This document shows, piece by piece, positions 1 through 64,000 of a stretch of 64,000 nucleotides of DNA. The stretch lies in assembly GCF_003334385.1 (NCBI RefSeq), contig NZ_QOWN01000020.1; one strand, given 5' to 3'. The DNA is from Escherichia coli. GTDB lineage: Bacteria; Pseudomonadota; Gammaproteobacteria; Enterobacterales; Enterobacteriaceae. Made by a program: the position numbers and the translations under genes. How positions within the stretch are numbered: the stretch's first letter is position 1; the number at the start of each line of letters is the position of its first letter. The notes below the pieces were generated by a model. The model had not been told where the DNA came from. It saw nothing but the letters and a program-made list of their open reading frames with translations, and ran no database searches.

Positions 1-7
1 TATCACT

Positions 8-1270
8 ATGAGTTTTGCGACCATTTCTGTTATCGGACTGGGTTATATCGGGCTGCCAACGGCAGCAGCGTTTGCCTCACGGCAAAAACAGGTAATTGGT
101 GTCGATATCAACCAACATGCGGTTGATACCATCAATCGTGGCGAAATCCATATCGTCGAACCTGATTTGGCGAGTGTAGTAAAAACTGCCGTAGAAGGCG
201 GTTTTTTACGAGCGAGCACGACGCCAGTTGAAGCGGATGCCTGGCTGATTGCTGTACCCACGCCGTTTAAGGGCGATCATGAGCCAGATATGACCTACGT
301 TGAATCGGCTGCTCGCTCCATTGCGCCAGTGCTGAAAAAAGGCGCGCTGGTGATCCTTGAATCCACCTCGCCGGTGGGGTCAACCGAGAAGATGGCAGAA
401 TGGTTAGCAGAGATGCGTCCGGATCTCACTTTCCCGCAGCAGGTGGGCGAGCAGGCGGACGTCAACATTGCTTACTGCCCGGAACGCGTGTTACCAGGAC
501 AGGTAATGGTCGAGCTGATTAAAAACGATCGCGTGATTGGTGGTATGACGCCGGTTTGTTCGGCCCGCGCCAGCGAACTGTACAAAATTTTCCTCGAAGG
601 TGAGTGTGTCGTCACTAACTCGCGGACGGCGGAAATGTGTAAGCTCACCGAAAACAGCTTCCGCGATGTGAATATCGCTTTTGCTAATGAATTGTCGCTG
701 ATTTGTGCCGATCAGGGGATTAACGTCTGGGAACTGATTCGCCTGGCGAATCGTCACCCTCGCGTTAATATTCTTCAGCCTGGCCCTGGCGTGGGCGGTC
801 ACTGCATTGCTGTTGATCCGTGGTTTATCGTGGCACAGAACCCCCAGCAGGCGCGGCTTATCCGTACCGCGCGCGAAGTGAACGATCACAAACCGTTCTG
901 GGTTATCGATCAGGTGAAAGCGGCGGTGGCTGATTGCCTGGCGGCTACCGATAAACGCGCCAGTGAACTGAAAATCGCCTGCTTTGGTCTGGCGTTTAAA
1001 CCGAATATTGATGACCTGCGCGAAAGCCCGGCGATGGAAATCGCTGAACTGATCGCCCAGTGGCATAGCGGCGAAACTCTGGTTGTTGAGCCTAACATCC
1101 ACCAGTTGCCGAAAAAACTGACCGGGCTTTGTACTCTGGCGCAGCTTGACGAGGCGCTGGCAACGGCAGACGTGCTGGTGATGCTGGTCGATCATAGTCA
1201 GTTCAAAGTTATCAATGGCGACAATGTCCATCAGCAGTATGTCGTCGATGCCAAAGGAGTCTGGCGCTGA
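8..1270 (+). CDS. wecC: UDP-N-acetyl-D-mannosaminuronate dehydrogenase (ECA biosynthesis)
   Basis: 420-aa ORF; N-terminal Rossmann motif [10 protein letters not shown]; UDP-sugar dehydrogenase family; stop overlaps rffG start (TGATG). Confidence 0.95.
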
Positions 1271-2337
1271 TGAGAAAAATTCTGATAACAGGTGGTGCCG
1301 GGTTTATTGGCTCGGCGCTGGTGCGTTATATCATCAACGAAACGAGCGACGCGGTGGTAGTGGTCGATAAGCTGACCTACGCCGGAAACCTGATGTCGCT
1401 GGCACCGGTCGCGCAAAGCGAGCGCTTTGCCTTTGAGAAAGTTGATATCTGCGATCGGGCAGAACTGGCACGCGTATTCACTGAGCATCAGCCAGACTGT
1501 GTCATGCATCTGGCAGCCGAAAGCCATGTTGACCGTTCTATTGACGGCCCGGCAGCGTTTATTGAAACCAACATTGTCGGGACTTATACATTGCTTGAAG
1601 CGGCGCGGGCTTACTGGAATGCGCTGACGGAAGATAAAAAATCAGCGTTCCGTTTTCATCATATCTCCACTGACGAAGTATATGGTGACCTGCACTCGAC
1701 GGATGATTTCTTCACCGAAACCACGCCGTATGCGCCGAGCAGCCCTTATTCCGCGTCAAAAGCCAGCAGCGACCATCTGGTGCGCGCCTGGCTGCGGACC
1801 TATGGTCTGCCGACGCTTATCACCAACTGCTCGAATAACTACGGCCCTTACCACTTTCCGGAAAAACTGATCCCGCTGATGATCCTCAACGCGCTGGCGG
1901 GTAAATCGCTGCCGGTATATGGCAACGGGCAGCAAATCCGTGACTGGCTGTATGTGGAAGATCACGCCCGCGCGCTGTATTGCGTGGCGACCACCGGGAA
2001 AGTCGGTGAAACCTATAATATTGGTGGTCACAACGAGCGTAAGAATCTCGATGTTGTGGAAACCATTTGCGAGCTGCTGGAAGAACTGGCTCCGAACAAG
2101 CCGCACGGCGTGGTGCACTATAGTGAATTGATCACCTTTGTCGCTGACCGTCCGGGGCATGATCTGCGTTATGCCATTGATGCTTCGAAAATTGCCCGTG
2201 AACTTGGCTGGCTGCCGCAGGAAACCTTTGAAAGTGGAATGCGTAAAACGGTGCAGTGGTATCTGGCTAATGAAAGCTGGTGGAAGCAGGTGCAGGACGG
2301 CAGCTATCAGGGCGAGCGTTTAGGTCTGAAAGGCTAA
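1270..2337 (+). CDS. rffG: dTDP-glucose 4,6-dehydratase
   Basis: 355-aa ORF; [11 protein letters not shown]-binding motif; short-chain dehydratase family; position in ECA cluster. Confidence 0.95.
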
Positions 2338-2355
2338 TTTTCAGCGGAGGCAAAC

Positions 2356-3237
2356 ATGAAAGGTATTATCCTGGCGGGCGGTTCCGGCACCCGATTGCAT
2401 CCTATTACGCGCGGCGTATCGAAGCAACTGTTGCCGATTTACGATAAGCCAATGATTTACTATCCGCTGTCGGTGCTGATGCTGGCCGGTATCCGCGAAA
2501 TTCTCATCATCACTACGCCGGAAGATAAAGGTTATTTCCAGCGCCTGCTGGGCGATGGTAGTGAGTTCGGTATCCAGCTGGAATATGCCGAACAGCCCAG
2601 CCCGGACGGTCTGGCGCAGGCCTTTATCATCGGTGAAACCTTCCTTAATGGTGAACCTTCTTGTCTGGTGCTGGGCGATAACATCTTCTTCGGTCAGGGC
2701 TTCAGTCCGAAGCTGCGTCATGTTGCGGCGCGCACCGAAGGGGCGACGGTTTTTGGCTATCAGGTGATGGACCCGGAACGCTTTGGCGTGGTGGAGTTTG
2801 ACGACAATTTCCGCGCTATCTCGCTGGAAGAAAAGCCAAAACAGCCGAAGTCAAACTGGGCGGTGACCGGGCTTTATTTCTACGACAGTAAAGTCGTGGA
2901 GTACGCAAAGCAGGTGAAGCCGTCGGAGCGTGGTGAACTGGAGATTACCTCCATCAACCAGATGTACCTCGAGGCGGGCAACCTGACCGTTGAACTGCTC
3001 GGGCGCGGATTTGCCTGGCTGGATACCGGCACTCACGACAGCCTGATTGAAGCCAGCACCTTTGTACAGACGGTGGAAAAACGCCAGGGCTTTAAGATTG
3101 CCTGCCTGGAAGAGATTGCCTGGCGTAACGGCTGGCTCGATGACGAGGGTGTGAAGCGTGCTGCCAGTTCATTAGCGAAAACTGGCTACGGCCAATATCT
3201 GCTGGAGTTACTTCGTGCCCGTCCGCGCCAGTATTGA
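2356..3237 (+). CDS. rffH: glucose-1-phosphate thymidylyltransferase
   Basis: 293-aa ORF; GGSGTRL nucleotidyltransferase motif; RBS-like GGAGG upstream. Confidence 0.95.
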
Positions 3238-3889
3238 GCCACTAACCTGGGAAAACGCCTTCTTTGGTGTTAACAGCGCCATCGTGCGCATTACGTCTGA
3301 AGCACCGCTCCTGACGCCAGACGCGTTAGCGCCGTGGTCACGGGTGCAGGCCAAAATTGCGGCATCAAATACGGGTGAACTGGATGCCCTGCAACAGTTG
3401 GGATTCTCCCTGGTAGAAGGTGAAGTTGATTTGGCGCTACCCGTGAACAATGCCAGTGATAGCGGTGCTTTAGTGGCACAAGAGACCGATATTCCCGCAT
3501 TACGTCAGTTAGCCAGCGCCGCATTTGCGCAAAGCCGTTTTCGTGCGCCGTGGTATGCGCCTGACGCCAGCAGTCGCTTTTATGCACAGTGGATTGAAAA
3601 TGCCGTGCGCGGCACCTTTGATCATCAATGTCTGATTTTACGTGCGGCGTCCGGCGATATTCGCGGCTATGTCTCTTTACGGGAACTCAATGCGACAGAT
3701 GCGCGAATTGGCCTGCTGGCTGGACGCGGTGCAGGTGCTGAGCTGATGCAAACGGCGCTAAACTGGGCGTATGCTCGCGGTAAAACAACTTTGCGGGTGG
3801 CGACCCAAATGGGCAACACCGCCGCGCTTAAACGATACATACAAAGTGGTGCGAATGTAGAAAGCACCGCGTACTGGTTATACAGGTGA
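3215..3889 (+). CDS. wecD: dTDP-fucosamine acetyltransferase (GNAT)
   Basis: 224-aa ORF overlapping rffH 3' end by 23 nt; synteny in ECA cluster; an internal alternative start is possible. Confidence 0.8.
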
Positions 3890-3893
3890 TCAC

Positions 3894-5024
3894 ATGATTC
3901 CATTTAACGCACCGCCGGTGGTGGGAACCGAACTCGACTATATGCAGTCGGCAATGGGTAGCGGCAAACTGTGTGGCGATGGCGGTTTTACCCGTCGCTG
4001 CCAGCAGTGGCTGGAGCAACGTTTTGGCAGCGCCAAAGTGTTACTGACGCCGTCCTGCACCGCTTCGCTGGAGATGGCGGCGCTGCTGCTCGATATCCAG
4101 CCTGGCGATGAAGTGATCATGCCGAGCTACACCTTTGTCTCCACCGCCAATGCCTTTGTGCTGCGTGGCGCAAAAATCGTTTTTGTGGATGTTCGCCCGG
4201 ACACCATGAACATCGACGAAACGCTGATTGAAGCGGCGATCACCGACAAAACGCGCGTTATCGTGCCGGTCCATTACGCGGGTGTGGCCTGCGAAATGGA
4301 CACCATTATGGCGTTGGCGAAAAAGCATAATTTGTTTGTGGTAGAAGATGCCGCTCAGGGCGTGATGTCCACTTACAAAGGGCGTGCACTGGGAACCATT
4401 GGTCATATTGGCTGCTTTAGCTTCCATGAAACCAAAAACTACACGGCGGGCGGTGAAGGCGGCGCGACGCTGATTAACGATAAAGCGTTAATCGAACGAG
4501 CCGAGATCATCCGTGAAAAGGGCACTAACCGCAGCCAGTTCTTCCGTGGTCAGGTCGATAAATATACCTGGCGCGATATTGGCTCCAGCTATTTGATGTC
4601 CGATCTGCAAGCTGCATACCTGTGGGCGCAACTGGAAGCAGCGGATCGTATCAACCAGCAACGTCTGGCGCTGTGGCAAAACTACTACGATGCGTTAGCG
4701 CCTCTGGCGAAAGCCGGGCGTATCGAGCTGCCGTCGATTCCCGATGGCTGCGTGCAGAACGCGCATATGTTCTACATTAAACTGCGGGATATTGATGACC
4801 GGAGCGCGTTGATTAACTTTCTGAAAGAAGCGGAAATCATGGCGGTGTTTCATTACATTCCGCTGCACGGTTGCCCTGCGGGGGAACACTTTGGTGAGTT
4901 CCACGGTGAAGATCGCTACACCACCAAAGAGAGCGAGCGCCTGCTGCGCCTGCCGCTGTTCTACAACCTGTCGCCCGTCAATCAGCGTACGGTAATTGCG
5001 ACTTTGTTGAACTACTTTTCCTGA
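3894..5024 (+). CDS. wecE: dTDP-4-amino-4,6-dideoxygalactose transaminase (DegT/PLP family)
   Basis: 376-aa ORF; DegT/DnrJ-type aminotransferase features; synteny. Confidence 0.93.
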   Translation: MIPFNAPPVVGTELDYMQSAMGSGKLCGDGGFTRRCQQWLEQRFGSAKVLLTPSCTASLEMAALLLDIQPGDEVIMPSYTFVSTANAFVLRGAKIVFVDVRPDTMNIDETLIEAAITDKTRVIVPVHYAGVACEMDTIMALAKKHNLFVVEDAAQGVMSTYKGRALGTIGHIGCFSFHETKNYTAGGEGGATLINDKALIERAEIIREKGTNRSQFFRGQVDKYTWRDIGSSYLMSDLQAAYLWAQLEAADRINQQRLALWQNYYDALAPLAKAGRIELPSIPDGCVQNAHMFYIKLRDIDDRSALINFLKEAEIMAVFHYIPLHGCPAGEHFGEFHGEDRYTTKESERLLRLPLFYNLSPVNQRTVIATLLNYFS

Positions 5025-5025
5025 T

Positions 5026-6276
5026 ATGTCGTTGGCAAAAGCGTCCTTGTGGACGGCGGCCAGTACACTGGTCAAGATTGGTGCCGGGTTACTGGTCGGT
5101 AAGTTGCTGGCGGTGTCATTTGGTCCGGCGGGGCTTGGGCTGGCGGCAAATTTCCGCCAGTTGATTACCGTGCTCGGCGTGCTTGCCGGGGCTGGCATCT
5201 TTAACGGTGTAACCAAATACGTTGCCCAGTACCATGATAATCCGCAACAGCTGCGCCGCGTGGTCGGCACTTCATCAGCGATGGTACTTGGTTTCTCTAC
5301 GCTGATGGCGCTGGTTTTTGTGCTGGCAGCTGCGCCAATCAGCCAGGGATTGTTTGGTAATACCGACTATCAGGGGCTGGTGCGTTTAGTGGCGCTGGTG
5401 CAAATGGGGATCGCCTGGGGCAACCTGTTACTGGCGCTGATGAAAGGCTTTCGCGATGCCGCAGGTAATGCGTTATCGCTGATTGTCGGCAGCTTGATTG
5501 GCGTTCTCGCGTACTACGTCAGTTACCGTTTGGGCGGTTATGAAGGGGCGTTGCTGGGTCTGGCGCTGATTCCCGCGCTGGTGGTAATTCCTGCCGCCAT
5601 CATGTTGATCAAACGTGGTGTCATCCCGTTAAGCTATCTGAAACCCAGCTGGGATAACGGTCTGGCAGGGCAGTTGAGCAAATTTACGCTCATGGCGTTG
5701 ATTACGTCGGTGACCTTGCCTGTTGCTTACATCATGATGCGTAAACTGCTGGCGGCGCAGTATAGCTGGGATGAGGTGGGGATCTGGCAAGGGGTGAGCA
5801 GTATTTCCGATGCCTACCTGCAATTTATTACGGCATCGTTCAGCGTATATTTGCTGCCCACGTTGTCGCGGCTAACGGAAAAGCGCGATATCACCCGGGA
5901 AGTGGTTAAATCGCTGAAATTCGTCTTACCGGCAGTGGCGGCGGCGAGTTTTACCGTCTGGCTGCTGCGTGATTTTGCTATCTGGCTGCTGTTGTCGAAT
6001 AAATTTACCGCTATGCGCGATCTCTTTGCCTGGCAGTTAGTGGGTGATGTGTTAAAAGTGGGCGCTTATGTCTTTGGTTATCTGGTGATCGCCAAAGCGT
6101 CACTGCGGTTTTATATTCTGGCGGAAGTCAGCCAGTTCACTTTATTGATGGTATTTGCCCACTGGCTAATCCCTGCGCATGGTGCACTGGGCGCGGCGCA
6201 GGCATATATGGCAACTTATATCGTCTATTTTTCTCTTTGTTGTGGCGTGTTTTTACTCTGGCGTAGGCGGGCATGA
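5026..6276 (+). CDS. wzxE: ECA lipid III flippase (Wzx family)
   Basis: 416-aa polytopic hydrophobic ORF; start 2 nt after wecE stop; synteny. Confidence 0.93.
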
Positions 6277-7352
6277 CTGTACTGATTCACGTACTGGGAT
6301 CGGATATCCCTCACCATAACCGAACCGTTTTGCGGTTTTTCAATGACGCGCTGGCCGCGACGAGCGAGCACGCGCGCGAGTTTATGGTTGTTGGCAAGGA
6401 CGACGGCTTAAGTGATAGCTGTCCGGCGCTTTCTGTGCAATTTTTCCCTGGGAAAAAATCGCTGGCGGAAGCGGTCATCGCGAAAGCAAAAGCTAACCGT
6501 CAGCAGCGTTTTTTCTTCCACGGTCAGTTCAATCCCACACTGTGGCTGGCTCTGCTGAGTGGTGGCATTAAGCCCAGCCAGTTTTTCTGGCATATCTGGG
6601 GGGCAGACCTGTATGAGCTTTCCAGTGGCTTGAGATATAAGCTTTTTTACCCACTACGTCGCCTGGCGCAAAAGCGAGTCGGCTGTGTATTTGCCACCCG
6701 CGGCGATTTGAGCTTTTTTGCCAAAACGCACCCAAAGGTGCGGGGCGAACTGCTGTACTTCCCGACGCGGATGGACCCTTCGCTCAATACGATGGCGAAC
6801 GATCGGCAACGTGAAGGGAAAATGACCATTCTGGTGGGGAACTCCGGCGACCGCAGCAATGAGCATATTGCTGCCTTGCGCGCCGTTCATCAGCAATTTG
6901 GCGATACGGTAAAAGTGGTGGTGCCGATGGGATATCCGCCTAATAACGAAGCGTACATTGAGGAAGTTCGTCAGGCGGGGCTGGAGTTATTCAGCGAAGA
7001 AAATCTACAAATTCTGAGCGAAAAACTGGAATTTGACGCCTATCTGGCGCTACTTCGTCAGTGCGATCTTGGTTACTTTATTTTTGCCCGCCAGCAGGGC
7101 ATTGGTACGCTGTGCTTACTGATTCAGGCGGGCATTCCTTGTGTGCTTAACCGGGAAAATCCGTTCTGGCAGGATATGACGGAACAACATTTGCCGGTGC
7201 TGTTTACTACCGACGATCTCAACGAGGATATTGTGCGTGAAGCGCAGCGCCAGTTGGCGTCGGTGGATAAAAACACCATTGCCTTCTTTAGCCCTAACTA
7301 TCTACAAGGCTGGCAGCGGGCGTTGGCGATTGCCGCCGGGGAGGTCGCATGA
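6273..7352 (+). CDS. wecF: TDP-Fuc4NAc:lipid II 4-alpha-L-fucosaminyltransferase
   Basis: 359-aa ORF; 4-nt overlap with wzxE (ATGA); synteny. Confidence 0.92.
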
Positions 7353-8701
7353 GTCTGCTGCAATTCAGTGGCCTGTTTGTTGTCTGGCTGCTCTGCACGC
7401 TGTTTATTGCCACGCTGACCTGGTTTGAGTTTCGCCGTGTGCGCTTTAACTTCAATGTCTTCTTTTCATTGCTGTTTTTGCTCACCTTTTTCTTCGGCTT
7501 CCCGCTGACCAGCGTGCTGGTATTTCGCTTTGATGTTGGTGTCGCGCCGCCAGAAATCTTGTTGCAGGCGTTGCTTTCTGCGGGCTGCTTCTACGCGGTT
7601 TACTATGTCACCTACAAAACCCGCCTACGCAAACGCGTTGCTGATGTACCGCGCCGTCCGCTGTTTACCATGAACCGCGTGGAGACCAATCTTACGTGGG
7701 TGATCCTGATGGGTATCGCGCTGGTAAGCGTCGGCATCTTCTTCATGCACAACGGCTTTTTGCTGTTCCGGCTTAACTCCTACAGTCAGATCTTTTCCAG
7801 TGAAGTCTCCGGCGTGGCGTTAAAACGCTTCTTTTACTTTTTCATCCCGGCGATGCTGGTGGTCTACTTTCTGCGCCAGGACAGCAAAGCGTGGCTGTTT
7901 TTCCTCGTCAGCACGGTCGCCTTTGGCTTGCTGACTTATATGATTGTCGGCGGCACTCGCGCCAATATCATCATCGCATTCGCTATCTTCCTGTTTATTG
8001 GCATTATTCGCGGCTGGATTTCGTTGTGGATGCTGGCGGCGGCGGGCGTGCTGGGGATTGTTGGCATGTTCTGGCTGGCACTAAAACGCTATGGAATGAA
8101 TGTGAGCGGCGATGAAGCGTTCTATACGTTTCTCTATCTCACTCGCGACACCTTCTCGCCGTGGGAGAATCTGGCGTTGCTGTTGCAGAACTACGACAAC
8201 ATCGACTTCCAGGGCCTGGCTCCAATTGTCCGCGATTTCTATGTCTTTATCCCTTCCTGGCTGTGGCCGGGTCGCCCGAGTATGGTGCTGAACTCAGCCA
8301 ACTACTTTACCTGGGAAGTGCTGAATAACCACTCCGGACTGGCGATCTCGCCTACGCTTATAGGCTCACTGGTGGTGATGGGCGGCGCGTTGTTCATCCC
8401 GCTCGGGGCGATCGTGGTTGGTCTGATCATCAAATGGTTCGACTGGCTGTATGAGCTGGGCAACCGCGAGCCTAATCGCTATAAAGCTGCGATATTGCAC
8501 AGTTTCTGCTTTGGGGCGATCTTCAATATGATCGTGCTGGCGCGTGAAGGGCTGGATTCGTTTGTCTCACGCGTGGTCTTTTTTATCGTGGTCTTCGGCG
8601 CATGTCTGATGATCGCAAAACTGTTGTACTGGCTTTTTGAAAGCGCCGGACTCATTCATAAACGTACAAAATCATCGCTCCGGACGCAGGTTGAAGGATA
8701 A
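7349..8701 (+). CDS. wzyE: ECA polymerase (Wzy family)
   Basis: 450-aa polytopic membrane ORF; 4-nt overlap with wecF; synteny. Confidence 0.92.
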
Positions 8702-8703
8702 CA

Positions 8704-9444
8704 ATGAATAACAACACCACGGCACCAACCTATACGCTGCGTGGCTTACAGTTGATTGGTTGGCGTGATATGCAGCACGCCCTCGATTATCTGTTTGCTG
8801 ACGGGCAGCTTAAGCAGGGAACGCTGGTTGCCATTAATGCTGAAAAAATGCTGACTATTGAAGATAACGCCGAGGTCAGGGAGTTAATTAACGCTGCCGA
8901 ATTTAAATATGCGGATGGCATCAGCGTTGTACGTTCAGTACGTAAAAAGTACCCGCAGGCGCAGGTTTCCCGCGTTGCCGGTGCCGATCTCTGGGAAGAG
9001 CTGATGGCGCGCGCAGGCAAAGAAGGGACGCCGGTATTTCTTGTGGGCGGTAAACCTGAAGTGCTGGCGCAAACTGAAGCTAAACTGCGCAACCAGTGGA
9101 ATGTGAATATCGTTGGCAGTCAGGATGGTTATTTTAAACCCGAGCAGCGTCAGGCGCTGTTTGAACGCATTCATGCCAGCGGTGCGCAAATCGTCACCGT
9201 TGCGATGGGATCGCCAAAGCAGGAGATCATCATGCGCGACTGCCGTCTGGTACATCCAGATGCGCTGTATATGGGCGTTGGCGGGACTTACGATGTTTTC
9301 ACCGGTCACGTAAAACGCGCACCGAAAATCTGGCAAACGCTGGGGCTGGAGTGGCTCTACCGCCTGCTTTCGCAGCCGAGCCGCATTAAGCGTCAGCTTC
9401 GTTTGCTGCGTTATTTACGCTGGCACTACACCGGCAACCTATGA
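8704..9444 (+). CDS. wecG: UDP-ManNAcA:lipid I transferase (WecB/TagA/CpsF family)
   Basis: 246-aa ORF immediately after wzyE; last gene of ECA operon. Confidence 0.92.
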
Positions 9445-9634
9445 TTTTCCTCTCTTTGTAAAGCGACGGAGTGGTCACTCCGTCGCCTGTCTGCTTTTTT
9501 ATTACACAAAGCATTCAAATTTTTAATGCTTTATTTGCCATTTCTCCTGAATTACGAAAACATTTGCAACACTCGATGTACCCATAACGATAACCGGTAA
9601 CACCGGAAAGCATGCAAACACAACACGAGGATTT

Positions 9635-11020
9635 ATGGCAGATAACAAACCAGAGCTACAGCGTGGGCTGGAAGCTCGACATATCGAACTCATCGCCCTG
9701 GGGGGCACCATTGGCGTCGGCCTGTTTATGGGGGCCGCCAGTACCCTGAAATGGGCCGGGCCATCCGTATTGTTGGCCTATATCATCGCCGGGCTGTTCG
9801 TCTTTTTCATCATGCGTTCAATGGGCGAAATGTTGTTCCTCGAACCGGTTACCGGTTCGTTCGCCGTTTATGCGCATCGTTATATGAGCCCGTTCTTTGG
9901 CTATCTCACCGCCTGGTCTTACTGGTTTATGTGGATGGCGGTGGGGATCTCTGAAATCACCGCCATTGGCGTTTATGTCCAGTTCTGGTTCCCGGAGATG
10001 GCGCAGTGGATACCCGCATTGATCGCAGTGGCGCTGGTGGCGTTGGCGAATCTGGCGGCGGTGCGGTTGTACGGCGAAATCGAGTTCTGGTTCGCGATGA
10101 TCAAAGTCACCACGATTATCGTGATGATTGTCATTGGCCTGGGCGTGATTTTCTTTGGCTTTGGCAATGGCGGGCAGTCGATTGGTTTTAGCAATCTCAC
10201 AGAGCATGGCGGTTTCTTTGCGGGTGGCTGGAAAGGGTTCCTGACCGCTCTGTGTATTGTGGTGGCGTCCTACCAGGGCGTGGAGCTGATTGGCATTACT
10301 GCCGGTGAAGCGAAGAATCCGCAGGTGACGCTGCGCAGTGCCGTAGGCAAGGTGCTGTGGCGGATCCTGATTTTCTACGTAGGCGCGATTTTCGTTATCG
10401 TCACCATCTTCCCGTGGAATGAAATAGGCAGCAACGGCAGCCCGTTCGTACTGACTTTTGCCAAAATCGGTATTACCGCAGCGGCGGGCATTATCAACTT
10501 TGTGGTGCTGACGGCTGCGCTCTCTGGCTGTAACAGCGGCATGTACAGTTGCGGACGTATGCTCTACGCACTGGCGAAAAACCGTCAGTTACCGGCGGCA
10601 ATGGCGAAAGTTTCCCGTCACGGCGTACCGGTTGCGGGTGTGGCAGTATCTATTGCTATTCTGCTAATTGGCTCATGCCTGAACTACATCATTCCCAATC
10701 CGCAGCGTGTGTTTGTCTACGTCTACAGTGCCAGCGTGCTTCCGGGGATGGTGCCATGGTTTGTGATATTGATAAGCCAGCTGCGTTTTCGGCGTGCACA
10801 TAAAGCGGCGATTGCCAGCCATCCGTTCCGCTCAATCCTGTTCCCGTGGGCCAATTACGTAACAATGGCATTCCTGATTTGCGTTTTGATCGGCATGTAC
10901 TTTAATGAAGATACGCGTATGTCGCTGTTTGTTGGCATCATCTTTATGCTGGCGGTGACGGCGATTTATAAAGTTTTTGGCCTTAATCGCCACGGGAAAG
11001 CGCATAAACTGGAGGAATAA
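9635..11020 (+). CDS. yifK: amino acid permease (APC family)
   Basis: 461-aa ORF, 12-TM-like hydrophobic profile; N-terminus [24 protein letters not shown] typical of APC permeases. Confidence 0.93.
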
Positions 11021-11072
11021 GCAGCAAAACGCACAAACCGTAACCAAACGCGCAATTTATTTAAAAAGGGAC

Positions 11073-11101
11073 TAGACAGAGGGGTGGGAAGTCCGTATTA
11101 T
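11073..11101 (+). promoter_or_regulatory. sigma70 promoter of argX-hisR-leuT-proM tRNA operon (TAGACA-17bp-TATTAT) with GC-rich discriminator
   Basis: -35-like TAGACA at 11073-11078, 17-bp spacer, -10 TATTAT at 11096-11101, followed by CCACCCCCGC discriminator about 20 nt upstream of tRNA-Arg. Confidence 0.6.
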
Positions 11102-11122
11102 CCACCCCCGCAACGGCGCTAA

Positions 11123-11199
<77 letters not shown>

Positions 11200-11256
11200 T
11201 TTAGTCCCGGCGCTTGAGCTGCGGTGGTAGTAATACCGCGTAACAAGATTTGTAGT

Positions 11257-11333
11257 GGTGGCTATAGCTCAGTTGGTAGAGCCCTGGATTGTGATTCCAG
11301 TTGTCGTGGGTTCGAATCCCATTAGCCACCCCA
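11257..11333 (+). tRNA. hisR: tRNA-His (anticodon GTG) with encoded G-1
   Basis: GGTGGCTATAGCTCAGTTGGTAGAGC...TTGTGAT...GGTTCGAATCC...CCACCCCA; extra 5' G characteristic of tRNA-His. Confidence 0.97.
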
Positions 11334-11353
11334 TTATTAGAAGTTGTGACAAT

Positions 11354-11440
11354 GCGAAGGTGGCGGAATTGGTAGACGCGCTAGCTTCAGGTGTTAGTGT
11401 CCTTACGGACGTGGGGGTTCAAGTCCCCCCCCTCGCACCA
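11354..11440 (+). tRNA. leuT: tRNA-Leu (anticodon CAG), class II with long variable arm
   Basis: 87-nt GCGAAGGTGGCGGAATTGGTAGACGCG...CTTCAGGT...GGTTCAAGTCC...CGCACCA. Confidence 0.97.
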
Positions 11441-11482
11441 CGACTTTAAAGAATTGAACTAAAAATTCAAAAAGCAGTATTT

Positions 11483-11559
11483 CGGCGAGTAGCGCAGCTT
11501 GGTAGCGCAACTGGTTTGGGACCAGTGGGTCGGAGGTTCGAATCCTCTCTCGCCGACCA
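11483..11559 (+). tRNA. proM: tRNA-Pro (anticodon TGG)
   Basis: 77-nt CGGCGAGTAGCGCAGCTTGGTAGCGC...GGTTTGGGACC...GGTTCGAATCC...CGCCGACCA. Confidence 0.97.
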
Positions 11560-11564
11560 ATTTT

Positions 11565-11594
11565 GAACCCCGCTTCGGCGGGGTTTTTTGTTTT
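11565..11594 (+). terminator. rho-independent terminator of the tRNA operon
   Basis: GC hairpin CCCCGC-TTCG-GCGGGG followed by TTTTTTGTTTT. Confidence 0.85.
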
Positions 11595-11705
11595 CTGTGC
11601 ATTTCGTCACCCTCCCTTCGCAATAAACGCCCGTAATAACTCATTGCCCCACGGTATGATTTCGCCCTTAACGTATTGAAGGATGACTTCAGGCAAGGAG
11701 TGACC

Positions 11706-12941
11706 ATGCTGCAACAGGTTCCAACGCGTGCTTTTCATGTGATGGCGAAACCGAGTGGTTCCGATTGTAATCTGAACTGTGACTACTGTTTTTATCTCGA
11801 AAAACAATCCCTTTACCGCGAAAAGCCAGTCACGCATATGGACGATGACACGCTGGAAGCGTATGTCCGTCACTATATCGCTGCCAGCGAACCGCAAAAC
11901 GAAGTGGCTTTTACCTGGCAGGGCGGCGAACCAACGCTACTCGGGCTGGAGTTTTACCGCCGTGCCGTAGCGCTACAGGCGAAATATGGTGCTGGCAGGA
12001 AGATAAGTAACAGCTTCCAGACTAACGGCGTGCTGCTGGATGACGAATGGTGCGCGTTTCTCGCGGAGCATCATTTTCTTGTTGGTTTATCGCTGGATGG
12101 CCCGCCTGAGATCCACAATCAATATCGCGTGACTAAAGGTGGCAGACCCACGCATAAGCTGGTGATGCGTGCCCTGACGTTCCTGCAAAAACATCATGTC
12201 GACTATAACGTGCTGGTCTGCGTTAATCGCACCAGCGCGCAGCAACCGTTGCAGGTATATGATTTTTTGTGCGATGCGGGAGTGGAATTCATCCAGTTTA
12301 TTCCGGTGGTCGAGCGCCTGGCTGATGAAACGGCTGCCCGCGAAGGACTGAAATTGCATGCGCCTGGTGATATTCAGGGTGAGCTAACGGAATGGTCTGT
12401 GCGCCCCGATGAATTTGGTGAATTTCTGGTGGCGATTTTTGACCACTGGATCAAACGCGACGTCGGCAAGATTTTCGTGATGAATATCGAATGGGCGTTT
12501 GCCAATTTTGTCGGTGCGCCGGGTGCGGTTTGCCATCATCAGCCAACCTGTGGGCGCTCGGTGATTGTTGAGCACAATGGCGACGTTTACGCCTGCGATC
12601 ACTATGTTTATCCGCAATATCGGCTGGGGAATATGCACCAGCAAACAATTGCAGAAATGATCGATTCCCCGCAACAGCAGGTGTTTGGTGAAGATAAATT
12701 TAAGCAGTTACCGGCGCAGTGTCGTAGTTGTAACGTGTTAAAAGCGTGCTGGGGAGGCTGCCCGAAACACCGCTTTATGCTCGATGCCAGCGGCAAGCCT
12801 GGGCTGAATTATTTATGTGCCGGGTATCAGCGTTATTTTCGCCATCTGCCGCCGTATCTTAAAGCAATGTCTGATTTGCTGGCGCATGGCCGCCCGGCCA
12901 GCGACATTATGCATGCGCATTTGCTGGTGGTGAGTAAGTAA
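11706..12941 (+). CDS. aslB: anaerobic sulfatase-maturating enzyme homolog (radical SAM)
   Basis: ORF with CNLNCDYC (CxxxCxxC) radical-SAM motif near N-terminus and additional Cys clusters; start trimmed to ATG at 11706 (MLQQVPTRAF...); adjacent to sulfatase gene. Confidence 0.9.
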   Translation: MLQQVPTRAFHVMAKPSGSDCNLNCDYCFYLEKQSLYREKPVTHMDDDTLEAYVRHYIAASEPQNEVAFTWQGGEPTLLGLEFYRRAVALQAKYGAGRKISNSFQTNGVLLDDEWCAFLAEHHFLVGLSLDGPPEIHNQYRVTKGGRPTHKLVMRALTFLQKHHVDYNVLVCVNRTSAQQPLQVYDFLCDAGVEFIQFIPVVERLADETAAREGLKLHAPGDIQGELTEWSVRPDEFGEFLVAIFDHWIKRDVGKIFVMNIEWAFANFVGAPGAVCHHQPTCGRSVIVEHNGDVYACDHYVYPQYRLGNMHQQTIAEMIDSPQQQVFGEDKFKQLPAQCRSCNVLKACWGGCPKHRFMLDASGKPGLNYLCAGYQRYFRHLPPYLKAMSDLLAHGRPASDIMHAHLLVVSK

Positions 12942-12975
12942 AAAAGCGGCCATTTTGTGGCCGCCTGCGGTTGAT

Positions 12976-13081
<106 letters not shown>

Positions 13082-13108
13082 AAGGCAGATCTCAGCGATA
13101 GCGCCGGC

Positions 13109-14764
13109 TTAGTCAGATTTAATCTGCGCGCGTGGTGGATATTTTTTCAGGATCTCCATATACGCGTGCATTTCGGTCTGTAGCGGTACACCCATCGGAA
13201 TATGGCGCACGCCGATGGAGTCGCTTTCCTGCGGATCGGTGTAGAGGTTAAACACCGACGATCCCGCCGTTTGCATTACTGTGCCGGTGAATCCACCCTG
13301 ATATCCGCTCTGGGTATAAGCGTAAGGTTGCTGAATCAGGACGTGATACTTGAACTCATCCATACGCACAGCAGCGAGTTTACCGTTGAGGAAGTAGTGC
13401 TCGGCCTTACGGTTAGACTGACCATTTGTTCCCAGGAAGAAGGATGTCTGGTCCACACCATCGATAAAGGTGGTTTTCGGCACTAAATTCGCCACTTTCG
13501 CTCCAGGATGCCCTGCCAGATCCAGCGCGGTAGGGAAGAGATCTGCCAGATCGACAATACCGTCAGATTTACGCGGTTGGATCATCCCTTTCCAGTAAAC
13601 GAAAGTCGGTACGCGAACGCCGCCTTCCCAGGTCGAACCTTTCGCACCACGGAACGGGGTGCGTCCGTGCGGCGGTACTTCGGCTTCCGGTCCGTTATCG
13701 GAGGTAAAGACGATCAGCGTGTTATCAAGCTGACCGTTTTTCTCCAGTGTTTTATACAGATTAGCGAACACATCGTTCATCTCCACCATGCAGTCGCCAT
13801 ACGAGGTGCGTGCCGGAGAGCTACCCGCATATTTAGCGTTCGGGTAGTTATCGAAGTGACAGCCGCGAGTGCCGTAATAGAGGAAGAAAGGCTTATCGCT
13901 CTTCGCCATCTTGTCGAGGAACTTAACGCCATATTCCATCCAGCGTTGATCCAGATCTTCCATATATTTCGGCGTAATGTCGGCAATGGCCTGTTGTTCG
14001 CCGCCGCGCACTGCATGAACATCATCTTTGCTGAACGGTAATTGCTTGATGTATTCAGAACGGTCCGGACTCAGGGCCACTTCCGGATTGACGTGAACGT
14101 CGCGCCATTCGGTGTACATATCAGACACCGAGTTAAAGCCACGGAAATCATCAAAGCCAACGTTCTGCGGCTGCGACTCTTTGTTTTCCCCCATATGCCA
14201 TTTCCCGATAGCCTGGGTGACGTAACCTTGGTCGTGCAGCAATTGCGGCAGGGTGGTTAACCCTTGCAGACCTCCCGGTTGCCCGTACATTGGCGGCATC
14301 AGAATGCCGTGGTGGATGGAGTATTGTCCGGTGAGAATGGTGGCGCGGGTTGGGGAAGAGCTTGGTTGAGAATACGCCGACGTTAAAATCAGCCCCTGGC
14401 TGGCAACTGCATCGATATCTGGTGTAGGGTTACCCACCGCCACGCCGCCACCGTTAAAACCGACGTCCATCCAGCCCACATCGTCCAGCAGGAAGATAAC
14501 CACATTGGGCTTCTTACCGGTTTTTTTCTCAAGTTCTGCCAGCTTCTGCTGGGTTTCTTTATCCTGCGCCGGATGCTGCATTACTGGCATCATGTTGTCG
14601 GCAATAGTGGTCGCCGGTTTAACCAGATACTGGTTTGGGTGATCGTATCCGGCAAAGCCTTTGCGTGCGGTGGCAGTTGACGGGGTATCTGCTGCGCTGG
14701 CCATGAGAGGAAGAGCGGCGGCGACAGCAACAACAAGACGTTTGGGTGAAAACGAAATTTCCAT
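13109..14764 (-). CDS. aslA: arylsulfatase (Ser-type sulfatase, periplasmic)
   Basis: 551-aa ORF with N-terminal signal peptide and a sulfatase signature S-x-P-x-R (SSPTR) with Ser in the formylglycine position. Confidence 0.92.
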
Positions 14765-15188
14765 GCAAAATGCTCCGGTTTCATGTCATCAAAATGATGA
14801 CGTAATTAAGCATTGATAATTGAGATCCCTCTCCCTGACAGGATGATTACATAAATAATAGTGACAAAAATAAATTATTTATTTATCCAGAAAATGAATT
14901 GGAAAATCAGGAGAGCGTTTTCAATCCTACCTCTGGCGCAGTTGATATGTAAGGCAGGTTTATTATATCGCGTTGATTATTGATGCTGTTTTTAGTTTTA
15001 ACGGCAATTAATATATGTGTTATTAATTGAATGAATTTTATCATTCATAATAAGTATGTGTAGGATCAAGCTCAGGTTAAATATTCACTCAGGAAGTTAT
15101 TACTCAGGAAGCAAAGAGGATTACAGAATTATCTCATAACAAGTGTTAAGGGATGTTATTTCCCGATTCTCTGTGGCATAATAAACGA

Positions 15189-15395
15189 GTAGATGCTCAT
15201 TCCATCTCTTATGTTCGCCTTAGTGCCTCATAAACTCCGGAATGACGCAGAGCCGTTTACGGTGCTTATCGTCCACTGACAGATGTCGCTTATGCCTCAT
15301 CAGACACCATGGACACAACGTTGAGTGAAGCACCCACTTGTTGTCATACAGACCTGTTTTAACGCCTGCTCCGTAATAAGAGCAGGCGTTTTTTT
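15189..15395 (+). ncRNA. glmZ: small RNA GlmZ (activator of glmS translation)
   Basis: Sequence recognised as GlmZ (GTAGATGCTCATTCCATCTCTTATG...); ends in hairpin GCCTGCTC-CGTAATAAG-AGCAGGCG plus T7; convergent with hemY. Confidence 0.85.
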
Positions 15396-15442
15396 ATGTG
15401 TCAGGAAGGCCCCGGAGGTGCTTGCCCCCGGGTGAGAAGGAA

Positions 15443-16639
15443 CTACTGTGGTGGGTTGTTCTGCAACGTTAACATCAAACCGTCGTGACGCATCGCTGCA
15501 GCTTCTTCCGGCTTGTGCAGTCTGTCCAGCGCGTCGGCAAGCCATGCGTAATCGTAGGCGTCCGGACGTTGTTTCAGCGCTGCGCGGAAGGCGAGCGATG
15601 CTTCCTGCCATTCTCCGTGCTTCATCAGTGACTGGCCCAGTGTGCTCCACAACAGCGGGCGATCGCCGACGTTTTTGATCTGCTGGCGCAGCACTTTTTC
15701 CAGCTGTTCCGGATTGTTGGTTTTCAGTCGAGGAATCGGCAGCAGTAGGCGATCGTCGTACTGGCGTTTCAGGCCATCGATGATAATTTGCTGGGCAGTA
15801 TCATGATCGTCACATTCAATAAGATGTTCCGCCATTGCCACCTGCAACGCTACCTGATGACGCGTTTTCCGGCTTTGGTTTTTCCACCAGTTACGCAAAC
15901 CTTCACTACCGTTATCGGCACGCGCCTGATCCATCAGGCCAATCCATGCCTGTTGTTCCAGCATTGCACGATGTTCTTCATCACCAACATGGGCTTTCGC
16001 CATTGATGGGATGATATCCAGCAGAGAACTCCATGCACCTGTGCGGATATACGCCTGTTCCGCCAGACGTAATACTTCCGGATGGCGTGGCGTAACTTCC
16101 AGCAGCTTATCCACGCCGTGGCGTGCAGCATGGTTTTCATTACGGGCCAGTTGCAGACGTACACGGGTGATTTCTACCGGAATGGTGTCATTGCCGGCCA
16201 GCTCCGCTGCGCGTTCCAGATGTTGGTTGGCGCGCGCTTCATCACCACGTTGTTGCGCGGCTTCGGCAGCCAGTAGATAGTTCACCACCGGTTGTTCAGC
16301 GTGATCGGCATTTTTCGCCATCAGCTTTTCAACTTGCTGATAATCGCCTTCCGCCAGTTTCAGCAGCGCCTGTTCGGTCTGCTTACGTGCACGGCGACGC
16401 TTACGCCCGACAAACCACCCACGGGTGTGCGCGCCAGTGCGGAAGATCCGCCGCAGTAGCCACTCAATGGCAAACAGCACTACCATCGCCAGAATCAATA
16501 TGATCGCCAGGCCCGTGACGCTGGTTTCGATATTGTAGTTGTCGGTCTGGATCAGCACATAACCCTGATGACCGGCAATCATCGGGCCAACCACTATCCC
16601 CGCAATCAGCAACACAAAGAGTAATAACACTTTTAGCAT
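15443..16639 (-). CDS. hemY: HemY protein (TPR-containing inner membrane protein of hemCDXY operon)
   Basis: 398-aa ORF, N-terminal TM helices, synteny downstream of hemX. Confidence 0.93.
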   Translation of the reverse strand: MLKVLLLFVLLIAGIVVGPMIAGHQGYVLIQTDNYNIETSVTGLAIILILAMVVLFAIEWLLRRIFRTGAHTRGWFVGRKRRRARKQTEQALLKLAEGDYQQVEKLMAKNADHAEQPVVNYLLAAEAAQQRGDEARANQHLERAAELAGNDTIPVEITRVRLQLARNENHAARHGVDKLLEVTPRHPEVLRLAEQAYIRTGAWSSLLDIIPSMAKAHVGDEEHRAMLEQQAWIGLMDQARADNGSEGLRNWWKNQSRKTRHQVALQVAMAEHLIECDDHDTAQQIIIDGLKRQYDDRLLLPIPRLKTNNPEQLEKVLRQQIKNVGDRPLLWSTLGQSLMKHGEWQEASLAFRAALKQRPDAYDYAWLADALDRLHKPEEAAAMRHDGLMLTLQNNPPQ

Positions 16640-16641
16640 GG

Positions 16642-17877
16642 TTATTCTCCTTGCGGCGCGGCTGCCGGAGTATCACCTTGCGGTGCAGGTGCAGGTGCAG
16701 GTGCAGGTGCAGGTGCAGGTGCAGGTGCAGGTGCAGGTGCAGGTGCAGGTTTAGCTTCCGTTGTCCCTGCTGCCGGTTGTGCCAGCAGGTTACGCACGCG
16801 AGTCTGCATCAGTTTTTCCAGCATCGCCTGGCTTTGCAGGGTTTCCGGAAGATCCATCGAGATATTTTGCTGGCTTAACTGGTCCACCTCGTCGAGGAAC
16901 GCTTTGGTGGTGGCATCATCAGTATCGTAGTAAGCACGTACCCAGGTGGAGACGTTCTCCAGCGCCTGGCGATAAGTCTCTTCCTGGTGACGCGGTACAG
17001 CTTGTGCTGCGACCAGCAGGCGAGAGCGAATATTTTCGCGCAGATAGATATCCTGATTTGGCGCTAACAGCGGTACGGCGGTGTCATCACGACGGCGAAT
17101 CGTAATGAAGTTGTCCATAAAGTTCTGCCAGCTTTTTTGCAGATTGATACGCCATTCGCTGATGGAACTGGAAAGCTCTTCACCGTCTGAATCCATCGGC
17201 GAACCATCGCTGTCATTATCGGCCAGACGCAGGTTATCTACCTGATTTGAAAGCTGATTAAGCTTAAGGATGATGCCGTCATAATCCACCTGCGATACTG
17301 CAGAAAGGCTGGCGATATCATCGGTAATTGCCCGACGAACGGTAATCAGACTCGGGTCATTCATATCCGCCAGGCTGGCGTCTGCACTTTTCAGCAACGC
17401 TGCAGCGGTCGTGACGTCCTGATCGCTCCACAGCTTCCGTCCGGCGAGTTTCACCAGAAAATCGGCCTGAGCCAGCAGCCAGGTTTTAGCATCGCTGCCG
17501 GAAATGGTGGCGACCTTTTGTTGGACCTCATCCAACTGTTTTGCCAGCGTTTCTTGCTGACGATTCGCCTGCTTAAGCTGTGCAGCTTGTTGCTTAATAA
17601 TGCCTTCCAGCTCGGCTTTTTGGCTCTCCTGGGCTTTTTGCAATGCCGTCAGTTGGTTAGCCAGGGCATCGCTGGTGGCGGTCTGATTGACGGCCTGTTG
17701 TTTACCCCAGCCATACAAACCGACGCCCGCCGCCAGAGCAATAGCGATAGCCACCGCGCTGAGAATCAATGCGGTATTGTTCTTACTCTTTTTTTCTGTT
17801 GCGACAGGTTGTGACGTGGTGTCCACGGCCTCCCTGGTCTCTTCAACCACGGCGGAGGTTTTTTCTTGTTCCGTCAT
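16642..17877 (-). CDS. hemX: HemX protein (inner membrane, coiled-coil, C-terminal Pro-Ala repeat)
   Basis: 411-aa ORF; TM segment near N-terminus, Q/A-rich coiled-coil, C-terminal (PA)11; synteny hemC-hemD-hemX-hemY. Confidence 0.9.
16685..16750. repeat. perfect hexanucleotide tandem repeat (GCAGGT)x11 inside hemX coding sequence
   Basis: Directly visible: 66 nt of uninterrupted GCAGGT units, encoding (Pro-Ala)11 on the minus strand. Confidence 0.98.
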
Positions 17878-17898
17878 TATGGCTTCCTGTTATGAGAG

Positions 17899-18639
17899 TT
17901 ATTGTAATGCCCGTAAAAGCGCATCGTTGTCAGCGTTATCGGCGACCTTAATGTCTTGCCAGCCCAGTTCCCGGGCGAGTTTCGCCAAACGCTCACTGAC
18001 GACCAATAGTCGACAGTGTAGTAACCAGTGCTCACGATACCATTGTGGGATCAGCGACCAGAGTTGCTGCAACATTTCACCGCTGGTAACAACGACCGTC
18101 GTCACCTCGCGGGATTGCCAGCGCATCGCTTCTTCTGCACCATCGTAATGGATTGCGCATCGTTGATAACATTCACAAAAAGTGACCTCAGCACCGCGCG
18201 CCGTCAGGGTATCCCCAATTAGCTCACGACCACCATTGCCACGTAATATCAGCGCACGTTTGCCCGCAATATTTTGTAATTCAGGTAATTGTAGCAAGAC
18301 TTCGCTGATTTCCCGATCCTGCGGGTAGAGAATCTTCTGTCCGCTTACGGTATGTAGTGCCAGTGCGGTGGTGCGTCCAATGGCGAAATAATCAGGTAGT
18401 CGGGGCCATTTACGATCTTGCTGATGCAGCTGTGATTGGGCAAAAGCAACCGCGTGTTGCGAGAGGGCAAACAACAGATCGCTCTCCCCCAGCGCTGCCA
18501 GTTGATCAGCAAGTTGCGGTAATTGTTGACCCGGAGAAAACTCAATCAGCGGAAAATGCCAGGCCACCTGCCCCAGTGTGCGCAGACGGCTCACTAACTC
18601 TTCTCCAGCGGGAGACGGGCGGGTGACAAGGATACTCAT
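17899..18639 (-). CDS. hemD: uroporphyrinogen-III synthase
   Basis: 246-aa ORF; 4-nt overlap with hemC stop; synteny. Confidence 0.93.
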
Positions 18640-19577
18640 GCCGGGGCGTCTCCGTTATAGACTTCAGCGAGGATCTCGCGCGCGCCGTTATTCAGTAGCT
18701 CTTCTGCCAGCGAAATCCCCATTTGTTCGGCATCTTGCGGCGCACCGCGGCGTTCACCGCGAATAATCTGCGAACCGTCCGGCGCGCCGACCAGCGCACG
18801 CAGCCAGATTTCGCCATCAATAAGCTCGGCGTAGCTACCAATTGGCACCTGACATCCGCCTTCGAGACGGGTATTCATGGCGCGTTCTGCGGTAACGCGC
18901 AGTGCAGTTTCGTGGTGATTCAGCGCGGCAAGCAGCTCGCGAGTGCGTGAATCATCAAGGCGGCATTCAATACCCACCGCACCTTGTCCTACCGCCGGAA
19001 GAGAAATCTCGGGTGGCAACGCGGCGCGAATACGTGACTCCAGACCTAAACGTTTTAGTCCGGCTACGGCAAGAATGATGGCATCGTATTCGCCGTTATC
19101 CAGTTTGCTCAGGCGAGTGCCGACGTTGCCGCGCAGGGAGCGGATAATCAGATCCGGACGGCGTTCAGCCAGTTGGCACTGGCGACGTAAACTGGACGTC
19201 CCGACGATACTGCCTGCCGGTAACGCATCCAGACTGTCATAGTTATTGGACACAAAGGCATCGCGAGGATCTTCACGCTCACAAATAGTGACCAGTCCCA
19301 GACCTTGCGGGAATTCAACCGGCACATCTTTCATTGAGTGTACGGCGATATCGGCGCGATTTTCGAGGAGCGCGACTTCCAGCTCTTTTACAAATAAGCC
19401 TTTTCCGCCTACTTTCGCCAGCGGCGTATCAAGAATCACATCGCCGCGCGTCACCATCGGTACCAGTTCAACGACCAGGCCCGGATGGCTCGCCATCAAC
19501 TTGTCTTTGACATAGTGTGCCTGCCAGAGTGCAAGTGGGCTTTGGCGTGTGGCAATTCTTAAAACATTGTCTAACAT
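18636..19577 (-). CDS. hemC: porphobilinogen deaminase (hydroxymethylbilane synthase)
   Basis: ORF trimmed to [20 protein letters not shown] start (313 aa); HMBS family. Confidence 0.93.
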
Positions 19578-19803
19578 GCTTGTTACCGTCATTATCATCC
19601 GTGGTCCATCCTAACATCCTTGCCAGAGTGATGTCAGTGTTGTGGTGAAACGTAGACGCCTGCGCAAACCGTAAAATGAGGTCTGGCAGTGGATCCTGAC
19701 AGGCGTTTCACGCCGTTGTAATAAGGAATTTACAGAGAATAAACGGTGCTACACTTGTATGTAGCGCATCTTTCTTTACGGTCAATCAGCAAGGTGTTAA
19801 ATT

Positions 19804-19819
19804 GATCACGTTTTAGACC
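19804..19819. promoter_or_regulatory. CRP-like half-site pair (TGTTA-N6-TCACG) in cyaA upstream region
   Basis: Sequence match only, one mismatch per half-site to TGTGA-N6-TCACA; about 150 bp upstream of cyaA start. Confidence 0.3.
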
Positions 19820-19963
19820 ATTTTTTCGTCGTGAAACTAAAAAAACCAGGCGCGAAAAGTGGTAACGGTTACCTTTGACATACGAAATATCCCGAATGCC
19901 GCGTGTTACCGTTGATGTTGGCGGAATCACAGTCATGACGGGTAGCAAATCAGGCGATACGTC

Positions 19964-22510
19964 TTGTACCTCTATATTGAGACTCTGAAACAGAGACTGG
20001 ATGCCATAAATCAATTGCGTGTGGATCGCGCGCTTGCTGCTATGGGGCCTGCATTCCAACAGGTCTACAGTCTACTGCCGACATTGTTGCACTATCACCA
20101 TCCGCTAATGCCGGGTTACCTTGATGGTAACGTTCCCAAAGGCATTTGCCTTTACACGCCTGATGAAACTCAACGCCACTACCTGAACGAGCTTGAACTG
20201 TATCGTGGAATGTCAGTACAGGATCCGCCGAAAGGTGAGCTTCCAATTACTGGTGTATACACCATGGGCAGCACCTCGTCCGTAGGGCAAAGTTGTTCCT
20301 CTGACCTGGATATCTGGGTCTGTCATCAATCCTGGCTCGATAGCGAAGAGCGCCAATTGCTACAACGTAAATGTAGCCTGCTGGAAAACTGGGCCGCCTC
20401 GCTGGGTGTGGAAGTCAGCTTCTTCCTGATTGATGAAAACCGCTTCCGTCATAATGAAAGCGGCAGCCTGGGGGGCGAAGATTGTGGCTCCACCCAGCAT
20501 ATACTGCTGCTTGACGAATTTTATCGTACCGCCGTGCGTCTCGCCGGTAAGCGTATTCTGTGGAATATGGTGCCGTGCGACGAAGAAGAGCATTACGACG
20601 ACTATGTGATGACGCTTTACGCGCAGGGCGTGCTGACGCCAAATGAATGGCTGGATCTCGGTGGCTTAAGCTCGCTTTCTGCTGAAGAGTACTTTGGTGC
20701 CAGCCTTTGGCAGCTCTACAAGAGTATCGATTCCCCATACAAAGCGGTACTGAAAACACTGCTGCTGGAAGCCTATTCCTGGGAATACCCGAACCCACGT
20801 CTGCTGGCGAAAGATATCAAACAGCGTTTGCACGACGGCGAGATTGTATCGTTTGGTCTCGATCCATACTGCATGATGCTGGAGCGTGTTACTGAATACC
20901 TGACGGCGATTGAAGATTTTACCCGTCTGGATTTAGTACGTCGCTGCTTCTATTTAAAAGTGTGCGAAAAGCTCAGCCGTGAACGCGCCTGCGTAGGCTG
21001 GCGTCGCGCAGTGTTGAGCCAGTTAGTGAGCGAGTGGGGTTGGGACGAAGCTCGTCTGGCAATGCTCGATAACCGCGCTAACTGGAAGATTGATCAGGTG
21101 CGTGAGGCGCACAACGAGTTGCTCGACGCGATGATGCAGAGCTACCGTAATCTGATCCGCTTTGCGCGTCGCAATAACCTTAGCGTCTCCGCCAGTCCGC
21201 AGGATATCGGCGTGCTGACGCGTAAGCTGTATGCCGCGTTTGAAGCATTACCAGGTAAAGTGACGCTGGTAAACCCGCAGATTTCACCCGATCTCTCGGA
21301 ACCGAATCTGACCTTTATTTATGTGCCGCCGGGCCGGGCTAACCGTTCAGGTTGGTATCTGTATAACCGCGCGCCAAATATTGAGTCGATCATCAGCCAT
21401 CAGCCGCTGGAATATAACCGTTACCTGAATAAACTGGTGGCGTGGGCATGGTTTAACGGCCTGCTGACCTCGCGCACCCGTTTGTATATTAAAGGTAACG
21501 GCATTGTCGATTTGCCTAAGTTGCAGGAGATGGTCGCCGACGTGTCGCACCATTTCCCGCTGCGCTTACCTGCACCGACACCGAAGGCGCTCTACAGCCC
21601 GTGTGAGATCCGCCATCTGGCGATTATCGTTAACCTGGAATATGACCCGACAGCGGCGTTCCGCAATCAGGTGGTGCATTTCGATTTCCGTAAGCTGGAT
21701 GTCTTCAGCTTTGGCGAGAATCAAAATTGCCTGGTAGGTAGCGTTGACCTGCTGTACCGCAACTCGTGGAACGAAGTGCGTACGCTGCACTTCAACGGCG
21801 AGCAATCGATGATCGAAGCCCTGAAAACTATTCTCGGCAAAATGCATCAGGACGCCGCACCGCCAGATAGCGTGGAAGTCTTCTGTTATAGCCAGCATCT
21901 GCGCGGCTTAATTCGTACTCGCGTGCAGCAACTGGTTTCTGAGTGTATTGAATTGCGTCTTTCCAGCACCCGCCAGGAAACCGGGCGTTTCAAGGCGCTG
22001 CGCGTTTCTGGTCAAACCTGGGGGTTGTTCTTCGAACGCCTGAATGTATCGGTACAGAAACTGGAAAACGCCATCGAGTTTTATGGCGCGATTTCGCATA
22101 ACAAACTGCACGGCCTGTCAGTGCAGGTTGAAACCAATCACGTCAAATTACCGGCGGTGGTGGACGGCTTTGCCAGCGAAGGGATCATCCAGTTCTTTTT
22201 CGAAGAAACGCAAGACGAGAATGGCTTTAATATCTACATTCTCGACGAAAGCAACCGGGTTGAGGTATATCACCACTGCGAAGGCAGCAAAGAGGAGCTG
22301 GTACGTGACGTCAGTCGCTTCTACTCGTCATCGCATGACCGTTTTACCTACGGCTCAAGCTTCATCAACTTCAACCTGCCGCAGTTCTATCAGATTGTGA
22401 AGGTTGATGGTCGTGAACAGGTGATTCCGTTCCGCACAAAATCTATCGGTAACATGCCGCCTGCCAATCAGGATCACGATACGCCGCTATTACAGCAATA
22501 TTTTTCGTGA
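19964..22510 (+). CDS. cyaA: adenylate cyclase (class I)
   Basis: 848-aa ORF beginning at TTG (19964-19966), N-terminus [23 protein letters not shown]. Confidence 0.95.
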
Positions 22511-22549
22511 TGAACGTGCCGGAAAGCGAGGCTTATCCGGCATGCAATC

Positions 22550-22870
22550 TTAGCGGAAACTGACTGTTTCACCCGCCTGCTGCGTCGCCGCCTGTTCCAG
22601 CAAATCCCAGAAGGTTTCGCCGCTGCGATCACAAATCCACTCATCGCCTTTCAGGTCAAAATGGTAGCCGCCCTGTTTGGTTGCCAGCCATACCTGGTGC
22701 AGCGGCTCCTGGCGGTTGATAATGATTTTGCTGCCATTCTCAAAGGTAATGGTCAGTACGCCGCCGTTGATTTCGCAGTCGATATCGCTGTCGCCATCCC
22801 AGTCGTCCAGGCGTTCTTCAATGGTCAGCCAGAGTTGATCAGCCAGGCGATGAAATTCACTGTCGTTCAT
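22550..22870 (-). CDS. cyaY: frataxin homolog CyaY (iron-sulfur cluster assembly)
   Basis: 106-aa acidic [34 protein letters not shown]; convergent with cyaA. Confidence 0.93.
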
Positions 22871-23332
22871 TGTTGTATCCTGTTTTTAAGTGATGGCGGC
22901 AGTATAGCGGCATGGGGTCAGGGCTTCAAAGTTTGCACCTCTGCGGCTGCGTTCCGGCACGATTCATCCGTCACCGGAATAATGATGTCTCTGTGTAGCG
23001 AAAGATTTGTCTCTTCATTAGGGCGCAGTTACACCACGTCTTTCCCTGTTTCTGGTAAACATTATGATCAGGTTTACCGAGCGAGCATCCTCACGCTGAC
23101 GGAACTAAAAAAGACAACAAACAAACCACATTGCGATAGTGCATAAAGCCATCCTGGCGCGAGGTGCCGATCACGAAACTACCAGCAAAACATAAATCCC
23201 CACGAGTAAGCGTTATACTCGCAGCATTTCCTCACTTTTCAGACTTCATAAAGAGTCGCTAAACGCTTGCTTTTACGTCTTCTCCTGCGATGATAGAAAG
23301 CAGAAAGCGATGAACTTTACAGGCAATCCATA

Positions 23333-23536
23333 ATGAAAAACGTGTTTAAGGCACTCACTGTATTACTTACTCTCTTCAGCCTGACGGGCTGCGGTCTGAA
23401 AGGTCCGCTCTATTTCCCGCCTGCAGATAAAAACGCACCGCCGCCGACCAAACCGGTAGAGACGCAAACGCAATCCACGGTGCCGGATAAAAACGATCGC
23501 GCCACTGGCGATGGTCCATCCCAGGTGAATTACTAA
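23333..23536 (+). CDS. yifL: small lipoprotein
   Basis: 67-aa ORF with signal peptide and lipobox LTGC; immediately upstream of dapF. Confidence 0.8.
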   Translation: MKNVFKALTVLLTLFSLTGCGLKGPLYFPPADKNAPPPTKPVETQTQSTVPDKNDRATGDGPSQVNY

Positions 23537-23572
23537 AAGTCAGTTTCTGTACCCGCGTGATTGGAGTAAATG

Positions 23573-24397
23573 ATGCAGTTCTCGAAAATGCATGGCCTTG
23601 GCAACGATTTTATGGTCGTCGACGCGGTAACGCAGAATGTCTTTTTTTCACCGGAGCTGATTCGTCGCCTGGCTGATCGGCACCTGGGGGTAGGGTTTGA
23701 CCAACTGCTGGTGGTTGAGCCGCCGTATGATCCTGAACTGGATTTTCACTATCGCATTTTCAATGCTGATGGCAGTGAAGTGGCGCAGTGCGGCAACGGT
23801 GCGCGCTGCTTTGCCCGTTTTGTGCGTCTGAAAGGACTGACCAATAAGCGTGATATCCGCGTCAGCACCGCCAACGGGCGGATGGTTCTGACCGTCACCG
23901 ATGATGATCTGGTCCGCGTAAATATGGGCGAACCCAACTTCGAACCTTCCGCCGTGCCGTTTCGCGCTAACAAAGCGGAAAAGACCTATATTATGCGCGC
24001 CGCCGAGCAGACAATCTTATGCGGCGTGGTGTCGATGGGAAATCCGCATTGCGTGATTCAGGTCGATGATGTCGATACCGCGGCGGTAGAAACGCTTGGT
24101 CCTGTTCTGGAAAGCCACGAGCGTTTTCCGGAGCGCGCCAATATCGGTTTTATGCAAGTGGTTAAGCGCGAGCATATTCGTTTACGCGTTTATGAGCGTG
24201 GGGCAGGAGAAACCCAGGCCTGCGGCAGCGGCGCGTGTGCGGCGGTTGCAGTAGGGATTCAGCAAGGTTTGCTGGCCGAAGAAGTACGCGTGGAACTCCC
24301 CGGCGGTCGTCTTGATATCGCCTGGAAAGGTCCGGGTCACCCGTTATATATGACTGGCCCGGCGGTACATGTCTACGACGGATTTATTCATCTATGA
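23573..24397 (+). CDS. dapF: diaminopimelate epimerase
   Basis: 274-aa ORF (start at second [16 protein letters not shown]); two catalytic Cys motifs (CGNGARC and CGSGACA). Confidence 0.94.
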
Positions 24398-25101
24398 AGC
24401 AACCAGGGGAAGAACTGCAGGAAACACTCACGGAGCTTGATGACCGGGCGGTTGTCGATTATCTGATTAAAAATCCTGAGTTTTTTATCCGTAATGCGCG
24501 CGCAGTAGAAGCGATACGTGTGCCGCATCCGGTACGCGGCACCGTTTCGTTGGTCGAGTGGCACATGGCCCGCGCACGTAATCATATTCATGTTCTGGAA
24601 GAGAACATGGCGCTGTTGATGGAACAGGCTATCGCCAACGAAGGCCTGTTTTATCGCCTACTCTACCTGCAGCGCAGTCTCACCGCCGCCAGCAGTCTCG
24701 ACGATATGCTGATGCGCTTTCACCGCTGGGCGCGCGATCTCGGCCTGGCAGGTGCGAGTCTGCGCCTGTTTCCGGATCGCTGGCGCTTAGGTGCGCCGTC
24801 GAACCACACTCATCTGGCATTAAGCCGTCAGTCTTTCGAACCGCTGCGTATTCAGCGTTTGGGGCAGGAACAGCACTATCTTGGGCCGCTTAACGGACCA
24901 GAGCTGCTGGTGGTGCTACCGGAAGCGAAAGCGGTGGGATCGGTGGCGATGTCGATGCTGGGAAGCGATGCTGATTTGGGTGTCGTGCTGTTTACCAGTC
25001 GCGATGCCAGTCACTATCAACAAGGGCAAGGAACGCAGTTACTTCATGAAATTGCGCTGATGTTGCCGGAGCTTCTGGAGCGTTGGATTGAACGCGTATG
25101 A
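24394..25101 (+). CDS. yigA: DUF484-family protein
   Basis: 235-aa ORF; 4-nt overlap with dapF; synteny in dapF-yigA-xerC-yigB operon. Confidence 0.88.
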
Positions 25102-25994
25102 CCGATTTACACACCGATGTAGAACGCTACCTACGTTATCTGAGCGTGGAGCGCCAGCTTAGCCCGATAACCCTGCTTAACTACCAGCGTCAGCTTGAGG
25201 CGATCATCAATTTTGCCAGCGAAAACGGCCTGCAAAGCTGGCAGCAATGTGATGTGACGATGGTGCGCAATTTTGCTGTACGCAGTCGCCGTAAAGGGCT
25301 GGGAGCAGCAAGTCTGGCGTTACGGCTTTCTGCGCTACGTAGCTTTTTTGACTGGCTGGTCAGCCAGAACGAACTCAAAGCTAACCCGGCGAAAGGTGTT
25401 TCGGCACCGAAAGCGCCGCGTCATCTGCCGAAAAACATCGACGTCGACGATATGAATCGGCTGCTGGATATTGATATCAATGATCCCCTCGCTGTACGCG
25501 ACCGTGCAATGCTGGAAGTGATGTACGGCGCGGGTCTGCGTCTTTCTGAGCTGGTGGGGCTGGATATTAAACACCTCGACCTGGAGTCTGGTGAAGTGTG
25601 GGTTATGGGGAAAGGCAGCAAAGAGCGCCGCCTGCCGATTGGTCGCAACGCTGTGGCGTGGATTGAGCACTGGCTTGATTTGCGCGACCTGTTTGGTAGC
25701 GAAGACGACGCGCTTTTTCTGTCGAAACTGGGCAAGCGTATCTCCGCGCGTAATGTGCAGAAACGCTTTGCCGAATGGGGCATAAAACAAGGGCTGAATA
25801 ATCACGTTCATCCGCATAAATTACGTCACTCGTTCGCCACGCATATGCTGGAGTCGAGCGGCGATCTTCGTGGTGTGCAGGAGCTGCTGGGTCATGCCAA
25901 CCTCTCCACCACGCAAATCTATACTCATCTTGATTTTCAACACCTTGCCTCGGTTTACGATGCGGCGCATCCACGCGCCAAACGGGGGAAATAA
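25098..25994 (+). CDS. xerC: tyrosine recombinase XerC (chromosome dimer resolution)
   Basis: 298-aa ORF; C-terminal tyrosine-recombinase motifs [12 protein letters not shown] and [14 protein letters not shown]. Confidence 0.95.
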
Positions 25995-26710
25995 TGCGTT
26001 TTTACCGGCCTTTGGGGCGCATCTCGGCGCTCACCTTTGACTTGGATGATACCCTTTACGATAACCGTCCGGTGATTTTGCGCACCGAGCGAGAGGCGCT
26101 TACCTTTGTGCAAAATTATCATCCGGCGCTGCGCAGCTTCCAGAATGAAGATCTGCAACGCCTGCGCCAGGCGGTACGGGAAGCGGAACCCGAGATTTAT
26201 CACGACGTGACGCGCTGGCGTTTTCGTTCGATTGAACAAGCGATGCTCGACGCCGGGCTGAGTGCCGAAGAAGCCAGTGCAGGCGCACACGCAGCAATGA
26301 TCAACTTTGCCAAATGGCGCAGCCGAATCGACGTCCCGCAGCAAACTCACGACACCTTAAAACAGCTGGCGAAGAAATGGCCGCTGGTGGCGATCACCAA
26401 CGGTAACGCCCAGCCGGAGCTGTTTGGTTTGGGGGATTATTTTGAGTTTGTGCTGCGCGCTGGCCCGCACGGGCGCTCAAAACCGTTCAGCGATATGTAC
26501 TTTTTGGCTGCGGAAAAACTCAACGTGCCGATCGGCGAGATCTTACATGTTGGGGACGATCTCACCACTGACGTGGGTGGGGCAATTCGCAGCGGAATGC
26601 AGGCTTGTTGGATCAGACCGGAAAATGGCGATCTGATGCAAACCTGGGACAGCCGTTTACTGCCGCATCTGGAAATTTCCCGGTTGGCATCTCTGACCTC
26701 GCTGATATAA
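25994..26710 (+). CDS. yigB: HAD-family phosphatase (FMN/5-amino-6-ribitylaminouracil phosphate phosphatase)
   Basis: 238-aa ORF with HAD motif [10 protein letters not shown] near N-terminus. Confidence 0.9.
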
Positions 26711-26719
26711 TCAGCAAAT

Positions 26720-26735
26720 CTGTATATATACCCAG
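26720..26735. promoter_or_regulatory. LexA (SOS) box upstream of uvrD
   Basis: CTGTATATATACCCAG matches CTG-N10-CAG LexA consensus, about 60 bp upstream of uvrD start. Confidence 0.85.
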
Positions 26736-26793
26736 CTTTTTGGCGGAGGGCGTTGCGCTTCTCCGCCCAACCTATTTTTACGCGGCGGTGCCA

Positions 26794-28956
26794 ATGGACG
26801 TTTCTTACCTGCTCGACAGCCTTAATGACAAACAGCGCGAAGCGGTGGCCGCGCCACGCAGCAACCTTCTGGTGCTGGCGGGCGCGGGCAGTGGTAAGAC
26901 GCGCGTACTGGTGCATCGTATCGCCTGGTTGATGAGCGTGGAAAACTGCTCGCCATACTCGATTATGGCGGTGACGTTTACCAACAAAGCGGCGGCGGAG
27001 ATGCGTCATCGTATCGGGCAACTGATGGGCACGAGCCAGGGCGGTATGTGGGTCGGCACCTTCCACGGGCTGGCGCACCGTTTGCTGCGTGCGCACCATA
27101 TGGACGCCAATCTGCCGCAGGATTTCCAGATCCTCGACAGTGAAGACCAGCTACGCCTGCTTAAGCGTCTGATCAAAGCCATGAACCTCGACGAGAAGCA
27201 GTGGCCGCCGCGGCAGGCAATGTGGTACATCAACAGCCAGAAAGATGAAGGCCTGCGTCCGCATCATATTCAAAGCTACGGTAATCCGGTGGAGCAGACC
27301 TGGCAGAAGGTGTATCAGGCGTATCAGGAAGCGTGTGACCGCGCGGGCCTGGTGGACTTCGCCGAGCTGCTGCTGCGCGCTCACGAGTTGTGGCTTAACA
27401 AGCCGCATATCCTGCAACACTACCGCGAACGTTTTACCAATATCCTGGTGGACGAATTCCAGGATACCAACAACATTCAGTACGCGTGGATCCGCCTGCT
27501 GGCGGGCGACACCGGCAAAGTGATGATCGTCGGTGATGACGACCAGTCAATCTACGGCTGGCGCGGGGCGCAGGTGGAGAATATTCAGCGTTTCCTTAAT
27601 GATTTCCCCGGTGCCGAAACTATTCGTCTGGAGCAAAACTACCGCTCTACCAGCAATATTCTGAGCGCCGCTAACGCCCTGATTGAAAACAATAACGGGC
27701 GTCTGGGTAAAAAACTGTGGACCGATGGCGCGGACGGTGAGCCTATTTCCCTCTATTGCGCTTTTAACGAACTCGATGAAGCGCGTTTTGTGGTTAACCG
27801 CATCAAAACCTGGCAGGACAACGGCGGAGCGCTTGCCGAGTGCGCCATTCTCTACCGCAGCAACGCCCAGTCGCGGGTGCTCGAAGAGGCGTTATTGCAG
27901 GCCAGTATGCCGTACCGTATTTACGGCGGGATGCGCTTCTTCGAACGCCAGGAAATCAAAGATGCGCTCTCGTATCTGCGCCTGATTGCCAACCGCAACG
28001 ACGACGCGGCCTTTGAGCGTGTGGTGAATACGCCAACGCGGGGTATTGGTGACCGGACGCTGGACGTGGTACGTCAGACATCGCGCGATCGCCAGTTAAC
28101 ACTCTGGCAGGCATGTCGTGAGCTGTTGCAGGAAAAAGCCCTCGCCGGGCGAGCTGCCAGCGCCTTGCAGCGATTTATGGAATTAATCGACGCCTTAGCG
28201 CAGGAAACTGCCGATATGCCGCTGCATGTACAGACTGACCGGGTAATTAAAGACTCCGGCCTGCGTACCATGTATGAGCAGGAGAAGGGCGAAAAAGGTC
28301 AGACGCGTATCGAAAACTTAGAGGAACTGGTGACGGCAACGCGCCAGTTCAGCTACAACGAAGAAGACGAAGATTTAATGCCGCTGCAGGCGTTCCTCTC
28401 CCATGCGGCACTGGAAGCAGGTGAAGGGCAGGCGGATACCTGGCAGGATGCGGTGCAGTTGATGACGCTACACTCGGCGAAAGGCCTGGAGTTCCCGCAG
28501 GTGTTTATCGTTGGTATGGAAGAGGGCATGTTCCCAAGCCAGATGTCGCTGGATGAAGGCGGGCGTCTGGAAGAAGAACGCCGTCTGGCCTACGTTGGCG
28601 TAACCCGCGCGATGCAGAAACTGACGCTGACCTACGCGGAAACCCGCCGTCTGTATGGTAAAGAGGTTTACCATCGCCCGTCGCGCTTTATCGGCGAGCT
28701 GCCGGAAGAGTGTGTGGAAGAGGTGCGCCTGCGCGCCACGGTAAGCCGCCCGGTCAGCCATCAGCGGATGGGTACGCCGATGGTCGAGAACGACAGCGGC
28801 TACAAGCTCGGCCAGCGCGTACGCCACGCTAAGTTTGGTGAAGGCACCATTGTCAATATGGAAGGCAGCGGTGAGCATAGCCGTTTGCAGGTGGCATTTC
28901 AGGGCCAGGGTATTAAATGGCTGGTGGCGGCATACGCCCGGCTGGAGTCGGTGTAA
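26794..28956 (+). CDS. uvrD: DNA helicase II (UvrD, SF1 3'-5' helicase)
   Basis: 720-aa ORF from ATG at 26794 (MDVSYLLDSLNDKQREAV); Walker A GAGSGKT; the ORF-track extension to 26605 overlaps yigB and is not credible. Confidence 0.95.
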   Translation: MDVSYLLDSLNDKQREAVAAPRSNLLVLAGAGSGKTRVLVHRIAWLMSVENCSPYSIMAVTFTNKAAAEMRHRIGQLMGTSQGGMWVGTFHGLAHRLLRAHHMDANLPQDFQILDSEDQLRLLKRLIKAMNLDEKQWPPRQAMWYINSQKDEGLRPHHIQSYGNPVEQTWQKVYQAYQEACDRAGLVDFAELLLRAHELWLNKPHILQHYRERFTNILVDEFQDTNNIQYAWIRLLAGDTGKVMIVGDDDQSIYGWRGAQVENIQRFLNDFPGAETIRLEQNYRSTSNILSAANALIENNNGRLGKKLWTDGADGEPISLYCAFNELDEARFVVNRIKTWQDNGGALAECAILYRSNAQSRVLEEALLQASMPYRIYGGMRFFERQEIKDALSYLRLIANRNDDAAFERVVNTPTRGIGDRTLDVVRQTSRDRQLTLWQACRELLQEKALAGRAASALQRFMELIDALAQETADMPLHVQTDRVIKDSGLRTMYEQEKGEKGQTRIENLEELVTATRQFSYNEEDEDLMPLQAFLSHAALEAGEGQADTWQDAVQLMTLHSAKGLEFPQVFIVGMEEGMFPSQMSLDEGGRLEEERRLAYVGVTRAMQKLTLTYAETRRLYGKEVYHRPSRFIGELPEECVEEVRLRATVSRPVSHQRMGTPMVENDSGYKLGQRVRHAKFGEGTIVNMEGSGEHSRLQVAFQGQGIKWLVAAYARLESV

Positions 28957-28960
28957 CGTT

Positions 28961-29064
28961 GCCGGATGCGGTGCTGCGCACCTTATTTGGCCTAAAAAAT
29001 CATTCAGATTCAATAAATTGCAACGTCATGTAGGCCGGATAGGGCGTTTACGCCGCATCCGGCA
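28961..29064. repeat. BIME/REP element pair with central CAATAAATTGCA motif
   Basis: GCCGGATGCGGTGCTGCGCACCTTATTTGGCC and inverted GTAGGCCGGATAGGGCGTTTACGCCGCATCCGGCA. Confidence 0.85.
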
Positions 29065-29102
29065 TCTGCGCCATCTTCAGTATCTGACACAAAACTATCG
29101 TT

Positions 29103-29867
29103 TTAACCTTTCCGCTCGACGGAAATCATGGTGACAAAAGGATAGCGTTGCCACGGGATTGCCCCGCCTTTCATATACATATGTGAAATCGTGCCATCAA
29201 GATAAAGCAGCTGCTCAACGTTCAGTTTCGCTTTGGCATAACAGGCAAAATCATAAAAATTTGTTGCCTGCTGGCTCAACAAAAACACGGCGTTCCCATG
29301 TTTATTAATCCCAACACCGTTACGAATTTTGCTTGAGGCGACGTTGGGATGAATACGCGGATTAATTACACCGTTTTCCATCAACATTGGCCCTGACTGC
29401 ACCGCAAACTGAATCTCTTTACTGGTTTTGAAGGCATCCAGACGAACGATGCCGACTTTATCTCCCGCGACATAAAACACGCCGCCAGGACGGATAAAGA
29501 AATTCCCTTCACCTGAAGCGAGATTTAACGCCACCTTCTGCTGACCGTTTTCGATGTACAAACCGAGCGGCGCATAGCTTTCATCATAGATGCCGCCGTT
29601 CATCGCCATCTGCACCTGACCCTGACTATTAATATCCGCCAGCAGAGCATGTAACGTTCCCCACGCTTCGCCATTGGCTTTTTGCCAGTACATTTTCACC
29701 CGCTCTGTTTGAGGATTAACGGTATACGCCTGTACGGTCAGCGTCGGATCTGAGAGTGCGCAATCATCAGCGGCAACAGCAAACAAGGGAAGTAAGGTGA
29801 GGGCGAGAAAAATCCGTTTGAGATTCAAGGTGATCATTCCTTTACCAATGAGTAGCTGATGCGCCAT
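29103..29867 (-). CDS. yigE: DUF2233-family secreted protein
   Basis: 254-aa ORF with N-terminal signal peptide; synteny between uvrD and corA. Confidence 0.85.
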   Translation of the reverse strand: MAHQLLIGKGMITLNLKRIFLALTLLPLFAVAADDCALSDPTLTVQAYTVNPQTERVKMYWQKANGEAWGTLHALLADINSQGQVQMAMNGGIYDESYAPLGLYIENGQQKVALNLASGEGNFFIRPGGVFYVAGDKVGIVRLDAFKTSKEIQFAVQSGPMLMENGVINPRIHPNVASSKIRNGVGINKHGNAVFLLSQQATNFYDFACYAKAKLNVEQLLYLDGTISHMYMKGGAIPWQRYPFVTMISVERKG

Positions 29868-30236
29868 TATAGGTCCTGGATGTGGGATTTTTTTATCCTG
29901 TTAGCGACCTTGACGAGTACCAAAAAGCGCGAAGTTCAACTATTGTTCTGTGGTGTTCTGTTGCGTGTTGACGGCAAAATTTTGCTGGCGTAACATGCGC
30001 GCACGATCACTCTAAGAGGACATTCGCCTTGGACACACCCAGTAGATACTGGCTCACTATCCTGTCATCCAGGATCAACTCCTAAGGCTATCCCTTTTTG
30101 CTGATAGCCTTAGCGGTTGTCAGCGACCTCAATTTTTCCCGTCGCGCTGAGTCAGGCTGTTTAATGGTCTGAAACCCAATTTGTTTCTGTGTGCCCACCG
30201 AACTGTCCGATATTTTAAGCATTGGGAGTCCCGGTC

Positions 30237-31187
30237 ATGCTGAGCGCATTTCAACTGGAAAATAACCGACTGACCCGGCTGGAAGTCGAAGAGTCACAAC
30301 CCCTTGTAAATGCAGTATGGATTGATCTTGTCGAACCGGACGACGACGAGCGACTGCGCGTACAATCTGAACTTGGCCAGAGCCTGGCAACCCGCCCGGA
30401 ACTGGAAGACATCGAAGCATCGGCACGTTTCTTTGAAGACGACGACGGCCTGCATATTCACTCCTTCTTCTTCTTTGAAGATGCGGAAGATCACGCCGGT
30501 AACTCCACTGTGGCATTTACCATCCGTGATGGTCGTCTGTTTACTCTGCGTGAGCGTGAACTGCCCGCTTTTCGTCTGTATCGTATGCGTGCCCGTAGCC
30601 AGTCGATGGTAGACGGTAACGCCTACGAGTTGCTGCTGGATCTGTTCGAAACCAAAATCGAACAGTTGGCAGATGAAATTGAAAATATCTATAGCGACCT
30701 GGAGCAGTTGAGCCGGGTGATTATGGAAGGGCATCAGGGCGATGAGTACGACGAGGCGCTCTCCACTCTGGCGGAACTGGAAGATATCGGCTGGAAAGTT
30801 CGCCTGTGTCTGATGGATACCCAGCGCGCGCTCAACTTCCTGGTGCGTAAAGCGCGTTTACCGGGTGGGCAACTGGAGCAGGCGCGTGAAATCCTGCGAG
30901 ATATCGAATCCCTGCTGCCGCATAACGAATCCCTGTTCCAGAAGGTGAACTTCCTGATGCAGGCGGCAATGGGTTTTATCAACATCGAGCAGAACCGCAT
31001 CATCAAAATCTTCTCGGTGGTATCCGTGGTATTCCTGCCGCCGACGCTCGTTGCTTCCAGCTATGGCATGAACTTTGAGTTTATGCCAGAACTGAAGTGG
31101 AGCTTCGGCTACCCTGGCGCGATTATCTTTATGATCCTCGCGGGCCTGGCACCGTATCTGTACTTTAAGCGGAAGAACTGGTTGTAA
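30237..31187 (+). CDS. corA: magnesium/cobalt transporter CorA
   Basis: 316-aa ORF (start [10 protein letters not shown]); C-terminal two TM helices and the signature YGMNF motif. Confidence 0.95.
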
Positions 31188-31198
31188 AAAACGAGAGC

Positions 31199-31223
31199 GG
31201 TGGCTTAGTCTGGCTAAGCCACC
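31199..31223. terminator. hairpin between convergent corA and yigF (probable bidirectional terminator)
   Basis: GGTGGCTTAG-TCTGG-CTAAGCCACC palindrome; T-run on minus strand side, weak T-run on plus side. Confidence 0.55.
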
Positions 31224-31229
31224 TGTTAT

Positions 31230-31610
31230 TCAAAGGCTCCAGGTATTTAACCCTTTTACCTCTTTCTCATAGAACCATTTGTTCGTGTTAACAGCAACAT
31301 AGGCTGCTACGGCAATTCCCAGAATGTTAACGCCAATTAGTGCACCAACAAATAGAGATAGAATACCAAGTAATAGAACTATAATTGCTTTTTTCCATAA
31401 CCCCAGGACAAATAAATATATCCAGGAACAGAAGAAAGCAATGAAATTCATTTGAATAGTTAAGCGTTGTCTTACTTTTAATGCTTTAAATGCTGCTTTA
31501 TATTCTGGTGTTGCCCCCCAGAATCCAGGAAAACCATGTTGATCATAAAAATTAAATCGGTATTTCCATTTTTCACTTAATGAACCATCGTTCATATATT
31601 CCTTACTCAT
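31230..31610 (-). CDS. yigF: small inner membrane protein, DUF2628 family
   Basis: ORF trimmed to MSKEYMNDGSL start (126 aa); two hydrophobic helices; AT-rich codon usage. Confidence 0.7.
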   Translation of the reverse strand: MSKEYMNDGSLSEKWKYRFNFYDQHGFPGFWGATPEYKAAFKALKVRQRLTIQMNFIAFFCSWIYLFVLGLWKKAIIVLLLGILSLFVGALIGVNILGIAVAAYVAVNTNKWFYEKEVKGLNTWSL

Positions 31611-31623
31611 AAATACTCCATAA

Positions 31624-32004
31624 CTATTGTTTTGATGAATCAGTAGGTGCAAGCATTAGCATACTGAAAGTGGAAAAATAACAAATCAAAAAAATCATCG
31701 AACCATTGCCTGAACAGGCAAAATCTTCGGCTATCATTGTGATGATAGAGATGATATATACTGCTAATGTACCAAAAACATAAGTTTTTATATAGATGAA
31801 ACCACTATCACGGAGTCGCTGGCAATTCATGTTGATGACGAGATAATGGAGTACGATGGTAGAGACTATAACAAGAAAGCCTGCTTCTCCATCGTTAAAA
31901 AAGATAATAAGAAAGGCAAAAATGAAATTTATTAAAATAAATGAAAATATATAACGACGTCTGGAAATCTTACCGTTAGATGTTGGGATAAATATACGTA
32001 ACAT
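31624..32004 (-). CDS. yigG: small inner membrane protein of unknown function
   Basis: ORF trimmed to [12 protein letters not shown] start (about 126 aa); hydrophobic; AT-rich; start is uncertain. Confidence 0.65.
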
Positions 32005-32098
32005 AAATTTTACATCCTTGTATGAGTCTCCGGTCAGCATGGCAATATGCCCACTCTCATGCAAGAGTCGGCATATTTTTTCAGAATATATTTATTTT

Positions 32099-32989
32099 TT
32101 ATTTGGACGTTCTACGCTGCGTATAAATCGCATCCATCACAAAAATTGCCAGCGCCACCCAAATAAAGGCGAAAGTCACCATCTTATCGGCACCCGGTTT
32201 TTCACCATAAAACGTCACAGCCAGCAGGAACATCAGCGTCGGGCCAATGTACTGGAAAAAGCCTAACGTTGAGAGACGCAAGCGCGTGGCAGCGGCGGTA
32301 AAACACAACAGCGGTACGGTAGTGACAATACCGGCGGCGATCAGCAGTAAATTCAGCGACATCGGGTTTTGCCCCATATGGCTGGTTGAGCTGTCGGCAA
32401 TAGCAAACAGGTAAATTGCCGCCACGGGCAGCAGCCACATGGTTTCGATTAACATGCCGGTTTGCGCTTCAACGGCAATCTTCTTGCGTACCAGACCGTA
32501 GAAGGCAAAACTAAATGCCAGTCCCAGCGCGATAATAGGTAGCGAACCAAAAGTCCACAGCTGGACTAACACGCCACATATCGCCAGAATCACCGCCAGC
32601 CATTGCATCCGGCGGAATCGCTCGCCGAGGAAAATCATCCCCAGCACAATGTTCACCAGCGGGTTAATAAAGTAACCAAGGCTCGCTTCCAGCATATGGT
32701 GATTGTTCACCGCCCAGATAAACAGTAGCCAGTTGCCACCAATCAGCACGGCAGAGACTGCCAGCATAAAAATTTTCTGTGGCGTCTGAATCAGCGTTTT
32801 TAAATAGGACCACTGGCGGCAAATGCTCATCAGCACCACCATAAAGAAAAACGACCAGATCACGCGATGCGTCAGGATTTCATCGGCGGGCACGTAGTAA
32901 ATCAACTTGAAGTACGCTGGCGCTATACCCCAAATAAAATAAGCGGCAAGAGCGAGTAATACGCCCTGCCGCGTTTGTTTTGCATCCAT
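32099..32989 (-). CDS. rarD: RarD, EamA/DMT-family transporter
   Basis: 296-aa polytopic ORF; DMT superfamily features. Confidence 0.9.
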   Translation of the reverse strand: MDAKQTRQGVLLALAAYFIWGIAPAYFKLIYYVPADEILTHRVIWSFFFMVVLMSICRQWSYLKTLIQTPQKIFMLAVSAVLIGGNWLLFIWAVNNHHMLEASLGYFINPLVNIVLGMIFLGERFRRMQWLAVILAICGVLVQLWTFGSLPIIALGLAFSFAFYGLVRKKIAVEAQTGMLIETMWLLPVAAIYLFAIADSSTSHMGQNPMSLNLLLIAAGIVTTVPLLCFTAAATRLRLSTLGFFQYIGPTLMFLLAVTFYGEKPGADKMVTFAFIWVALAIFVMDAIYTQRRTSK

Positions 32990-33040
32990 CGGGAATACTC
33001 ATTTTTAATTGGTAACAGCAGTTTACCTGCTTTTATGTCT

Positions 33041-33508
33041 TCAACCTACCATATAGGTGGCGGTGGCACTGGCAATATAAAGCTGTTCTTCATTGTGTAA
33101 TTCAACGCGGGCGACGGCGACTTTATTGCCTGCACGCAACAGGCTACTAGTAGCAGTAAAACGCTCGCCCCTGCCTGGGCGCAGATAATCAACGCGAAGA
33201 TCAATGGTCCCCATCCGCGATAGCCGCTGGCGTAGTTCATCTTCACTGATGGTTTCGTGGCGGGTTAAGGTACTTCCCACGCACACCAGACCGGCGGCGA
33301 CATCCAGCGCCGACGCAATGACCCCGCCGTGCAAAATGCTTTGCGCCCAGTTGCCCACCATCATTGGCTGATTTTTAAAGGCCAGCTGTGCGAACTCTTT
33401 TTCGTAACGCTCCAGTTCCATCCCCAATGCGCGGTTAAATGGCATGTGATAAACAAACATCTCACCCACTAATTTCAGGGCTTGTTCAGCGGTCAGTACG
33501 GCAGACAT
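33041..33508 (-). CDS. yigI: hotdog-fold thioesterase (PaaI-like)
   Basis: 155-aa ORF from [13 protein letters not shown]; thioesterase-like core. Confidence 0.85.
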
Positions 33509-33672
33509 ATCATCCTTACACTTCATTGGTTAATGAAATGTTGATTTTATGCTTCTTTGTTGTTGGTTTCTACTTTAGGAAGGGATAACTAACGGCTATG
33601 GAGTTAAGTATGTAAAATAGCCCGCAGAAAAATATTCACCTTATCAATAATTCGTTACGGAGAACACGACCG

Positions 33673-34542
33673 ATGCGGACTCTGCAGGGCTGGTTGTTGC
33701 CGGTGTTTATGTTGCCTATGGCAGTATATGCACAAGAGGCAACGGTGAAAGAGGTGCATGACGCGCCAGCGGTGCGTGGCAGTATTATCGCCAATATGCT
33801 GCAGGAGCATGACAATCCGTTCACGCTCTATCCTTATGACACCAACTACCTCATTTACACCCAAACCAGCGATCTGAATAAAGAAGCGATTGCCAGTTAC
33901 GACTGGGCGGAAAATGCGCGTAAGGATGAAGTAAAGTTTCAGTTGAGCCTGGCATTTCCGCTGTGGCGTGGGATTTTAGGCCCGAACTCGGTGTTGGGTG
34001 CGTCTTATACGCAAAAATCCTGGTGGCAACTGTCCAATAGCGAAGAGTCTTCACCGTTTCGTGAAACCAACTACGAACCGCAATTGTTCCTCGGTTTTGC
34101 CACCGATTACCGTTTTGCAGGTTGGACGCTGCGCGATGTGGAGATGGGGTATAACCACGACTCTAACGGGCGTTCCGACCCGACCTCCCGCAGCTGGAAC
34201 CGCCTTTATACTCGCCTGATGGCAGAAAACGGTAACTGGCTGGTAGAAGTGAAGCCGTGGTATGTGGTGGGTAATACTGACGATAACCCGGATATCACCA
34301 AATATATGGGTTACTACCAGCTTAAAATCGGCTATCACCTCGGTGATGCGGTGCTCAGTGCGAAAGGACAGTACAACTGGAACACCGGCTACGGCGGCGC
34401 GGAGTTAGGCTTAAGTTACCCGATCACCAAACATGTGCGCCTTTATACTCAGGTTTACAGCGGCTATGGCGAATCGCTCATCGACTATAACTTCAACCAG
34501 ACCCGTGTCGGTGTGGGGGTTATGCTAAACGATTTGTTTTGA
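33673..34542 (+). CDS. pldA: outer membrane phospholipase A
   Basis: 289-aa ORF with signal peptide and beta-barrel pattern; OMPLA active-site region YNHDSNG. Confidence 0.94.
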   Translation: MRTLQGWLLPVFMLPMAVYAQEATVKEVHDAPAVRGSIIANMLQEHDNPFTLYPYDTNYLIYTQTSDLNKEAIASYDWAENARKDEVKFQLSLAFPLWRGILGPNSVLGASYTQKSWWQLSNSEESSPFRETNYEPQLFLGFATDYRFAGWTLRDVEMGYNHDSNGRSDPTSRSWNRLYTRLMAENGNWLVEVKPWYVVGNTDDNPDITKYMGYYQLKIGYHLGDAVLSAKGQYNWNTGYGGAELGLSYPITKHVRLYTQVYSGYGESLIDYNFNQTRVGVGVMLNDLF

Positions 34543-34674
34543 TGAACGGTTGAGTGGTTGGCAAATCTGGAATCCAGCATCCAGGATTACCCTCTCAGAG
34601 ACTAAAAGCATTGCAGTTTCTCGCGCAGGCGCTGAAAATAGCGCCTGTTTTTATTTCAGGCAATCGGGGTGAAT

Positions 34675-36504
34675 GTGGCGCAGGCGGAAGTGTTGAATCT
34701 GGAGTCCGGAGCTAAACAGGTTTTACAAGAAACCTTTGGCTACCAACAGTTTCGCCCCGGCCAGGAAGAAATTATCGACACTGTGCTTTCCGGCCGCGAT
34801 TGCCTCGTCGTCATGCCCACTGGTGGCGGAAAATCCCTTTGCTATCAAATCCCTGCCTTATTGCTAAACGGCCTTACCGTGGTTGTTTCACCGCTGATTT
34901 CGTTGATGAAAGATCAGGTGGATCAACTGCAAGCCAACGGCGTGGCGGCGGCGTGCCTTAACTCGACGCAAACCCGCGAACAGCAACTTGAAGTGATGAC
35001 AGGCTGCCGCACCGGGCAAATTCGTCTGCTTTATATCGCCCCGGAACGCCTGATGCTGGATAACTTTCTTGAGCATCTGGCGCACTGGAATCCGGTGTTA
35101 TTAGCCGTTGATGAAGCGCACTGTATCTCCCAATGGGGCCACGATTTCCGCCCGGAATATGCCGCGCTCGGTCAGTTGCGCCAGCGGTTCCCGACGCTGC
35201 CGTTTATGGCGCTGACCGCCACAGCCGACGACACCACGCGCCAGGATATCGTGCGCCTGCTGGGGCTGAACGATCCGCTGATTCAAATCAGCAGTTTTGA
35301 CCGTCCGAATATTCGCTACATGCTGATGGAGAAGTTCAAACCGCTCGATCAGTTGATGCGCTACGTGCAGGAACAGCGCGGTAAGTCAGGCATTATCTAC
35401 TGCAACAGCCGCGCGAAAGTAGAAGACACCGCTGCGCGCCTGCAAAGCAAGGGAATTAGCGCGGCGGCCTATCATGCCGGGCTGGAAAATAATGTTCGCG
35501 CCGATGTGCAGGAAAAATTCCAGCGCGATGACCTGCAAATTGTGGTGGCGACGGTGGCGTTCGGCATGGGCATCAATAAACCAAACGTTCGCTTCGTGGT
35601 CCACTTTGATATTCCGCGCAATATCGAATCCTATTATCAGGAAACCGGACGCGCCGGGCGTGATGGCCTGCCCGCGGAAGCGATGCTGTTTTACGATCCG
35701 GCTGATATGGCGTGGCTGCGCCGTTGTCTGGAAGAGAAGCCGCAGGGGCAGTTGCAGGATATCGAGCGCCACAAACTCAATGCGATGGGCGCGTTTGCCG
35801 AAGCGCAAACTTGCCGTCGTCTGGTATTGCTGAACTATTTTGGCGAAGGGCGTCAGGAGCCGTGCGGGAACTGCGATATCTGCCTCGATCCGCCGAAACA
35901 GTACGACGGTTCAACCGATGCTCAGATTGCCCTTTCCACCATTGGTCGTGTGAATCAGCGGTTTGGGATGGGTTATGTGGTGGAAGTGATTCGTGGTGCT
36001 AATAACCAGCGTATCCGCGACTATGGTCATGACAAACTGAAAGTCTATGGCATGGGCCGTGATAAAAGCCATGAACATTGGGTGAGCGTGATCCGCCAGC
36101 TGATTCACCTCGGCCTGGTGACGCAAAATATTGCCCAGCATTCTGCCCTACAACTGACAGAGGCCGCGCGCCCGGTGCTGCGCGGCGAATCCTCTTTGCA
36201 ACTTGCCGTGCCGCGTATCGTGGCGCTCAAACCGAAAGCGATGCAGAAATCGTTCGGCGGCAACTATGATCGCAAACTGTTCGCCAAATTACGCAAACTG
36301 CGTAAATCGATAGCCGATGAAAGTAATGTCCCGCCGTACGTGGTGTTTAACGACGCAACCTTGATTGAGATGGCTGAACAGATGCCGATCACCGCCAGCG
36401 AAATGCTCAGCGTTAACGGCGTTGGGATGCGCAAGCTGGAACGCTTTGGCAAACCGTTTATGGCGCTGATTCGTGCGCATGTTGATGGCGATGACGAAGA
36501 GTAG
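34675..36504 (+). CDS. recQ: ATP-dependent DNA helicase RecQ
   Basis: 609-aa ORF from GTG at 34675 ([14 protein letters not shown]); Walker [13 protein letters not shown] box, C-terminal HRDC region. Confidence 0.95.
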
Positions 36505-36567
36505 TCAGCAGCATAAAAAAGTGCCAGTATGAAGACTCCGTAAACGTTTCCCCCGCGAGTCAAATGT

Positions 36568-37188
36568 ATGTTGATGTTATTTCTCACCGTCGCCATGGTG
36601 CACATTGTGGCGCTTATGAGCCCCGGTCCCGATTTCTTTTTTGTCTCTCAGACCGCTGTCAGTCGTTCCCGTAAAGAAGCGATGATGGGCGTGCTGGGCA
36701 TTACCTGCGGCGTAATGGTTTGGGCTGGGATTGCGCTGCTTGGCCTGCATTTGATTATCGAAAAAATGGCCTGGCTGCATACGCTGATTATGGTGGGCGG
36801 TGGCCTGTATCTCTGCTGGATGGGTTACCAGATGCTACGCGGTGCACTGAAAAAAGAGGCGGTTTCTGCACCTGCGCCACAGGTCGAGCTGGCGAAAAGT
36901 GGGCGCAGTTTCCTGAAAGGTTTACTGACCAATCTCGCTAATCCGAAAGCGATTATCTACTTTGGCTCGGTGTTCTCATTGTTTGTCGGTGATAACGTTG
37001 GCACTACCGCGCGCTGGGGCATTTTTGCGCTGATCATTGTCGAAACGCTGGCGTGGTTTACCGTCGTTGCCAGCCTGTTTGCCCTGCCGCAAATGCGCCG
37101 TGGTTATCAACGTCTGGCGAAGTGGATTGATGGTTTTGCCGGGGCGTTATTTGCCGGATTTGGCATTCATTTGATTATTTCGCGGTGA
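36568..37188 (+). CDS. rhtC: threonine exporter (LysE/RhtB family)
   Basis: 206-aa six-TM ORF, LysE-type family. Confidence 0.92.
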   Translation: MLMLFLTVAMVHIVALMSPGPDFFFVSQTAVSRSRKEAMMGVLGITCGVMVWAGIALLGLHLIIEKMAWLHTLIMVGGGLYLCWMGYQMLRGALKKEAVSAPAPQVELAKSGRSFLKGLLTNLANPKAIIYFGSVFSLFVGDNVGTTARWGIFALIIVETLAWFTVVASLFALPQMRRGYQRLAKWIDGFAGALFAGFGIHLIISR

Positions 37189-37211
37189 TGCCAGACGCGT
37201 CTTCAGAGTAA

Positions 37212-37242
37212 GTCGGATAAGGCGTTTACGCCGCATCCGACA
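37212..37242. repeat. single REP unit between convergent rhtC and rhtB
   Basis: GTCGGATAAGGCGTTTACGCCGCATCCGACA palindromic REP. Confidence 0.8.
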
Positions 37243-37249
37243 TTATTTT

Positions 37250-37870
37250 TCACGCATGCCTCGCCGATGCTAACAGCGCTCCCACCAGCATAAACAACGA
37301 GCCGAAAATCTTATTCAGCGCCTTCATCTGCTTTGGTCCTTTAATCCATAGAGCAATCCGTTGAGCAAGGGTGGCGTAACCGATCATCACAATAATATCG
37401 ACCACAATAGTGGTGACGCCGAGCACGATATACTGCATCAGTTGCGGCTGTTGCGGCATGATGAATTGCGGAAATAGCGCCGCCAGAAACACAATACTTT
37501 TGGGATTGGTGAGATTCACAAAAACTGCGCGCTGGAACAAATGTCGACGCGATTGAGTAGAGGCCAGCGATTTAAGGTCAATTGCACCAGCGGCGCGCCA
37601 CTGCTGGATTCCCAGCCAAATCAAGTAAGCCGCGCCTGCCCACTTCAACACTTCAAACGCAATCACTGAGCGGGAAAATAGCGTCCCCAACCCCACGCCA
37701 ACCAGCACAATATGAATCGCCAGTCCGGTCTGAAGCCCAGCAATAGACGCCACCGCGCCGCGATAACCGTGGTTGAGCGAGGTGGTCATAGTGTTGATTG
37801 CACCAGAGCCTGGCGACAGGCTTAAAATGATCGATGTCAGCAGGTAGGCAAACCACCATTCTAAGGTCAT
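37250..37870 (-). CDS. rhtB: homoserine/homoserine lactone exporter (LysE/RhtB family)
   Basis: 206-aa six-TM ORF, paralog of rhtC. Confidence 0.92.
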
Positions 37871-37980
37871 GATGAACTCCCGGTGTGTCTATTTTTGTGC
37901 CACAATACGCTACTGTCGCAGCGTTGTGTCAGGCACGCTAAAAAAAACGATTTTACGTGGTTTAAGAGGCAGATTACCCG

Positions 37981-39003
37981 ATGTTTCAGCAGCAAAAAGA
38001 CTGGGAAACAAGAGAAAACGCGTTTGCTGCTTTTACCATGGGACCGCTGACTGATTTCTGGCGTCAGCGTGATGAAGCAGAGTTTACTGGTGTGGATGAC
38101 ATTCCGGTGCGCTTTGTCCGTTTTCGCGCACAGCACCATGACCGGGTGGTAGTCATCTGCCCGGGGCGTATTGAGAGCTACGTAAAATATGCGGAACTGG
38201 CCTATGACCTGTTCCATTTGGGGTTTGATGTCTTAATCATCGACCATCGCGGGCAGGGACGTTCCGGTCGCCTGTTAGCCGATCCGCATCTCGGGCATGT
38301 TAATCGCTTTAATGATTATGTTGATGATCTGGCGGCATTCTGGCAGCAGGAGGTTCAGCCCGGTCCGTGGCGTAAACGCTATATACTGGCACATTCGATG
38401 GGCGGTGCGATCTCCACATTATTTCTGCAACGCCATCCAGGTGTATGTGACGCCATTGCGCTAACTGCGCCAATGTTTGGGATCGTGATTCGTATGCCGT
38501 CATTTATGGCACGGCAGATCCTCAACTGGGCCGAAGCGCATCCACGTTTCCGTGATGGCTATGCAATAGGCACCGGGCGCTGGCGCGCGTTGCCGTTTGC
38601 TATCAACGTACTGACCCACAGCAGACAGCGATATCGACGTAACTTACGCTTCTATGCTGATGACCCAACGATTCGCGTCGGTGGGCCGACCTACCATTGG
38701 GTACGCGAAAGTATTCTGGCTGGCGAACAGGTGTTAGCCGGTGCGGGTGATGACGCCACGCCAACGCTTCTCTTGCAGGCTGAAGAGGAACGCGTGGTGG
38801 ATAACCGCATGCATGACCGTTTTTGTGAACTCCGCACCGCCGCGGGCCATCCTGTCGAAGGAGGACGGCCGTTGGTAATTAAAGGTGCTTACCATGAGAT
38901 CCTTTTTGAAAAGGACGCAATGCGCTCAGTCGCGCTCCACGCCATCGTTGATTTTTTCAACAGGCATAACTCACCCAGCGGAAACCGCTCTACAGAGGTT
39001 TAA
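37981..39003 (+). CDS. pldB: lysophospholipase L2 (alpha/beta hydrolase)
   Basis: 340-aa ORF; nucleophile elbow GHSMGG; synteny. Confidence 0.93.
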   Translation: MFQQQKDWETRENAFAAFTMGPLTDFWRQRDEAEFTGVDDIPVRFVRFRAQHHDRVVVICPGRIESYVKYAELAYDLFHLGFDVLIIDHRGQGRSGRLLADPHLGHVNRFNDYVDDLAAFWQQEVQPGPWRKRYILAHSMGGAISTLFLQRHPGVCDAIALTAPMFGIVIRMPSFMARQILNWAEAHPRFRDGYAIGTGRWRALPFAINVLTHSRQRYRRNLRFYADDPTIRVGGPTYHWVRESILAGEQVLAGAGDDATPTLLLQAEEERVVDNRMHDRFCELRTAAGHPVEGGRPLVIKGAYHEILFEKDAMRSVALHAIVDFFNRHNSPSGNRSTEV

Positions 39004-39010
39004 ATTTCTT

Positions 39011-39811
39011 ATGTACCAGGTTGTTGCGTCTGATTTAGATGGCACGTTACTTTCTCCCGACCATACGTTATCCCCTTACGCCAAAGAAACTCTGAAGCTG
39101 CTCACCGCGCGCGGCATCAACTTTGTGTTTGCGACCGGTCGTCACCACGTTGATGTGGGGCAAATTCGCGATAATCTGGAGATTAAGTCTTACATGATTA
39201 CCTCCAATGGTGCGCGCGTTCACGATCTGGATGGTAATCTGATTTTTGCTCATAACCTGGATCGCGACATTGCCAGCGATCTGTTTGGCGTAGTCAACGA
39301 CAATCCGGACATCATTACTAACGTTTATCGCGACGACGAATGGTTTATGAATCGCCATCGCCCGGAAGAGATGCGCTTTTTTAAAGAAGCGGTGTTCCAA
39401 TATGCGCTGTATGAGCCTGGATTACTGGAGCCGGAAGGCGTCAGCAAAGTGTTCTTCACCTGCGATTCCCATGAACAACTGCTGCCGCTGGAGCAGGCGA
39501 TTAACGCTCGTTGGGGCGATCGCGTCAACGTCAGTTTCTCTACCTTAACCTGTCTGGAAGTGATGGCGGGCGGCGTTTCAAAAGGCCATGCGCTGGAAGC
39601 GGTGGCGAAGAAACTGGGCTACAGCCTGAAGGATTGTATTGCGTTTGGTGACGGGATGAACGACGCCGAAATGCTGTCGATGGCGGGGAAAGGCTGCATT
39701 ATGGGCAGTGCGCACCAGCGTCTGAAAGACCTTCATCCCGAGCTGGAAGTGATTGGTACTAATGCCGACGACGCGGTGCCGCATTATCTGCGTAAACTCT
39801 ATTTATCGTAA
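39011..39811 (+). CDS. yigL: HAD-family sugar phosphatase (Cof-like)
   Basis: 266-aa ORF from ATG 39011 (MYQVVASDLDGTLL, HAD motif I DxDGT); the ORF-track N-terminal extension overlaps pldB. Confidence 0.9.
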   Translation: MYQVVASDLDGTLLSPDHTLSPYAKETLKLLTARGINFVFATGRHHVDVGQIRDNLEIKSYMITSNGARVHDLDGNLIFAHNLDRDIASDLFGVVNDNPDIITNVYRDDEWFMNRHRPEEMRFFKEAVFQYALYEPGLLEPEGVSKVFFTCDSHEQLLPLEQAINARWGDRVNVSFSTLTCLEVMAGGVSKGHALEAVAKKLGYSLKDCIAFGDGMNDAEMLSMAGKGCIMGSAHQRLKDLHPELEVIGTNADDAVPHYLRKLYLS

Positions 39812-39886
39812 TCGTTCTTTATTTGGTCAGTTGTCAACCTGATACTTCGCTACAATGGATACCCGTTAATCAAAGAGTTTTCCATT

Positions 39887-40786
39887 GTGGCGCTACTTAT
39901 CATCACCACGATTCTGTGGGCCTTCTCCTTTAGCTTTTATGGCGAGTACCTTGCGGGGCACGTCGATAGCTATTTTGCGGTGCTGGTGCGCGTTGGCCTG
40001 GCGGCACTCGTTTTTCTGCCGTTTCTGCGTACCCGTGGCAATAGCCTGAAAACGGTCGGCCTGTATATGCTGGTGGGCGCGATGCAGCTTGGCGTGATGT
40101 ATATGCTGAGTTTCCGCGCTTATCTCTACCTGACGGTTTCCGAGCTGCTGCTGTTCACCGTGCTGACGCCGCTCTACATCACGCTGATTTATGACATCAT
40201 GAGTAAGCTCCGTCTGCGCTGGGGCTATGCCTTTAGCGCCTTGCTGGCGGTGATTGGTGCCGGGATTATTCGCTATGATCAGGTCACCGACCATTTCTGG
40301 ACTGGCTTGCTGCTGGTGCAACTCTCCAATATCACTTTTGCCATTGGCATGGTGGGTTACAAACGCCTGATGGAAACTCGCCCGATGCCACAGCATAACG
40401 CCTTTGCGTGGTTCTATCTTGGCGCGTTTCTGGTGGCAGTGATTGCATGGTTCTTGCTGGGAAATGCGCAGAAAATGCCGCAAACCACGCTGCAATGGGG
40501 CATTCTGGTGTTTCTTGGCGTGGTGGCTTCCGGGATTGGCTACTTTATGTGGAACTACGGCGCGACGCAGGTGGACGCCGGAACGCTGGGCATTATGAAT
40601 AATATGCACGTTCCGGCAGGGCTGCTGGTAAACCTGGCTATCTGGCACCAACAGCCGCACTGGCCAACGTTTATTACAGGCGCGCTGGTGATCCTGGCCT
40701 CACTGTGGGTGCATCGTAAGTGGGTCGCTCCGCGCTCTTCACAAACGGCAGATGATCGCAGGCGTGATTGCGCGCTGAGCGAATAA
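39887..40786 (+). CDS. bioP: EamA/DMT-family transporter (biotin uptake)
   Basis: 299-aa polytopic ORF (yigM); 3' end overlaps convergent metR. Confidence 0.85.
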
Positions 40787-41627
40787 ACGCTTCCGTAACT
40801 GGCTGACGCTGCTCGCCATCGCGCACGGCGGCGTACAGTCGGCTCCACAAGCCTTCGCCCAGGGTTTTGGTCACCACCAGACCCTGGCGCTCAAAACTCT
40901 CTACTACCCAATGCGGTAGCGCGGCAATACCCATCCGCGCGGCAACCATCTGAATCAACAATAAGGTGTTATCGACGCTTTTCAGTGACGGGCTGACGCC
41001 TGCCGGCTGAAGAAAATGCCGCCAGACATCCAGTCGACTACGCTGCACCGGATAAATTAATAGCGTCTCGCTGGCGAGATCTTCCGGTGTAATTCGCGTT
41101 TTCGCCGCCAGTGGATGGTCAGGTGCTAACACCAGACGCACTTCATAGTCGAACATCGGCGAATAATGCAGGCCACTGCGCGGCAGAATATCGGACGTCA
41201 TTACCAGATCCAGCTCTCCCTGTTGCAAGGCGGGCTGCGGGTCAAATGTCACGCCCGATTTAAAATCCATCTCTACCTGCGGCCAGTTCTTATGGAAATT
41301 TTCTAACGCGGGTGTCAGCCACTGAATACAGCTATGGCACTCAATGGCAATGCGCAGACGCGTCTGCTGCGGTTCATTGCAGGCTTGCAGGGCCTGGCTA
41401 ATTTGCGGCAGTACCTGGTTTGCCAGTTGCAACAGGATTTCTCCCTGCGGTGTAAAGCGTAGCGGCTGGCTCTTACGCACAAATAGCCGGAAGCCAAGGC
41501 GTTGTTCCAGATCGCTAAACTGGTGAGACAGGGCGGATTGCGTCTGATGCAACGTCGCCGCAGCGGCTGCGAGCGAGCCGCAGTTCCGCAACGCTTGTAG
41601 CGTTTTCAGGTGTTTTACTTCGATCAT
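40674..41627 (-). CDS. metR: LysR-type transcriptional activator MetR
   Basis: 317-aa ORF; N-terminal [40 protein letters not shown]; divergent from metE. Confidence 0.95.
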
Positions 41628-41863
41628 GAAAGTCCTTCACTTCGGCATGAATAATTTGCGCTTGAGGAATATACAGTAACCGCCAATTATGGATGTGTAA
41701 ACATCTGGACGGCTAAAATCCTTCGTCTTTTAAATTTATGGTGCGTTGGCTGCGTTTCTCCACCCCGGTCACTTACTTCAGTAAGCTCCCGGGGATGAAT
41801 AAACTTGCCGCCTTCCCTAAATTCAAAATCCATAGGATTTACATATAATTAGAGGAAGAAAAA
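41628..41863. promoter_or_regulatory. divergent metR/metE control region
   Basis: 236-bp intergenic region between divergent metR and metE; expected to hold both promoters and MetR/MetJ sites, but individual sites were not confidently resolved by eye. Confidence 0.5.
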
Positions 41864-44125
41864 ATGACAATATTGAATCACACCCTCGGTTTCCCTCGCG
41901 TTGGCCTGCGTCGCGAGCTGAAAAAAGCGCAAGAAAGTTATTGGGCGGGGAACTCCACGCGTGAAGAACTGCTGGCGGTAGGGCGTGAATTGCGTGCTCG
42001 TCACTGGGATCAACAAAAGCAAGCGGGTATCGACCTGCTGCCGGTGGGCGATTTTGCCTGGTACGATCATGTACTGACCACCAGTCTGCTGCTGGGTAAC
42101 GTTCCGGCGCGTCATCAGAACAAAGATGGTTCGGTAGATATCGACACCCTGTTCCGTATTGGTCGTGGACGTGCGCCGACTGGCGAACCTGCGGCGGCAG
42201 CGGAAATGACCAAATGGTTTAACACCAACTATCACTACATGGTGCCGGAGTTCGTTAAAGGCCAACAGTTCAAACTGACCTGGACGCAGCTGCTGGACGA
42301 AGTGGACGAGGCGCTGGCGCTGGGCCACAAGGTGAAACCTGTGCTGCTGGGGCCGGTTACCTGGCTGTGGCTGGGGAAAGTGAAAGGTGAACAATTTGAC
42401 CGCCTGAGCCTGCTGAACGACATTCTGCCGGTTTATCAGCAAGTGCTGGCAGAACTGGCGAAACGCGGCATCGAGTGGGTACAGATTGATGAACCCGCGC
42501 TGGTACTGGAACTACCACAGGCGTGGCTGGACGCATACAAACCCGCTTACGACGCGCTCCAGGGACAGGTGAAACTGCTGCTGACCACCTATTTTGAAGG
42601 CGTAACGCCAAATCTCGACACGATTACTGCGCTGCCTGTTCAGGGTCTGCATGTTGACCTCGTACATGGTAAAGATGACGTTGCTGAACTGCACAAGCGC
42701 CTGCCTTCTGACTGGTTGCTGTCTGCGGGTCTGATCAATGGTCGTAACGTCTGGCGCGCCGATCTTACCGAGAAATATGCGCAAATTAAGGACATTGTCG
42801 GCAAACGTGATTTGTGGGTGGCATCTTCCTGCTCGTTGCTGCACAGCCCCATCGACCTGAGCGTGGAAACGCGTCTTGATGCAGAAGTGAAAAGCTGGTT
42901 TGCCTTCGCCCTACAAAAATGCCATGAACTGGCACTGCTGCGCGATGCGCTGAACAGTGGTGACACGGCAGCTCTGGCAGAGTGGAGCGCCCCGATTCAG
43001 GCACGTCGTCACTCTACCCGCGTACATAATCCGGCGGTAGAAAAGCGTCTGGCGGCGATCACCGCCCAGGACAGCCAGCGTGCGAATGTCTATGAAGTGC
43101 GTGCTGAAGCCCAGCGTGCGCGTTTTAAACTGCCAGCGTGGCCGACCACCACGATTGGTTCCTTCCCGCAAACCACGGAAATTCGTACCCTGCGTCTGGA
43201 TTTCAAAAAGGGCAATCTCGACGCCAACAACTACCGCACGGGCATTGCGGAACATATCAAGCAGGCCATTGTTGAGCAGGAACGTTTGGGACTGGATGTG
43301 CTGGTACATGGCGAGGCCGAGCGTAATGACATGGTGGAATACTTTGGCGAGCACCTCGACGGATTTGTCTTTACGCAAAACGGTTGGGTACAGAGCTACG
43401 GTTCCCGCTGCGTGAAGCCACCGATTGTCATTGGTGACATTAGCCGCCCGGCACCGATTACCGTGGAGTGGGCGAAGTATGCGCAATCGCTGACCGACAA
43501 ACCGGTGAAAGGGATGCTGACGGGGCCGGTGACCATACTCTGCTGGTCGTTCCCGCGTGAAGATGTCAGCCGTGAAACCATCGCCAAACAGATTGCGCTG
43601 GCGCTGCGTGATGAAGTGGCCGATCTGGAAGCCGCTGGAATTGGCATCATCCAGATTGACGAACCGGCGCTGCGCGAAGGTTTACCGCTGCGTCGTAGCG
43701 ACTGGGATGCGTATCTCCAGTGGGGCGTAGAGGCCTTCCGTATCAACGCCGCCGTGGCGAAAGATGACACACAAATCCACACTCACATGTGTTATTGCGA
43801 GTTCAACGACATCATGGATTCGATTGCGGCGCTGGACGCAGACGTCATCACCATCGAAACCTCGCGTTCCGACATGGAGTTGCTGGAGTCGTTTGAAGAG
43901 TTTGATTATCCAAATGAAATCGGTCCTGGCGTCTATGACATTCACTCGCCAAACGTACCGAGCGTGGAATGGATTGAAGCCTTGCTGAAGAAAGCGGCAA
44001 AACGCATTCCGGCAGAGCGCCTGTGGGTCAACCCGGACTGTGGCCTGAAAACGCGCGGCTGGCCAGAAACCCGCGCGGCACTGGCGAACATGGTGCAGGC
44101 GGCGCAGAATTTGCGTCGGGGGTAA
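41864..44125 (+). CDS. metE: cobalamin-independent methionine synthase
   Basis: 753-aa [30 protein letters not shown]; MetE duplicated-barrel family. Confidence 0.96.
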
Positions 44126-44132
44126 AATCCAA

Positions 44133-44160
44133 ACCGGGTGGTAATACCACCCGGTCTTTT
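44133..44160. terminator. rho-independent terminator after metE (possibly bidirectional with ysgA)
   Basis: ACCGGGTGGTA-ATA-CCACCCGGT hairpin followed by CTTTTCT; A-run on upstream side. Confidence 0.8.
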
Positions 44161-44164
44161 CTCA

Positions 44165-44980
44165 TTACAGCGACTTCTTCCCACCATACTGCTTAAACCA
44201 TTCCAGCATACGCTGCCAGCCATCTTTCGCAGATGCGGCATGATAGCTCGGGCGATAATCAGCATTGAATGCATGCCCGGCATCCGGGTACACGATAATC
44301 TCTGCTTTCGCATTAGCAGCCCGCAGCGCCTGGCGCATGGTTTCAACGCTCTCCTGCGGAATACTGTTATCCAGACCGCCATATAAGCCGAGAACCGGCG
44401 CGTTAAGATCGGTTGCGATATCAACAGGTTGTTTCGGTGAATTCAGCGACTTGTCGCCCGTCAGTTTGCCGTACCACGCCACTGCGGCTTTTAGCTGTGG
44501 ATTATGCGCGGCATACAGCCAGGTGATACGTCCACCCCAGCAGAATCCGGTGATCATTAAACGATGAACATCGCCGCCGTTGCGGGAAGCCCAACTGGCG
44601 ACATGATCGAGATCGGCCAGCACCTGCGAGTCAGGCACTTTTGCTACCAGACCGCTAAGCAACGTGGGGATATCGGCAAAATCATTCGGATCGCCTTCGC
44701 GGAAGTAAAGTTCAGGTGCGATAGCCAGATACCCCTCCAGCGCCAGACGGCGACAAATGTCGCGGATATGTTCATGCACGCCAAAAATTTCCTGCACTAC
44801 AATGACCACTGGCAGTGGGCCATCGCTTTGCTTTGGTCTGGCATGGTAAGCAGGCATGTTATCCCCTTGTGAAGGGATAGAGGTGAAGCCCGCCACAATC
44901 GCGTCGTCCGGGGTCTGAACGATGGTCGAAGCGAGAGGCGATGCAGCAGGTGCAAATCCAGATTGTTGTGTTGTTGCCAT
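44165..44980 (-). CDS. ysgA: dienelactone hydrolase-family protein
   Basis: ORF trimmed to [10 protein letters not shown] start (271 aa); alpha/beta hydrolase, DLH family. Confidence 0.85.
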
Positions 44981-45241
44981 GGTATTCTCCGTACCCTTAT
45001 AAAAATGTTGCGCAATGTTAACTATAGTCAGCATGCAACAAATCACATTGCCTGAATCGGCTCATCTTTTATGCAGTCCTGCAGAATGAAGAGTGATTTA
45101 TGTGATTTGAATCACTTTTGGTGGGTAAATTTATGCAACGCATTTGCGTCATGGTGATGAGTATCACGAAAAAATGTTAAACCCTTCGGTAAAGTGTCTT
45201 TTTGCTTCTTCTGACTAAACCGATTCACAGAGGAGTTGTAT

Positions 45242-46003
45242 ATGTCCAAGTCTGATGTTTTTCATCTCGGCCTCACTAAAAACGATTTACAAGGGGCTAC
45301 GCTTGCCATCGTCCCTGGCGACCCGGATCGTGTGGAAAAGATCGCCGCGCTGATGGATAAGCCGGTTAAGCTGGCATCTCACCGCGAATTCACCACCTGG
45401 CGTGCAGAGCTGGATGGTAAACCTGTTATCGTCTGCTCTACCGGTATCGGCGGCCCGTCTACCTCTATTGCTGTTGAAGAGCTGGCACAGCTGGGCATTC
45501 GCACCTTCCTGCGTATCGGTACAACGGGCGCTATTCAGCCGCATATTAATGTGGGTGATGTCCTGGTTACCACGGCGTCTGTCCGTCTGGATGGCGCGAG
45601 CCTGCACTTCGCACCGCTGGAATTCCCGGCTGTCGCTGATTTCGAATGTACGACTGCGCTGGTTGAAGCTGCGAAATCCATTGGCGCGACAACTCACGTT
45701 GGCGTGACAGCTTCTTCTGATACCTTCTACCCAGGTCAGGAACGTTACGATACTTACTCTGGTCGCGTAGTTCGTCACTTTAAAGGTTCTATGGAAGAGT
45801 GGCAGGCGATGGGCGTAATGAACTATGAAATGGAATCTGCAACCCTGCTGACCATGTGTGCAAGTCAGGGCCTGCGTGCCGGTATGGTAGCGGGTGTTAT
45901 CGTTAACCGCACCCAGCAAGAGATCCCGAATGCTGAGACGATGAAACAAACTGAAAGCCAAGCGGTGAAAATCGTGGTGGAAGCGGCGCGTCGTCTGCTG
46001 TAA
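45242..46003 (+). CDS. udp: uridine phosphorylase
   Basis: 253-aa ORF from [10 protein letters not shown]; PNP/UDP family. Confidence 0.95.
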
Positions 46004-46020
46004 TTCTCTTCTCCTGTCTG

Positions 46021-46050
46021 AAGGCCGACGCGTTCGGCCTTTTGTATTTT
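46021..46050 (+). terminator. rho-independent terminator after udp
   Basis: AAGGCCGA-CGCG-TTCGGCCTT hairpin followed by TTGTATTTTT. Confidence 0.85.
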
Positions 46051-46143
46051 TGCGTAGCGCCTCGCAGGAAATGCCTTTCCAACTGGACGTTTGTACAGCA
46101 CAATTCTATTTTGTGCGGGTAAGTTGTTGCGTCAGGAGGCGTT

Positions 46144-47571
46144 GTGGATTTCTCAATCATGGTTTACGCAGTTATTGCGTTGGTGGGTGTGGCAATTGGC
46201 TGGCTGTTTGCCAGTTATCAACATGCGCAGCAAAAAGCCGAGCAATTAGCTGAACGTGAAGAGATGGTCGCGGAGTTAAGCGCGGCAAAACAACAAATTA
46301 CCCAAAGCGAGCACTGGCGTGCAGAGTGCGAGTTACTCAATAACGAAGTGCGCAGCCTGCAAAGTATTAACACCTCTCTGGAGGCCGATCTGCGTGAAGT
46401 AACCACGCGGATGGAAGCCGCACAGCAACATGCTGACGATAAAATTCGCCAGATGATTAACAGCGAGCAGCGCCTCAGTGAGCAGTTTGAAAACCTCGCC
46501 AACCGTATTTTTGAGCACAGCAATCGCCGGGTTGATGAGCAAAACCGTCAGAGTCTGAACAGCCTGTTGTCGCCGCTACGTGAACAACTGGACGGTTTCC
46601 GCCGTCAGGTTCAGGACAGCTTCGGTAAAGAAGCACAAGAACGCCATACCCTGACCCACGAAATTCGCAATCTCCAGCAACTCAACGCGCAAATGGCCCA
46701 GGAAGCGATCAACCTGACGCGCGCGCTGAAAGGCGACAATAAAACCCAGGGCAACTGGGGCGAGGTAGTATTGACGCGGGTGCTGGAGGCTTCCGGTCTG
46801 CGTGAAGGGTATGAATATGAAACCCAGGTCAGCATCGAAAATGACGCCCGCTCGCGGATGCAGCCGGATGTCATCGTGCGCCTGCCGCAGGGAAAAGATG
46901 TGGTGATCGACGCCAAAATGACGCTGGTCGCCTATGAACGCTATTTTAACGCCGAAGACGACTACACCCGCGAAAGCGCGCTACAGGAACATATCGCGTC
47001 GGTGCGTAACCATATCCGTTTGCTGGGACGCAAAGATTATCAACAGCTGCCGGGGCTGCGAACTCTGGATTACGTGCTGATGTTTATTCCCGTTGAACCC
47101 GCTTTTTTACTGGCGCTTGACCGCCAGCCGGAGCTGATCACCGAAGCGTTGAAAAACAACATCATGCTGGTTAGCCCGACTACGCTGCTGGTGGCGCTGC
47201 GCACTATCGCCAACCTGTGGCGTTATGAGCATCAAAGCCGCAACGCCCAGCAAATCGCCGATCGTGCCAGCAAGCTGTACGACAAGATGCGTTTGTTCAT
47301 CGATGACATGTCCGCGATTGGTCAAAGTCTCGACAAAGCGCAGGATAATTATCGGCAGGCAATGAAAAAACTCTCTTCAGGGCGCGGAAATGTGCTGGCG
47401 CAGGCAGAAGCGTTTCGCGGTTTAGGAGTAGAAATTAAACGCGAGATTAATCCGGATTTGGCTGAACAGGCGGTGAGCCAGGATGAAGAGTATCGACTTC
47501 GGTCGGTTCCGGAGCAGCCGAATGATGAAGCTTATCAACGCGATGATGAATATAATCAGCAGTCGCGCTAG
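46144..47571 (+). CDS. rmuC: DNA recombination protein RmuC
   Basis: 475-aa ORF from GTG (MDFSIMVYAV), N-terminal TM helix and long coiled-coil. Confidence 0.92.
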   Translation: MDFSIMVYAVIALVGVAIGWLFASYQHAQQKAEQLAEREEMVAELSAAKQQITQSEHWRAECELLNNEVRSLQSINTSLEADLREVTTRMEAAQQHADDKIRQMINSEQRLSEQFENLANRIFEHSNRRVDEQNRQSLNSLLSPLREQLDGFRRQVQDSFGKEAQERHTLTHEIRNLQQLNAQMAQEAINLTRALKGDNKTQGNWGEVVLTRVLEASGLREGYEYETQVSIENDARSRMQPDVIVRLPQGKDVVIDAKMTLVAYERYFNAEDDYTRESALQEHIASVRNHIRLLGRKDYQQLPGLRTLDYVLMFIPVEPAFLLALDRQPELITEALKNNIMLVSPTTLLVALRTIANLWRYEHQSRNAQQIADRASKLYDKMRLFIDDMSAIGQSLDKAQDNYRQAMKKLSSGRGNVLAQAEAFRGLGVEIKREINPDLAEQAVSQDEEYRLRSVPEQPNDEAYQRDDEYNQQSR

Positions 47572-47665
47572 CCCATTGGGAGTAGTTAAGCCGGGTAGAA
47601 ATCTAGGGCATCGACGCCCAATCTGTTACACTTCTGGAACAATTTTTTGATGAGCAGGCATTGAG

Positions 47666-48421
47666 ATGGTGGATAAGTCACAAGAAACGACGCACTTTGG
47701 TTTTCAGACCGTCGCGAAGGAACAAAAAGCGGATATGGTCGCCCACGTTTTCCATTCCGTGGCATCAAAATACGATGTCATGAATGATTTGATGTCATTT
47801 GGTATTCATCGTTTGTGGAAGCGATTCACGATTGATTGCAGCGGCGTACGCCGTGGGCAGACCGTGCTGGATCTGGCTGGTGGCACCGGCGACCTGACAG
47901 CGAAATTCTCCCGCCTGGTCGGAGAAACTGGCAAAGTGGTCCTTGCTGATATCAATGAATCCATGCTCAAAATGGGCCGCGAGAAGCTGCGTAATATCGG
48001 TGTGATTGGCAACGTTGAGTATGTTCAGGCGAACGCTGAGGCGCTGCCGTTCCCGGATAACACCTTTGATTGCATCACCATTTCGTTTGGTCTGCGTAAC
48101 GTCACCGACAAAGATAAAGCACTGCGTTCAATGTATCGCGTGCTGAAACCCGGCGGCCGCCTGCTGGTGCTTGAGTTCTCGAAGCCAATTATCGAGCCGC
48201 TGAGCAAAGCCTATGATGCATACTCCTTCCATGTGCTGCCGCGTATTGGCTCACTGGTCGCGAACGACGCCGACAGCTACCGTTATCTGGCAGAATCCAT
48301 CCGTATGCATCCCGATCAGGATACCCTGAAAGCCATGATGCAGGATGCCGGATTCGAAAGTGTCGACTACTACAATCTGACGGCAGGGGTTGTGGCGCTG
48401 CATCGTGGTTATAAGTTCTGA
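47666..48421 (+). CDS. ubiE: ubiquinone/menaquinone C-methyltransferase
   Basis: 251-aa ORF; SAM-binding motif [10 protein letters not shown]. Confidence 0.95.
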
Positions 48422-48434
48422 CAGGAGACCGGAA

Positions 48435-50677
<2,243 letters not shown>

Positions 50678-50755
50678 TTTTTTCATCGCTCAAGGCGGGC
50701 CGTGTAACGTATAATGCGGCTTTGTTTAATCATCATCTACCACAGAGGAACATGT

Positions 50756-51025
50756 ATGGGTGGTATCAGTATTTGGCAGTTATTGATTATTGCCGTCATC
50801 GTTGTACTGCTTTTTGGCACCAAAAAGCTCGGCTCCATCGGTTCCGATCTTGGTGCGTCGATCAAAGGCTTTAAAAAAGCAATGAGCGATGATGAACCAA
50901 AGCAGGCTAAAACCAGTCAGGATGCTGATTTTACTGCGAAAACTATCGCCGATAAGCAGGCGGATACGAATCAGGAACAGGCTAAAACAGAAGACGCGAA
51001 GCGCCACGATAAAGAGCAGGTGTAA
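50756..51025 (+). CDS. tatA: twin-arginine translocase subunit TatA
   Basis: 89-aa ORF from [27 protein letters not shown]; TatA/E family. Confidence 0.95.
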
Positions 51026-51028
51026 TCC

Positions 51029-51544
51029 GTGTTTGATATCGGTTTTAGCGAACTGCTATTGGTGTTCATCATCGGCCTCGTCGTTCTGGGGCCGCAACGA
51101 CTGCCTGTGGCGGTAAAAACGGTAGCGGGCTGGATTCGCGCGTTGCGTTCACTGGCGACAACGGTGCAGAACGAACTGACCCAGGAGTTAAAACTCCAGG
51201 AGTTTCAGGACAGTCTGAAAAAGGTTGAAAAGGCGAGCCTCACTAACCTGACACCCGAACTGAAAGCGTCGATGGATGAACTACGCCAGGCCGCGGAGTC
51301 GATGAAGCGTTCCTACGTTGCAAACGATCCTGAAAAGGCGAGCGATGAAGCGCACACCATCCATAACCCGGTGGTGAAAGATAATGAAGCTGCGCATGAG
51401 GGCGTAACGCCTGCCGCTGCACAAACGCAGGCCAGTTCGCCGGAACAGAAGCCAGAAACCACGCCAGAGCCGGTGGTAAAACCTGCTGCGGACGCTGAAC
51501 CGAAAACCGCTGCACCTTCCCCTTCGTCGAGTGATAAACCGTAA
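51029..51544 (+). CDS. tatB: twin-arginine translocase subunit TatB
   Basis: 171-aa ORF from GTG ([26 protein letters not shown]). Confidence 0.95.
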
Positions 51545-51546
51545 AC

Positions 51547-52323
51547 ATGTCTGTAGAAGATACTCAACCGCTTATCACGCATCTGATTGAGCTGCGTAAG
51601 CGTCTGCTGAACTGCATTATCGCGGTGATCGTGATATTCCTGTGTCTGGTCTATTTCGCCAATGACATCTATCACCTGGTATCCGCGCCATTGATCAAGC
51701 AGTTGCCGCAAGGTTCAACGATGATCGCCACCGACGTGGCCTCGCCGTTCTTTACGCCGATCAAGCTGACCTTTATGGTGTCGCTGATTCTGTCAGCGCC
51801 GGTGATTCTCTATCAGGTGTGGGCATTTATCGCCCCAGCGCTGTATAAGCATGAACGTCGCCTGGTGGTGCCGCTGCTGGTTTCCAGCTCTCTGCTGTTT
51901 TATATCGGCATGGCGTTCGCCTACTTTGTGGTCTTTCCGCTGGCATTTGGCTTCCTTGCCAATACCGCGCCGGAAGGGGTGCAGGTATCCACCGACATCG
52001 CCAGCTATTTAAGCTTCGTTATGGCGCTGTTTATGGCGTTTGGTGTCTCCTTTGAAGTGCCGGTGGCAATTGTGCTGCTGTGCTGGATGGGGATTACCTC
52101 GCCAGAAGACTTACGCAAAAAACGCCCGTATGTGCTGGTTGGTGCATTCGTTGTCGGGATGTTGCTGACGCCGCCGGATGTCTTCTCGCAAACGCTGTTG
52201 GCGATCCCGATGTACTGTCTGTTTGAAATCGGTGTCTTCTTCTCACGCTTTTACGTTGGTAAAGGGCGAAATCGGGAAGAGGAAAACGACGCTGAAGCAG
52301 AAAGCGAAAAAACTGAAGAATAA
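51547..52323 (+). CDS. tatC: twin-arginine translocase subunit TatC
   Basis: 258-aa six-TM ORF. Confidence 0.95.
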
Positions 52324-52364
52324 ATTCAACCGCCCGTCAGGGCGGTTGTCATATGGAGTACAGG

Positions 52365-53677
<1,313 letters not shown>

Positions 53678-53798
53678 TTACGCTAAGTTAATTATATTCC
53701 CCGGTTTGCGTTATACCGTCAGAGTTCACGCTAATTTAACAAATTTACAGCATCGCAAAGATGAACGCCGTATAATGGGCGCAGATTAAGAGGCTACA

Positions 53799-55292
53799 AT
53801 GGACGCCATGAAATATAACGATTTACGCGACTTCTTGACGCTGCTTGAACAGCAGGGTGAGCTAAAACGTATCACGCTCCCGGTGGATCCGCATCTGGAA
53901 ATCACTGAAATTGCTGACCGCACTTTGCGTGCCGGTGGGCCTGCGCTGTTGTTCGAAAACCCTAAAGGCTACTCAATGCCGGTGCTGTGCAACCTGTTCG
54001 GTACGCCAAAGCGCGTGGCGATGGGCATGGGGCAGGAAGATGTTTCGGCGCTGCGTGAAGTTGGTAAATTATTGGCGTTTCTGAAAGAGCCGGAGCCGCC
54101 AAAAGGTTTCCGCGACCTGTTTGATAAACTGCCGCAGTTTAAGCAAGTATTGAACATGCCGACAAAGCGGCTGCGTGGTGCGCCCTGCCAACAAAAAATC
54201 GTCTCTGGCGATGACGTCGATCTCAATCGCATTCCCATTATGACCTGCTGGCCGGAAGATGCCGCGCCGCTGATTACCTGGGGGCTGACAGTGACGCGCG
54301 GCCCACATAAAGAGCGGCAGAATCTGGGCATTTATCGCCAGCAGCTGATTGGTAAAAACAAACTGATTATGCGCTGGCTGTCGCATCGCGGCGGCGCGCT
54401 GGATTATCAGGAGTGGTGTGCGGCGCATCCGGGCGAACGTTTCCCGGTTTCTGTGGCGCTGGGTGCCGATCCCGCCACGATTCTCGGTGCAGTCACTCCC
54501 GTTCCGGATACGCTTTCAGAGTATGCGTTTGCCGGATTGCTACGTGGCACCAAGACCGAAGTGGTGAAGTGTATCTCCAATGATCTTGAAGTGCCCGCCA
54601 GTGCGGAGATTGTGCTGGAAGGGTATATCGAACAAGGCGAAACTGCGCCGGAAGGGCCGTATGGCGACCACACCGGTTACTATAATGAAGTCGATAGTTT
54701 CCCGGTATTTACCGTGACGCATATTACCCAGCGTGAAGATGCGATTTACCATTCCACCTATACCGGGCGTCCGCCAGATGAGCCCGCGGTGCTGGGTGTC
54801 GCACTGAACGAAGTGTTTGTGCCGATTCTGCAAAAACAGTTCCCGGAAATTGTCGATTTTTACCTGCCGCCGGAAGGCTGCTCTTATCGCCTGGCGGTAG
54901 TGACAATCAAAAAACAGTACGCCGGACACGCGAAGCGCGTCATGATGGGCGTCTGGTCGTTCTTACGCCAGTTTATGTACACTAAATTTGTGATCGTTTG
55001 CGATGATGACGTTAACGCACGCGACTGGAACGATGTGATTTGGGCGATTACCACCCGTATGGACCCGGCGCGGGATACTGTTCTGGTAGAAAATACGCCT
55101 ATTGATTATCTGGATTTTGCCTCGCCTGTCTCCGGGCTGGGTTCAAAAATGGGGCTGGATGCCACGAATAAATGGCCGGGGGAAACCCAGCGTGAATGGG
55201 GACGTCCCATCAAAAAAGATCCAGATGTTGTCGCGCATATTGACGCCATCTGGGATGAACTGGCTATTTTTAACAACGGTAAAAGCGCCTGA
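53799..55292 (+). CDS. ubiD: 3-octaprenyl-4-hydroxybenzoate decarboxylase
   Basis: 497-aa [28 protein letters not shown]; UbiD family. Confidence 0.95.
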
Positions 55293-55337
55293 TGCGCGTT
55301 TGTTTTGCCCTATTTATCGATCCGACAGAGAAAGCGC

Positions 55338-56039
55338 ATGACAACCTTAAGCTGTAAAGTGACCTCGGTAGAAGCTATCACGGATACCGTATATCGTGTC
55401 CGCATCGTGCCAGACGCGGCCTTTTCTTTTCGTGCTGGTCAGTATTTGATGGTAGTGATGGATGAGCGCGACAAACGTCCGTTCTCAATGGCTTCGACGC
55501 CGGATGAAAAAGGGTTTATCGAGCTGCATATTGGCGCTTCTGAAATCAACCTTTACGCGAAAGCAGTCATGGACCGCATCCTCAAAGATCATCAAATCGT
55601 GGTCGACATTCCCCACGGAGAAGCGTGGCTGCGCGATGATGAAGAGCGTCCGATGATTTTGATTGCGGGCGGCACCGGGTTCTCTTATGCCCGCTCGATT
55701 TTGCTGACAGCGTTGGCGCGTAACTCAAACCGTGATATCACCATTTACTGGGGCGGGCGTGAAGAGCAGCATCTGTATGATCTCTGCGAGCTTGAGGCGC
55801 TTTCGTTGAAGCATCCTGGTCTGCAAGTGGTGCCGGTGGTTGAACAACCGGAAGCGGGCTGGCGTGGGCGTACTGGCACCGTGTTAACGGCGGTATTGCA
55901 GGATCACGGTACGCTGGCAGAGCATGATATCTATATTGCCGGACGTTTTGAGATGGCGAAAATTGCCCGCGATCTGTTTTGCAGTGAGCGTAATGCGCGG
56001 GAAGATCGCCTGTTTGGCGATGCGTTTGCATTTATCTGA
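55338..56039 (+). CDS. fre: NAD(P)H-flavin reductase
   Basis: 233-aa ORF from [16 protein letters not shown]; FNR-like fold, RPFS flavin-binding motif. Confidence 0.94.
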
Positions 56040-56043
56040 GATA

Positions 56044-56070
56044 TAAAAAAACCCGCCCCTGACAGGCGGG
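56044..56070. terminator. hairpin terminator between fre and the fadBA 3' end
   Basis: A7-CCCGCC-CCTGACA-GGCGGG; T-run is on the minus strand, consistent with termination of fadBA. Confidence 0.65.
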
Positions 56071-56132
56071 AAGAACGGCAACTAAACTGTTATTCAGTGG
56101 CATTTAGATCTATGACGTATCTGGCAAACCAT

Positions 56133-56316
<184 letters not shown>

Positions 56317-56321
56317 AGTGG

Positions 56322-57494
<1,173 letters not shown>

Positions 57495-59684
57495 TTAAGC
57501 CGTTTTCAGGTCGCCAACCGGACGGGCTGGCTCAACCGGAGGATAGTACGGTTCGTTATGACGCGCTTTATTACGCAGACCTTCCGGCACTTCATACAGC
57601 GGGCCGAGGTGCTGATATTGCTGTGCCATATCGAGGTATTTTGCGCTACCGAGGGTGTCCAGCCAGCGGAACGCGCCGCCGTGGAACGGAGGGAAGCCCA
57701 GGCCGTAGACCAGCGCCATATCCGCTTCTGCCGGAGTGGCGATAATGCTTTCTTCCAGACAGCGCACCACTTCGTTGACCATCGGGATCATCATGCGGGC
57801 GATAATCTCTTCTTCGCTGAAATCGCGCTTCGGCTGGCTCACTTCTGCCAGCAGGTCGTCAACGACGGCGTCTTCTTCTTTCTTCGGCTTACCTTTGCTG
57901 TCTTCTTTATAACGCCAGAAACCGAGGCCGTTCTTCTGACCAAAGCGGTTGGCATCAAACAGCGCGTCGATGGTATCGCGATAATCTTTCTGCATCCGCT
58001 GCGGGAAGCCTGCTGCCATGACAGCCTGGGCATGATGCGCGGTGTCAATGCCCACGACATCCAGCAGATATGCCGGACCCATCGGCCAGCCAAACTGTTT
58101 TTCCATTACTTTGTCGATCTTGCGGAAATCCGCGCCGTCGCGCAGCAACTGGCTGAAACCGGCGAAATACGGGAACAGCACGCGGTTGACGAAGAAGCCG
58201 GGGCAGTCGTTAACCACAATCGGCGTTTTGCCCATCTTGCTCGCCCAGGCGACGACTTTCGCGATGGTTTCGTCGGAGCTTTTCTCGCCGCGAATAATTT
58301 CCACCAACGGCATTCGGTGGACCGGGTTAAAGAAGTGCATCCCGCAGAAGTTTTCCGGACGTTCCAGCGCGTTGGCCAGTTCGCGGATAGGAATGGTTGA
58401 AGTGTTAGACGCCAGCACGGTATCCGGGCGTACTTTTTGTTCGGTTTCTGCCAGTACGGCTTTTTTCACTTTCGGATTTTCGACAACCGCTTCTACCACA
58501 ACATCCACGCGGTCAAATCCGGCGTAGTCGAGCGTTGGGTGGATTGTGGAGATCACGCCAGCCAGTTTCAGACCATCGATCTTGCCGCGCTCAAGCTGCT
58601 TGTTCAGCAGTTTCGCAGCTTCGGTCATGCCGAGGGTTAACGACTTGTCGTTGATATCTTTCATGATAACCGGCACGCCTTTCCACGCAGACTGGTAAGC
58701 GATGCCGCCGCCCATGATGCCTGCGCCCAGCACAGCGGCCTGTTTCGGTGTTTCAATGTCTTTGGTGAGTTTCTTCGCTTTGCCTTTTACATATTGATCG
58801 TTAAGGAAAATGCCGACCAGTGCGCGGGCTTCGTTGGTGTGCGCCAGCGGGACAAAACTTTTGTTTTCCAGATTTAATGCTTCTTCACGACCAAAACGGG
58901 CCGCAGCTTCAATGGTTTTTACTGCGGTGATGGGGGCCGGATAATGTTTCCCCGCCGTTTGCGCGACCATCCCTTTAGCGATGGTGAAGCTCATGGTAGC
59001 TTCAATCTTGCTCAGTTTTAGCGGTTCCAGCTTCGGCTGACGTTTTGCTTTCCAGTCGAGGTCACCGTTAATGGCCTGGCGTAAAATCGCCTTCGCGCCT
59101 TCAACCAGTTTTTCTGCTTTGACTACGCCATCCACCAGACCGATTTTCAGCGCCTGATCCGCGCCGACATCTTTACCGGCAGCAATGATTTCCAGCGCAC
59201 TGTCAGCGCCCAGCATACGTGGCATACGTACAGAACCGCCAAAGCCCGGCATGATGCCCAGTTTGGTTTCCGGCAGACCGATGCGCAGATCCGGCGTCGC
59301 CAGACGATAATCGGTCGCCAGCACGCATTCGCAGCCACCGCCCAGCGCATAGCCGTTGACGGCAGCAATGGTCGGCACCGGCAGATCTTCCAGGCGATTA
59401 AACACGCTATTGGCAAAGTGCAGCCACTGACTTAACTGTTCTTCAGGAACGAGGAACAGGGACAAAAATTCGGTGATATCAGCACCGACGATAAAGGCTG
59501 CTTTGTTCGAACGCAGCAGCAGCCCTTTTAGATCTGATTGCTGTTCCAGCACGCCGATGGCCTCGCCGAGGCTGGCGACGGTCGCAGTGTCGAGTTTATT
59601 AACTGAACCTGGGGCATCAAATACCAGTTCGGCAATGCCATCTTCCAGCCAGTCAAGGTACAGGGTGTCGCCTTTGTAAAGCAT
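57495..59684 (-). CDS. fadB: fatty acid oxidation complex alpha subunit (enoyl-CoA hydratase / 3-hydroxyacyl-CoA dehydrogenase)
   Basis: 729-aa ORF from [32 protein letters not shown]; the ORF-track upstream extension is not credible. Confidence 0.96.
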
Positions 59685-59709
59685 GTCAGTCTCCTGAATC
59701 CGCAAGGTG

Positions 59710-59726
59710 ATCTGGTCGTACCAGAT
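59710..59726. promoter_or_regulatory. FadR operator upstream of fadB
   Basis: Near-palindromic ATCTGGTCGTACCAGAT, 26 bp upstream of the fadB start; matches remembered FadR operator consensus. Confidence 0.75.
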
Positions 59727-59873
59727 GAGTCGAAGTGTGTATTTTGTGTTAAAAATATGCAAACAAAAGATTAAAGAAATGCCGATCTGATCACGCTCGG
59801 CAGAAATCACGCTCTGGATGAACGATGTGCTAAGATGCGGAGACTTAAGGTCAAAAAAACAGAAGGGTAAAAA

Positions 59874-61205
59874 ATGGAATCACTGGCCTCGCTCTATAAA
59901 AATCATATAGCTACCTTACAAGAACGGACTCGCGATGCGCTGGCGCGCTTCAAGCTGGATGCGTTACTTATTCACTCCGGCGAGCTGTTCAATGTTTTTC
60001 TCGACGATCATCCCTATCCGTTTAAAGTGAACCCGCAATTCAAAGCGTGGGTGCCGGTAACTCAGGTGCCAAACTGCTGGTTGCTGGTGGATGGCGTGAA
60101 TAAGCCGAAACTGTGGTTCTATCTGCCGGTTGATTACTGGCACAACGTCGAACCGCTGCCGACCTCCTTCTGGACTGAAGATGTAGAAGTGATCGCGCTG
60201 CCAAAAGCCGATGGCATTGGTAGTCTGTTGCCTGCTGCGCGCGGCAATATCGGTTATATCGGTCCGGTGCCGGAACGTGCGCTGCAACTGGGTATTGAGG
60301 CCAGCAACATCAACCCGAAAGGGGTGATCGACTACCTGCATTACTACCGCTCCTTCAAAACCGAGTACGAACTGGCCTGTATGCGTGAAGCGCAGAAAAT
60401 GGCGGTCAACGGTCATCGTGCGGCAGAAGAAGCGTTCCGTTCTGGCATGAGCGAGTTCGATATCAATATTGCCTATCTGACCGCGACCGGTCATCGTGAT
60501 ACCGACGTACCTTACAGCAACATTGTGGCGCTTAACGAACACGCTGCGGTGTTGCATTACACCAAACTGGACCACCAGGCACCGGAAGAGATGCGCAGCT
60601 TCCTGCTGGATGCCGGGGCCGAATATAACGGCTATGCGGCTGACCTGACCCGTACCTGGTCGGCAAAAAGCGACAACGACTACGCACAGCTGGTGAAAGA
60701 CGTAAATGATGAACAACTGGCGCTGATCGCTACCATGAAAGCAGGCGTTAGCTATGTGGATTACCACATCCAGTTCCATCAGCGCATCGCCAAACTGCTG
60801 CGTAAACATCAAATCATCACCGATATGAGTGAAGAAGCGATGGTCGAAAACGATCTCACCGGACCGTTTATGCCGCACGGTATCGGCCATCCGCTGGGCC
60901 TGCAGGTGCATGACGTCGCCGGTTTTATGCAGGATGATAGCGGTACGCACCTCGCGGCACCGGCAAAATATCCGTACCTGCGCTGCACCCGTATTCTCCA
61001 GCCGGGCATGGTGTTAACCATTGAACCGGGTATCTACTTCATCGAATCGCTGCTGGCACCGTGGCGTGAAGGGCAGTTCAGCAAGCACTTCAACTGGCAG
61101 AAAATTGAAGCACTGAAACCGTTCGGCGGCATTCGTATCGAAGACAACGTGGTGATCCACGAAAATAACGTGGAAAACATGACCCGGGATCTGAAACTGG
61201 CGTGA
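59874..61205 (+). CDS. pepQ: Xaa-Pro dipeptidase (prolidase)
   Basis: 443-aa ORF; M24 metallopeptidase fold with HGIGH motif. Confidence 0.95.
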
Positions 61206-61819
61206 TGGAAAGCTGGTTAATTCCTGCGGCACCGGTCACGGTCGTTGAAGAGATCAAAAAAAGCCGCTTCATAACGATGTTGGCGCATACCGATGGCGTT
61301 GAGGCGGCGAAAGCGTTTGTTGAATCGGTGCGGGCAGAACACCCCGATGCCCGCCACCATTGCGTGGCGTGGGTGGCGGGTGCGCCGGATGATTCTCAAC
61401 AGCTGGGTTTCTCTGACGACGGGGAGCCGGCGGGAACGGCAGGTAAACCGATGCTCGCCCAGCTAATGGGCAGCGGCGTCGGGGAAATTACCGCTGTGGT
61501 AGTGCGCTACTACGGCGGCATATTGCTTGGCACCGGTGGGTTAGTGAAAGCGTATGGCGGCGGCGTGAATCAGGCGCTGCGCCAGCTAACGACCCAACGC
61601 AAGACGCCATTAACCGAATATACTTTGCAATGTGAATATAGTCAGTTAACCGGCATTGAAGCGTTGCTGGGGCAGTGTGACGGCAAAATTATCAACAGTG
61701 ATTATCAGGCATTCGTTCTGCTGCGGGTGGCGCTTCCGGCGGCGAAAGTGGCTGAATTTTCCGCAAAGCTGGCGGATTTTAGCCGTGGTTCATTGCAATT
61801 GTTAGCGATTGAAGAATAA
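61205..61819 (+). CDS. yigZ: IMPACT-family protein
   Basis: 204-aa ORF overlapping pepQ stop; IMPACT/UPF0029 family. Confidence 0.88.
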   Translation: MESWLIPAAPVTVVEEIKKSRFITMLAHTDGVEAAKAFVESVRAEHPDARHHCVAWVAGAPDDSQQLGFSDDGEPAGTAGKPMLAQLMGSGVGEITAVVVRYYGGILLGTGGLVKAYGGGVNQALRQLTTQRKTPLTEYTLQCEYSQLTGIEALLGQCDGKIINSDYQAFVLLRVALPAAKVAEFSAKLADFSRGSLQLLAIEE

Positions 61820-61857
61820 TCCCCACTTCGTTTTGCAGAACTAAGGAAGCGGCAGAG

Positions 61858-63309
61858 ATGCATTTTCGCGCCATTACCCGAATCGTTGGACTACTGGTCA
61901 TCTTATTTTCAGGGACCATGATTATCCCTGGGCTGGTAGCACTCATCTACCGGGATGGAGCGGGCCGCGCTTTTACCCAGACCTTTTTTGTCGCCCTCGC
62001 CATTGGCTCTATGCTGTGGTGGCCGAACCGCAAAGAGAAGGGCGAACTGAAATCCCGTGAGGGGTTTCTGATAGTGGTGCTGTTCTGGACCGTGCTGGGT
62101 AGTGTCGGTGCGCTCCCTTTTATCTTCTCGGAAAGCCCGAACCTCACGATTACCGATGCGTTTTTTGAATCTTTCTCTGGCCTGACCACCACCGGGGCCA
62201 CTACGCTGGTGGGGCTGGATTCGCTCCCTCATGCCATCCTCTTTTATCGCCAGATGCTGCAATGGTTTGGCGGGATGGGGATCATCGTGTTGGCGGTTGC
62301 GATACTGCCTATCCTCGGCGTGGGTGGGATGCAGCTCTATCGCGCAGAAATGCCCGGCCCGCTGAAAGATAACAAAATGCGCCCGCGAATTGCGGAAACG
62401 GCGAAAACCCTGTGGTTGATTTATGTCTTGCTGACCGTCGCCTGTGCGCTGGCGTTGTGGTTTGCCGGAATGGATGCCTTTGATGCCATCGGCCATAGCT
62501 TTGCGACTATCGCTATTGGCGGCTTCTCGACACATGATGCCAGTATCGGTTATTTCGACAGCCCGACTATTAACACTATCATTGCTATCTTCCTGCTGAT
62601 CTCCGGCTGTAACTACGGTCTGCACTTTTCACTGTTAAGTGGGCGTAGTCTGAAGGTTTATTGGCGCGATCCGGAATTTCGCATGTTTATCGGCGTACAG
62701 TTTACGCTGGTGGTTATTTGTACACTCGTACTGTGGTTTCATAATGTCTACAGTTCGGCGCTGATGACAATTAACCAGGCGTTTTTCCAGGTGGTATCGA
62801 TGGCGACAACCGCCGGGTTTACGACTGACAGCATTGCCCGCTGGCCGCTCTTTTTGCCGGTACTGCTTTTATGTTCAGCTTTTATCGGCGGTTGCGCCGG
62901 GTCAACGGGCGGTGGCCTGAAAGTGATCCGCATCCTGCTGCTGTTTAAGCAGGGGAACCGTGAGCTGAAACGACTGGTGCATCCGAACGCCGTCTATAGC
63001 ATTAAGCTGGGGAATCGCGCACTGCCGGAACGTATCCTCGAAGCCGTTTGGGGATTTTTCTCCGCCTATGCATTGGTGTTTATTGTCAGTATGCTGGCGA
63101 TTATCGCCACGGGCGTGGATGACTTTTCTGCCTTTGCCTCAGTTGTTGCGACATTGAATAACCTGGGGCCAGGGCTTGGCGTGGTTGCTGATAACTTTAC
63201 CAGTATGAACCCGGTGGCTAAATGGATCCTGATTGCCAACATGCTGTTTGGTCGTCTTGAGGTCTTTACATTGCTGGTGCTCTTTACCCCGACTTTCTGG
63301 CGTGAATGA
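61858..63309 (+). CDS. trkH: potassium uptake protein TrkH
   Basis: 483-aa polytopic ORF with repeated pore-loop segments (TTTGA, GGMG-like). Confidence 0.95.
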   Translation: MHFRAITRIVGLLVILFSGTMIIPGLVALIYRDGAGRAFTQTFFVALAIGSMLWWPNRKEKGELKSREGFLIVVLFWTVLGSVGALPFIFSESPNLTITDAFFESFSGLTTTGATTLVGLDSLPHAILFYRQMLQWFGGMGIIVLAVAILPILGVGGMQLYRAEMPGPLKDNKMRPRIAETAKTLWLIYVLLTVACALALWFAGMDAFDAIGHSFATIAIGGFSTHDASIGYFDSPTINTIIAIFLLISGCNYGLHFSLLSGRSLKVYWRDPEFRMFIGVQFTLVVICTLVLWFHNVYSSALMTINQAFFQVVSMATTAGFTTDSIARWPLFLPVLLLCSAFIGGCAGSTGGGLKVIRILLLFKQGNRELKRLVHPNAVYSIKLGNRALPERILEAVWGFFSAYALVFIVSMLAIIATGVDDFSAFASVVATLNNLGPGLGVVADNFTSMNPVAKWILIANMLFGRLEVFTLLVLFTPTFWRE

Positions 63310-63320
63310 TGGAGTAATAC

Positions 63321-63866
63321 GTGAAAACATTAATTCTTTTCTCAACAAGGGACGGACAAACGCGCGAGATTGCCTCCTACCTGGCTTCGGAACTGAAAGA
63401 ACTGGGGATCCAGACGGATGTCGCCAATGTGCACCGCATTGAAGAACCACAATGGGAAAACTATGACCGTGTGGTCATTGGTGCTTCTATTCGCTATGGT
63501 CACTACCACTCTGCGTTCCAGGAATTTGTCAAAAAACATGCGACGCGACTGAATTCGATGCCGAGCGCCTTTTATTCCGTAAACCTGGTGGCGCGCAAAC
63601 CGGAGAAGCGTACTCCACAGACCAACAGCTACGCGCGGAAGTTTCTGATGAACTCGCAATGGCGTCCCGATCGCTGCGCGGTCATTGCCGGGGCGCTGCG
63701 TTACCCACGTTATCGCTGGTATGACCGTTTTATGATCAAGCTGATTATGAAGATGTCAGGCGGTGAAACGGATACGCGCAAAGAAGTTGTCTATACCGAT
63801 TGGGAGCAGGTGGCGAATTTCGCCCGAGAAATCGCCCATTTAACCGACAAACCGACGCTGAAATAA
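63321..63866 (+). CDS. hemG: protoporphyrinogen IX dehydrogenase (menaquinone-dependent, flavodoxin-like)
   Basis: 181-aa [25 protein letters not shown] with flavodoxin-like N-terminus. Confidence 0.94.
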
Positions 63867-63915
63867 GCATAAAGAATAAAAAATGCGCGGTCAGAAAATT
63901 ATTTTAAATTTCCTC

Positions 63916-63943
63916 TTGTCAGACCGGAATAACTCCCTATAAT
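63916..63943 (+). promoter_or_regulatory. rRNA operon P1 promoter (rrnA-like): TTGTCA-16bp-TATAAT with upstream AT-rich UP element and GCGC discriminator
   Basis: TTGTCA at 63916-63921, 16-bp spacer, TATAAT at 63938-63943, followed by GCGCCACC; AT-rich tract 63888-63910; window ends before the 16S gene. Confidence 0.8.
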
Positions 63944-64000
63944 GCGCCACCACTGACACGGAACAACGGCAAACACGCCGCCGGGTCAGCGGGGTTCTCC

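Follow-up and report, generated by a model that had tools for sequence, protein, structure and literature searches.

The acetyltransferase gene wecD of the enterobacterial common antigen (ECA) cluster of Escherichia coli is very probably translated from the GTG at position 3215 of the 64,000-nucleotide stretch of DNA analysed here (the window), giving a 224-aa two-domain enzyme, and the 23 nt that it shares out of frame with the end of rffH would be a genuine, ancestral dual-coding junction. This assignment draws on comparative, structural and signal evidence, that is, on evolution and structure. A preliminary description of the window had called the wecD start ambiguous; all three kinds of evidence favour GTG 3215, and the start chosen there by the longest open reading frame is upheld.

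The overlap itself is an ordinary and already annotated feature. RefSeq gives rffC as 675 nt, overlapping rfbA/rffH by 23 nt, and a gene-pair table for E. coli K-12 lists the rffH-rffC distance as -23 (PMC10666635, supplement). The rffH/wecD junction is a well-supported case of co-directional genes that really do share more than 20 nt, with GTG as the start of the second, and it can be set against the rule of thumb by which a long overlap and a weak start codon together mark a mis-called start. It matters little beyond annotation hygiene and opens no new question on ECA biosynthesis.

Gene layout and geometry of the overlap

The open reading frame list and the RefSeq annotation place the ECA (wec/rff) cluster in this window in the order wecC-rffG-rffH-wecD-wecE-wzxE-wecF-wzyE-wecG, and the features relevant to the junction are collected in Table 1. 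The identities first read from the sequence (rffH, wecD as a GNAT acetyltransferase gene, and an ECA operon) agree with both RefSeq and NCBIfam. RffH matches the NCBIfam profile TIGR01207 (rmlA) with 534 bits, and WecD matches the NF008212 equivalog model with 356.7 bits against a cut-off of 219, its residues 1-224 lying on profile positions 1-231 of 232. The position of wecD next to wecE (transaminase) within the cluster likewise fits membership of the WecD/RffC family.

Table 1. Coordinates of genes, candidate starts and signals at the rffH/wecD junction (window positions unless another locus is named)
Feature	Position	Strand	Remarks
rffH (rmlA2; PGAP name rfbA), glucose-1-phosphate thymidylyltransferase	2356..3237	+	293 aa, stop TGA 3235-3237; from the ORF list and a 100%-identical RefSeq record
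wecD (rffC), dTDP-4-amino-4,6-dideoxy-D-galactose (dTDP-fucosamine) acetyltransferase	3215..3889	+	GTG start, 224 aa, longest ORF
Dual-coding segment, 23 nt	3215..3237	+	wecD codons 1-8 (the 8th partial) and rffH Arg-Ala-Arg-Pro-Arg-Gln-Tyr-stop
Shine-Dalgarno (SD) GGAG of wecD	3204..3207	+	within rffH Leu-Glu codons (ctG GAG), 7 nt before the start codon
wecD start codon GTG	3215..3217	+	inside rffH Arg-Ala codons (cGTGcc)
Internal GTG, Val24, candidate for a 201-aa product	3284..3286	+	SD -2.8 kcal/mol; judged not a start
Internal GTG, Val44, alternative giving 181 aa	3344..3346	+	weak SD, -2.2 kcal/mol; judged an ordinary Val codon
wecC-wecD junction of E. coli Ec-U4-19	locus L094, 2440-2520		corresponds to the window junction around 3215

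The two reading frames bear out the 23-nt overlap that had been reported at 3215-3237, and it is out of frame in the sense that codon position 2 of rffH is codon position 1 of wecD. The junction is also, as had been noted, the odd one out in the operon. The remaining junctions had been described as overlaps of 1-4 nt or gaps of 2 nt, which holds for wecB/wecC (-4), wecC/rffG (-1), wzxE/wecF (-4), wecF/wzyE (-4) and wzyE/wecG (+2) but not for rffG/rffH (+18), wecD/wecE (+4) and wecE/wzxE (+1). The matching RefSeq record annotates ten co-directional overlaps over 50 kb; seven measure 4 nt, two measure 1 nt, and rffH/wecD is the sole longer one. RefSeq also annotates, at 40638-40750 of the window, a 113-nt convergent overlap between metR on the minus strand and bioP/yigM on the plus strand, which greatly exceeds all the co-directional ones of the region.

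The arrangement is that of the K-12 reference. The genes rffH (b3789) and rffC/wecD (b3790), the 23-nt overlap and the 224-aa length of the product are identical there, and the junction is without any difference. Of the 5405 E. coli genomes with a match to the 50-nt sequence spanning the junction, 5358 carry it at 99% identity or more.

Conservation of the start across Enterobacteriaceae

The comparison set consisted of 80 Enterobacteriaceae loci, one genome per species, and the window, giving 81 genomes that are mutually related, so that the counts below do not represent independent events. An ATG, GTG or TTG lies within one codon of the position homologous to 3215 in all 81, save two in which the start is displaced by -3 and -5 codons, and the WecD products are 223-230 aa long. 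The gene rffH precedes wecD in 47 genomes, and 46 of these 47 have an overlap of exactly 23 nt (45 with GTG, one with ATG). This recurrence, together with the near-identity of the junction in almost all matching E. coli genomes, indicates that the overlap is no chance feature of one sequence. The start homologous to GTG 3215 is the only in-frame start common to all 46 overlap genomes.

In the other genomes a different gene adjoins wecD. The rffG-rffH pair is absent and wecC lies directly upstream in 32 of the 81 genomes, and rffG is the upstream neighbour in two. The wecC-wecD junctions, which include loci L007, L013, L019, L020, L036 and L058, comprise 4-nt GTGA/TTGA overlaps (n=13), 1-nt overlaps with ATG (n=3) and gaps of 9-78 nt (13 ATG, 3 GTG); when junctions with rffG are taken in as well, the types are 4-nt GTGA/TTGA overlaps, 1-nt overlaps and gaps of 4-196 nt. 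The N-terminus of WecD stays in register whether rffH, wecC or rffG lies upstream. The 78-nt wecC-wecD spacer of a Klebsiella/Raoultella/Enterobacter group (L027, L031, L032, L035, L038, L047 and L057) contains a recognisable relic of the rffH 3' end, with ATG as the start in four of these loci and GTG in three. Citrobacter koseri NCTC10786 (L009) presents a separate case, in which a TAA located 86 nt upstream of the wecD start closes the rffH frame and the junction sequence is otherwise conserved; this early stop could be due to an rffH pseudogene or to a sequencing error.

The same overlap is found well beyond this set. In two distant genomes whose WecD is only 52-53% identical, rffH again overlaps wecD by 23 nt, with GTG in one and ATG in the other, and RffH is 293 aa in both, with tails reading LLRVRPRQY* and LLHVRPRQY*. 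The 23-nt overlap therefore appears older than the split between lineages whose WecD proteins are now barely half identical, and it is older than the genera in the 80-locus set.

Dual coding within the overlap

Variation in the shared segment was scored among the 46 genomes with the 23-nt overlap. All wecD third positions in the overlap, which are rffH first positions, are invariant, and those immediately downstream (3238, 3241, 3244 and onwards) vary freely. Two differences, each seen in a single genome, are G3215A (which gives an ATG start) and C3218T; all other variation falls on the rffH wobble sites 3219, 3222, 3225 and 3231 or on the stop codon (TGA or TAA). At the protein level the wobble changes affect WecD residues 2, 3, 4 and 6 and leave RffH RARPRQY intact, and the tail RARPRQY* is conserved in 44 of the 46 genomes. 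Within the overlap it is the RffH tail that is kept, with the less constrained WecD residues absorbing the changes.

Other rffH wobble sites are fixed, namely 3216 (a CGN Arg codon, and the middle T of the wecD start), 3228 (WecD Ala5) and 3234 (WecD Ile7). Upstream of the overlap, G3204 is the first base of the SD and also the four-fold-degenerate wobble base of an rffH Leu codon (CTN); it is G in 46/46 genomes, and neighbouring Leu wobble sites vary. That silent rffH sites are frozen precisely at the wecD SD, at the start codon and at conserved WecD residues is direct evidence from the sequence for selection on the wecD frame and its start.

Dual coding also accounts for the choice of start codon. 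GTG is a weaker initiator than ATG, and ATG is the commoner wecD start codon where rffH is absent, being found in most such lineages. At the overlap the start lies inside the conserved Arg-Ala of RffH (CGT GCC), and a change to ATG would alter that Arg, so that the start is held at GTG; the overlap thereby fixes a weak start codon. RffH has Asp for Arg in the one overlap genome of 46 with ATG and His in the one distant genome with ATG.

Initiation of wecD translation

Upstream of wecD its frame runs back to the stop TAG 3173, and the window sequence holds no ATG, GTG or TTG in that frame between this stop and 3215, which is therefore the most upstream possible wecD start; a start further upstream in E. 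coli was rejected on this ground. An ATG at -27 nt was likewise considered and rejected, as only 18 of the 46 overlap genomes have it and it results from a synonymous TAC/TAT change. The window has ACG at the corresponding position (3188-3190), the ATG of the 18 other genomes arising through this variation in an rffH Tyr codon. It is probably the source of the 233-234-aa WecD entries, such as that of Salmonella bongori P0045, which would imply a 50-nt overlap.

The GGAG at 3204-3207 forms an anti-SD duplex of -5.9 kcal/mol, the best among the in-frame candidate starts of the wecD N-terminal region. The wecD ribosome-binding site, made up of this GGAG and GTG 3215, is written into the last codons of rffH. 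Most likely, initiation is SD-directed, with 30S subunits binding the polycistronic wec mRNA at this site within the last part of rffH. Ribosomes finishing rffH pass through the wecD start site and would probably keep it unfolded and accessible, and a possible minor route is reinitiation, the ribosomes concerned having terminated 20 nt past the wecD start. RNA structure does not appear to be involved, since the fold of 3165-3275 is no better than that of shuffled sequence (z = -0.11) and no Rfam match was obtained in 2000-4500 at E up to 1; structural control of the wecD start was rejected on these two results. No internal promoter or terminator was found near the junction in 2800-3500.

A rather unlikely though not far-fetched alternative keeps GTG 3215 as the start and has it used mainly by termination-reinitiation, with ribosomes moving from the rffH TGA some 20 nt backwards and WecD strictly dependent on translation of RffH. 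The exact conservation of the overlap length at 23 nt would suit such coupling, but it is more simply explained by the conservation of both protein ends. Native reinitiation in E. coli is local and falls steeply with distance, a stop-start distance of about -8 to +10 nt being taken as predictive (PMC10666635); here the distance is -23. The conservation of G3204 at a silent rffH site points to SD-directed binding instead, and in genomes that lack rffH a free-standing SD and ATG serve wecD with no need for a terminating ribosome upstream. Short co-directional overlaps of the ATGA/GTGA and TAATG kinds, which are associated with termination-reinitiation, resemble the rffH/wecD pair in joining genes of the same pathway and operon, and 16 of the 81 genomes have wecD itself in an overlap of this kind with wecC, of 4 nt or 1 nt. 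They differ from the present junction in geometry, as the rffH stop lies 20 nt downstream of the wecD start and so outside the range in which coupling is predicted. The supplement table of PMC10666635 does not enter RffH and WecD as subunits of a common complex, and a literature search on coupling or overlap of these two genes returned nothing.

Coding character and structure of the WecD N-terminus

Among the 81 genomes, entropy at codon positions 1, 2 and 3 is 0.83, 0.64 and 1.37 for wecD codons 9-43 and 0.51, 0.42 and 1.28 for codons 44-224, and the third position is the most variable in 26 of the 35 codons of the upstream segment (binomial p about 9e-7). Pairwise dN/dS is about 0.1-0.3 for codons 9-43 against 0.09-0.18 for codons 44-224. 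No stops or indels occur in codons 1-43 in any of the 81 genomes, and L10, W12, E13, F16, F17 and R43 are invariant there. Full-length orthologues down to 31% identity align with WecD from residue 1, with W12, F16 and F17 still invariant, and the N-terminal motif L10-x-W12-E13-x-x-F16-F17 is kept. Judged by their pattern of substitution, codons 9-43 evolve as coding sequence, and the evidence is that the stretch between 3215 and 3344 is translated.

Structure leads to the same conclusion. WecD of the window matches the chains of PDB 2FS5/2FT0, reportedly the crystal structure of Hung et al. 2006, over residues 2-224 (E = 4.9e-143), with three substitutions relative to the crystallised K-12 sequence, at residues 80, 86 and 120, all downstream of residue 44. 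The crystallised chain is recombinant with an 11-residue tag, and thus shows that the 224-aa form folds rather than where native initiation takes place. [quoted passage not shown] A start at residue 44 would therefore split a folded domain.

The shorter alternative of about 181 aa mentioned in the preliminary description corresponds to GTG 3344 (codon 44), which gives exactly 181 aa. Across the 81 genomes this codon is GTG in 52, GTA in 17, CTG in 7, TTG in 3, TTA in 1 and GTT in 1, so that 26 genomes, E. albertii (GTA) among them, have no start codon there; the same holds for codon 24 in 39 of the 81. It is highly improbable that both starts are used in E. coli, GTG 3215 for the 224-aa enzyme and the internal GTG at 3344 (or 3284) for a shorter N-terminal proteoform. 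A retapamulin profiling preprint is said to document internal in-frame initiation in E. coli, and the window is among the genomes with GTG at codon 44, but neither 3344 nor 3284 has a usable SD, codon 44 changes between Val and Leu codons in the manner of any sense codon, the shorter product would lack half of a folded domain, and no structure or RNA motif marks the site. Neither codon 44 nor codon 24 thus combines a conserved start codon with a ribosome-binding site, the pairing expected of internal initiation. As a speculation to which we give very little credence, initiation at 3344 by a small fraction of E. coli ribosomes might yield a 181-aa WecD that lacks the first half of its N-terminal domain and has a role of its own, such as altered dimer formation, or, in a weaker variant, the exactly conserved 23-nt overlap might persist because backward reinitiation over it sets the ratio in which RffH and WecD are made. 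Nothing in the data supports weak internal initiation at 3344.

Two published data sets on initiation and protein N-termini were consulted. The supplements of a tetracycline-inhibited ribosome profiling paper (PMC4909307) contain no wecD/rffC/b3790 entry, nor does the TRAINSPOTTER N-terminomics supplement (PMC13245402), in which the absence is uninformative, as the tryptic N-terminal peptide of WecD after Met removal (PVR) is too short to be detected.

A long co-directional overlap with a weak start codon is typical of 5'-extension errors (Palleja, Harrington and Bork 2008, PMC2478687), and the rffH/wecD junction resembles these misannotations in its weak GTG, in the overlap and in having in-frame starts further downstream. 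It differs from them in that the overlap is 23 nt rather than more than 60, wecD is as long as its orthologues and the extension shows conservation at the protein level, and the junction therefore falls outside that class. By the marks of genuine overlaps given in the same study, wecD is of orthologue length, the 3' end of rffH is unextended (293 aa), and the overlap is conserved across species with a dual-coding substitution pattern. The notion that the overlap is a 5'-extension artefact, with wecD really beginning at GTG 3344 as a 181-aa protein behind a 106-nt untranslated spacer (3238-3343), has the frequency of such mis-calls, the in-frame GTG and the start of one family model at residue 44 in its favour and has virtually no chance of being correct, given the constrained and uninterrupted codons 9-43, the non-start codon at position 44 in 26 of the 81 genomes, the weak SD of GTG 3344, the alignment of remote orthologues from residue 1, the uniform orthologue length and the domain that it would cut in two.

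That family model is TIGR02382 (wecD_rffC, 191 positions), which begins exactly at WecD residue 44 (window 3344-3886), and NF008212 covers the full 224 aa. The 181-aa form corresponds to this older, shorter database model, which is still in use, and not to a competing biological start.

E. coli genomes without rffG-rffH

Within E. coli itself, rffG-rffH are missing from the ECA cluster in 117 of 5426 complete genomes. These 117 have a 40-nt spacer with GAGGGAG after wecC, and wecD begins with an ATG at the codon homologous to GTG 3215 (...gagggagtcacacaATGcccgtccgcgcc...), as in strain Ec-U4-19 (Table 1). These strains presumably rely on the O-antigen rmlA/rmlB paralogues for dTDP-glucose. In another strain, E. 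coli LB19b (L003, 1816-2403), the annotation treats both wecD and wecE as truncated pseudogenes, the first 'missing C-terminus' and the second 'missing N-terminus'; this points to an internal deletion, which would leave the strain unable to make dTDP-Fuc4NAc.

Follow-up and report, generated by a model that had tools for sequence, protein, structure and literature searches.

The control regions of glmZ and glmY, as set out in the portions of Göpel et al. 2011 (PMC3045617) to which we refer throughout, carry, in Enterobacterales, three GlrR/QseF sites, IHF sites and a sigma54 promoter, which in some cases overlaps a sigma70 promoter. For glmZ of Escherichia coli, the same portions report expression that is independent of glrR and rpoN, a fragment from -424 to +32 that is left unbound by GlrR, 5' deletions showing that DNA upstream of -40 is dispensable, and -35 and -10 mutations that abolish expression; the conclusion drawn there is that one constitutive sigma70 promoter alone drives glmZ in E. 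coli. Loss of sigma54 control is described as gradual, and those portions draw no link to aslA, the gene on the other side of the control region. A different body of work concerns AT-rich promoters bound by H-NS, such as bgl, proU and the 'HNS' type-A spacers of Shimada et al. 2014 (PMC3946193). In that genomic SELEX survey, the aslA<>glmZ spacer (85.83 min) has both an RpoD-holoenzyme site and an H-NS site; the 'HNS' mark denotes one of 987 SELEX-defined H-NS sites, was obtained in vitro, and is resolved to the whole spacer rather than to parts of it. A third point of comparison is provided by tRNA-adjacent islets. The kind of feature treated here is thus known, and earlier studies have examined the spacer itself, dissecting it for glmZ and listing its H-NS and RpoD binding. 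What our comparisons would add is a footprinted promoter and leader for aslA, and the proposal that this AT-rich DNA is carried by an aslA–aslB cassette lying at the enhancer position.

The spacer was analysed within a 64,000-nucleotide stretch of E. coli chromosome running from wecC to hemG (hereafter the window). Because aslA, on the minus strand, reaches up to 14764 and glmZ begins at 15189, its boundaries are exact (Table 1), and its sequence is identical to positions 3986008-3986431 of MG1655; outside the spacer, the segment differs from MG1655, with 1.9% divergence in aslA and a longer Pro-Ala repeat in hemX. The spacer was found in all 5426 of 5426 complete E. coli genomes, including strains in which aslA is cut to its first 138 bp. 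The closest homologues of AslA are Pfam PF00884 sulfatases, and aslA has been named as a virulence factor of meningitis E. coli. The first-pass annotation had singled out an AT-rich region upstream of aslA and glmZ, and windowed GC bears this out, with 32.5% in the spacer against 52.7% in the window. Of the annotated intergenic regions in the 64 kb that measure 60 bp or more, 26 in all, it is both the longest and the lowest in GC; equally low GC is reached in just 0.33% of 424-bp windows, the sole other trough lying at about 31119-32300. Relative to the 26 regions (mean GC 0.451, sd 0.059), it falls about 2.1 sd under the mean; the yigI-pldA intergenic region, for comparison, has a GC of 0.354. 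The spacer therefore belongs to the AT-rich tail of normal E. coli intergenic DNA and is not an extreme outlier.

We consider it probable that the spacer is a composite, back-to-back control region, nearly all of which is aslA's: a leader, a weak sigma70 promoter, an AT-rich tract and, at the far end, the glmZ core promoter. According to this model, a moderately weak CTTACA-18-TAGGAT promoter reading leftward from about 14953 would start aslA transcription near 14917, and the resulting leader of about 153 nt would form a small stem-loop followed by GGAG and the ATG at 14764. Rightward, the last 40 bp or so by themselves make up the constitutive extended -10 promoter of glmZ. H-NS would bind and spread from the 187-bp centre (GC 29%), so that aslA would be damped until an activator or a change of condition relieves it. 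The AT-rich leader would be carried by a transferable aslA–aslB cassette, whose site in Escherichia is the interval between the proM terminator and glmZ, the same position that holds a GlrR/sigma54 enhancer in most Enterobacterales. The boundaries, composition, conservation pattern and cassette distribution were observed directly, and the reach of the glmZ promoter and the in vitro binding of H-NS and RNA polymerase are taken from the two publications above. Four elements of this model, namely the aslA start, the position of H-NS in the spacer, silencing in vivo and a role for the stem-loop, are what we infer.

Table 1. Features of the aslA–glmZ spacer and its neighbours (window coordinates)
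Feature	Position	Strand	Basis or remark
aslB	11676-12941	+	ORF
aslA, putative arylsulfatase, 551 aa	13109-14764	-	ORF; coding GC 0.53
aslA–glmZ intergenic spacer, whole	14765-15188		424 bp, GC 0.325
Probable aslA 5' leader, ~153 nt, GC 0.327	14765-14917	-	Start deduced from predicted promoter
aslA Shine-Dalgarno GGAG	14773-14776	-	8 nt before ATG; kept in every aligned aslA upstream region
Palindrome / RNA stem-loop GTCATCA-AAA-TGATGAC	14785-14801	-	21-37 nt upstream of aslA start codon
Core aslA promoter, predicted sigma70-like	14918-14953	-	Cross-genus comparison
Predicted aslA -10 hexamer TAGGAT	14924-14929	-	Phylogenetic footprint
Predicted aslA -35 hexamer CTTACA	14948-14953	-	Phylogenetic footprint; 18 bp to -10
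Most AT-rich core between divergent core promoters, GC 0.294	14954-15140		187 bp; candidate H-NS tract
Conserved block TTGATTATTGATGC	14973-14986		~-56 to -69 from predicted aslA start
Perfect 9-bp inverted repeat CAATTAATA-N7-TATTAATTG	15005-15029		Sequence; partly conserved in other Escherichia species
Direct repeat ACTCAGGAAG	15087-15111		Two copies, starts 15 bp apart
glmZ core sigma70 promoter, -40 to -1	15149-15188	+	Göpel et al. 2011 (portions cited); extended -10 TGgCATAAT 15174-15182
glmZ small RNA with intrinsic terminator	15189-15395	+	Rfam RF00083, 218 bits, E = 1e-57, full-length; terminator 15361-15390
hemY	15443-16639	-	ORF

The predicted aslA promoter comes from an alignment, in the aslA direction, of the ten upstream regions whose genes encode proteins with at least 82% AslA identity. 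The conserved islands of these regions are the start codon, GGAG and a pair of hexamers located 100-190 nt before the ATG; outside such islands, alignments of AT-rich DNA between genera are uncertain. YTTACA is kept in ten of ten regions, and every one of them, across two genomic contexts, aligns a -10 counterpart with it (TAGGAT, TAGTAT, TATAAG or TATATT), the 15-18 bp that separate the hexamers being divergent in sequence. The pattern of the pair was defined post hoc and is found in about 1.5% of shuffles per spacer. Transcription of aslA is accordingly predicted from this footprint alignment to begin near 14917. TAGGAT with an 18-bp spacer makes a weak promoter, and a PWM scan places other minus-strand candidates above it. 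Little weight was given to the simple promoter scan, since the glmZ promoter, which is established by experiment, escapes it. Shimada et al. 2014 (PMC3946193) guessed a different aslA promoter from consensus, TTAACA-18-TGTAAT, which maps here to the minus strand at 15148-15119, and also proposed a rightward promoter in the spacer, TTGAGA-17-GATGAT.

Outside these predictions, the literature on aslA control is thin. A supplement of E. coli and Klebsiella transcription start sites has no entry for the spacer, and neither a start site nor a characterised regulator of aslA is described in the searchable literature, where an indirect RpoE effect in a K1 strain is the only lead to a regulator. Another apparent lead, a match to SELEX in a paper on RstA, proved to be the name of a company. 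For some of the data, the passages to which we refer in the Term-seq tables of Adams et al. 2021 list a 3' end internal to aslA (3984899, minus strand), and aslA is therefore transcribed at least sometimes.

Within the leader, the 7-bp stem at 14785-14801 has a predicted dG of -7.9 kcal/mol (z = -2.7 relative to shuffles). E. albertii carries a compensatory double change in the stem (GACATCA/TGATGTC), and hairpins of different sequence are found at the same position in Salmonella, Citrobacter wls619 and Pseudocitrobacter, though absent from Superficieibacter and Kluyvera. Conservation of a stem-loop ahead of the Shine-Dalgarno sequence is suggestive, and only suggestive, of a role. A potential long-range stem between 14819-14834 and 14910-14925 (81% complementary) was also considered and set aside: it is not kept in B2 E. 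coli or in Escherichia sp. E69, Pseudocitrobacter is deleted there, and the fold z-scores are unremarkable.

On the glmZ side, about 380 of the 424 bp are not glmZ control DNA, given that, in the cited portions of Göpel et al. 2011, -40 to +1 suffices for glmZ and the -424 to +32 fragment is left unbound by GlrR. The -10 motif TGTGnnATAAT is common to all genera aligned, among them those in which sigma70 and sigma54 promoters overlap. The spacer also resembles the glmZ/glmY control regions in its position relative to glmZ. Unlike them, it possesses neither GlrR sites nor a TGGCAC -24 element, its DNA beyond about -45 to -70 is unrelated to theirs and is aslA's, and, as far as the cited portions of that study go (PMC3045617), sigma54 is not needed for glmZ in E. 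coli.

A pattern scan for glmZ in species-representative genomes yielded 120 loci, of which the 112 with at least 320 bp of upstream sequence were scanned for motifs. In 11 of the 14 loci whose gene order was examined, thrP-argX-hisR-leuT-proM is followed by a spacer of about 145-400 bp and then by glmZ. The genes aslB and aslA are located between the proM terminator and glmZ in E. coli, E. albertii, two further Escherichia, Pseudocitrobacter faecalis, Superficieibacter electus and Kluyvera, and in these lineages the aslA–glmZ spacer measures 402-496 bp with a GC of 0.30-0.34. AslA homologues with 83-84% identity are also found in one Salmonella enterica and in Citrobacter sp. wls619; here, aslA resides downstream of maeB, far from glmZ. 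In Citrobacter sp. wls619, aslB comes next after aslA; the Salmonella contig stops about 120 bp past aslA, placing any aslB there beyond view. The two maeB-side genes are preceded by spacers of 442 bp (GC 0.353) and 616 bp (GC 0.310). Thus, in both contexts, the DNA upstream of aslA has a GC of 0.30-0.35 over 402-616 bp, YTTACA-N15-18-TA..A. hexamers, GGAG and often a hairpin ahead of the Shine-Dalgarno sequence. In C. freundii and Enterobacter sp. PGRG2, where the homologues are more distant (73-76% identity), the spacer upstream of the gene is short and lacks the promoter and leader features. As judged from these comparisons, the AT-rich leader is part of the aslA–aslB cassette, and the DNA belongs to aslA.

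The cassette shares several properties with tRNA-adjacent islets. The aslB–aslA pair follows directly on the proM tRNA terminator, its presence varies between close relatives (found in Superficieibacter electus, missing from Superficieibacter sp. 1612_C1), and a second locus exists beside maeB in other genera. Unlike islets, it has cargo of ordinary GC and comes with no integrase, aslB and aslA being the only genes between proM and glmZ, and the spacer contains no repeat of the tRNA 3' end. A candidate for such a tRNA-derived att repeat, at 14822-14842, was discarded, as its alignment score against the proM 3' end is within the shuffle range. Homologous recombination through the conserved flanks is just as likely a route of spread as site-specific integration.

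The first-pass annotation had further proposed that the spacer is H-NS-bound, curved promoter DNA. The binding part of this proposal agrees with the in vitro SELEX data of Shimada et al. 2014 (PMC3946193), and the curvature part finds no support in either a wedge model or AA/TT phasing. By end-to-end ratio in the wedge model, 120-bp windows of the spacer range from the 7th to the 95th percentile of the window, only the relative ranks being trustworthy; the lowest ranks belong to windows situated mostly within the aslA coding sequence, and the most curved site of the window is elsewhere, in the hemC–cyaA spacer (19750-19890). A-tract phasing was likewise unexceptional, since 38% of shuffles have AA/TT power at 9.5-11.5 bp that is as high or higher. 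The spacer has a density of TpA steps 2.3 times that of the window, and there are 14 loose matches to the H-NS consensus where 3.1 are expected per 424 bp, an excess that follows from the AT-rich composition alone. Neither in vivo H-NS occupancy of the spacer nor aslA expression in hns mutants is reported in the searchable literature, and the nine supplementary files of Cooper 2024, on H-NS, mention none of aslA, aslB, glmZ and hemY.

The spacer thus resembles known H-NS-bound promoters in being rich in AT and TpA, in belonging to a gene that is patchy across genera, and in appearing in both SELEX lists, for RNA polymerase holoenzyme and for H-NS. It differs from H-NS-silenced promoters in that only the spacer is AT-rich: aslA and aslB have a normal GC (0.53), and consequently there is no extended AT-rich island to coat. 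It differs also in having no predicted curvature, and in bearing a constitutive glmZ promoter at one end. Within the spacer, 14954-15140 is the likeliest H-NS tract. Since glmZ, about 40 bp away, is constitutively expressed, any H-NS filament would not silence the whole spacer.

Divergence was measured from the window sequence to B2 E. coli and to three other Escherichia species. To B2 E. coli, it amounts to 3.3% in the presumed leader, 2.8% in the core aslA promoter and 2.1% in the glmZ core promoter, compared with 9.6% in the 14954-15140 tract, 19.6% at 4-fold sites of aslA and 10.6% at 4-fold sites of hemY. To the three other species, the leader diverges by 11-20%, the core aslA promoter by 14-17% and the glmZ core promoter by 17-21%, the corresponding figures for the tract and for aslA 4-fold sites being 27-35% and 28-39%. 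Leader and core aslA promoter therefore change two to six times more slowly than 4-fold sites, whether of aslA or of hemY. The leader and both core promoters are constrained; the tract undergoes near-neutral turnover, with its length and AT-rich composition kept across lineages.

Such turnover is what one would expect if the tract outside the core promoters were functionless filler, created by AT-biased mutation pressure and bound by H-NS as an inconsequential by-product. Besides diverging at about the rate of 4-fold sites, the tract has direct and inverted repeats that are unconserved, its DNA is dispensable for glmZ expression in the cited portions of Göpel et al. 2011, and the spacer both tolerates IS1 insertions and serves as an integration site in strain engineering. 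However, a length of 402-616 bp and a GC of 0.30-0.35 have been held in six lineages and two genomic contexts despite the turnover of sequence, H-NS and RNA polymerase both select the spacer in vitro (PMC3946193), and the remaining 25 intergenic regions in the 64 kb average a GC of 0.45, so that drift alone seldom goes this far; we regard filler as unlikely. The suggestion made earlier that the spacer might hide an unannotated small protein gene or small RNA fares considerably worse and is, in our estimation, very improbable. Drawing ORFs within the spacer or across its edges gives fifteen of 10-45 codons, but not one of them is both preceded by a Shine-Dalgarno match and preserved in the four other Escherichia sequences used for the purpose (B2 E. 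coli, E. albertii and two other species), and the longest two, of 40 and 45 aa, are broken in all four. RNA polymerase holoenzyme does bind the spacer in vitro (PMC3946193), and plus-strand promoter-like matches occur at 14820-14862; nevertheless, promoter-like matches are not enriched over shuffles (3 against 2.3 expected). There is no Rfam match within the spacer up to E = 1, no terminator-like site, and no feature in the RefSeq annotation of MG1655, even though that annotation includes recently validated small proteins such as ysgD. The fold z-scores of the spacer are -1.8 on the minus strand and -0.6 on the plus strand. In the Term-seq passages of Adams et al. 2021 to which we refer, with neighbouring rows running from 3984899 to 3986582, no 3' end falls inside MG1655 3986008-3986431, and the 3' ends nearby are those of proM, the aslA-internal site, the glmZ processing site and the hemY terminator. 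The tract that would have to host such a gene, moreover, evolves at a neutral rate.

A further alternative derives the AT-rich DNA from glmZ itself, as the decayed remnant of an ancestral upstream activating region (GlrR, IHF and sigma54) that drifted after the switch to sigma70. Its position upstream of glmZ does match the enhancer site of other genera, and IHF sites are AT-rich, but several observations speak against such a remnant. The GlrR motif TGTC-N10-GACA, with one mismatch allowed, is absent from the 260 bp upstream of E. coli glmZ and from the 320 bp upstream of glmZ in three other Escherichia species; a GlrR-like site at the TGTCATCAAAATGATGACG palindrome drops out, its spacing being 11 rather than 10, and GlrR left the -424 to +32 fragment unbound in the cited portions of Göpel et al. 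2011 (PMC3045617). The E. coli spacer ceases to resemble the enhancer-bearing genera (Salmonella, Citrobacter, Enterobacter) at about -45, and Superficieibacter sp. 1612_C1 at about -70, whereas it aligns, hexamers and leader included, with the regions upstream of maeB-adjacent aslA. A decayed enhancer is hence most unlikely. The composite aslA–glmZ control region that we favour raises the possibility that the incoming aslB–aslA cassette, bringing an AT-rich, H-NS-binding leader of its own, physically displaced the GlrR/IHF/sigma54 enhancer and left glmZ under constitutive sigma70 control in Escherichia, Pseudocitrobacter, Kluyvera and Superficieibacter electus, a scenario to which we give somewhat less than an even chance. 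Among the 106 loci without an adjacent aslA, 93 have at least two GlrR sites (TGTC-N10-GACA, one mismatch allowed), 98 have the sigma54 element TGGCAY-N6-TGC, and 92 have at least two GlrR sites together with the sigma54 promoter. No GlrR site is found at any aslA-adjacent locus and no sigma54 element at any of the six with enough upstream sequence, which all lack both (Fisher p 7e-7, the loci being uncorrected for phylogeny). Yet GlrR sites and the sigma54 element are likewise missing from seven loci that have no aslA, and Superficieibacter sp. 1612_C1 has a sigma70-type glmZ promoter and no cassette, which makes the causal order of cassette gain and enhancer loss ambiguous. If the replacement did occur, a horizontal insertion would have rewired the regulation of a neighbouring, conserved small RNA of envelope homeostasis.

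For annotation, a conspicuous AT-rich gap is resolved into parts that are ordinary or already known, and the suspicion of a hidden gene is removed. A concrete predicted promoter and leader become available for aslA, on whose regulation in K-12 the searchable literature says next to nothing, and the position of the cassette could account for the loss of GlrR/sigma54 control that has been published for Escherichia, by offering a structural account of how glmZ escaped it. There is also a practical side for strain engineering: the aslA–glmZ integration site, used as 'neutral', holds a predicted aslA promoter, its leader and a probable H-NS tract, and inserted reporters could be affected for that reason.

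Several smaller elements were located within the spacer. The TCAGGAAG string, which the first-pass annotation had reported as occurring twice, is indeed present in two copies, each within a perfect 10-bp direct repeat, ACTCAGGAAG, at 15087-15096 and 15102-15111; the A/T-rich string that it also quoted is located at 14851-14886. E. albertii and two other Escherichia species do not preserve the second ACTCAGGAAG copy, and the repeat is for this reason probably incidental; it sits in DNA that the deletions in the cited portions of Göpel et al. 2011 identify as dispensable for glmZ transcription. Inverted repeats such as CAATTAATA-N7-TATTAATTG are expected more often in AT-rich DNA. Sites for FNR and ArcA were looked for by eye at TTGATTATTGATGC and GTTATTAATT and dismissed, there being half-sites that lack the required dyad or 11-bp direct repeat. 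In alignments, the TTGATTATTGATGC block is kept across Escherichia species and largely in Pseudocitrobacter, and it may represent a possible regulator site.

Sequence comparison shows aslA, the sulfatase gene adjoining the spacer (the AT-rich aslA–glmZ intergenic DNA), to be an unusually divergent gene within E. coli: at 4-fold sites, the window copy differs by 19.6% from that of a B2 strain, roughly double the hemY figure. Relative to MG1655, the window copy of aslA differs by 1.9% and the neighbouring spacer is 100% identical, a combination that indicates a mosaic produced by recombination, with one breakpoint close to where aslA starts. On a larger scale, AslA homologues were found outside Enterobacterales at 67-76% identity, with 75-76% for those of the betaproteobacterium Uliginosibacterium, of a deltaproteobacterium and of an endosymbiont; Candidatus Berkiella carries a homologue at 67% identity, and those of Legionella and Bacteroidota stand at 66-68%. 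The occurrence of homologues in such a range of hosts points to a wide horizontal spread of the AslA sulfatase.

The genus Superficieibacter is the key case for the order of events, namely whether the glmZ enhancer (the GlrR/sigma54 control DNA found at glmZ elsewhere) was lost before or after the aslB–aslA cassette was gained. The cassette is present in Superficieibacter electus and absent in Superficieibacter sp. 1612_C1. The same sigma70-type glmZ promoter is common to the two species, and it includes a palindrome, ATCCAGAAT.CTCTGGAT, located at about -70.

Disrupted forms of the locus were also encountered in other E. coli strains. Several of them align with the query (the sequence around the spacer used to search complete E. 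coli genomes) only from position 27 on, an O111:H8 strain and NCTC8623 being among the matches listed. The structure of the aslA remnant was read in one such strain, TKEC21-17, where aslA is cut to its first 138 bp, with aslB and the entire AT-rich spacer intact. Two independent IS1 events were identified in the spacer. In strain 2018-02-2CC, a 768-bp IS1 flanked by a 9-bp target duplication (GACGTAATT) lies within the aslA leader, 35-43 bp upstream of the ATG; in strain PSS-16, IS1 abuts the retained part of the spacer, the remainder of which is deleted together with the 5' half of aslA.

Coordinates of the features discussed (window positions unless a strain locus is named)
Feature	Position	Strand
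AT-rich spacer	14765-15188	
aslA	13109-14764	-
IS1 target duplication (2018-02-2CC)	14799-14807	
IS1 junction (PSS-16)	15139	
3' end antisense to glmZ	~15353 (MG1655 3986596)	-
End of query match, position ~799	~15398	
hemX	16642-17877	
hemC–cyaA spacer	19750-19890	
yigF/yigG trough	~31119-32300	
aslA remnant	TKEC21-17 locus 1502-1639	
Extra ORF	S22EC locus 3795-4385	

On the other side of glmZ, towards hemY, some strains, including S22EC and 2020C08-115, possess an additional hypothetical ORF of 196 aa that lies between these two genes, and in strains with this ORF the query match stops at the position tabulated. Antisense to glmZ, a minus-strand 3' end is recorded in one of the supplementary tables of Adams et al. 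2021, which suggests read-through in the hemY direction across the sRNA gene. Further along, hemX encodes 411 aa in the window versus 393 aa in MG1655, the gap corresponding to a longer Pro-Ala repeat (GCTGGT/CAGGTG-type) close to the C-terminus; the annotated hemX length varies among the fetched E. coli strains.

Besides the spacer, the window contains a sole low-GC trough, with a minimum GC of 0.309 in 424-bp windows. This trough coincides with the coding sequences of yigF and yigG (MG1655 GC of 0.35 and 0.33, respectively), so that the AT-richness there resides in the genes themselves, whereas aslA and aslB are not AT-rich. The strongest intrinsic DNA curvature of the 64 kb is predicted by the wedge model for the hemC–cyaA spacer, with an end-to-end/contour ratio of 0.73 against a mean of 0.96.

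Follow-up and report, generated by a model that had tools for sequence, protein, structure and literature searches.

glmZ and hemCDXY of Escherichia coli converge on a short 3'-end region whose two stem-loops are probably each used on both strands

Results

Convergence of glmZ and hemY

The gene for the small RNA GlmZ and hemY, the last gene of the hemCDXY operon, face each other in a window of 64,000 nucleotides of E. coli DNA, the window being the whole stretch that was analyzed (Table 1). A query of about 1 kb centered on this region found matches in all 5426 complete E. coli genomes. Positions 15150-15500 of the window align without gaps with the sequence of MG1655, in which glmZ is identical, and the offset deduced from this alignment (MG1655 coordinate = window coordinate + 3971243) was used to transfer the transcript ends mapped in K-12. 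All 3'-end data considered here originate from K-12 rather than from the strain of the window, whose glmZ-hemY spacer carries two substitutions in comparison to K-12.

Assignment of glmZ relied on a match to Rfam family RF00083 (GlmZ_SraJ), which covers the full model (positions 1-214 of 214) with a score of 218.4 bits for a gathering score of 60 (E = 5e-57). The TAG stop codon of hemY is the complement of positions 15443-15445, leaving a spacer of 47 nt (15396-15442). The convergent orientation and the 47-nt spacer reported in a preliminary description of this DNA, made from the sequence alone, were therefore correct to the base. The RefSeq annotation of MG1655 assigns 172 nt to glmZ (3986432-3986603, corresponding to window 15189-15360), stopping just before the terminator stem; the RNA is 207 nt long according to the Rfam match and to the mapped 3' ends, so that its last 35 nt are left out of the annotation. 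Elsewhere in the window, four tRNA genes are clustered on the + strand (11123-11556), and the matching MG1655 positions carry hisR and proM in Term-seq tables.

Table 1. Features of the convergent region and of its transcript ends (window coordinates).
Feature	Position	Strand	Basis
glmZ, 207-nt primary sRNA	15189..15395	+	RF00083; MG1655 identity; mapped full-length 3' end
Processed GlmZ 3' ends, nt 151-154, RNase E/RapZ product	15339..15342	+	Term-seq, TRS
Distal hemY 3' end, 7 nt past the GlmZ-terminator complement	15352..15355	-	TRS; Rho-sensitive boundary at 15353
GlmZ intrinsic terminator	15361..15395	+	Terminator scan, fold; complement is a 12-bp hairpin in minus-strand RNA
Proximal hemY 3' end, 7 nt past H1	15402..15404	-	Term-seq, TRS
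H1, hemY-proximal hairpin	15411..15432	-	Fold; Escherichia comparison
Rare GlmZ read-through 3' end, 7-8 nt past H1 read forwards	15438..15439	+	TRS
hemY coding sequence, last gene of hemCDXY	15443..16639	-	398-aa ORF
Two published start sites inside the hemY 3' end (MG1655 3986702, 3986736)	15459..15493	-	TRS table

GlmZ ends at a canonical intrinsic terminator

The GlmZ terminator consists of an 11-bp stem (15361-15371/15380-15390) with seven GC pairs, an 8-nt loop, and a run of seven T residues ending at 15395, as anticipated in the preliminary description. The fold of the + strand has a free energy of -19.8 kcal/mol (z = -4.25). Full-length GlmZ ends have been mapped to MG1655 3986636-41 (window 15393-15398) with a TRS signal, R, of 0.94-1.0 (Bar 2023 TRS, PMC10687069). 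The GC-rich stem, the U tract, and a published end located inside this tract identify a canonical intrinsic terminator on the + strand. GlmZ is made as a 207-nt RNA, which is then cut to about 151 nt (review). The processed form was detected by Term-seq as ends classified as 'internal' at 3986582, 3986583, and 3986585, corresponding to nucleotides 151-154 (Adams 2021, PMC7815308), and by TRS at 3986582-83 (Bar 2023, PMC10687069).

A weaker + strand end, with an R value of about 0.6, is located at 3986681-82 and results from read-through (Bar 2023 TRS, PMC10687069). A Rho region was also reported on this strand at 3986668, with a score of 2.8 and 30 downstream for 1924 upstream reads in the absence of bicyclomycin (Adams 2021, PMC7815308). 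Thus, the GlmZ terminator is efficient on the + strand and the remaining read-through is partly Rho-sensitive. The same data place GlmZ far above the hemY mRNA in abundance (1924 versus 175 reads per 800 nt; Adams 2021, PMC7815308).

The spacer contains a second hairpin, which precedes the proximal hemY 3' end

A second inverted repeat, designated H1, is present in the spacer and was absent from the preliminary description. The minus-strand RNA reads CCCGGGGG-CAAGCA-CCUCCGGG followed by the tail GCCUUCC, and forms an 8-bp GC-rich stem. The fold is unremarkable on its own (z = -1.36), with 18 of 200 shuffled sequences folding equally well. One pair of the stem is G.U in the window and A-U in K-12. 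In E. albertii, the hairpin is CCCGGAGAU-AAGU-AUCUCCGGG, with a compensatory G-C to A-U change and one additional pair. H1 is thus retained within Escherichia by substitutions that maintain the structure. Its tail, GCCUUCCU in the window, is richer in U in E. albertii (CUUUUCU) and in other lineages of E. coli (CUUUCU). With its poor U tract, H1 looks like an intrinsic terminator that is weak or has decayed. The possibility that H1 is a repeated element such as REP was rejected for E. coli, in which it occurs at a median of one place per genome.

Term-seq identified a minus-strand end at 3986647, classified as 'primary hemY', in LB at OD 0.4, in LB at OD 2.0, and in M63, and this end is the dominant hemY peak in the three conditions (Adams 2021, PMC7815308). 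The CCA end of the proM tRNA served to verify the register of the sequence column in that study. The end corresponds to window 15404, exactly 7 nt past H1 and 8 nt short of GlmZ. The proximal end was also detected by TRS, at 3986645, with an R value of 0.42 (Bar 2023, PMC10687069).

The complement of the GlmZ terminator precedes a distal hemY 3' end

In minus-strand RNA, the complement of the GlmZ terminator forms a 12-bp hairpin (-21.6 kcal/mol, z = -5.56), which folds better than its + strand counterpart. It is followed by the tail UUAAAACAG (also given as UUAAAACAGG), which is devoid of a U tract. Using a threshold of at least five U residues within 8 nt after the stem, the minus strand does not qualify as a canonical intrinsic terminator, and a terminator scan of the locus scored the GlmZ hairpin on the + strand only, with no minus-strand site. 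The TRS tables similarly report a maximum U run of 2 at the minus-strand end past this hairpin (Bar 2023, PMC10687069). Among 104 Enterobacterales loci, 95 have zero or one U in the 8 nt of minus-strand tail, and the maximum is three. The U tract is missing because the GlmZ bases located 5' of the stem form a U-rich single-stranded end, the opposite strand being A-rich. As far as hemY is concerned, the GlmZ-terminator complement therefore falls outside the canonical class of terminators. A canonical bidirectional terminator, in which the stem would be flanked by an A tract and a U tract, was also rejected, the + strand upstream of the stem being UUUUAA rather than an A run.

Minus-strand ends have nonetheless been mapped 7 nt past this hairpin, at 3986595, 3986597, and 3986598, with R values of 1.0, 0.98, and 0.85, respectively, in three RNAtag-seq datasets (Bar 2023, PMC10687069). 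They are annotated as 'Primary hemY' with a 90-nt 3'UTR (Bar 2023, PMC10687069). A single stem-loop, the GlmZ terminator, thus marks the ends of both convergent transcripts. The preliminary description had proposed that the complement of the GlmZ terminator serves as the hemY terminator and that one structure may terminate both RNAs. The strong published end past the hairpin agrees with the first proposal, but the structure lacks a U tract and is not canonical; the second holds for the distal hemY isoform, whereas the other isoform ends at its own hairpin, H1. The counter-case considered in the same description, namely a distinct hemY end with no overlap with glmZ, is true of the proximal isoform and false of the distal one.

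The two laboratories disagree on the stronger minus-strand end, which is proximal in Adams 2021 and distal in Bar 2023. Curation of the former list retained only the strongest peak per 100 bp (PMC7815308), which is why the distal hemY end and the full-length GlmZ end are both missing from it. The supplements of the SMRT-Cappable-seq and TERMITe studies contain no entry for hemY or glmZ.

Rho and other possible origins of the minus-strand ends

Direct RNA sequencing of cells treated with bicyclomycin revealed a Rho region on the minus strand at 3986596, with a score of 10.3 and p = 4e-44 (Adams 2021, PMC7815308). Reads upstream and downstream of this position were 175 and 52 in the absence of the drug, and 154 and 473 in its presence (Adams 2021, PMC7815308). 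Read-through at 3986596 thus increased upon inhibition of Rho, as scored over windows of 800 nt. The boundary coincides with the distal end obtained by TRS, a different technique used in a different laboratory. Since downstream reads exceeded upstream reads in treated cells (473 versus 154), part of the bicyclomycin effect may reflect new glmZ-aslA transcription rather than read-through from hemY. Inspection of the spacer for a rut-type loading site disclosed only a modest C/G bias: the ratio on the minus strand is 1.6-1.9 over positions 15445-15371, much of this stretch being folded in H1, and falls below 1 further on. We favor Rho-dependent release of the polymerase followed by fixation of the RNA end by the hairpin, because the minus strand has no U tract and the Rho boundary falls on the same base as the distal end.

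The main rival to Rho-dependent release is a factor-independent bidirectional terminator (Ju et al., 2019), in which pausing at the hairpin from either side, together with head-on and trailing collisions involving polymerases from the strong glmZ promoter, would generate the ends without any contribution of Rho. The geometry fits, the two genes being convergent and their 3' ends, which are uniform on both strands, overlapping across the hairpin; glmZ is moreover transcribed constitutively from a sigma-70 promoter. The Rho sensitivity does not fit, as the minus-strand end coincides with the Rho region of score 10.3. Furthermore, the + strand has a textbook intrinsic terminator, whereas this class has been described as Rho-independent and unlike intrinsic terminators. 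We regard this explanation as unlikely.

Somewhat less probable again is an origin of the minus-strand ends mainly in short RNAs of about 56-140 nt that are initiated inside the 3' end of hemY and are partly antisense to GlmZ. Two start sites, 3986702 and 3986736, are designated as 'Nearby TSS', with reference to Thomason 2015, in TRS Supplementary Data 4 (PMC10687069); both lie within 150 nt of the terminus and could give rise to short RNAs ending at H1 or at the GlmZ-terminator complement. The density of read starts is about 10-fold higher in the hemY 3'UTR than in the coding sequence (3.1 versus 0.31), but RNAtag-seq by design inflates read starts at termini, and hemY is not an outlier in any library of the Bar 2023 analysis. 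In addition, a promoter scan detected no match to the sigma-70 consensus upstream of the two start sites. Production of the ends from short RNAs and from the operon mRNA is not mutually exclusive.

It is improbable that the two transcription units are fully insulated, such that hemY would end at H1 alone, some 8 nt short of the 3' end of GlmZ, with no significant transcription antisense to glmZ. This proposal agrees with the Adams 2021 list, in which 3986647 is the sole primary hemY end in the three conditions, and with the comparison of genera, since most of those with a spacer of at least 34 nt have a separate hairpin past hemY, which is often followed by a canonical U tract. Against it, the list keeps one peak per 100 bp, the TRS end at 3986595-98 is stronger in three datasets, leaving only R = 0.42 at H1, and direct RNA sequencing places the Rho boundary at 3986596. 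An exclusive use of H1 by hemY, with no overlap, as read from the Adams list alone, was accordingly dropped once the distal TRS end and the 100-bp filter were taken into account.

Finally, the distal end is most unlikely to be a library artefact of the strongly structured GlmZ RNA, which exceeds the hemY mRNA at least 10-fold in abundance, even if all TRS evidence comes from one type of protocol, since a mirror image of GlmZ would map to the GlmZ ends (3986432, 3986583, and 3986637) rather than to 3986597, and direct RNA sequencing, which involves no cDNA or ligation step, puts the best boundary at 3986596.

The long hemY isoform overlaps the 3' end of GlmZ

The preliminary description had also raised the possibility that convergent read-through produces antisense overlap with the part of GlmZ that is processed by RNase E/RapZ. 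An overlap of about 42 nt does exist, comprising nucleotides ~166-207 of GlmZ, that is, the terminator and the last 7 single-stranded bases, but the RNase E processing ends (nucleotides 151-154) are not reached, the overlap stopping 12 nt short of them. The overlap is thus located inside the GlmZ fragment that is removed by processing, beyond the cleavage site.

The hairpin and the single-stranded 3' tail (AAAACAG) of the hemY 3'UTR are perfectly complementary to nucleotides 166-207 of GlmZ, which form the edge of the single-stranded stretch holding the glmS-pairing site, plus the Hfq-type terminator. We nevertheless consider it very improbable that the hemY 3'UTR, or a short internal RNA, acts as a cis-encoded antisense partner of GlmZ coupling the haem operon to amino-sugar synthesis. 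The hemY 3'UTR could titrate GlmZ to a small extent at most, because GlmZ is much more abundant than the hemY mRNA. If such pairing did occur, termination, stability, or Hfq loading of GlmZ could be altered, or the duplex could be cleaved by RNase III. In that case, selection rather than chance would account for the placement of convergent stop codons within 0-19 nt of the GlmZ T-run, which recurs in many lineages.

The glmZ-hemY spacer varies among Enterobacterales

A GlmZ pattern search retrieved 120 Enterobacterales loci, and both genes could be placed in 104 of them. In all 104, glmZ converges on hemY or on an inserted gene, with a spacer of 6 to about 1460 nt. For spacers of 21-120 nt, hemY is followed by a hairpin of its own in 62 of 65 loci; the scanner was crude (loops of 3-8 nt, no bulges), and the 31/31 split between canonical and U-poor hairpins is only approximate. 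Textbook terminators are often present after hemY in Enterobacter, Lelliottia, Pluralibacter, Serratia, Yersinia, and Pectobacterium. The hairpin is REP-like in Citrobacter and Salmonella (GCCCGGUGGCG..CUUACCGGGC).

Fourteen species, including Pseudescherichia vulneris and members of Mangrovibacter, Yokenella, Trabulsiella, Brenneria, and Acerihabitans, have a spacer of only 6-19 nt and no hairpin. In eight loci from Phytobacter, Enterobacter, Leclercia, Silvania, and related isolates (L019, L031, L034, L062, L068, L076, L112, and L119), an MFS-like gene of about 400 codons is inserted between hemY and glmZ. This gene is oriented towards glmZ, and 5-8 nt separate its stop codon from the A run found in the complement of the terminator. 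Comparison of the Enterobacter ORF with NCBIfam gave only a sub-threshold match, to TIGR00900 (MFS-type; 28.9 bits for a cut-off of 319.6).

About 700 of the 5426 complete E. coli genomes (about 13%) are devoid of the K-12-type spacer. In S103EC (L123), the one such genome inspected, an ORF for a hypothetical membrane-like protein of 196 residues (WP_001260226.1; L123 3045-3635, minus strand) is present between hemY and glmZ. Its UAA codon overlaps the last two T residues of the GlmZ T-run (approximately window 15394-15398), and hemY has a canonical terminator ahead of the ORF. A comparison of the 196-residue protein with NCBIfam returned nothing above the cut-offs (17.6 bits for 870). The same inserted gene is carried by Escherichia sp. 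E1V33 (L116), and Brenneria roseae (L032) has an ORF of 225 codons between hemY and glmZ. On these grounds, insertions appear to have occurred repeatedly between glmZ and hemY.

The convergent gene has no separate hairpin, and its stop codon lies within 0-19 nt of the GlmZ T-run, in the 14 species with short spacers, in the eight loci with the MFS-like gene, in E1V33, and in about 13% of E. coli genomes. In all these lineages, the GlmZ stem-loop is the sole 3' structure available to the convergent gene, and about a quarter of the 104 loci have no other hairpin past the stop codon of that gene. The idea of a shared terminator is more literally true in those lineages than in the window for which it had been put forward.

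Two other observations were made during this survey. In E. coli C9 (L122), an IS1 element flanked by a 9-bp target duplication is inserted at the position equivalent to window 15112-15120, about 70 nt upstream of the glmZ start and just upstream of the promoter region; the insertion is present in at least two E. coli genomes. The pattern search also matched a 279-nt, low-coverage contig of a Bacillales assembly, that of Alkalicoccobacillus porphyridii (L104), most likely owing to contamination of the assembly by enterobacterial DNA.

Discussion

We estimate at about 0.7 the probability that glmZ and hemCDXY converge on a short 3'-end region with two stem-loops, each used on both strands. According to this model, GlmZ ends at its own canonical terminator, and roughly 1-2% of the transcripts read through and stop 7-8 nt past H1. 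In the opposite direction, part of the hemY transcripts end 7 nt past H1. The others cross the 47-nt spacer, copy the GlmZ terminator as antisense RNA, and reach their 3' end 7 nt past the 12-bp hairpin, generating a long isoform with a 90-nt 3'UTR, the last ~42 nt of which are complementary to nucleotides 166-207 of GlmZ. The hairpins, the bicyclomycin sensitivity, and the location of each RNA end are observed facts. We infer that release of the polymerases that pass H1 is most likely Rho-dependent, and possibly aided by head-on traffic from the constitutive glmZ promoter. The 12-bp minus-strand hairpin would then block 3' exonucleases, thereby fixing the mature hemY end.

Beyond annotation and strain construction, the finding matters little. 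In K-12, hemCDXY transcripts have two alternative 3' ends, and the intensively studied sRNA GlmZ is overlapped by about 42 nt of the longer form. The standard glmZ deletion removes the distal hemY end, which is relevant to the use of glmZ deletions and terminator mutants. Strand-specific reads over glmZ can pass for antisense RNA when they simply correspond to the hemY 3'UTR. More generally, the terminator of an sRNA can be the sole 3' structure for a convergent protein-coding gene, and the hairpin is not canonical in the other direction because the U-rich single-stranded region of the sRNA prevents it.

The data for the two hemY ends already sit in published supplementary tables. Judging from titles and abstracts, none of the eight publications in which both glmZ and hemY are mentioned appears to address the shared end region, and in three of them hemY is given only as genomic context.

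The glmZ-hemY region is of a known kind, combining overlapping or bidirectional 3' ends of convergent genes with hairpin-protected Rho-dependent ends. Trimming of Rho-dependent 3' ends is known to stop at a protective stem-loop (Dar and Sorek 2018, summarized in Adams 2021, PMC7815308). Like these ends, the distal hemY end is located directly past a stable hairpin devoid of a U tract, and read-through increases upon inhibition of Rho. In contrast to them, the hairpin is not dedicated to hemY: being the reverse complement of another gene's terminator, it has a sequence that is constrained by GlmZ.

According to a preprint, REP elements located between convergent genes function as dual 3'UTR elements (bioRxiv 10.64898/2026.03.23.713779). 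The similarity lies in palindromes between convergent genes that act on both 3' ends, and extends to the REP-like hairpin of Citrobacter and Salmonella; the E. coli H1 differs in being single-copy and, by the copy-number test, not a member of the REP family. A terminator shared by chiQ and fur is mentioned in Bar et al. 2023 (PMC10687069). The partner of hemY is, by comparison, a regulatory sRNA with a 3' target-pairing site and an Hfq-type terminator rather than an mRNA 3'UTR.

A similar geometry is that of the bidirectional terminators revealed by SEnd-seq (Ju et al. 2019) and of the model locus ynaJ-uspE (Wang et al., bioRxiv 10.1101/2022.10.23.513370), in which the 3' ends are sharp on both strands and overlap across a hairpin, as they do for glmZ-hemY (+ strand end at ~3986638 and minus-strand end at ~3986597, across an 11-12-bp stem-loop). 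The glmZ-hemY pair departs from the Rho-independent, non-intrinsic character of the class as it is presented there, owing to its canonical + strand terminator and its minus-strand Rho score of 10.3. The region is thus distinguished from terminators of that type by the association of the canonical terminator of an sRNA in one direction, bicyclomycin sensitivity in the other, and H1 in tandem.

Follow-up and report, generated by a model that had tools for sequence, protein, structure and literature searches.

A coding hexanucleotide array at the 3' end of Escherichia coli hemX is the typing marker CVN014 and varies in whole, in-frame units

The Hexanucleotide Array Within hemX

The hemX gene of Escherichia coli carries an uninterrupted hexanucleotide repeat close to its 3' end in the DNA analyzed here, a stretch of 64,000 nucleotides of contig NZ_QOWN01000020.1 (assembly GCF_003334385.1) that is called the window below. 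This raises the questions of whether the repeat is genuine, whether its copy number differs between strains and, if it does, whether such differences matter for HemX, for the gene downstream or for neither. Tandem Repeats Finder (TRF) detected a period-6 array at 16682-16750 of the window, with 11.5 copies, 100% matches, 0 indels and a score of 138, while the second-best array within the 64-kb window scored 57. The eleven GCAGGT units that an earlier note on this DNA had described on the plus strand were found at exactly 16685-16750, and the periodicity extends 3 nt more, to 16682. TRF and the minus-strand open reading frame (ORF) together also confirmed its view that the tract lies within hemX and specifies a (PA)11 run close to the C-terminus. 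The C-terminal end of HemX consists of TTEAK, then (PA)11 and then 13 residues. The chance of a perfect hexamer run of 66 nt is negligible, about 4^-60 per position, and the array was present at the matching site in independent complete genomes. The features of the locus are the following:

16642..17877, minus strand: hemX coding sequence, 411 amino acids plus stop, with an N-terminal membrane anchor, a long helix/coiled coil, PF04375 and an Ala/Pro-rich tail (ORF, annotation, Pfam and structural model)
16789..17490, minus strand: PF04375 (HemX) domain, residues 130-363, with the repeat outside it (Pfam, E = 4e-108)
16645..16776, minus strand: Ala/Pro-rich, length-variable tail, residues 368-411, unconserved except for the final A-x-QGE (80-species comparison)
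16682..16750, minus strand: (ACCTGC)x11.5 perfect hexanucleotide microsatellite, the CVN014 VNTR array, allele 11 (TRF and published formula)
16684..16749, minus strand: (CCT GCA)x11 codons, encoding (Pro-Ala)11, HemX residues 377-398 (ORF translation)
16637..16650, minus strand: hemX-hemY junction, with the Shine-Dalgarno GGAG at 16650-16647, the hemX stop TAA at 16644-16642 and the hemY ATG at 16639-16637
15443..16639, minus strand: hemY coding sequence, immediately 3' of hemX (ORF and annotation)

The gene order in this region is cyaA / hemC-hemD-hemX-hemY / glmZ / aslA, and hemX is annotated in 5426/5426 complete E. coli genomes of the collection. At the junction of hemX and hemY, the GGAG Shine-Dalgarno sequence of hemY is made by the HemX codons for Gly-Glu. 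The arrangement CAAGGAGAR-TAA-N2-3-ATG, with the hemX stop 2-3 nt before the hemY ATG, was kept in 80/80 Enterobacteriaceae species, and the translation of hemY is probably coupled to that of hemX.

Some additional observations were made in the window. The longest ORF of hemC (18636-19598) would encode 320 aa, compared with 942 nt and 313 aa for the annotated K-12 hemC, and this ORF start is probably too far upstream. TRF also listed 1.9 copies of a 15-16-nt unit at 15082-15111 (score 53), about 80 nt upstream of glmZ, an sRNA gene. Rfam identified the small RNA Erse (48789-49040, 319 bits) and naRNA4 (56186-56263, 92 bits), and four tRNA genes are clustered at 11123-11556; these features are unrelated to the hemX repeat.

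The Array Corresponds to the MLVA Marker CVN014

The hemX hexamer array is an already known and routinely used typing VNTR, CVN014, of the generic E. coli MLVA. This locus reportedly belongs to the GECM-7/GECM-10 schemes of Lindstedt et al. in 2007 and Lobersli et al. in 2012. Both of its primers were located in the window, each at one site:

16754..16773, minus strand: CVN014-R primer site, GCAGCRGGGACAACGGAAGC (one match, 0 mismatches)
16597..16620, plus strand: CVN014-F primer site, TCCCCGCAATCAGCAAMACAAAGA, within the first hemY codons (one match, 0 mismatches)

The primers and the rule allele = (product - 111)/6 are printed in Table 1 of PMC8143711. The product expected from the window (16597..16773) has 177 bp, and 177 - 111 = 66 = 11 x 6, which corresponds to allele 11. 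Among the O157-specific MLVA loci, putative primer sequences of PulseNet VNTR-9 and VNTR-19 gave no match in the window when up to 3 mismatches were allowed.

CVN014 has been described as the locus showing the "largest variation", with alleles 2-12 (PMC5217547), and as the most variable locus both among serotypes and within a serotype, with alleles 5-11 in O157:H7 and a maximum of 16 (PMC3424435). Alleles 2-11 were reported within ST131 by itself (PMC3407997). This hypervariability is the reason for its use as a typing marker. In the open-access typing papers searched, CVN014 was nowhere tied by name to hemX or to an effect on a protein. Literature searches that combined hemX or uroporphyrinogen with terms for tandem-repeat typing brought up no paper on E. 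coli, and the one Salmonella paper found mentions hemX for a SNP only. The hexamer motifs by themselves retrieved nothing but unrelated papers on E-boxes and restriction sites.

Copy Number Varies in Steps of Six Nucleotides

The earlier note had proposed that the copy number is probably strain-variable. A query of 341 nt that spans the array found a match in each of the 5426 complete E. coli genomes of the collection, and alleles were counted in 118 distinct genomes, pooled from two systematic samples taken down the rankings of the 341-nt and 751-nt queries. The spans differed only by multiples of 6 nt, and the samples from both queries agreed. The proposal was borne out, with 17 alleles (0-15 and 19 units) among the 118 genomes, a Nei diversity of 0.90 and a median of 6 units. 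Alleles of at least 11 units made up about 11% of this sample and the allele of 11 units itself about 3%; that of 2 units reached 17%, a figure inflated because the collection includes laboratory derivatives of K-12. The frequencies were similar to those of the CVN014 alleles in PMC5217547. Moreover, the extracted alleles of 2, 3, 5, 6, 7, 11, 13, 16, 17, 19 and 23 units were all perfect and uninterrupted.

Among individual strains, BL21 has 6 units, K-12 has 2 and strain W21 has a single one. The hemX gene of MG1655 (b3803, 1182 nt) encodes 393 aa with 2 units, in agreement with the suggestion in the earlier note that the reference HemX is shorter than 411 aa. In NCTC11023, the whole array and 15 nt of the downstream tail are gone, between two CC dinucleotides, which leaves a HemX of 384 aa. 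In a trio of O157:H7 genomes, the flanks are identical and the unit numbers are 3, 7 and 11.

The variation was also observed on a single haplotype. A 10-kb query around hemX found at least 60 genomes with flanks around 100.0% identical to the window, and the 60 matches listed carried these alleles:

5 units: 16 genomes
6 units: 27 genomes
11 units: 12 genomes
16 units: 1 genome
17 units: 3 genomes
23 units: 1 genome

One genome from each of the 5-, 6-, 16-, 17- and 23-unit classes was extracted, and all five had perfect arrays and the flanking SNP pattern of the window. Since identical 10-kb flanks accompany different unit numbers, the copy number shifts faster than point substitutions accumulate in the flanks. 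E. coli as a whole covers a range of at least 0-23 units. In complete genomes this range is wider than the 2-12 alleles (PMC5217547) or the maximum of 16 (PMC3424435) found by typing.

At least nine genomes among the matches listed, with 10-kb flanks otherwise around 100% identical, carry an IS1 between glmZ and aslA. In NZ_CP075462.1, for example, it occupies 7272-7969 of the extracted locus, around 74 nt from the annotated start of aslA, on its upstream side. In the window, the site corresponds to the stretch bounded by glmZ (15189-15395) and the start of aslA (around 14764).

The Repeat Lies in a Variable C-Terminal Tail of HemX

Pfam detected no domain in HemX after residue 363. The tail was compared across 80 Enterobacteriaceae species, with one genome each. 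The segment that follows the conserved RVRNLLAQ measures 17-52 aa and is 60% Ala+Pro, as compared with 15% in the remaining protein. It could not be aligned across the 80 species except for its constant QGE end; the invariant columns end at Q367 and restart at A407, with none between. The codons of the terminal QGE, CAAGGAGAR, double as the Shine-Dalgarno sequence for hemY, and the conservation of this end thus probably reflects a constraint on the nucleotides.

An AlphaFold model of HemX was built from an alignment of 21 sequences and reached a mean pLDDT of only 56, a low confidence overall. It places a long helix at residues 42-125, after a hydrophobic segment, and further helices up to residue 365, while residues 367-411 are without structure at a pLDDT below 50. 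This low-confidence model hints that the C-terminal tail may be disordered. A lysine-rich segment precedes the hydrophobic stretch which, by the positive-inside rule, suggests a cytoplasmic N-terminus, with the body and the tail of the protein in the periplasm. HemX has been described as a distant homologue of Mic60 without the mitofilin domain (bioRxiv 10.1101/2022.06.14.496148), and the hemX deletion strain of the Keio collection is viable (PMC12282077). Loss of hemX reportedly lowers the sensitivity to gentamicin.

The earlier note had described the (PA)11 tract as a flexible linker which in-frame changes would only lengthen or shorten. The second part of this description held. The word "linker" did not, since only 13 residues, without a domain, follow the tract, which makes it a terminal tail and not an inter-domain linker.

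The PGAP product name for HemX in essentially all genomes is "uroporphyrinogen-III C-methyltransferase", and the K-12 RefSeq record names the protein "PF04375 family protein HemX". The Pfam scan found no SAM-dependent tetrapyrrole methylase domain in HemX, detecting PF04375 and weak coiled-coil-type noise only. The methyltransferase name looks like a legacy misannotation.

Origin of the Array Across Species

In most genera, the HemX tail contains short Ala-Pro runs in mixed synonymous codons, without a DNA repeat. Pure CCTGCA runs were found in E. albertii (6 units), in cryptic-clade Escherichia genomes (7 units), in Raoultella ornithinolytica (4 units) and in a Citrobacter clade (sp. NCU1, Awk 4 and R56), where 10-14 perfect copies lie at the 3' end of hemX. 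The other Citrobacter species examined had no CCTGCA array. Judging from these sequences, the Citrobacter expansion is parallel to, and independent of, that in Escherichia, and the array may serve as a VNTR marker in those species. Together with the Ala/Pro tail present in every genus, this expansion shows, as far as sequence comparison goes, that the tail is constrained to some degree, in its composition at least.

The array was probably born in an ancestral Ala/Pro tail whose synonymous codons had become uniform. From a few identical units onward, slippage would outrun point mutation and the array would stay pure. The lack of interruptions in all of the extracted alleles fits such a purifying role of slippage.

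Slippage and the Alternative Explanations

The array is very probably a coding microsatellite in which slippage gives in-frame, near-neutral changes in the length of a probably disordered Pro-Ala tail. Slipped-strand mispairing in replication or repair would add or remove whole 6-nt units, so that the reading frame would always be kept and the length of the Pro-Ala run would be the sole effect at the level of the product. As expected from slippage, alleles differed by whole units with unchanged flanks in the 118 spans, in the O157:H7 trio and on the 10-kb haplotype. Additionally, both single strands of the array were predicted to form hairpins in which 4-bp TGCA helices are stacked with 2x2 mismatches between them, at energies of -15.0 and -12.2 kcal/mol and z-scores, relative to shuffled sequences, of -2.6 and -5.1; such hairpins could stabilize slipped intermediates. 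The coexistence of alleles suggests that changes in tail length are most likely neutral or nearly so. Near-neutral changes would in turn allow many alleles to coexist, making the locus a good epidemiological marker.

Short tandem repeats are sometimes miscalled on some long-read platforms, and nothing more specific speaks for an assembly or sequencing artefact, that is, a repeat collapsed or expanded in the present assembly. The probability of this is negligible, since the 11-unit alleles are identical in many independent complete genomes and PCR fragment sizing in several laboratories finds a matching range, allele 11 included. A slippage mechanism and high mutability are also features of phase-variable contingency loci, in which case frameshifts would switch hemX or hemY on and off. 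However, a unit of 6 nt is a multiple of 3 and every change is therefore in frame, which to all intents excludes phase variation: the differences among the 118 spans are all multiples of 6, every extracted allele is in frame and keeps the C-terminal PQ(G/A)D..PQGE, and the annotation shows an intact hemX CDS in each extracted record. This candidate was thus refuted by the in-frame alleles and the 6-nt steps. A role at the RNA level, by which the copy number would alter the structure of the mRNA and thereby the translation of hemY or the stability of the operon transcript, is highly improbable. The array does lie near the ribosome-binding site of hemY, 45-110 nt upstream of the start codon, and the repeat RNA is predicted to self-fold with around -2.6 kcal/mol per unit. 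Nevertheless, in partition-function folding of 0 to 25 units, the mean unpaired probability of the hemY ribosome-binding site was 0.30 throughout, and the predicted pairing of the Shine-Dalgarno sequence was independent of the copy number. Moreover, with the hemX stop 2 nt before the hemY ATG, ribosomes completing hemX would open the region if the two genes are coupled as proposed. Control of the hemY ribosome-binding site by RNA structure was consequently rejected as the main explanation, there being no predicted change at 0-25 units. The predicted base pairing of the hemY Shine-Dalgarno sequence is in itself consistent with translational coupling.

The length of the tail could also be functional, the stiff, extended (Pro-Ala)n run setting how far the C-terminus of HemX, as an inner-membrane-anchored protein of Mic60-like architecture, extends into the periplasm and its copy number acting as a selectable tuning knob for envelope or haem function. 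This is unlikely. It is favored by the description of HemX as a distant Mic60 homologue (bioRxiv 10.1101/2022.06.14.496148), by the retention of an Ala/Pro-rich tail in 80/80 species and by the independent expansion of the CCTGCA unit in Citrobacter. On the other hand, the tract is followed by only 13 unconserved to weakly conserved residues and has no domain to position, and the conserved terminal QGE is probably accounted for by the overlapping Shine-Dalgarno sequence of hemY. From 0 to 23 units coexist, even within one haplotype, the best-studied laboratory strains K-12 and BL21 have 2 and 6 units, and the searchable literature reports no phenotype. Pro-Ala repeats adopt an extended conformation of roughly 0.6 nm per dipeptide. 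A further form of this proposal, in which the copy number would alter the C-terminal reach by up to around 14 nm (0 to 23 units) with an envelope or haem-biogenesis phenotype, is likewise unlikely; if true, it would explain why all Enterobacteriaceae retain an Ala/Pro tail and why the unit expanded in parallel in Citrobacter.

Significance and Relation to Known Systems

Near-neutral slippage at this locus matters little beyond bookkeeping, CVN014 having been a routine E. coli typing marker since 2007. What is added here is an explicit link of CVN014 to the gene hemX and, outside the conserved domain, to a (Pro-Ala)n tail of its protein, a change of the array within a 10-kb haplotype that is otherwise invariant, and an independent expansion in a Citrobacter clade. 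The variation of the repeat is also the source of many HemX RefSeq protein accessions of differing length, and caution is advised against reading such length differences as functional divergence.

At the DNA level, no difference was found between CVN014 and the hemX array, as both primers, the 6-bp unit and the 111-bp offset agree, and the high variability of CVN014 in the literature agrees with that of the genome sample analyzed here. At the protein level, Ala-Pro-rich or X-Pro spacers are known from the inter-domain linkers of the pyruvate dehydrogenase E2p, the hinge of OmpA and the Pro-rich spacer of TonB, the last of which is periplasmic and tolerates changes in length. The HemX tract resembles them in composition and in an expected extended, semi-rigid conformation, but those spacers join two folded or functional domains, whereas the HemX tract has no domain downstream. 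With the contingency loci of Haemophilus and Neisseria, the hemX array shares a perfect short tandem repeat, slippage and high mutability. Those loci, however, are switched on and off by frameshift, while the hemX unit is a multiple of three and produces none.

The closing comparison is with other in-frame coding VNTRs of 6 bp in enterobacterial typing, such as the STTR loci of Salmonella Typhimurium that PMC5183578 deals with. STTR5 is a coding hexamer repeat. Like the hemX array, such coding hexamers mutate stepwise, faster than SNPs arise, and serve as epidemiological markers. They lie in other genes and in another species, whereas the hemX locus is found in 5426/5426 E. coli genomes and is not restricted to a lineage.

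What the first reader, a model, noticed from the sequence alone, without database searches (positions are those of the whole stretch)
19599..19966. cyaA control region: TTG initiation codon and a CRP-like site
cyaA begins with TTG at 19964 (translation MYLYIETLK...), a weak start codon consistent with low-level translation of adenylate cyclase. A TTGACA hexamer at 19875-19880 is a plausible -35 for a cyaA promoter, and a CRP-like half-site pair (TGTTA-N6-TCACG, 19804-19819) lies upstream, which would fit known cAMP-CRP feedback on cyaA. The site assignment is by motif only.
Basis: partly seen in the sequence, partly recalled or inferred. Interest (0 to 1): 0.2.

Follow-up and report, generated by a model that had tools for sequence, protein, structure and literature searches.

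The report
Known cyaA promoter, CRP operator, TTG start
This is the well-studied control region of the E. coli adenylate cyclase gene: a weak TTG start codon and a cAMP-CRP repressor site lying on top of the main promoter.

Summary
The window is E. coli chromosome and 19578-19963 is the hemC-cyaA intergenic region.

- **TTG start:** TTG at 19964 is the RefSeq cyaA start. It is kept in 77 of 77 Enterobacteriaceae loci, and published mutagenesis shows it limits translation.
- **CRP motif:** TGTTA-N6-TCACG is real but lies at 19795-19810, not 19804-19819.
  - It scores 11.15 bits on a PWM built from 104 other ChIP-seq CRP sites. That is rank 4 in 64 kb, with 0.02 expected by chance in the intergenic region.
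  - It is the motif assigned to the hemC/cyaA CRP ChIP-seq peak in ETEC.
  - It is 99% conserved across 73 distinct intergenic regions, against 61% for the region as a whole.
  - It overlaps an invariant promoter-like TTTACG-17-TGnTAAATT, which fits repression by occlusion, the known cAMP-CRP feedback.
- **TTGACA:** the hexamer at 19875-19880 exists but has no -10 partner at any spacing from 14 to 20. Most genera carry TTGAAA instead. It is not supported as a promoter.
- **Second CRP-like motif:** 19916-19931 is not conserved and is probably chance.

Verdict: already known, low interest.

The parts
19964..22510 (+). cyaA coding sequence (class I adenylate cyclase, 848 aa), including the stop codon
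   Evidence: ORF listed. RefSeq annotation. NCBIfam equivalog NF006977 scores 2048 bits against a cutoff of 1761, aligned 1-848 to 1-848.
19964..19966 (+). TTG (UUG) initiation codon of cyaA
   Evidence: It is the annotated start. TTG is present in 77 of 77 Enterobacteriaceae loci. An in-frame TAG lies 21 nt upstream in this window, and no alternative start is shared across genera. Codons 2-26 vary at codon positions 1/2/3 in the ratio 3/0/17, and all 63 distinct sequences encode the same peptide. Mutagenesis data are cited in PMC5499595.
19949..19963 (+). Translation initiation region ATCAGGCGATACGTC, with a weak Shine-Dalgarno (AGG at 19952-19954, 9 nt before TTG)
   Evidence: It is near-invariant in all loci. 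The only common variation is C or T at 19959. Calling AGG the SD is inference from sequence.
19795..19810 (.). CRP-binding site core TGTTAAATTGATCACG (22-mer 19792-19813), the operator for cAMP-CRP repression of cyaA
   Evidence: Single exact match. PWM score 11.15 bits, rank 4 in the window. Its reverse complement CGTGATCAATTTAACA is the motif under the hemC/cyaA CRP ChIP-seq peak in ETEC H10407, within about 25 bp of the locally calibrated peak centre. Mean identity 0.99 across 73 distinct intergenic regions.
19775..19780 (+). Candidate -35 hexamer TTTACG of the main cyaA promoter (P2)
   Evidence: Identical in 72 of 73 distinct intergenic regions. It lies 17 bp from the -10 candidate. The assignment to P2 is inferred from sequence and from memory of Aiba 1985 and Fandl et al. 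1990. No transcription start data could be retrieved.
19795..19803 (+). Candidate extended -10, TGtTAAATT (-10 hexamer 19798-19803), lying inside the left half of the CRP site
   Evidence: TAAATT or TAGATT at a 17-bp spacer in 73 of 73 intergenic regions. The sequence is read directly. PMC3050693 states that in Y. pestis CRP binds a region overlapping the cyaA -10.
19858..19884 (+). Function unknown; not a recognisable promoter.
   Evidence: The hexamer has identity 0.81, and most genera have TTGAAA. There is no -10 partner in this window (best 2 of 6) or in 64 of 73 intergenic regions.
19578..19963 (.). hemC-cyaA divergent intergenic region (386 bp)
   Evidence: The annotated hemC start is at 19577 on the minus strand and the cyaA start is at 19964.

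Best explanation
This is the known control region of E. coli cyaA, and expression is held low at two levels.

(1) Transcription. The main promoter is read here as TTTACG (19775-19780), a 17-bp spacer, then the extended -10 TGtTAAATT (19795-19803). It is overlapped by a CRP site, TGTTAAATTGATCACG (19795-19810). The left half-site contains the extended -10 TG and the first bases of the -10 hexamer. The right half-site covers roughly -4 to +1. When cAMP is high, cAMP-CRP occupies the site and excludes RNA polymerase, which closes a negative feedback loop on cAMP synthesis.

(2) Translation. The roughly 150-nt leader ends in a weak Shine-Dalgarno (AGG) and a UUG start codon, which gives several-fold less protein than AUG would.

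Shown here or in papers read here: CRP occupies this locus in vivo, with this motif under the peak. The motif scores like a real CRP site. The promoter-like elements, the CRP site and the TTG are deeply conserved. The UUG lowers translation. CRP represses cyaA.

Inferred: the exact transcription start (about 19810) and the occlusion mechanism.

The TTGACA at 19875 lies inside the leader and is not a promoter element.
For: - Identity of the locus: the region matches all 5426 of 5426 complete E. coli genomes, under annotated hemC and cyaA.
- CRP site: unique motif, 11.15 bits, rank 4 of 64 kb. The other three of the top four hits are also ChIP-seq CRP sites.
- The ChIP-seq table lists CGTGATCAATTTAACA for hemC/cyaA. 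The reported peak centres are offset by 160-215 bp at all three neighbouring loci, so the motif falls within about 25 bp of the calibrated peak.
- Conservation is 0.99 for the CRP 16-mer, 1.00 for TTTACG and 0.96 for TAAATT, against 0.61 for the whole intergenic region. The TTTACG-17-TA[A/G]ATT pair is present in 73 of 73.
- The literature states that CRP represses cyaA in E. coli (Aiba 1985, cited in PMC3050693 and PMC5544767). It also states that in Y. pestis CRP binds a region overlapping the cyaA -10.
- UUG start: 77 of 77 loci, the codon-position pattern and the in-frame stop, and the 1:2:6 UUG:GUG:AUG expression ratio.
Against: - No mapped transcription start or DNase footprint for E. 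coli could be retrieved. The original papers (Roy 1983; Aiba 1984, 1985; Thorner and Fandl 1990; Reddy 1985) are not held. Genome-wide start-site supplements were truncated or absent. The P2 position therefore rests on sequence, conservation and my memory of those papers.
- The promoter candidate is only 4 of 6 plus 4 of 6 matches, and the consensus scan did not list it.
- The whole block 19743-19830 is conserved, so conservation alone does not single out the CRP site from the promoter.
- The site scores at only the 28th percentile of ChIP-seq sites.
Confidence: 0.9

Rival explanations
1. One reading: TTGACA at 19875-19880 is the -35 of a functional cyaA promoter, with transcription starting near 19910. 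The CRP site about 70 bp upstream would then regulate that promoter from a distance.
For: - A perfect TTGACA is rare in this window: 7 against about 33 expected.
- The hexamer sits in a semi-conserved block, and TTGACA or TTGAAA is present in 53 of 73 intergenic regions.
- From memory, Salmonella retains about 20% cAMP-insensitive cya expression after P2 is deleted, so minor promoters do exist somewhere.
Against: - No -10-like hexamer is found at spacers 14-20; the best matches 2 of 6. The promoter scan does not list it.
- 64 of 73 related regions also lack a partner, and the sequence downstream (19885-19945) is the least conserved part of the region.
- The CRP centre would lie at about -107 from such a start, which is not a standard activating or repressing position. 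The CRP site instead coincides exactly with another, invariant promoter-like element.
Confidence: 0.05
2. The CRP site serves the divergent hemCDXY operon, acting as an upstream activator or repressor, rather than cyaA.
For: The ChIP-seq table assigns the peak to 'hemC/cyaA' without choosing between them. The site lies in a shared divergent intergenic region.
Against: - The only hemC-directed promoter-like element, CTGACA-18-TAGGAT with TG at 19637 to 19608, is also the conserved hemC-proximal block. It puts the CRP centre about 200 bp upstream of the hemC start, outside class I and class II distances.
- The site coincides base for base with a cyaA-directed -10.
- The literature attributes CRP control to cyaA.
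Confidence: 0.03
3. The similarity to a CRP site is incidental. The 19792-19813 stretch would then be conserved only because it is the core promoter and start region, and CRP feedback would act elsewhere or indirectly.
For: - The whole block 19743-19830 is conserved, not just the CRP motif.
- The left half-site TGTTA departs from TGTGA.
- The PWM score is in the lower third of real sites.
Against: - In vivo CRP ChIP-seq gives a peak with this motif.
- The other top PWM hits in the window are all bona fide CRP sites, so 11 bits is discriminating here.
- The right half-site TCACG lies at about -4 to +1, where promoter constraint is weak, yet it is invariant.
- From memory, Salmonella 4-bp insertion and deletion mutants in this site lost cAMP repression (Fandl et al. 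1990).
Confidence: 0.02

Closest known systems
E. coli cya (cyaA) P2 promoter with overlapping cAMP-CRP operator (Aiba 1985; Mori & Aiba 1985; Salmonella homologue Fandl/Thorner/Artz 1990)
   Same: It is the same locus, since the window is E. coli. The CRP motif is the one listed under the hemC/cyaA ChIP-seq peak. CRP acts as a repressor whose site overlaps the core promoter. From memory, the 105-bp 'ecocya' entry of the classical CRP-site training set is this very sequence, with AGGTGTTAAATTGATCACGTTTT as the site.
   Different: Nothing differs in sequence.
UUG-initiated cyaA translation (Roy et al. 1983; Reddy, Peterkofsky & McKenney 1985)
   Same: TTG at the annotated start. Expression rises about 2-fold with GUG and 6-fold with AUG. 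The UUG is reported as conserved in Enterobacterales and other gammaproteobacteria and is confirmed here in 77 of 77 loci.
   Different: None.
Other CRP-repressed promoters where the site overlaps or follows the core promoter (for example crp autoregulation through a downstream site)
   Same: CRP acts negatively because of where the site lies relative to the promoter, not because of a special motif (background text of PMC3050693).
   Different: According to PMC3050693, the repressing CRP site at crp lies about 40 bp downstream of the transcription start. Here the site covers the -10 and start region itself.

Membership tests
CRP (cAMP receptor protein) DNA-binding site | Sequence match to the 16-bp core TGTGA-N6-TCACA at a score typical of experimentally bound sites | tested here: met
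   A PWM built from 104 other ETEC ChIP-seq sites gives 11.15 bits, the 28th percentile of real sites. This is rank 4 of 63,985 positions, with 0.023 expected by chance in the intergenic region.
CRP (cAMP receptor protein) DNA-binding site | Occupancy by CRP in vivo | tested here: met
   Table 1 of PMC4287617 lists a high-confidence CRP ChIP-seq peak for hemC/cyaA with the motif CGTGATCAATTTAACA, the reverse complement of 19795-19810. The motif lies within about 25 bp of the peak once the paper's local coordinate offset is calibrated on the neighbouring rffM and udp peaks. The strain is ETEC H10407, not the window's strain, but the motif sequence is identical.
CRP (cAMP receptor protein) DNA-binding site | In vitro cAMP-dependent footprint, and loss of regulation when the site is mutated | not testable with these tools
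   I recall this being reported by Aiba 1985 (E. coli) and Fandl et al. 1990 (Salmonella). Those papers are not held.
CRP (cAMP receptor protein) DNA-binding site | Conservation of both half-sites in orthologous regions | tested here: met
   Mean identity is 0.99 over the 16-mer in 73 distinct Enterobacteriaceae intergenic regions, against 0.61 for the whole region. The only recurrent change is A to G in the N6 spacer.
Sigma-70 promoter with TTGACA (19875-19880) as its -35 | -35 hexamer close to TTGACA | tested here: met
   Perfect match at 19875-19880.
Sigma-70 promoter with TTGACA (19875-19880) as its -35 | -10 hexamer (TATAAT-like, with A at position 2 and T at position 6) 15-19 bp downstream | tested here: not met
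   Hexamers at spacers 14-20 match TATAAT in 0-2 of 6 positions. The promoter scan does not report the site. 64 of 73 orthologous regions also lack a partner.
Sigma-70 promoter with TTGACA (19875-19880) as its -35 | Mapped transcription start about 7 bp after the -10 | not testable with these tools
   No start-site dataset covering this locus could be read.
Sigma-70 promoter P2 (TTTACG-17-TGnTAAATT, 19775-19803) | -35 and -10 hexamers at a 16-18 bp spacing | tested here: inconclusive
   4 of 6 plus 4 of 6 matches with a 17-bp spacer, T1, A2 and T6 in the -10, and an extended -10 TG. This is below the scan's threshold of 9 of 12. The pair is nevertheless invariant in 73 of 73 orthologous regions.
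Sigma-70 promoter P2 (TTTACG-17-TGnTAAATT, 19775-19803) | Mapped, cAMP-repressible transcription start | not testable with these tools
   The original S1 mapping and in vitro transcription papers are not held. Only secondary statements were found.
Non-AUG (UUG) translation initiation | Start codon TTG at the true N-terminus, with no in-frame AUG or GUG alternative | tested here: met
   An in-frame TAG lies 21 nt upstream, and no start codon occurs between it and the TTG in this window. The NCBIfam equivalog aligns from residue 1. TTG is present in 77 of 77 loci, with third-position-dominated variation from codon 2 onward.
Non-AUG (UUG) translation initiation | Experimental demonstration that the UUG is used and limits expression | not testable with these tools
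   Not testable here directly. PMC5499595 reports the Reddy et al. 1985 result, UUG:GUG:AUG = 1:2:6.
Class I adenylate cyclase (CyaA) | Full-length match to the curated equivalog model above its cutoff | tested here: met
   NF006977 scores 2048.3 bits against a cutoff of 1761, aligned 1-848 of 848.

The most novel reading that the evidence does not exclude
Two conserved pieces of the region are not explained by the known P2, CRP and UUG picture. The other is the conserved palindrome GCTACA-N6-TGTAGC (19748-19765), just upstream of the P2 -35. One or both could be an uncharacterised cis-regulatory element of cyaA. Possibilities are an operator for a second regulator, a minor cAMP-independent promoter element, or an RNA-level signal in the leader.
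Probability: 0.2. Interest if true: 0.3.

Novelty: already known. Interest (0 to 1): 0.05.

Why it matters
Negative feedback of cAMP-CRP on adenylate cyclase synthesis, together with a deliberately weak UUG start, keeps CyaA scarce and cAMP signalling stable. It is a classic example of repression by CRP and of non-AUG initiation. Nothing here changes that picture. The value of this check is to correct the site coordinates, to remove an unsupported promoter call, and to show that the promoter-operator-start codon arrangement is essentially invariant across about 27 genera of Enterobacteriaceae.

Tried and rejected
1. Original papers. Roy 1983, Aiba 1984, Thorner 1990, Reddy 1985 and Zhang 2013 are not held. 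Full-text searches for the site sequence or for 'cya P2' found nothing useful.
2. Genome-wide transcription start tables. The Kim 2012, Ettwiller 2016, Yan 2018 and Conway 2014 supplements are truncated or absent, and Thomason 2015 is not held. No experimental start site could be placed on the window.
3. PredCRP supplement. It contains no cyaA entry.
4. Second CRP-like motif, TGTTGGCGGAATCACA at 19916-19931. It scores 8.76 bits at rank 15, but has only 0.16 identity across genera. It is rejected as chance.
5. Structured RNA in the leader. There is no Rfam hit at E <= 1. The fold of 19810-19999 is no more stable than shuffles (z = -0.43). The 19885-19945 stretch is full of indels.
6. TTGACA as a sigma-32 or sigma-28 type element. 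This was considered by eye and the spacings do not fit. It was not pursued.
7. An E. coli-only promoter-like pair, CTGACA-15-TGTAAT at 19696-19722, which resembles an entry in Shimada 2014. It is not conserved outside Escherichia, and its role is left open.

Full report
**What the region is.** A 651-bp query around the finding matches all 5426 complete E. coli genomes, 4737 of them at 99% identity or more, under annotated hemC and cyaA. In a RefSeq record with 100% identity, hemC on the minus strand starts at window 19577 and cyaA on the plus strand starts at 19964. The finding's span of 19599-19966 therefore lies within the 386-bp divergent hemC-cyaA intergenic region (19578-19963) and ends on the cyaA start codon. 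The 848-aa product is a full-length class I adenylate cyclase: NCBIfam equivalog NF006977 scores 2048 bits against a cutoff of 1761, aligned 1-848.

**Checking the observation.**
- The half-site pair TGTTA-N6-TCACG occurs exactly once in the window, at 19795-19810. That is 9 nt upstream of the stated 19804-19819.

**Is the CRP-like motif more than chance?**
- A loose consensus search, TGTGA-N6-TCACA with up to 2 mismatches, is not informative: it finds 12 hits against 24.6 expected.
- I therefore built a symmetric PWM from 104 other CRP sites in the ETEC H10407 ChIP-seq table of PMC4287617. The cyaA site and the two udp sites in this window were left out.
- The cyaA motif scores 11.15 bits. 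That is rank 4 of 63,985 positions and higher than 28% of the real sites. A score this high is expected 0.023 times in a 386-bp region.
- The three higher-scoring positions in the window are also listed ChIP-seq sites. They are 45101 and 45153 upstream of udp, and 8764 at the wzyE/wecG (rffM) junction. One caveat applies: the 8764 site was in the training set.

**Experimental support from papers read here.**
- Table 1 of PMC4287617 gives CGTGATCAATTTAACA as the motif under a high-confidence CRP peak assigned to hemC/cyaA. This is the reverse complement of 19795-19810.
- In the H10407 RefSeq record the motif centre is 209.5 bp from the printed peak centre. The neighbouring rffM and udp motifs show the same shift, 182.5 bp and 163.5/215.5 bp. 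The offset is therefore systematic, and the cyaA motif lies within about 25 bp of the calibrated peak.
- PMC3050693 and PMC5544767 state, citing Aiba 1985, that cAMP-CRP represses cyaA in E. coli. The former adds that in Y. pestis CRP binds a region overlapping the cyaA -10.

**Comparative evidence.** A scan of species-representative genomes returned 80 Enterobacteriaceae loci covering about 27 genera. I aligned 74 hemC-cyaA intergenic regions, of which 73 were distinct.
- Mean identity to the window is 0.61 overall.
- It is 0.99 for the CRP 16-mer, 1.00 for TTTACG (19775-19780) and 0.96 for TAAATT (19798-19803). All three sit within a conserved block at 19743-19830.
- The pair TTTACG-17-TA[A/G]ATT is present in 73 of 73 regions.
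- In the window the -10 candidate is preceded by TGt, an extended -10. That TG and the first bases of the -10 form the left CRP half-site TGTTA. The right half-site TCACG would lie at about -4 to +1.
- This geometry explains repression by promoter occlusion. It agrees with my recollection of the mapped P2 promoter and its CRP footprint (Aiba 1985), and of the Salmonella mutants in which 4-bp changes in this site abolished cAMP repression (Fandl et al. 1990). I could not retrieve those papers, so the start-site position is inferred.

**The TTGACA hexamer.**
- Perfect TTGACA is depleted in the window, 7 against 32.8 +/- 5.3 expected, so its presence is mildly notable.
- However, no hexamer at spacers 14-20 downstream matches TATAAT in more than 2 of 6 positions. 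The promoter scan ignores it.
- Across genera the hexamer is mostly TTGAAA (35 regions, against 18 with TTGACA), and 64 of 73 regions have no -10 partner. The sequence downstream (19885-19945) is the most variable, indel-rich part of the region.
- It lies about 65 nt inside the transcript predicted from P2. I conclude that it is not a promoter -35.
- It does belong to a semi-conserved block, GGTrACGGTT...TTGAmATAC (19858-19884), whose function I cannot assign.

**The TTG start.**
- TTG is present at the aligned start in 77 of 77 loci, preceded by the near-invariant ATCAGGCGATAYGTC.
- In the window an in-frame TAG lies 21 nt upstream, with no start codon between it and the TTG.
- Across 63 distinct sequences the first 30 residues are identical. 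Variable sites in codons 2-26 fall 3/0/17 by codon position, which shows that these codons are translated.
- PMC5499595 reports, from Reddy et al. 1985, that UUG:GUG:AUG at this position give adenylate cyclase at 1:2:6. It also notes that the UUG is phylogenetically conserved.
- The only SD-like element is AGG, 9 nt upstream (inference from sequence).

**Things that led nowhere.**
- No Rfam family matches 19400-20200 at E <= 1.
- The predicted leader RNA (19810-19999) folds no better than shuffled sequence, z = -0.43.
- A second CRP-like motif at 19916-19931 (8.76 bits) is unconserved, with identity 0.16, and is probably chance.
- Genome-wide start-site supplements were truncated or not held.

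**Verdict.**
It is wrong about TTGACA as the promoter and about the site lying 'upstream' of the promoter: the site lies on the promoter.
- All of this is established E. coli biology from 1983-1990. Novelty: already known. Interest: about 0.05.
- The only open points are two conserved but unexplained elements, the palindrome at 19748-19765 and the leader block at 19858-19884.

Noticed in passing
window 19916-19931: A second CRP-like motif, TGTTGGCGGAATCACA, lies in the cyaA leader 33-48 nt before the TTG. It scores 8.76 bits at rank 15 in the window. Identity across 73 related intergenic regions is only 0.16, so it is probably a chance match.
   Followed up: yes
window 19746-19767: A conserved palindrome, GCTACA-N6-TGTAGC, lies just upstream of the P2 -35. 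The scan flags it as terminator-like on both strands. Identity is 0.93, and Cedecea carries a two-sided change, CTACC...GGTAG. It could be a protein-binding site or a hairpin in transcripts from an upstream promoter. Its function is unknown.
   Followed up: partly
window 19729-19755: A promoter-like pair, TTTACA-15-TACACT, points toward cyaA and is conserved in 66 of 73 intergenic regions. It may be one of the minor upstream cya promoters. The 15-bp spacer is short, and no start-site data were available.
   Followed up: partly
window 19858-19884: A semi-conserved leader block, AGTGGTAACGGTTACCTTTGACATACG. In E. coli it contains a 13-bp palindrome, GGTAAC-G-GTTACC, followed by the TTGACA. The palindrome is only partly kept in other genera. 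No function is assigned.
   Followed up: partly
window 19578-19637 (minus strand): The hemC-proximal 60 bp is highly conserved. It holds a hemC-directed promoter-like CTGACA-18-TAGGAT with an extended -10 TG, at 19637 to 19608. The longest hemC ORF starts at ATG 19598 (320 aa), but RefSeq annotates ATG 19577 (313 aa).
   Followed up: partly
window 19935-19988: A 17-codon ORF ([17 protein letters not shown]) overlaps the cyaA TTG and is out of frame with it. It is present only in the Escherichia loci. In Salmonella and Citrobacter the same ATG lies 30 nt upstream and in frame with cyaA. In about 35 other loci, GATATGTCTTG creates an out-of-frame ATG at -5. These could modulate initiation at the UUG. 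This was not tested.
   Followed up: partly
window 45101-45116 and 45153-45168; 8764-8779: The three best CRP PWM hits in the window are the two sites upstream of udp (16.2 and 12.9 bits) and one at the wzyE/wecG junction (11.9 bits; this one was in the training set). All three are listed as CRP ChIP-seq sites in ETEC.
   Followed up: yes
PMC4287617 Table 1 vs NC_017633.1 (loci L083, L084): The printed ChIP-seq 'peak centre' coordinates are 160-215 bp lower than the motif positions in the RefSeq H10407 record at all three loci checked. This is a systematic offset to keep in mind when reusing that table.
   Followed up: yes
whole window: The perfect -35 hexamer TTGACA is about 5-fold depleted: 7 occurrences on both strands against 32.8 +/- 5.3 in shuffles. 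Only two lie on the plus strand, at 19507 and 19875. This is consistent with selection against spurious promoter elements.
   Followed up: no
window 16642-17877 (minus strand): The hemX ORF ends in a long (Pro-Ala)n repeat, about 13 PA units. The gene has different annotated lengths in ER1709 (called frameshifted) and in H10407, which suggests a repeat-length polymorphism.
   Followed up: no

Follow-up and report, generated by a model that had tools for sequence, protein, structure and literature searches.

An islet deletion scar as the probable cause of the long cyaY–lptM gap in Escherichia coli K-12

The locus between cyaY and lptM (yifL) in Escherichia coli can be compared with accessory hot spots that carry scars, with which it shares fixed flanking genes, variable contents and a site that is empty in most genera. 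Unlike at mobile-element sites, no integrase or duplication was seen with the islet between cyaY and lptM, and about 28 bp of the site are replaced rather than duplicated. The locus also has a counterpart in the annotation record, the PGAP pseudogene 'DKNYY family protein' (Y75_RS25420), which is the same object as the one analyzed here and is frameshifted, internally stopped and C-terminally truncated. Yet this record covers only the 5' stump of one islet gene, and omits the 3' stump of a second one (22918-22994), the junction between the two, the boundaries of the islet and the origin of the stumps as an in-frame fusion. The curated record of strain MG1655 has no pseudogene at the locus and lists yzcX instead. 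The islet proteins are connected with the Pfam family DKNYY (PF13644) by their RefSeq name and by precomputed PF13644 matches for many of their homologues. Two sRNA genes of the same window, GlmZ and EsrE, also lie in long gaps or near gene ends; these score 218 and 320 bits in Rfam, whereas the cyaY–lptM gap has neither an Rfam match at gathering threshold nor a conserved structure. The window is the whole stretch of 64,000 nucleotides analyzed (contig NZ_QOWN01000020.1 of assembly GCF_003334385.1), and its numbering is used throughout; adding 3,971,189 converts it to MG1655 coordinates, in which the gap lies at 3,994,060-3,994,521.

Extent and composition of the gap

The gap between cyaY and lptM occupies positions 22871-23332 (462 bp) and, when used as a query, is 100% identical to that of E. 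coli K-12 W3110. A CyaY-anchored scan with one genome per species yielded 80 loci of the Enterobacteriaceae, 79 of them with both flanking genes. The gap measures 112-146 bp in 54 of these 79 species, mostly 135-139 bp, while 11 species have 147-300 bp and 14 have more than 300 bp; genera with the short gap include Salmonella, Citrobacter, Klebsiella, Kluyvera, Raoultella, Enterobacter and Kosakonia. A preliminary description of this DNA had considered the gap between the divergent cyaY and yifL-dapF units to be long, in which it was right. It had also taken the gap to be free of any assigned feature, which does not hold: in RefSeq, W3110 has a minus-strand pseudogene at 22996-23174 ('DKNYY family protein; frameshifted; internal stop; missing C-terminus', e.g. 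Y75_RS25420), and in MG1655 the plus-strand ORF at 22661-23146 is annotated as yzcX/b3808.

The gap in K-12 is very probably a composite of three pieces, in which two conserved promoter ends enclose an islet stump of about 349 bp. Without the stump, these divergent promoter ends form a gap of ~138 bp in nearly all Enterobacteriaceae. Its features and their flanks are the following.

22550-22870, minus strand: cyaY (frataxin homologue), left flank; from the ORF list and RefSeq annotation
22871-22908, minus strand: ancestral cyaY-proximal core, with the ribosome-binding region, a short 5' UTR and the -10 element TATACT (22906-22901); predicted transcription start at about 22894
22909-23257, minus strand: islet-derived DNA, all that K-12 retains of the accessory islet; from empty versus filled sites and blastn to E. 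coli NCTC11151 and NCCP13963
22918-22994, minus strand: what is left of the 3' end of islet gene B, its final 25 codons and the stop (22918-22920); from blastn, translation and tblastn
22994-22995, no strand: deletion junction; from the blastn break point and base-level alignment
22995-23174, minus strand: what is left of the 5' end of islet gene A, some 60 codons counted from a GTG at 23174 (ATG at 23144); from the RefSeq pseudogene and alignment
23175-23257, minus strand: former upstream (promoter/leader) region of gene A with the hairpin inside, extending from the start of gene A to the right boundary of the islet (MG1655 3,994,364-3,994,446)
23203-23221, no strand: inverted repeat CGAGTA-N7-TACTCG with the loop AGCGTTA, 19 nt
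22661-23146, plus strand: yzcX (b3808), an ORF of 161 aa; from the MG1655 annotation
23258-23332, plus strand: ancestral lptM-proximal core; from conservation and spacing
23333-23536, plus strand: lptM (yifL), right flank; from the ORF list and RefSeq annotation

The cyaY-proximal core has its homologue in the short gaps (135-139 bp) found in Salmonella, Citrobacter, Klebsiella and others, and the sequence GGCAGTATA within it is conserved. A promoter scan detects TTGAAG-17-TATACT on the minus strand (22929-22901), matching the consensus at 9 of 12 positions. The -10 element lies inside the ancestral core and is conserved across genera; the possible -35 element, TTGAAG (22929-22924, minus strand), sits in the last codons of the gene B stump and is thus islet-derived. 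Transcription of cyaY would start near 22894. At the opposite end, two blocks, TTGCTTTT and CCTGCGATGATAGA, reach a conservation of 90% or more when 74 distinct Enterobacteriaceae sequences are aligned. The putative promoter of lptM-dapF comprises a -35 element TTGCTT (23267-23272), a 16-nt spacer and an extended -10 element TGcGATGAT (23286-23294), and would place the start at about 23301, leaving a 5' UTR of some 30 nt in which ACAGGC is the probable ribosome-binding site. This candidate was not called by the consensus scan, in which the counts of promoter-like and terminator-like sites equal the shuffle expectation. Both predicted promoters, of cyaY and of lptM-dapF, have the hexamers, the proper spacing and the conservation in relatives that are looked for in a sigma-70 promoter. 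A sigma-E-type promoter, TGAACTT-N16-TGAAA (23310-23337), was considered and rejected, its -35-like motif not being conserved in Kluyvera, Klebsiella and other genera. A literature search on the cyaY-yifL region, yifL-dapF, LptM, DKNYY and yzcX returned no functional or promoter information for this region.

The expectation that both promoters lie within the gap is thus borne out, insofar as the sequences at its ends are best explained as those of cyaY and lptM-dapF. The further suggestion, that the gap may simply be promoter and leader sequence, holds for the approximately 113 bp at the two ends and fails for the remaining 349 bp or so, which are islet remnant. In its broadest form this suggestion would make the whole 462 bp an extended promoter/leader of the two divergent units, and the conserved promoter-like elements at both ends, together with the cyaY -35-like TTGAAG in islet-derived DNA, are in its favor. 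Yet 112-146 bp suffice in related species, and the middle 349 bp are homologous to the coding and upstream sequence of islet genes that are intact elsewhere. The middle also evolves faster than its flanks, with about 10% divergence and with indels among the scar alleles of E. coli, and an extended promoter is thereby rendered very unlikely.

The islet, its deletion and its distribution

A comparison of empty with filled sites, made inside each of the genera Pseudocitrobacter, Phytobacter and Citrobacter, gave the boundaries of the islet. Towards cyaY the shared sequence stops after GGCAGTATA(A/G)C, and towards lptM it resumes at GCTAAACGCTTGC; between these points about 28 bp of the ancestral gap have given way to the islet. 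It follows from the comparison that in K-12 positions 22871-22908 and 23258-23332 are ancestral, and that 22909-23257 are islet-derived. Several genera have, in their filled or scarred sites, the right end of the former upstream region of gene A (TTTTCAGAYTYCATAAAGA) in common. Neither an integrase nor a tRNA, an IS element or a duplicated target sequence was seen where the islet begins and ends, and the gain of the islet, to judge from the sequence, looks like allelic replacement by flanking homology rather than the work of a mobile element. DKNYY-like genes occupy the site in Escherichia, Pseudocitrobacter, Citrobacter, Phytobacter and Atlantibacter.

In E. coli strains NCTC11151, NCCP13963, R32_14_1F and 2014C-3051, two or three minus-strand genes are found between cyaY and lptM. 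Gene A codes for a protein of about 490-502 aa that starts with VIGTSRQDGFMHYRNVVCLLSCSLFLSSAWGC and has a signal peptide and a lipobox-like AWGC. The product of gene B (about 438-442 aa) has a signal peptide as well and is 35% identical to that of gene A, the two genes being paralogues. Both are predicted to be secreted proteins or lipoproteins, and both bear the RefSeq name "DKNYY family". Homologues of gene A are confined to the Enterobacteriaceae, where they occur in E. coli, E. albertii, Salmonella enterica, Pseudocitrobacter, Atlantibacter, Leminorella and Klebsiella spallanzanii. Direct scans with PF13644 are weak (E = 10 for gene A and E = 0.014 for gene B), and among 13 homologues none has a match at E<=0.001 and three have one at E<=0.1. 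Neither gene has an NCBIfam or PADLOC match, and a sequence search of the PDB returned none. An AlphaFold2 model of an islet protein, of moderate pLDDT (67.9), is all-beta; Foldseek matches this model against the PDB with generic beta-propeller-like folds only (TM<=0.16), which are treated as uninformative.

Many E. coli strains contain an additional gene in the islet, which codes for a DUF3304 protein of 184 aa. Its DNA is absent from K-12. A paralogue with 76% nucleotide identity occurs in another E. coli in the order VgrG-DUF4123-DUF3304-Tle1-VgrG, and the gene itself has a faint match to Tli1a. Because the paralogue adjoins Tle1 in a VgrG cluster, and because of the faint Tli1a match, the DUF3304 gene may be an orphan immunity gene against a type VI phospholipase.

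The remains of the islet in K-12 were aligned with L002, an islet-bearing E. coli sequence. Positions 22571-22994 of the window align by blastn with L002 1028-1451 (94.8% identity), and 22995-23582 align with L002 4001-4595; the identity is 94-95% on either side of 22994|22995. K-12 thus lacks L002 1452-4000, about 2549 bp that are present in islet-bearing E. coli. To the left of the junction, the gene B stump translates to a sequence ending in DIIIPVTDESCRNAAAEVQTLKP and a stop, which is the C-terminus of a 438-aa protein, and tblastn detects residues 418-441 of the gene B protein B441 at the equivalent spot in E. whittamii. To the right of the junction, the gene A stump covers the signal peptide and the former lipobox region. 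Relative to L002, this stump has indels of -2, -4 and 1 nt in K-12, and its translation (VIGTSRQDGFMHYRNVVCLLSFLVPSA and a stop) ends after 27 codons from the GTG, or 17 from the ATG.

The frame across the junction has a varied history among the lineages that share it. An uninterrupted in-frame A-B fusion ORF is found in E. coli VTB96929v (77/87 aa) and in Escherichia sp. E1V33 (75/85 aa). The early stop is identical in K-12, O157 LSU61 and E. whittamii, while EC2257 is frameshifted in another way. The fusion ORF is open in some lineages and variously broken in others, and constraint on the scar is relaxed relative to the flanks. Among the scar alleles of E. coli, positions 22995-23125 contain about 10% substitutions and several indels, whereas 23164-23332 are nearly invariant. 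The hallmarks of a pseudogene, namely homology on both sides of the break, a disrupted frame and relaxed constraint compared to the flanks, are all present in the scar.

A single illegitimate deletion of about 2.5 kb very probably accounts for the junction, by fusing codon ~62 of gene A in frame to the last 25 codons of gene B. Recombination between the paralogous genes was considered as the cause and rejected: the junction pairs residue ~62 of A with residue ~417 of B. These are non-equivalent positions of the paralogues, which argues for an illegitimate deletion and not for recombination between them. In the K-12 lineage the scar later gained its indels and its stop, and the scar allele is the present majority state in E. 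coli.

At least 80% of the K-12 gap is found in one piece in 3837 of 5426 complete E. coli genomes; a match in one piece indicates that the junction is present, because islet-bearing strains match in two pieces. Genes A and B (>=80% of A+B) are found in 1395 of the 5426 genomes, and the DUF3304 segment in 1117. Even those E. coli scar alleles that diverge from K-12 by about 9% share the identical junction. Across the family, the 14 gaps longer than 300 bp comprise seven with substantial A/B-homologous genes, five with scars or fragments of A/B and two with unrelated cargo. Substantial homologues occupy the site in E. albertii, Escherichia sp. MOD1-EC7003, Pseudocitrobacter vendiensis, Citrobacter sp. 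FP75, Phytobacter diazotrophicus and Atlantibacter hermannii. E. whittamii and Escherichia sp. E1V33 have the scar of the K-12 type (462/463 bp), strain E69 has another deletion (421 bp), and short islet remnants are found in Kosakonia sp. S29 and Superficieibacter electus. The unrelated cargo lies in K. michiganensis and in one metagenome-assembled genome. Two other Escherichia species have the majority scar allele of E. coli as well, a pattern that neutrality combined with recombination could explain, but that is no proof of it.

The yzcX reading frame and the inverted repeat

The ORF annotated as yzcX starts antisense inside cyaY and then runs through the stump of gene B, the junction and the stump of gene A. 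Its C-terminal third, the last 50 codons or so, exists only because of the deletion. It may be asked whether yzcX is a genuine protein-coding gene, possibly formed de novo from the scar, in which case the gap would be in part its coding sequence. In support of this stand the MG1655 annotation as 'protein YzcX', the intact 161-aa ORF in O157 LSU61 and the plus-strand transcription implied by ExcludonFinder, which reports a divergent overlap of cyaY and yzcX in at least 50% of 58 MG1655 RNA-seq samples. Against it, the ORF stops after 31, 31, 31, 75 and 112 codons in five other E. coli strains and is of full length only in O157 LSU61; one further strain could not be scored, as a frameshift in cyaY shifts the register. 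The first 70 codons are antisense to cyaY and the last ~50 are deletion-dependent. PGAP does not call yzcX in W3110, despite the 100% identity across the 462-bp gap. No functional data on yzcX are given in the papers found to name it, and those consulted simply list the ORF. The 'divergent excludon' of cyaY and yzcX arises because the annotated genes overlap, and the listing indicates at most that reads fall on both strands. A genuine yzcX gene is thus scarcely credible, and yzcX is best regarded as an artefactual ORF across a deletion scar, antisense to cyaY. The plus-strand ORF had already been called spurious, and antisense to cyaY, in the preliminary description; the overlap is confirmed, and the ORF is not conserved. 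Analyses that pair cyaY and yzcX as regulatory genes, such as the 'excludon' list, inherit this artefact of annotation.

Another plus-strand ORF, which covers the hairpin (23164-23262, GTG start, 32 aa), was rejected as well: it has no properly spaced Shine-Dalgarno sequence and is not conserved outside Escherichia.

The inverted repeat CGAGTA-AGCGTTA-TACTCG is present as first described, except that it ends at 23221 and not at 23222. If the repeat were a functional RNA element, it could belong to an sRNA not yet annotated, to a structure in the yifL-dapF leader or to an intrinsic terminator, and several of its properties would agree with one of these. The 6-bp stem is perfect. Its minus-strand form can be lengthened to 9 pairs, G-U included and 4 of them G-C (23224-23200); the local fold there, with -11.3 kcal/mol and z = -3.2, is stronger than in shuffles, and the terminator scan lists the hairpin among its sites. 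This z value is, however, not an independent test, because the segment was chosen for its repeat. As a plus-strand structure the hairpin reaches -5.8 kcal/mol, and z is -0.28 for the stretch of 143 nt that extends to lptM.

The frequency of such stems is at the level of chance. One perfect 6-bp stem with a loop of 3-10 nt occurs in the gap, versus a mean of 0.94 in 2000 dinucleotide-preserving shuffles, and 53% of the shuffles contain at least one; the density over the whole window is 1.37 per 462 bp. The notion of a hairpin that exceeds chance is thus not sustained, and the gap has 8 short inverted repeats in all, this one included. The stem is not conserved either. In 13 Escherichia sequences, 8 of them distinct, the third pair of the stem is A-U in 3 and unpaired (CGTGTA...TACTCG) in 5 of the distinct sequences. 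The covariation score among these 8 is 0, with no pair changed on both sides, and compensatory change is thus absent. The stem is imperfect in all five non-coli Escherichia species sampled, which indicates that the perfect stem of K-12 was derived by a single change. Within E. coli, the perfect allele is found in at least 4224 genomes and the imperfect one in at least 989, including the type strain ATCC 11775. The islet copies of Pseudocitrobacter and Citrobacter have no such repeat.

Known RNA families give no support to a functional element. The preliminary description recognized no sRNA here and proposed a covariance-model scan; when this was run, no Rfam model matched the gap at its gathering threshold. 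At E<=10 there are three sub-threshold matches in 22700-23500, of which the one in the gap is a viral frameshift element (20.4 bits versus a gathering score of 55), and nothing relevant to the gap was found. As to a terminator, a G+C-rich stem followed directly by a U-run is seen on neither strand: the plus strand continues after the stem with CAGCATTTCC, without a U-run, and the tail after the 9-pair stem of the minus strand, GGATTTATGT, is not a U-run. The terminator scan returned 2 sites versus 1.2 expected, a count that agrees with the shuffles. Moreover, in intact islets the hairpin sits upstream of the gene A start, a position that makes no sense for a terminator. The hairpin also lies upstream of the conserved block with the putative lptM promoter, and would therefore be outside a yifL-dapF leader. 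A functional role of the hairpin in any of the three forms has next to no probability. It is more probably a chance repeat of 6 bp in DNA that once lay upstream of gene A, without a role of its own, and its stem was completed by a single T-to-A change (position 23205) within E. coli.

Residual activity and significance of the scar

The scar is probably without residual function. It is conceivable that the upstream remnant of gene A still fires, and thereby produces a minus-strand non-coding transcript that runs through the stumps into cyaY; this would serve as a long alternative 5' UTR or interfere with the transcription of lptM. Of the sequence preceding the start of gene A, 83 bp are kept and are well conserved within Escherichia. 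In strains with the islet, the distance from the gene B stop to cyaY is only 47 bp, and the scan lists no minus-strand terminator-like site between the junction and cyaY; co-transcription of islet and cyaY is thus plausible. On the other hand, no promoter can be assigned by the consensus scan within 23175-23257, and the scar decays freely. Such a transcript is unlikely on balance, with a modest chance of being real. It is compatible with the origin of the gap as a deletion scar and concerns residual activity only; residual transcription from the old promoter region of the islet would possibly be inconsequential. A broader proposal is that the scar is partly alive, either through a minus-strand transcript into cyaY or through the A-B fusion (77-87 aa, with signal peptide and lipobox), which in lineages where it is open would be expressed as a new mini-lipoprotein. 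This is decidedly improbable.

The finding is an ordinary one of small biological weight, and the scar is already flagged as a pseudogene by RefSeq; a candidate sRNA or regulatory hairpin is struck off. If the minus-strand transcript were real, it would give strains of the K-12 type a strain-specific long 5' UTR of cyaY or interference with lptM. The islet scar accounts for a gap in K-12 that is about three times longer than in related bacteria, and the functional promoter cores of cyaY and lptM-dapF are narrowed to about 38 bp and 75 bp. The locus represents a small, clean case of a polymorphic accessory islet in Escherichia, with a deletion allele that is shared and datable.

Reading frames across the deletion scar

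At the K-12 scar, where a deletion joins the start of gene A to the end of gene B (both minus-strand genes of the cyaY-lptM islet), some lineages retain an uninterrupted A-B fusion ORF, 75-87 aa long and in frame across the junction, and an early stop in the scar ORF is common to K-12, O157 and E. whittamii.

L005 600-1069, open A-B fusion ORF, E. coli VTB96929v
L013 7538-8000, open A-B fusion ORF, Escherichia sp. E1V33
22918-23174 (-), counterpart of the fusion ORF in the window
22661-23146 (+), yzcX (b3808) of MG1655, an ORF antisense to cyaY that spans the deletion junction

The open fusion ORF encodes a signal peptide and a lipobox-like AWGC; its product would be a mini-lipoprotein. The yzcX ORF lacks conservation among E. 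coli; it has been propagated into derived lists, such as an outer-membrane protein list and a "cyaY-yzcX" excludon.

Outside the cyaY-lptM gap, the Rfam scan recovered the following matches, which serve as positive controls that it picks up real RNA genes in the window.

15189-15395 (+), GlmZ
48789-49040 (+), EsrE
56186-56263 (+), naRNA4
11123-11556 (+), four tRNA genes

The block upstream of lptM

Across Enterobacteriaceae genera, the 75 bp located 5' of lptM (23258-23332) exceed in conservation the LptM protein itself, whose amino-acid identity is 52-99%. Within this block, TTGCTTTT and CCTGCGATGATAGA are near-invariant, and we read the conserved blocks as a predicted -35 and extended -10 promoter. 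The same conservation may instead reflect the binding site of a regulator.

DUF3304 and other cargo of the gap

Three-gene islets also carry a DUF3304 gene, the insertion of which was accompanied by a duplication of ~170 bp, comprising the gene A start and its upstream region.

L003 4322-4876, DUF3304 gene of the NCCP 13963 islet
L009 5322-5876, DUF3304 gene of a second three-gene islet
L090 5927-6454, DUF3304 paralogue elsewhere in E. coli, 76% nucleotide identity
L062 1003-8000, unrelated gap cargo, Klebsiella michiganensis
L072 3323-8000, unrelated gap cargo, uncultured Enterobacteriaceae MAG

In NCCP 13963, RefSeq describes cyaY (L003 798-1119) as frameshifted, and gene B likewise, which could represent either real decay or sequencing or assembly error.

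The paralogue is bordered by a DUF4123 adaptor gene on one side and a Tle1 phospholipase effector gene on the other, the whole group being flanked by two VgrG genes. Because of this position between adaptor and effector, the analysis suggests that the islet DUF3304 gene is an orphan Tle1-immunity (Tli1-like) candidate adjoining lptM.

The K. michiganensis cargo (7 kb) consists of an amidohydrolase-like gene and two DHA2/MFS efflux genes, and that of the MAG of an LpxP-like lipid A palmitoleoyltransferase gene and a 478-aa ORF of no assigned identity. The cyaY-lptM site acts like a recurrent variable hot spot.

Follow-up and report, generated by a model that had tools for sequence, protein, structure and literature searches.

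Why do the core genes corA and rarD of Escherichia coli enclose two small AT-rich genes, yigF and yigG, where did these genes come from, and what might their products do? The stretch of DNA analyzed here, which we call the window, is 64 kb long (64,000 nucleotides), and its open reading frames (ORFs) and annotation give the gene order uvrD-yigE-corA-yigF-yigG-rarD-yigI-pldA of a K-12-type E. coli chromosome. A sequence-only reading of this DNA had described an AT-rich islet with a GC content in the mid-30s, a deviant codon composition, and two short hydrophobic proteins of about 126 amino acids each. All of this was borne out. From the corA stop to the rarD stop (31188-32098), the GC content is 34.7% over 911 bp, the minimum of the whole window (z = −5.8 relative to all 911-bp windows of the 64 kb). 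In 300-bp windows between 31200 and 32100, the GC fraction stays at 0.32 to 0.37, far below the values of about 0.50 to 0.56 in corA and rarD. Third codon positions deviate as well, with a GC3 of 0.28 in yigF and 0.32 in yigG versus 0.52 to 0.63 in five neighbors, corA, rarD, yigI, pldA, and yigE. Both products are exactly 126 amino acids long and contain predicted helical membrane segments. The gene names given to the pair and its flanks match the RefSeq annotation, which enters yigF as DUF2628 domain-containing protein and yigG as protein YigG. Of the bounds proposed for the islet, 31230 to 32064, the left end holds; the right end does not, since the longest ORF has its TTG start at 32064 and the annotated ATG start lies at 32004.

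The 911-bp gap (GC fraction of 0.347 vs 0.527) is as AT-rich as H-NS-silenced xenogeneic DNA is expected to be, and earlier publications have described the locus as AT-rich, foreign, and silenced (PMC3661553, PMC8282354, PMC7229825). The “promoter island” paper depicts the yigF-yigG region in its Figure 1 and counts it among 78 islands, which carry dense promoter-like signals without productive transcripts (PMC3661553). The region has also been displayed as a small silenced extended protein-occupancy domain (EPOD), silent in laboratory culture and heavily occupied by protein (PMC8282354). An H-NS-repressed sense promoter inside yigG serves as an example of spurious transcription driven by AT tracts in horizontally acquired genes (PMC7229825), and a constitutive sigma-70 binding site is listed between yigG and yigF (PMC3946193). 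Other papers naming yigF or yigG merely list them. The sequence-only reading had rated this the most promising part of the window for finding new functions. That is a fair judgment, but a modest one, because so much about the locus has been published. What is new here is the polymorphism of the site, the placement of YigG in the DUF805 superfamily by profile comparison, and the conservation of the pair across genera under purifying selection.

The features of the locus are collected in Table 1. yigG and yigF are almost certainly one transcription unit: in orthologous pairs, the two genes are 13 to 31 nt apart or overlap by 4 nt, a tight spacing that argues for co-transcription. The promoter fragment within yigG, whose activity we take from the published work (PMC7229825), lies in the sense orientation and points toward yigF. 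The hairpin next to corA is particular to the K-12 cassette type, and a junction alignment shows that the other cassette types carry hairpins of their own. The hairpin upstream of yigG folds as RNA with −20.5 kcal/mol (z = −3.25), and five of its base pairs are kept across divergent alleles through changes on both sides. A T-run follows it on the plus strand, and an A-run precedes it on the rarD strand. Since no T-run follows the hairpin on the rarD strand, it is plausible that transcription could continue through it from rarD into yigG. The right junction of the variable region lies inside the last few codons of rarD, so the C-terminal tail of RarD varies by cassette type. A scan of positions 29800 to 32300 against Rfam families gave nothing above chance.

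Table 1. Features of the corA-rarD interval and its flanks (positions in the 64-kb window)
Feature	Position	Strand	Description	Basis
corA	30237..31187	+	Core flank; variable region starts right after the corA stop	ORF, annotation, junction alignment of six locus types
Bidirectional terminator-like hairpin in the corA-yigF gap	31199..31223	both		Terminator scan
yigF	31230..31610	−	126 aa from ATG, GGAG Shine-Dalgarno; DUF2628	
yigG-yigF spacer	31611..31623	−	13 nt; holds the yigF Shine-Dalgarno GGAG	Read from the sequence
yigG	31624..32004	−	126 aa from ATG, four predicted TM helices; assigned to divergent DUF805	
Intragenic-promoter fragment in yigG	31704..31853	−		Primers of PMC7229825, placed by eye on the sequence
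Hairpin between rarD stop and yigG start	32044..32077	−	Inverted repeat, 14-bp arms	
rarD	32099..32989	−	Core flank; stop at 32099-32101	Alignment, RarD translations

We then asked where else the pair is found, using CorA as the query in a synteny scan of 80 Enterobacterales loci, one genome per species. In half of them (40/80), corA and rarD are 35 to 210 bp apart; these loci include Citrobacter, Enterobacter, Klebsiella, Kluyvera, Cedecea, Buttiauxella, Hafnia, Yersinia, and one Escherichia representative. The cassette is thus not a general feature of the Enterobacteriaceae, as the proposal of an insert between corA and rarD had implied. A comparison with Salmonella and Klebsiella had been suggested as a check of that proposal, and its outcome is split: the two core genes are adjacent in Klebsiella, but Salmonella Typhimurium carries the pair at this site, with F and G 84% and 57.6% identical to their K-12 counterparts. 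Besides Salmonella Typhimurium, at least eight species loci have a YigF-like and a YigG-like gene in the same place (Superficieibacter, Intestinirhabdus, Phytobacter, Pseudescherichia, Kosakonia cowanii, Enterobacter sp. Bisph1, and two Mangrovibacter species). In E. albertii, yigF is at the site and the contig stops after it. Serratia, Pantoea, Erwinia, and others fill the corA-rarD gap with a GC-rich gene for an AbrB-type membrane protein. The GC fraction of the gap in pair-carrying loci is 0.37 to 0.48 versus 0.50 to 0.57 in the flanks.

Every G-F pair found occupies the corA-rarD site, and in every species that yielded a G-family gene with an F partner, the two were paired. The YigG subfamily was found solely in the Enterobacteriaceae, at this one chromosomal site, together with a partner gene. 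A link to Mg2+ transport through corA was considered and rejected, as the adjacency tracks the site and not the family. The DUF2628 loci of Pseudomonas and of Pantoea megaplasmids have no DUF805 neighbor, no conserved partner, and no informative neighborhood, and their proteins carry an insertion of roughly 11 residues that is absent from the enterobacterial YigF group.

How, then, did the pair come to this site? One possibility is that it is ancestral to the Enterobacteriaceae, weakly expressed, AT-rich, evolving fast, and often lost, and that no horizontal exchange took place. The restriction of all G-F pairs to a single site speaks for this, and the clean empty sites could be deletions. Nor does the locus carry any sign of mobility: between corA and rarD, the ORFs and annotation of the K-12-type locus include no integrase, transposase, or other mobility gene, and a repeat search of the locus found no direct repeats bracketing the cassette, only short AT-rich repeats at chance level. 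For about 19 kb from the cassette, on the side that the annotation covers, no tRNA is listed. In phage collections, the sole matches were short unannotated “phage” records, and the “plasmid” matches in plasmid collections were chromosome fragments or whole chromosomes with corA and rarD. With no genuine phage or plasmid copies, a mobile vector finds no support. Composition tells against purely vertical descent, since in all carriers the cassette is 10 to 20 GC points below its host.

We examined the site in 5,426 complete E. coli genomes. K-12-type yigFG fills the corA-rarD interval in 2,471 of them. A second yigFG allele, with 70% (F) and 76% (G) protein identity, is present in 565 genomes, including ST131. 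An alternative cassette, found in 1,464 genomes, consists of a 128-amino-acid YigG-like ORF and a divergently oriented gene for a 99-amino-acid orphan protein. Finally, a DUF943-DUF3289 module adjoins corA in 2,649 genomes. The 128-amino-acid ORF matches the YigG model NF008474 with an E value of 5.5e-6, and about 1,460 complete E. coli genomes, among them O157:H7, carry it without an annotation. Comparison rejected the 99-amino-acid protein as a relative of either YigF or DUF805; it is an orphan protein confined to Escherichia and its near relatives. The same 128/99-amino-acid type, with identities of 49% and 58%, was also seen on a Salmonella-like contig, where the toxin module is missing.

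The DUF943-DUF3289 pair has been characterized experimentally as a colicin-M-like toxin that acts in the periplasm and its immunity protein (PMC11148199); the DUF3289 protein of the module here belongs to the YPO3983 family (439 bits). In forms that retain a resident cassette (L001, L005, and L096), DUF943-DUF3289 is followed by a duplicate of the last 147 bp of corA. The resident beside the module is the 128/99-amino-acid cassette in L001 and yigFG in L096. In two other forms (L003 and L004), the module replaces yigF and most of yigG, leaving a 5′ yigG stub. The corA 3′ duplicate differs from the functional corA of the same genome at 8 of 147 positions, 5 of them third-codon positions, as expected of a copy from a diverged functional corA; this speaks against purely vertical inheritance. 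The corA-rarD site is a polymorphic one: E. coli has no fewer than three resident cassette forms there, and the toxin-immunity insertion comes in addition.

The resident alleles are far more diverged than their surroundings. Two E. coli strains have a synonymous divergence of 1.25 in F and 0.70 in G versus 0.17 in corA and rarD, so that the alleles exceed their flanks 4 to 7 times. For two Mangrovibacter species, the value is about 1.6 in the cassette versus 0.34 in the flanks. Judged by protein identity, the histories of F and G disagree as well. K-12 YigF is 87% identical to its counterpart on an Enterobacteriaceae metagenome contig (L093), 84% to that of Salmonella, and 83% to that of Superficieibacter but only 70% to E. 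coli allele 2. YigG ranks its counterparts the other way round, with allele 2 closest at 76%, followed by Salmonella (57%) and Superficieibacter (45%). In alignments of the locus types, identity ends exactly at the corA stop and returns in the last rarD codons, and junctions in such places fit homologous replacement better than site-specific integration. Taken together, the synonymous excess, the discordance of F and G, and the junctions point to a foreign origin with repeated allele replacement and mosaicism within the cassette. A horizontal origin of the yigG-yigF cassette is supported by this comparison. Vertical descent with loss, which fits the fixed position, explains neither the excess nor the discordance, and we regard it as improbable. 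The earlier proposal of an old horizontally acquired insert stands as regards foreign origin; its single old insertion gives way to repeated replacement at a hotspot.

What kind of proteins are YigF and YigG? YigF matches Pfam DUF2628 (PF10947) with an independent E value of 5.2e-10 over residues 17 to 117, covering model positions 9 to 91 of 93. In its alignment, the soluble N-terminal region (KWKxRFxF...G) and the C-terminal tail are conserved, and the LGLWKKA turn is invariant; the protein also has hydrophobic helices. YigG scores 255.6 bits against the NCBIfam equivalog NF008474, above the cutoff of 217. Its wider relationships are less apparent. K-12 YigG reaches Pfam DUF805 (PF05656) only at an E value of 0.023 to 0.038, below significance, and among 13 members of its family, 3 match DUF805 at E ≤ 0.001 and 9 at E ≤ 0.1. 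We built a profile from these 13 proteins of related loci and searched 1.84 billion representative proteins with it. There were 72 matches at E ≤ 1e-3 and 23 at E ≤ 1e-10, which makes the YigG subfamily very small. Of 40 distant matches, 36 carry Pfam DUF805 (best E value, 4.9e-23), and hhalign aligned YigG with DUF805 at a probability of 99.2% and an E value of 7.8e-20, a partly circular result, as the second alignment was retrieved with the first. From these profile-level matches, we assign YigG to DUF805 as a divergent member. Residues R15, R63, R65, D66, and G68 are invariant in alignments of the YigG family, and the SGW that would follow the loop is absent. Paralogy between YigF and YigG was ruled out by BLASTP and by profile-profile comparison, and by these measures the two families are unrelated.

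We modeled the two proteins with AlphaFold as an artificial fusion (YigG, a flexible linker, and YigF), using a 12-row alignment paired by genome. The model has a mean pLDDT of 76.5 and a pTM of 0.66. It contains four helices in YigG, with the RxRDxG loop between helices 2 and 3; the YigF part consists of an N-terminal helical region, a short broken hydrophobic helix, and two long hydrophobic helices. When the fused model was used as the query, Foldseek against AFDB50 returned DUF2628 proteins of many genera with a probability of 1.00 and target-normalized TM-scores of 0.76 to 0.96. These AlphaFold-database matches come from Proteobacteria and Actinobacteria and superpose on the YigF half. In structural matches, each half covers at most 0.44 of the chain; a pTM of 0.66 despite this hints that the halves pack against each other, and the model thereby hints, if only indirectly, at a YigG-YigF heterodimer. 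The structure search found no solved structure resembling YigG or YigF, and the literature on DUF805 and DUF2628 gave nothing functional.

Given a silent and variable locus, it might be asked whether the proteins matter at all. The ORFs could be decaying or spurious and the AT-rich DNA a mere H-NS-bound spacer or terminator between convergent genes, as might be suggested by laboratory silence, promoter-like signals without productive transcripts (PMC3661553, PMC8282354), and frequent interruption or deletion of the locus. The pattern of substitution makes this reading scarcely credible. Both frames are intact and syntenic in at least 10 genera at 20 to 87% identity, both belong to widespread protein families, and invariant motifs are kept. 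The dN/dS of yigF and yigG is 0.05 to 0.34 in all unsaturated comparisons (0.05 to 0.15 for yigF) and stays under 0.5 in all sub-regions that allowed an estimate (6 of 9 in G and 4 of 7 in F, the rest being saturated at synonymous sites). These ratios indicate that both genes are under purifying selection. Constraint on YigF is strongest in the C-terminal tail (0.04), in the N-terminal region (0.11), and in the LGLWKK turn, which shows no non-synonymous change; in YigG, it is strongest in the RxRDxG loop and weakest in the predicted periplasmic turn (pN of 0.53). At the resolution of protein regions, no positive selection was seen.

Many E. coli genomes lack the cassette or carry it broken by insertion sequence (IS) elements, which makes it dispensable; some natural IS insertions hit yigF and leave yigG intact. 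A phenotype has been described in Salmonella, where yigG deletion mutants attached less well to polystyrene, spinach, and tomato and, in the LT2 background, did not grow at 0.14 ppm chlorine (PMC3579871). The effects were modest and complementation was partial, and yigG was reported to be absent from serovar Enteritidis (PMC3579871). We mapped the primers of that study and found that the deletion they produce corresponds precisely to the G orthologue; it may have had a polar effect on yigF. The 82% identity to K-12 given there (PMC3579871) disagrees with the 57.6% found here. Natural and engineered disruptions of single genes are tolerated, but under silencing.

Two tightly coupled genes for small membrane proteins at a variable, H-NS-silenced locus also recall a toxin with its antidote, one hydrophobic protein harming the membrane and the other neutralizing it. 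We consider this very unlikely. The natural IS insertions that break yigF and spare yigG, the deletion forms that keep just a 5′ yigG stub, and the Salmonella yigG deletion with yigF in place all speak against it. Neither family is a known toxin, and Pfam recognized no toxin domain in YigF or YigG. A yigG overexpression clone from the ASKA plasmid collection was a first-round candidate in an overexpression screen (PMC10299036), so yigG overexpression is not grossly lethal.

A broader version of conflict deserves more weight, although on balance we doubt it. YigG-YigF and the YigG-like/99-amino-acid pair would be immunity or exclusion proteins in the membrane, directed against an envelope-targeting toxin or a phage, and their alleles would be held under balancing or frequency-dependent selection. 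Deep trans-species allelic lineages and mosaicism are what such selection might leave behind, three resident cassette forms coexist in E. coli, and in 2,649 genomes the same spot has acquired a colicin-M-like toxin with its immunity protein. Like much conflict cargo, the cassette is AT-rich and H-NS-silenced, and YigG varies most in its predicted periplasmic turn. But dN/dS is well under 1 in all estimable regions, the K-12 form has no adjacent toxin gene, no real phage or plasmid copies exist among those searched, and DUF805 and DUF2628 are widespread as solitary genes. [quoted passage not shown]

The reading we prefer, and think probably correct, is that yigG-yigF is a foreign two-gene cassette whose alleles have been exchanged and that acts as one accessory inner-membrane module. 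This xenogeneic cassette of 0.9 kb, with yigG before yigF, sits between the convergent core genes corA and rarD, its alleles passing among Enterobacteriaceae and its movement probably depending on homologous recombination in the flanking core genes. YigG and YigF may form one small inner-membrane complex with conserved predicted cytoplasmic faces and variable surfaces predicted to face the periplasm or the lipid. We infer that the complex would provide a conditionally expressed accessory function in the envelope, neither Mg2+ transport nor housekeeping. The solitary DUF2628 genes and the 99-amino-acid alternative partner indicate that the F-G partnership is not obligatory for either family.

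An extension of this idea is that corA-rarD is a “compatibility” locus, in which a constant DUF805-type core, YigG or its 128-amino-acid relative, would combine with interchangeable partners, YigF or the 99-amino-acid protein, and balancing selection would maintain the deep allelic lineages for their allele-specific protection against toxins that target the envelope or against phages. We offer this as a speculation that is rather unlikely to be right; if true, a function would for the first time be assigned to DUF805 and DUF2628. Overall, this is an ordinary and largely known xenogeneic islet whose population structure is modestly interesting. That structure supplies a natural allelic series in one defined context, made up of both yigFG alleles, the other cassette type, the deletion forms, and the toxin-immunity insertion, and the series is a handle on the role of the widespread DUF805 and DUF2628 proteins. 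Annotation gains as well: YigG can be labeled as divergent DUF805, and the 128-amino-acid YigG-like gene can be added.

How does the locus compare with known systems? It shares with integrative genomic islands a compositionally foreign cargo, a fixed chromosomal position, and strain-to-strain variation; unlike them, the yigGF cassette is without an integrase, a tRNA, and bracketing repeats. The DUF3289/DUF943 module is a closer parallel, being a two-gene unit on the minus strand of the same corA-rarD interval with a GC content of roughly 30 to 33%. It is, however, unrelated in sequence to YigF and YigG and is an added insertion marked by the 147-bp duplicate of the corA 3′ end; the module is absent from the 64-kb window. 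YigG resembles DUF805 proteins in its N-terminal G-[RK]-x-S-R-x-x-Y, its helix arrangement, and its (K/Q)-R-x-R-D-x-G loop, but it lacks the S-G-W that follows this loop in the consensus of the distant matches. The E. coli paralogues in DUF805 are YhaH and YhaI. YigF matches the DUF2628 model over nearly its full length, and its group differs from the solitary homologues of Pseudomonas and Pantoea in being paired with YigG. With H-NS-silenced islets, promoter islands, and EPODs, the likeness is complete: the yigF-yigG locus is a described member of this class and does not differ from it.

The corA-rarD interval carries different genes in different E. coli strains. Among 5,426 complete E. coli genomes, 2,649 have, directly 3′ of corA, a DUF943 plus DUF3289/YPO3983 module, a pair described as a colicin-M-like toxin and its cognate immunity protein (PMC11148199). 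Strain 138 has this module in the interval equivalent to window 31188-32098. There (L001), and in two further compared loci (L005 and L096), the last 147 bp of corA is duplicated and placed after the module, where it is annotated as "CorA pseudogene". Compared with the functional corA copy of the same genome, it shows 8 differences over the 147 positions, and 5 of these fall at third-codon positions.

Two genes follow in strain 138, a 128-aa ORF and a 99-aa orphan membrane protein gene, which form a divergently oriented pair in E. coli. Judged by its match to the YigG family model NF008474, the 128-aa ORF is a distant YigG/DUF805 relative. It is present in 1,464 of the complete genomes (O157-type and many others), and RefSeq annotation omits it in the E. 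coli carriers. The same two-gene type occurs on a Salmonella-like contig (L102), at 49% and 58% identity.

At the other end of the variable region, the recombination junction lies inside the final rarD codons (window 32099-32115), and therefore the RarD C terminus varies with the cassette: the K-12 protein ends in ...QRRTSK, that of strain 138 in ...QRRKS, and that of the empty-site Escherichia locus L008, as taken from the alignment, in ...QRRTRLGN.

Insertion sequences interrupt the interval in individual strains (L006:1940-2914; L005:4685-5893; hits H1, H27, and H65). ISApl1 interrupts yigF, IS1 is found within both yigFG alleles, and ISVsa5 adjoins rarD, each in individual strains. Since these elements break the interval in single strains, its cargo is dispensable. 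In other species the cargo differs again, as three loci in the table illustrate.

A second junction that varies, uvrD-yigE (window about 28960-29100), lies about 2 kb from the corA-rarD site. A SAM hydrolase/SAM-dependent halogenase family gene lies between uvrD and yigE in strains 138, AGR5151, 2020N21-110-15, and TUM12368, and is absent from the window. The GC content of yigE is 0.478. Salmonella lacks yigE, and there the corA leader comes directly after uvrD. Elsewhere in the window, the sole other stretch with a 911-bp GC content below 0.42 is 14491-15402 (minimum, 0.417), which spans the aslA 5′ end and the long aslA-hemY intergenic region.

Features in the window and in compared loci
Feature	Coordinates	Strand	Context
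DKNYY-family protein gene remnant, frameshifted	window about 22996-23174		between cyaY and lptM; annotation of matching K-12-like genome
ysgD/CorL leader ORF, 18 codons	window about 30029-30085		upstream of corA; RefSeq annotation of matching genomes
SAM hydrolase/SAM-dependent halogenase family gene	L001:240-1142		strain 138
DUF943 + DUF3289/YPO3983 module and corA duplicate	L001:3351-5020		E. coli strain 138
128-aa YigG-like ORF	L001:5045-5431	minus	NF008474 E = 5.5e-6
99-aa orphan membrane protein gene	L001:5647-5946	plus	annotated
CDP-diacylglycerol diphosphatase-like gene	L030:1981-2727		Kosakonia sacchari, corA-rarD gap
4.4-kb insert with several ORFs	L069:6952-11341		Enterobacterales isolate, corA-rarD gap
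LacI-type regulator and enolase-superfamily gene	L100:193-2584		beside G-F pair; one metagenomic lineage

Several of the matching PLSDB "plasmid" records (NZ_CP134663.1, NZ_CP141089.1, NZ_CP047533.1, and NZ_CP019447.1) are whole chromosomes (4.9 Mb) or pieces of roughly 96 kb with the core genes uvrD-corA-rarD-pldA; these records are chromosome segments, mislabelled or misassembled.

The amino acid identity of Salmonella YigG to K-12 YigG has been given as 82% (PMC3579871). By tblastn, the gene deleted by the primers of that study (L097:3527-3985, the Salmonella yigG orthologue) is 57.6% identical to K-12 YigG, and the neighbouring Salmonella YigF is 84% identical to K-12 YigF.
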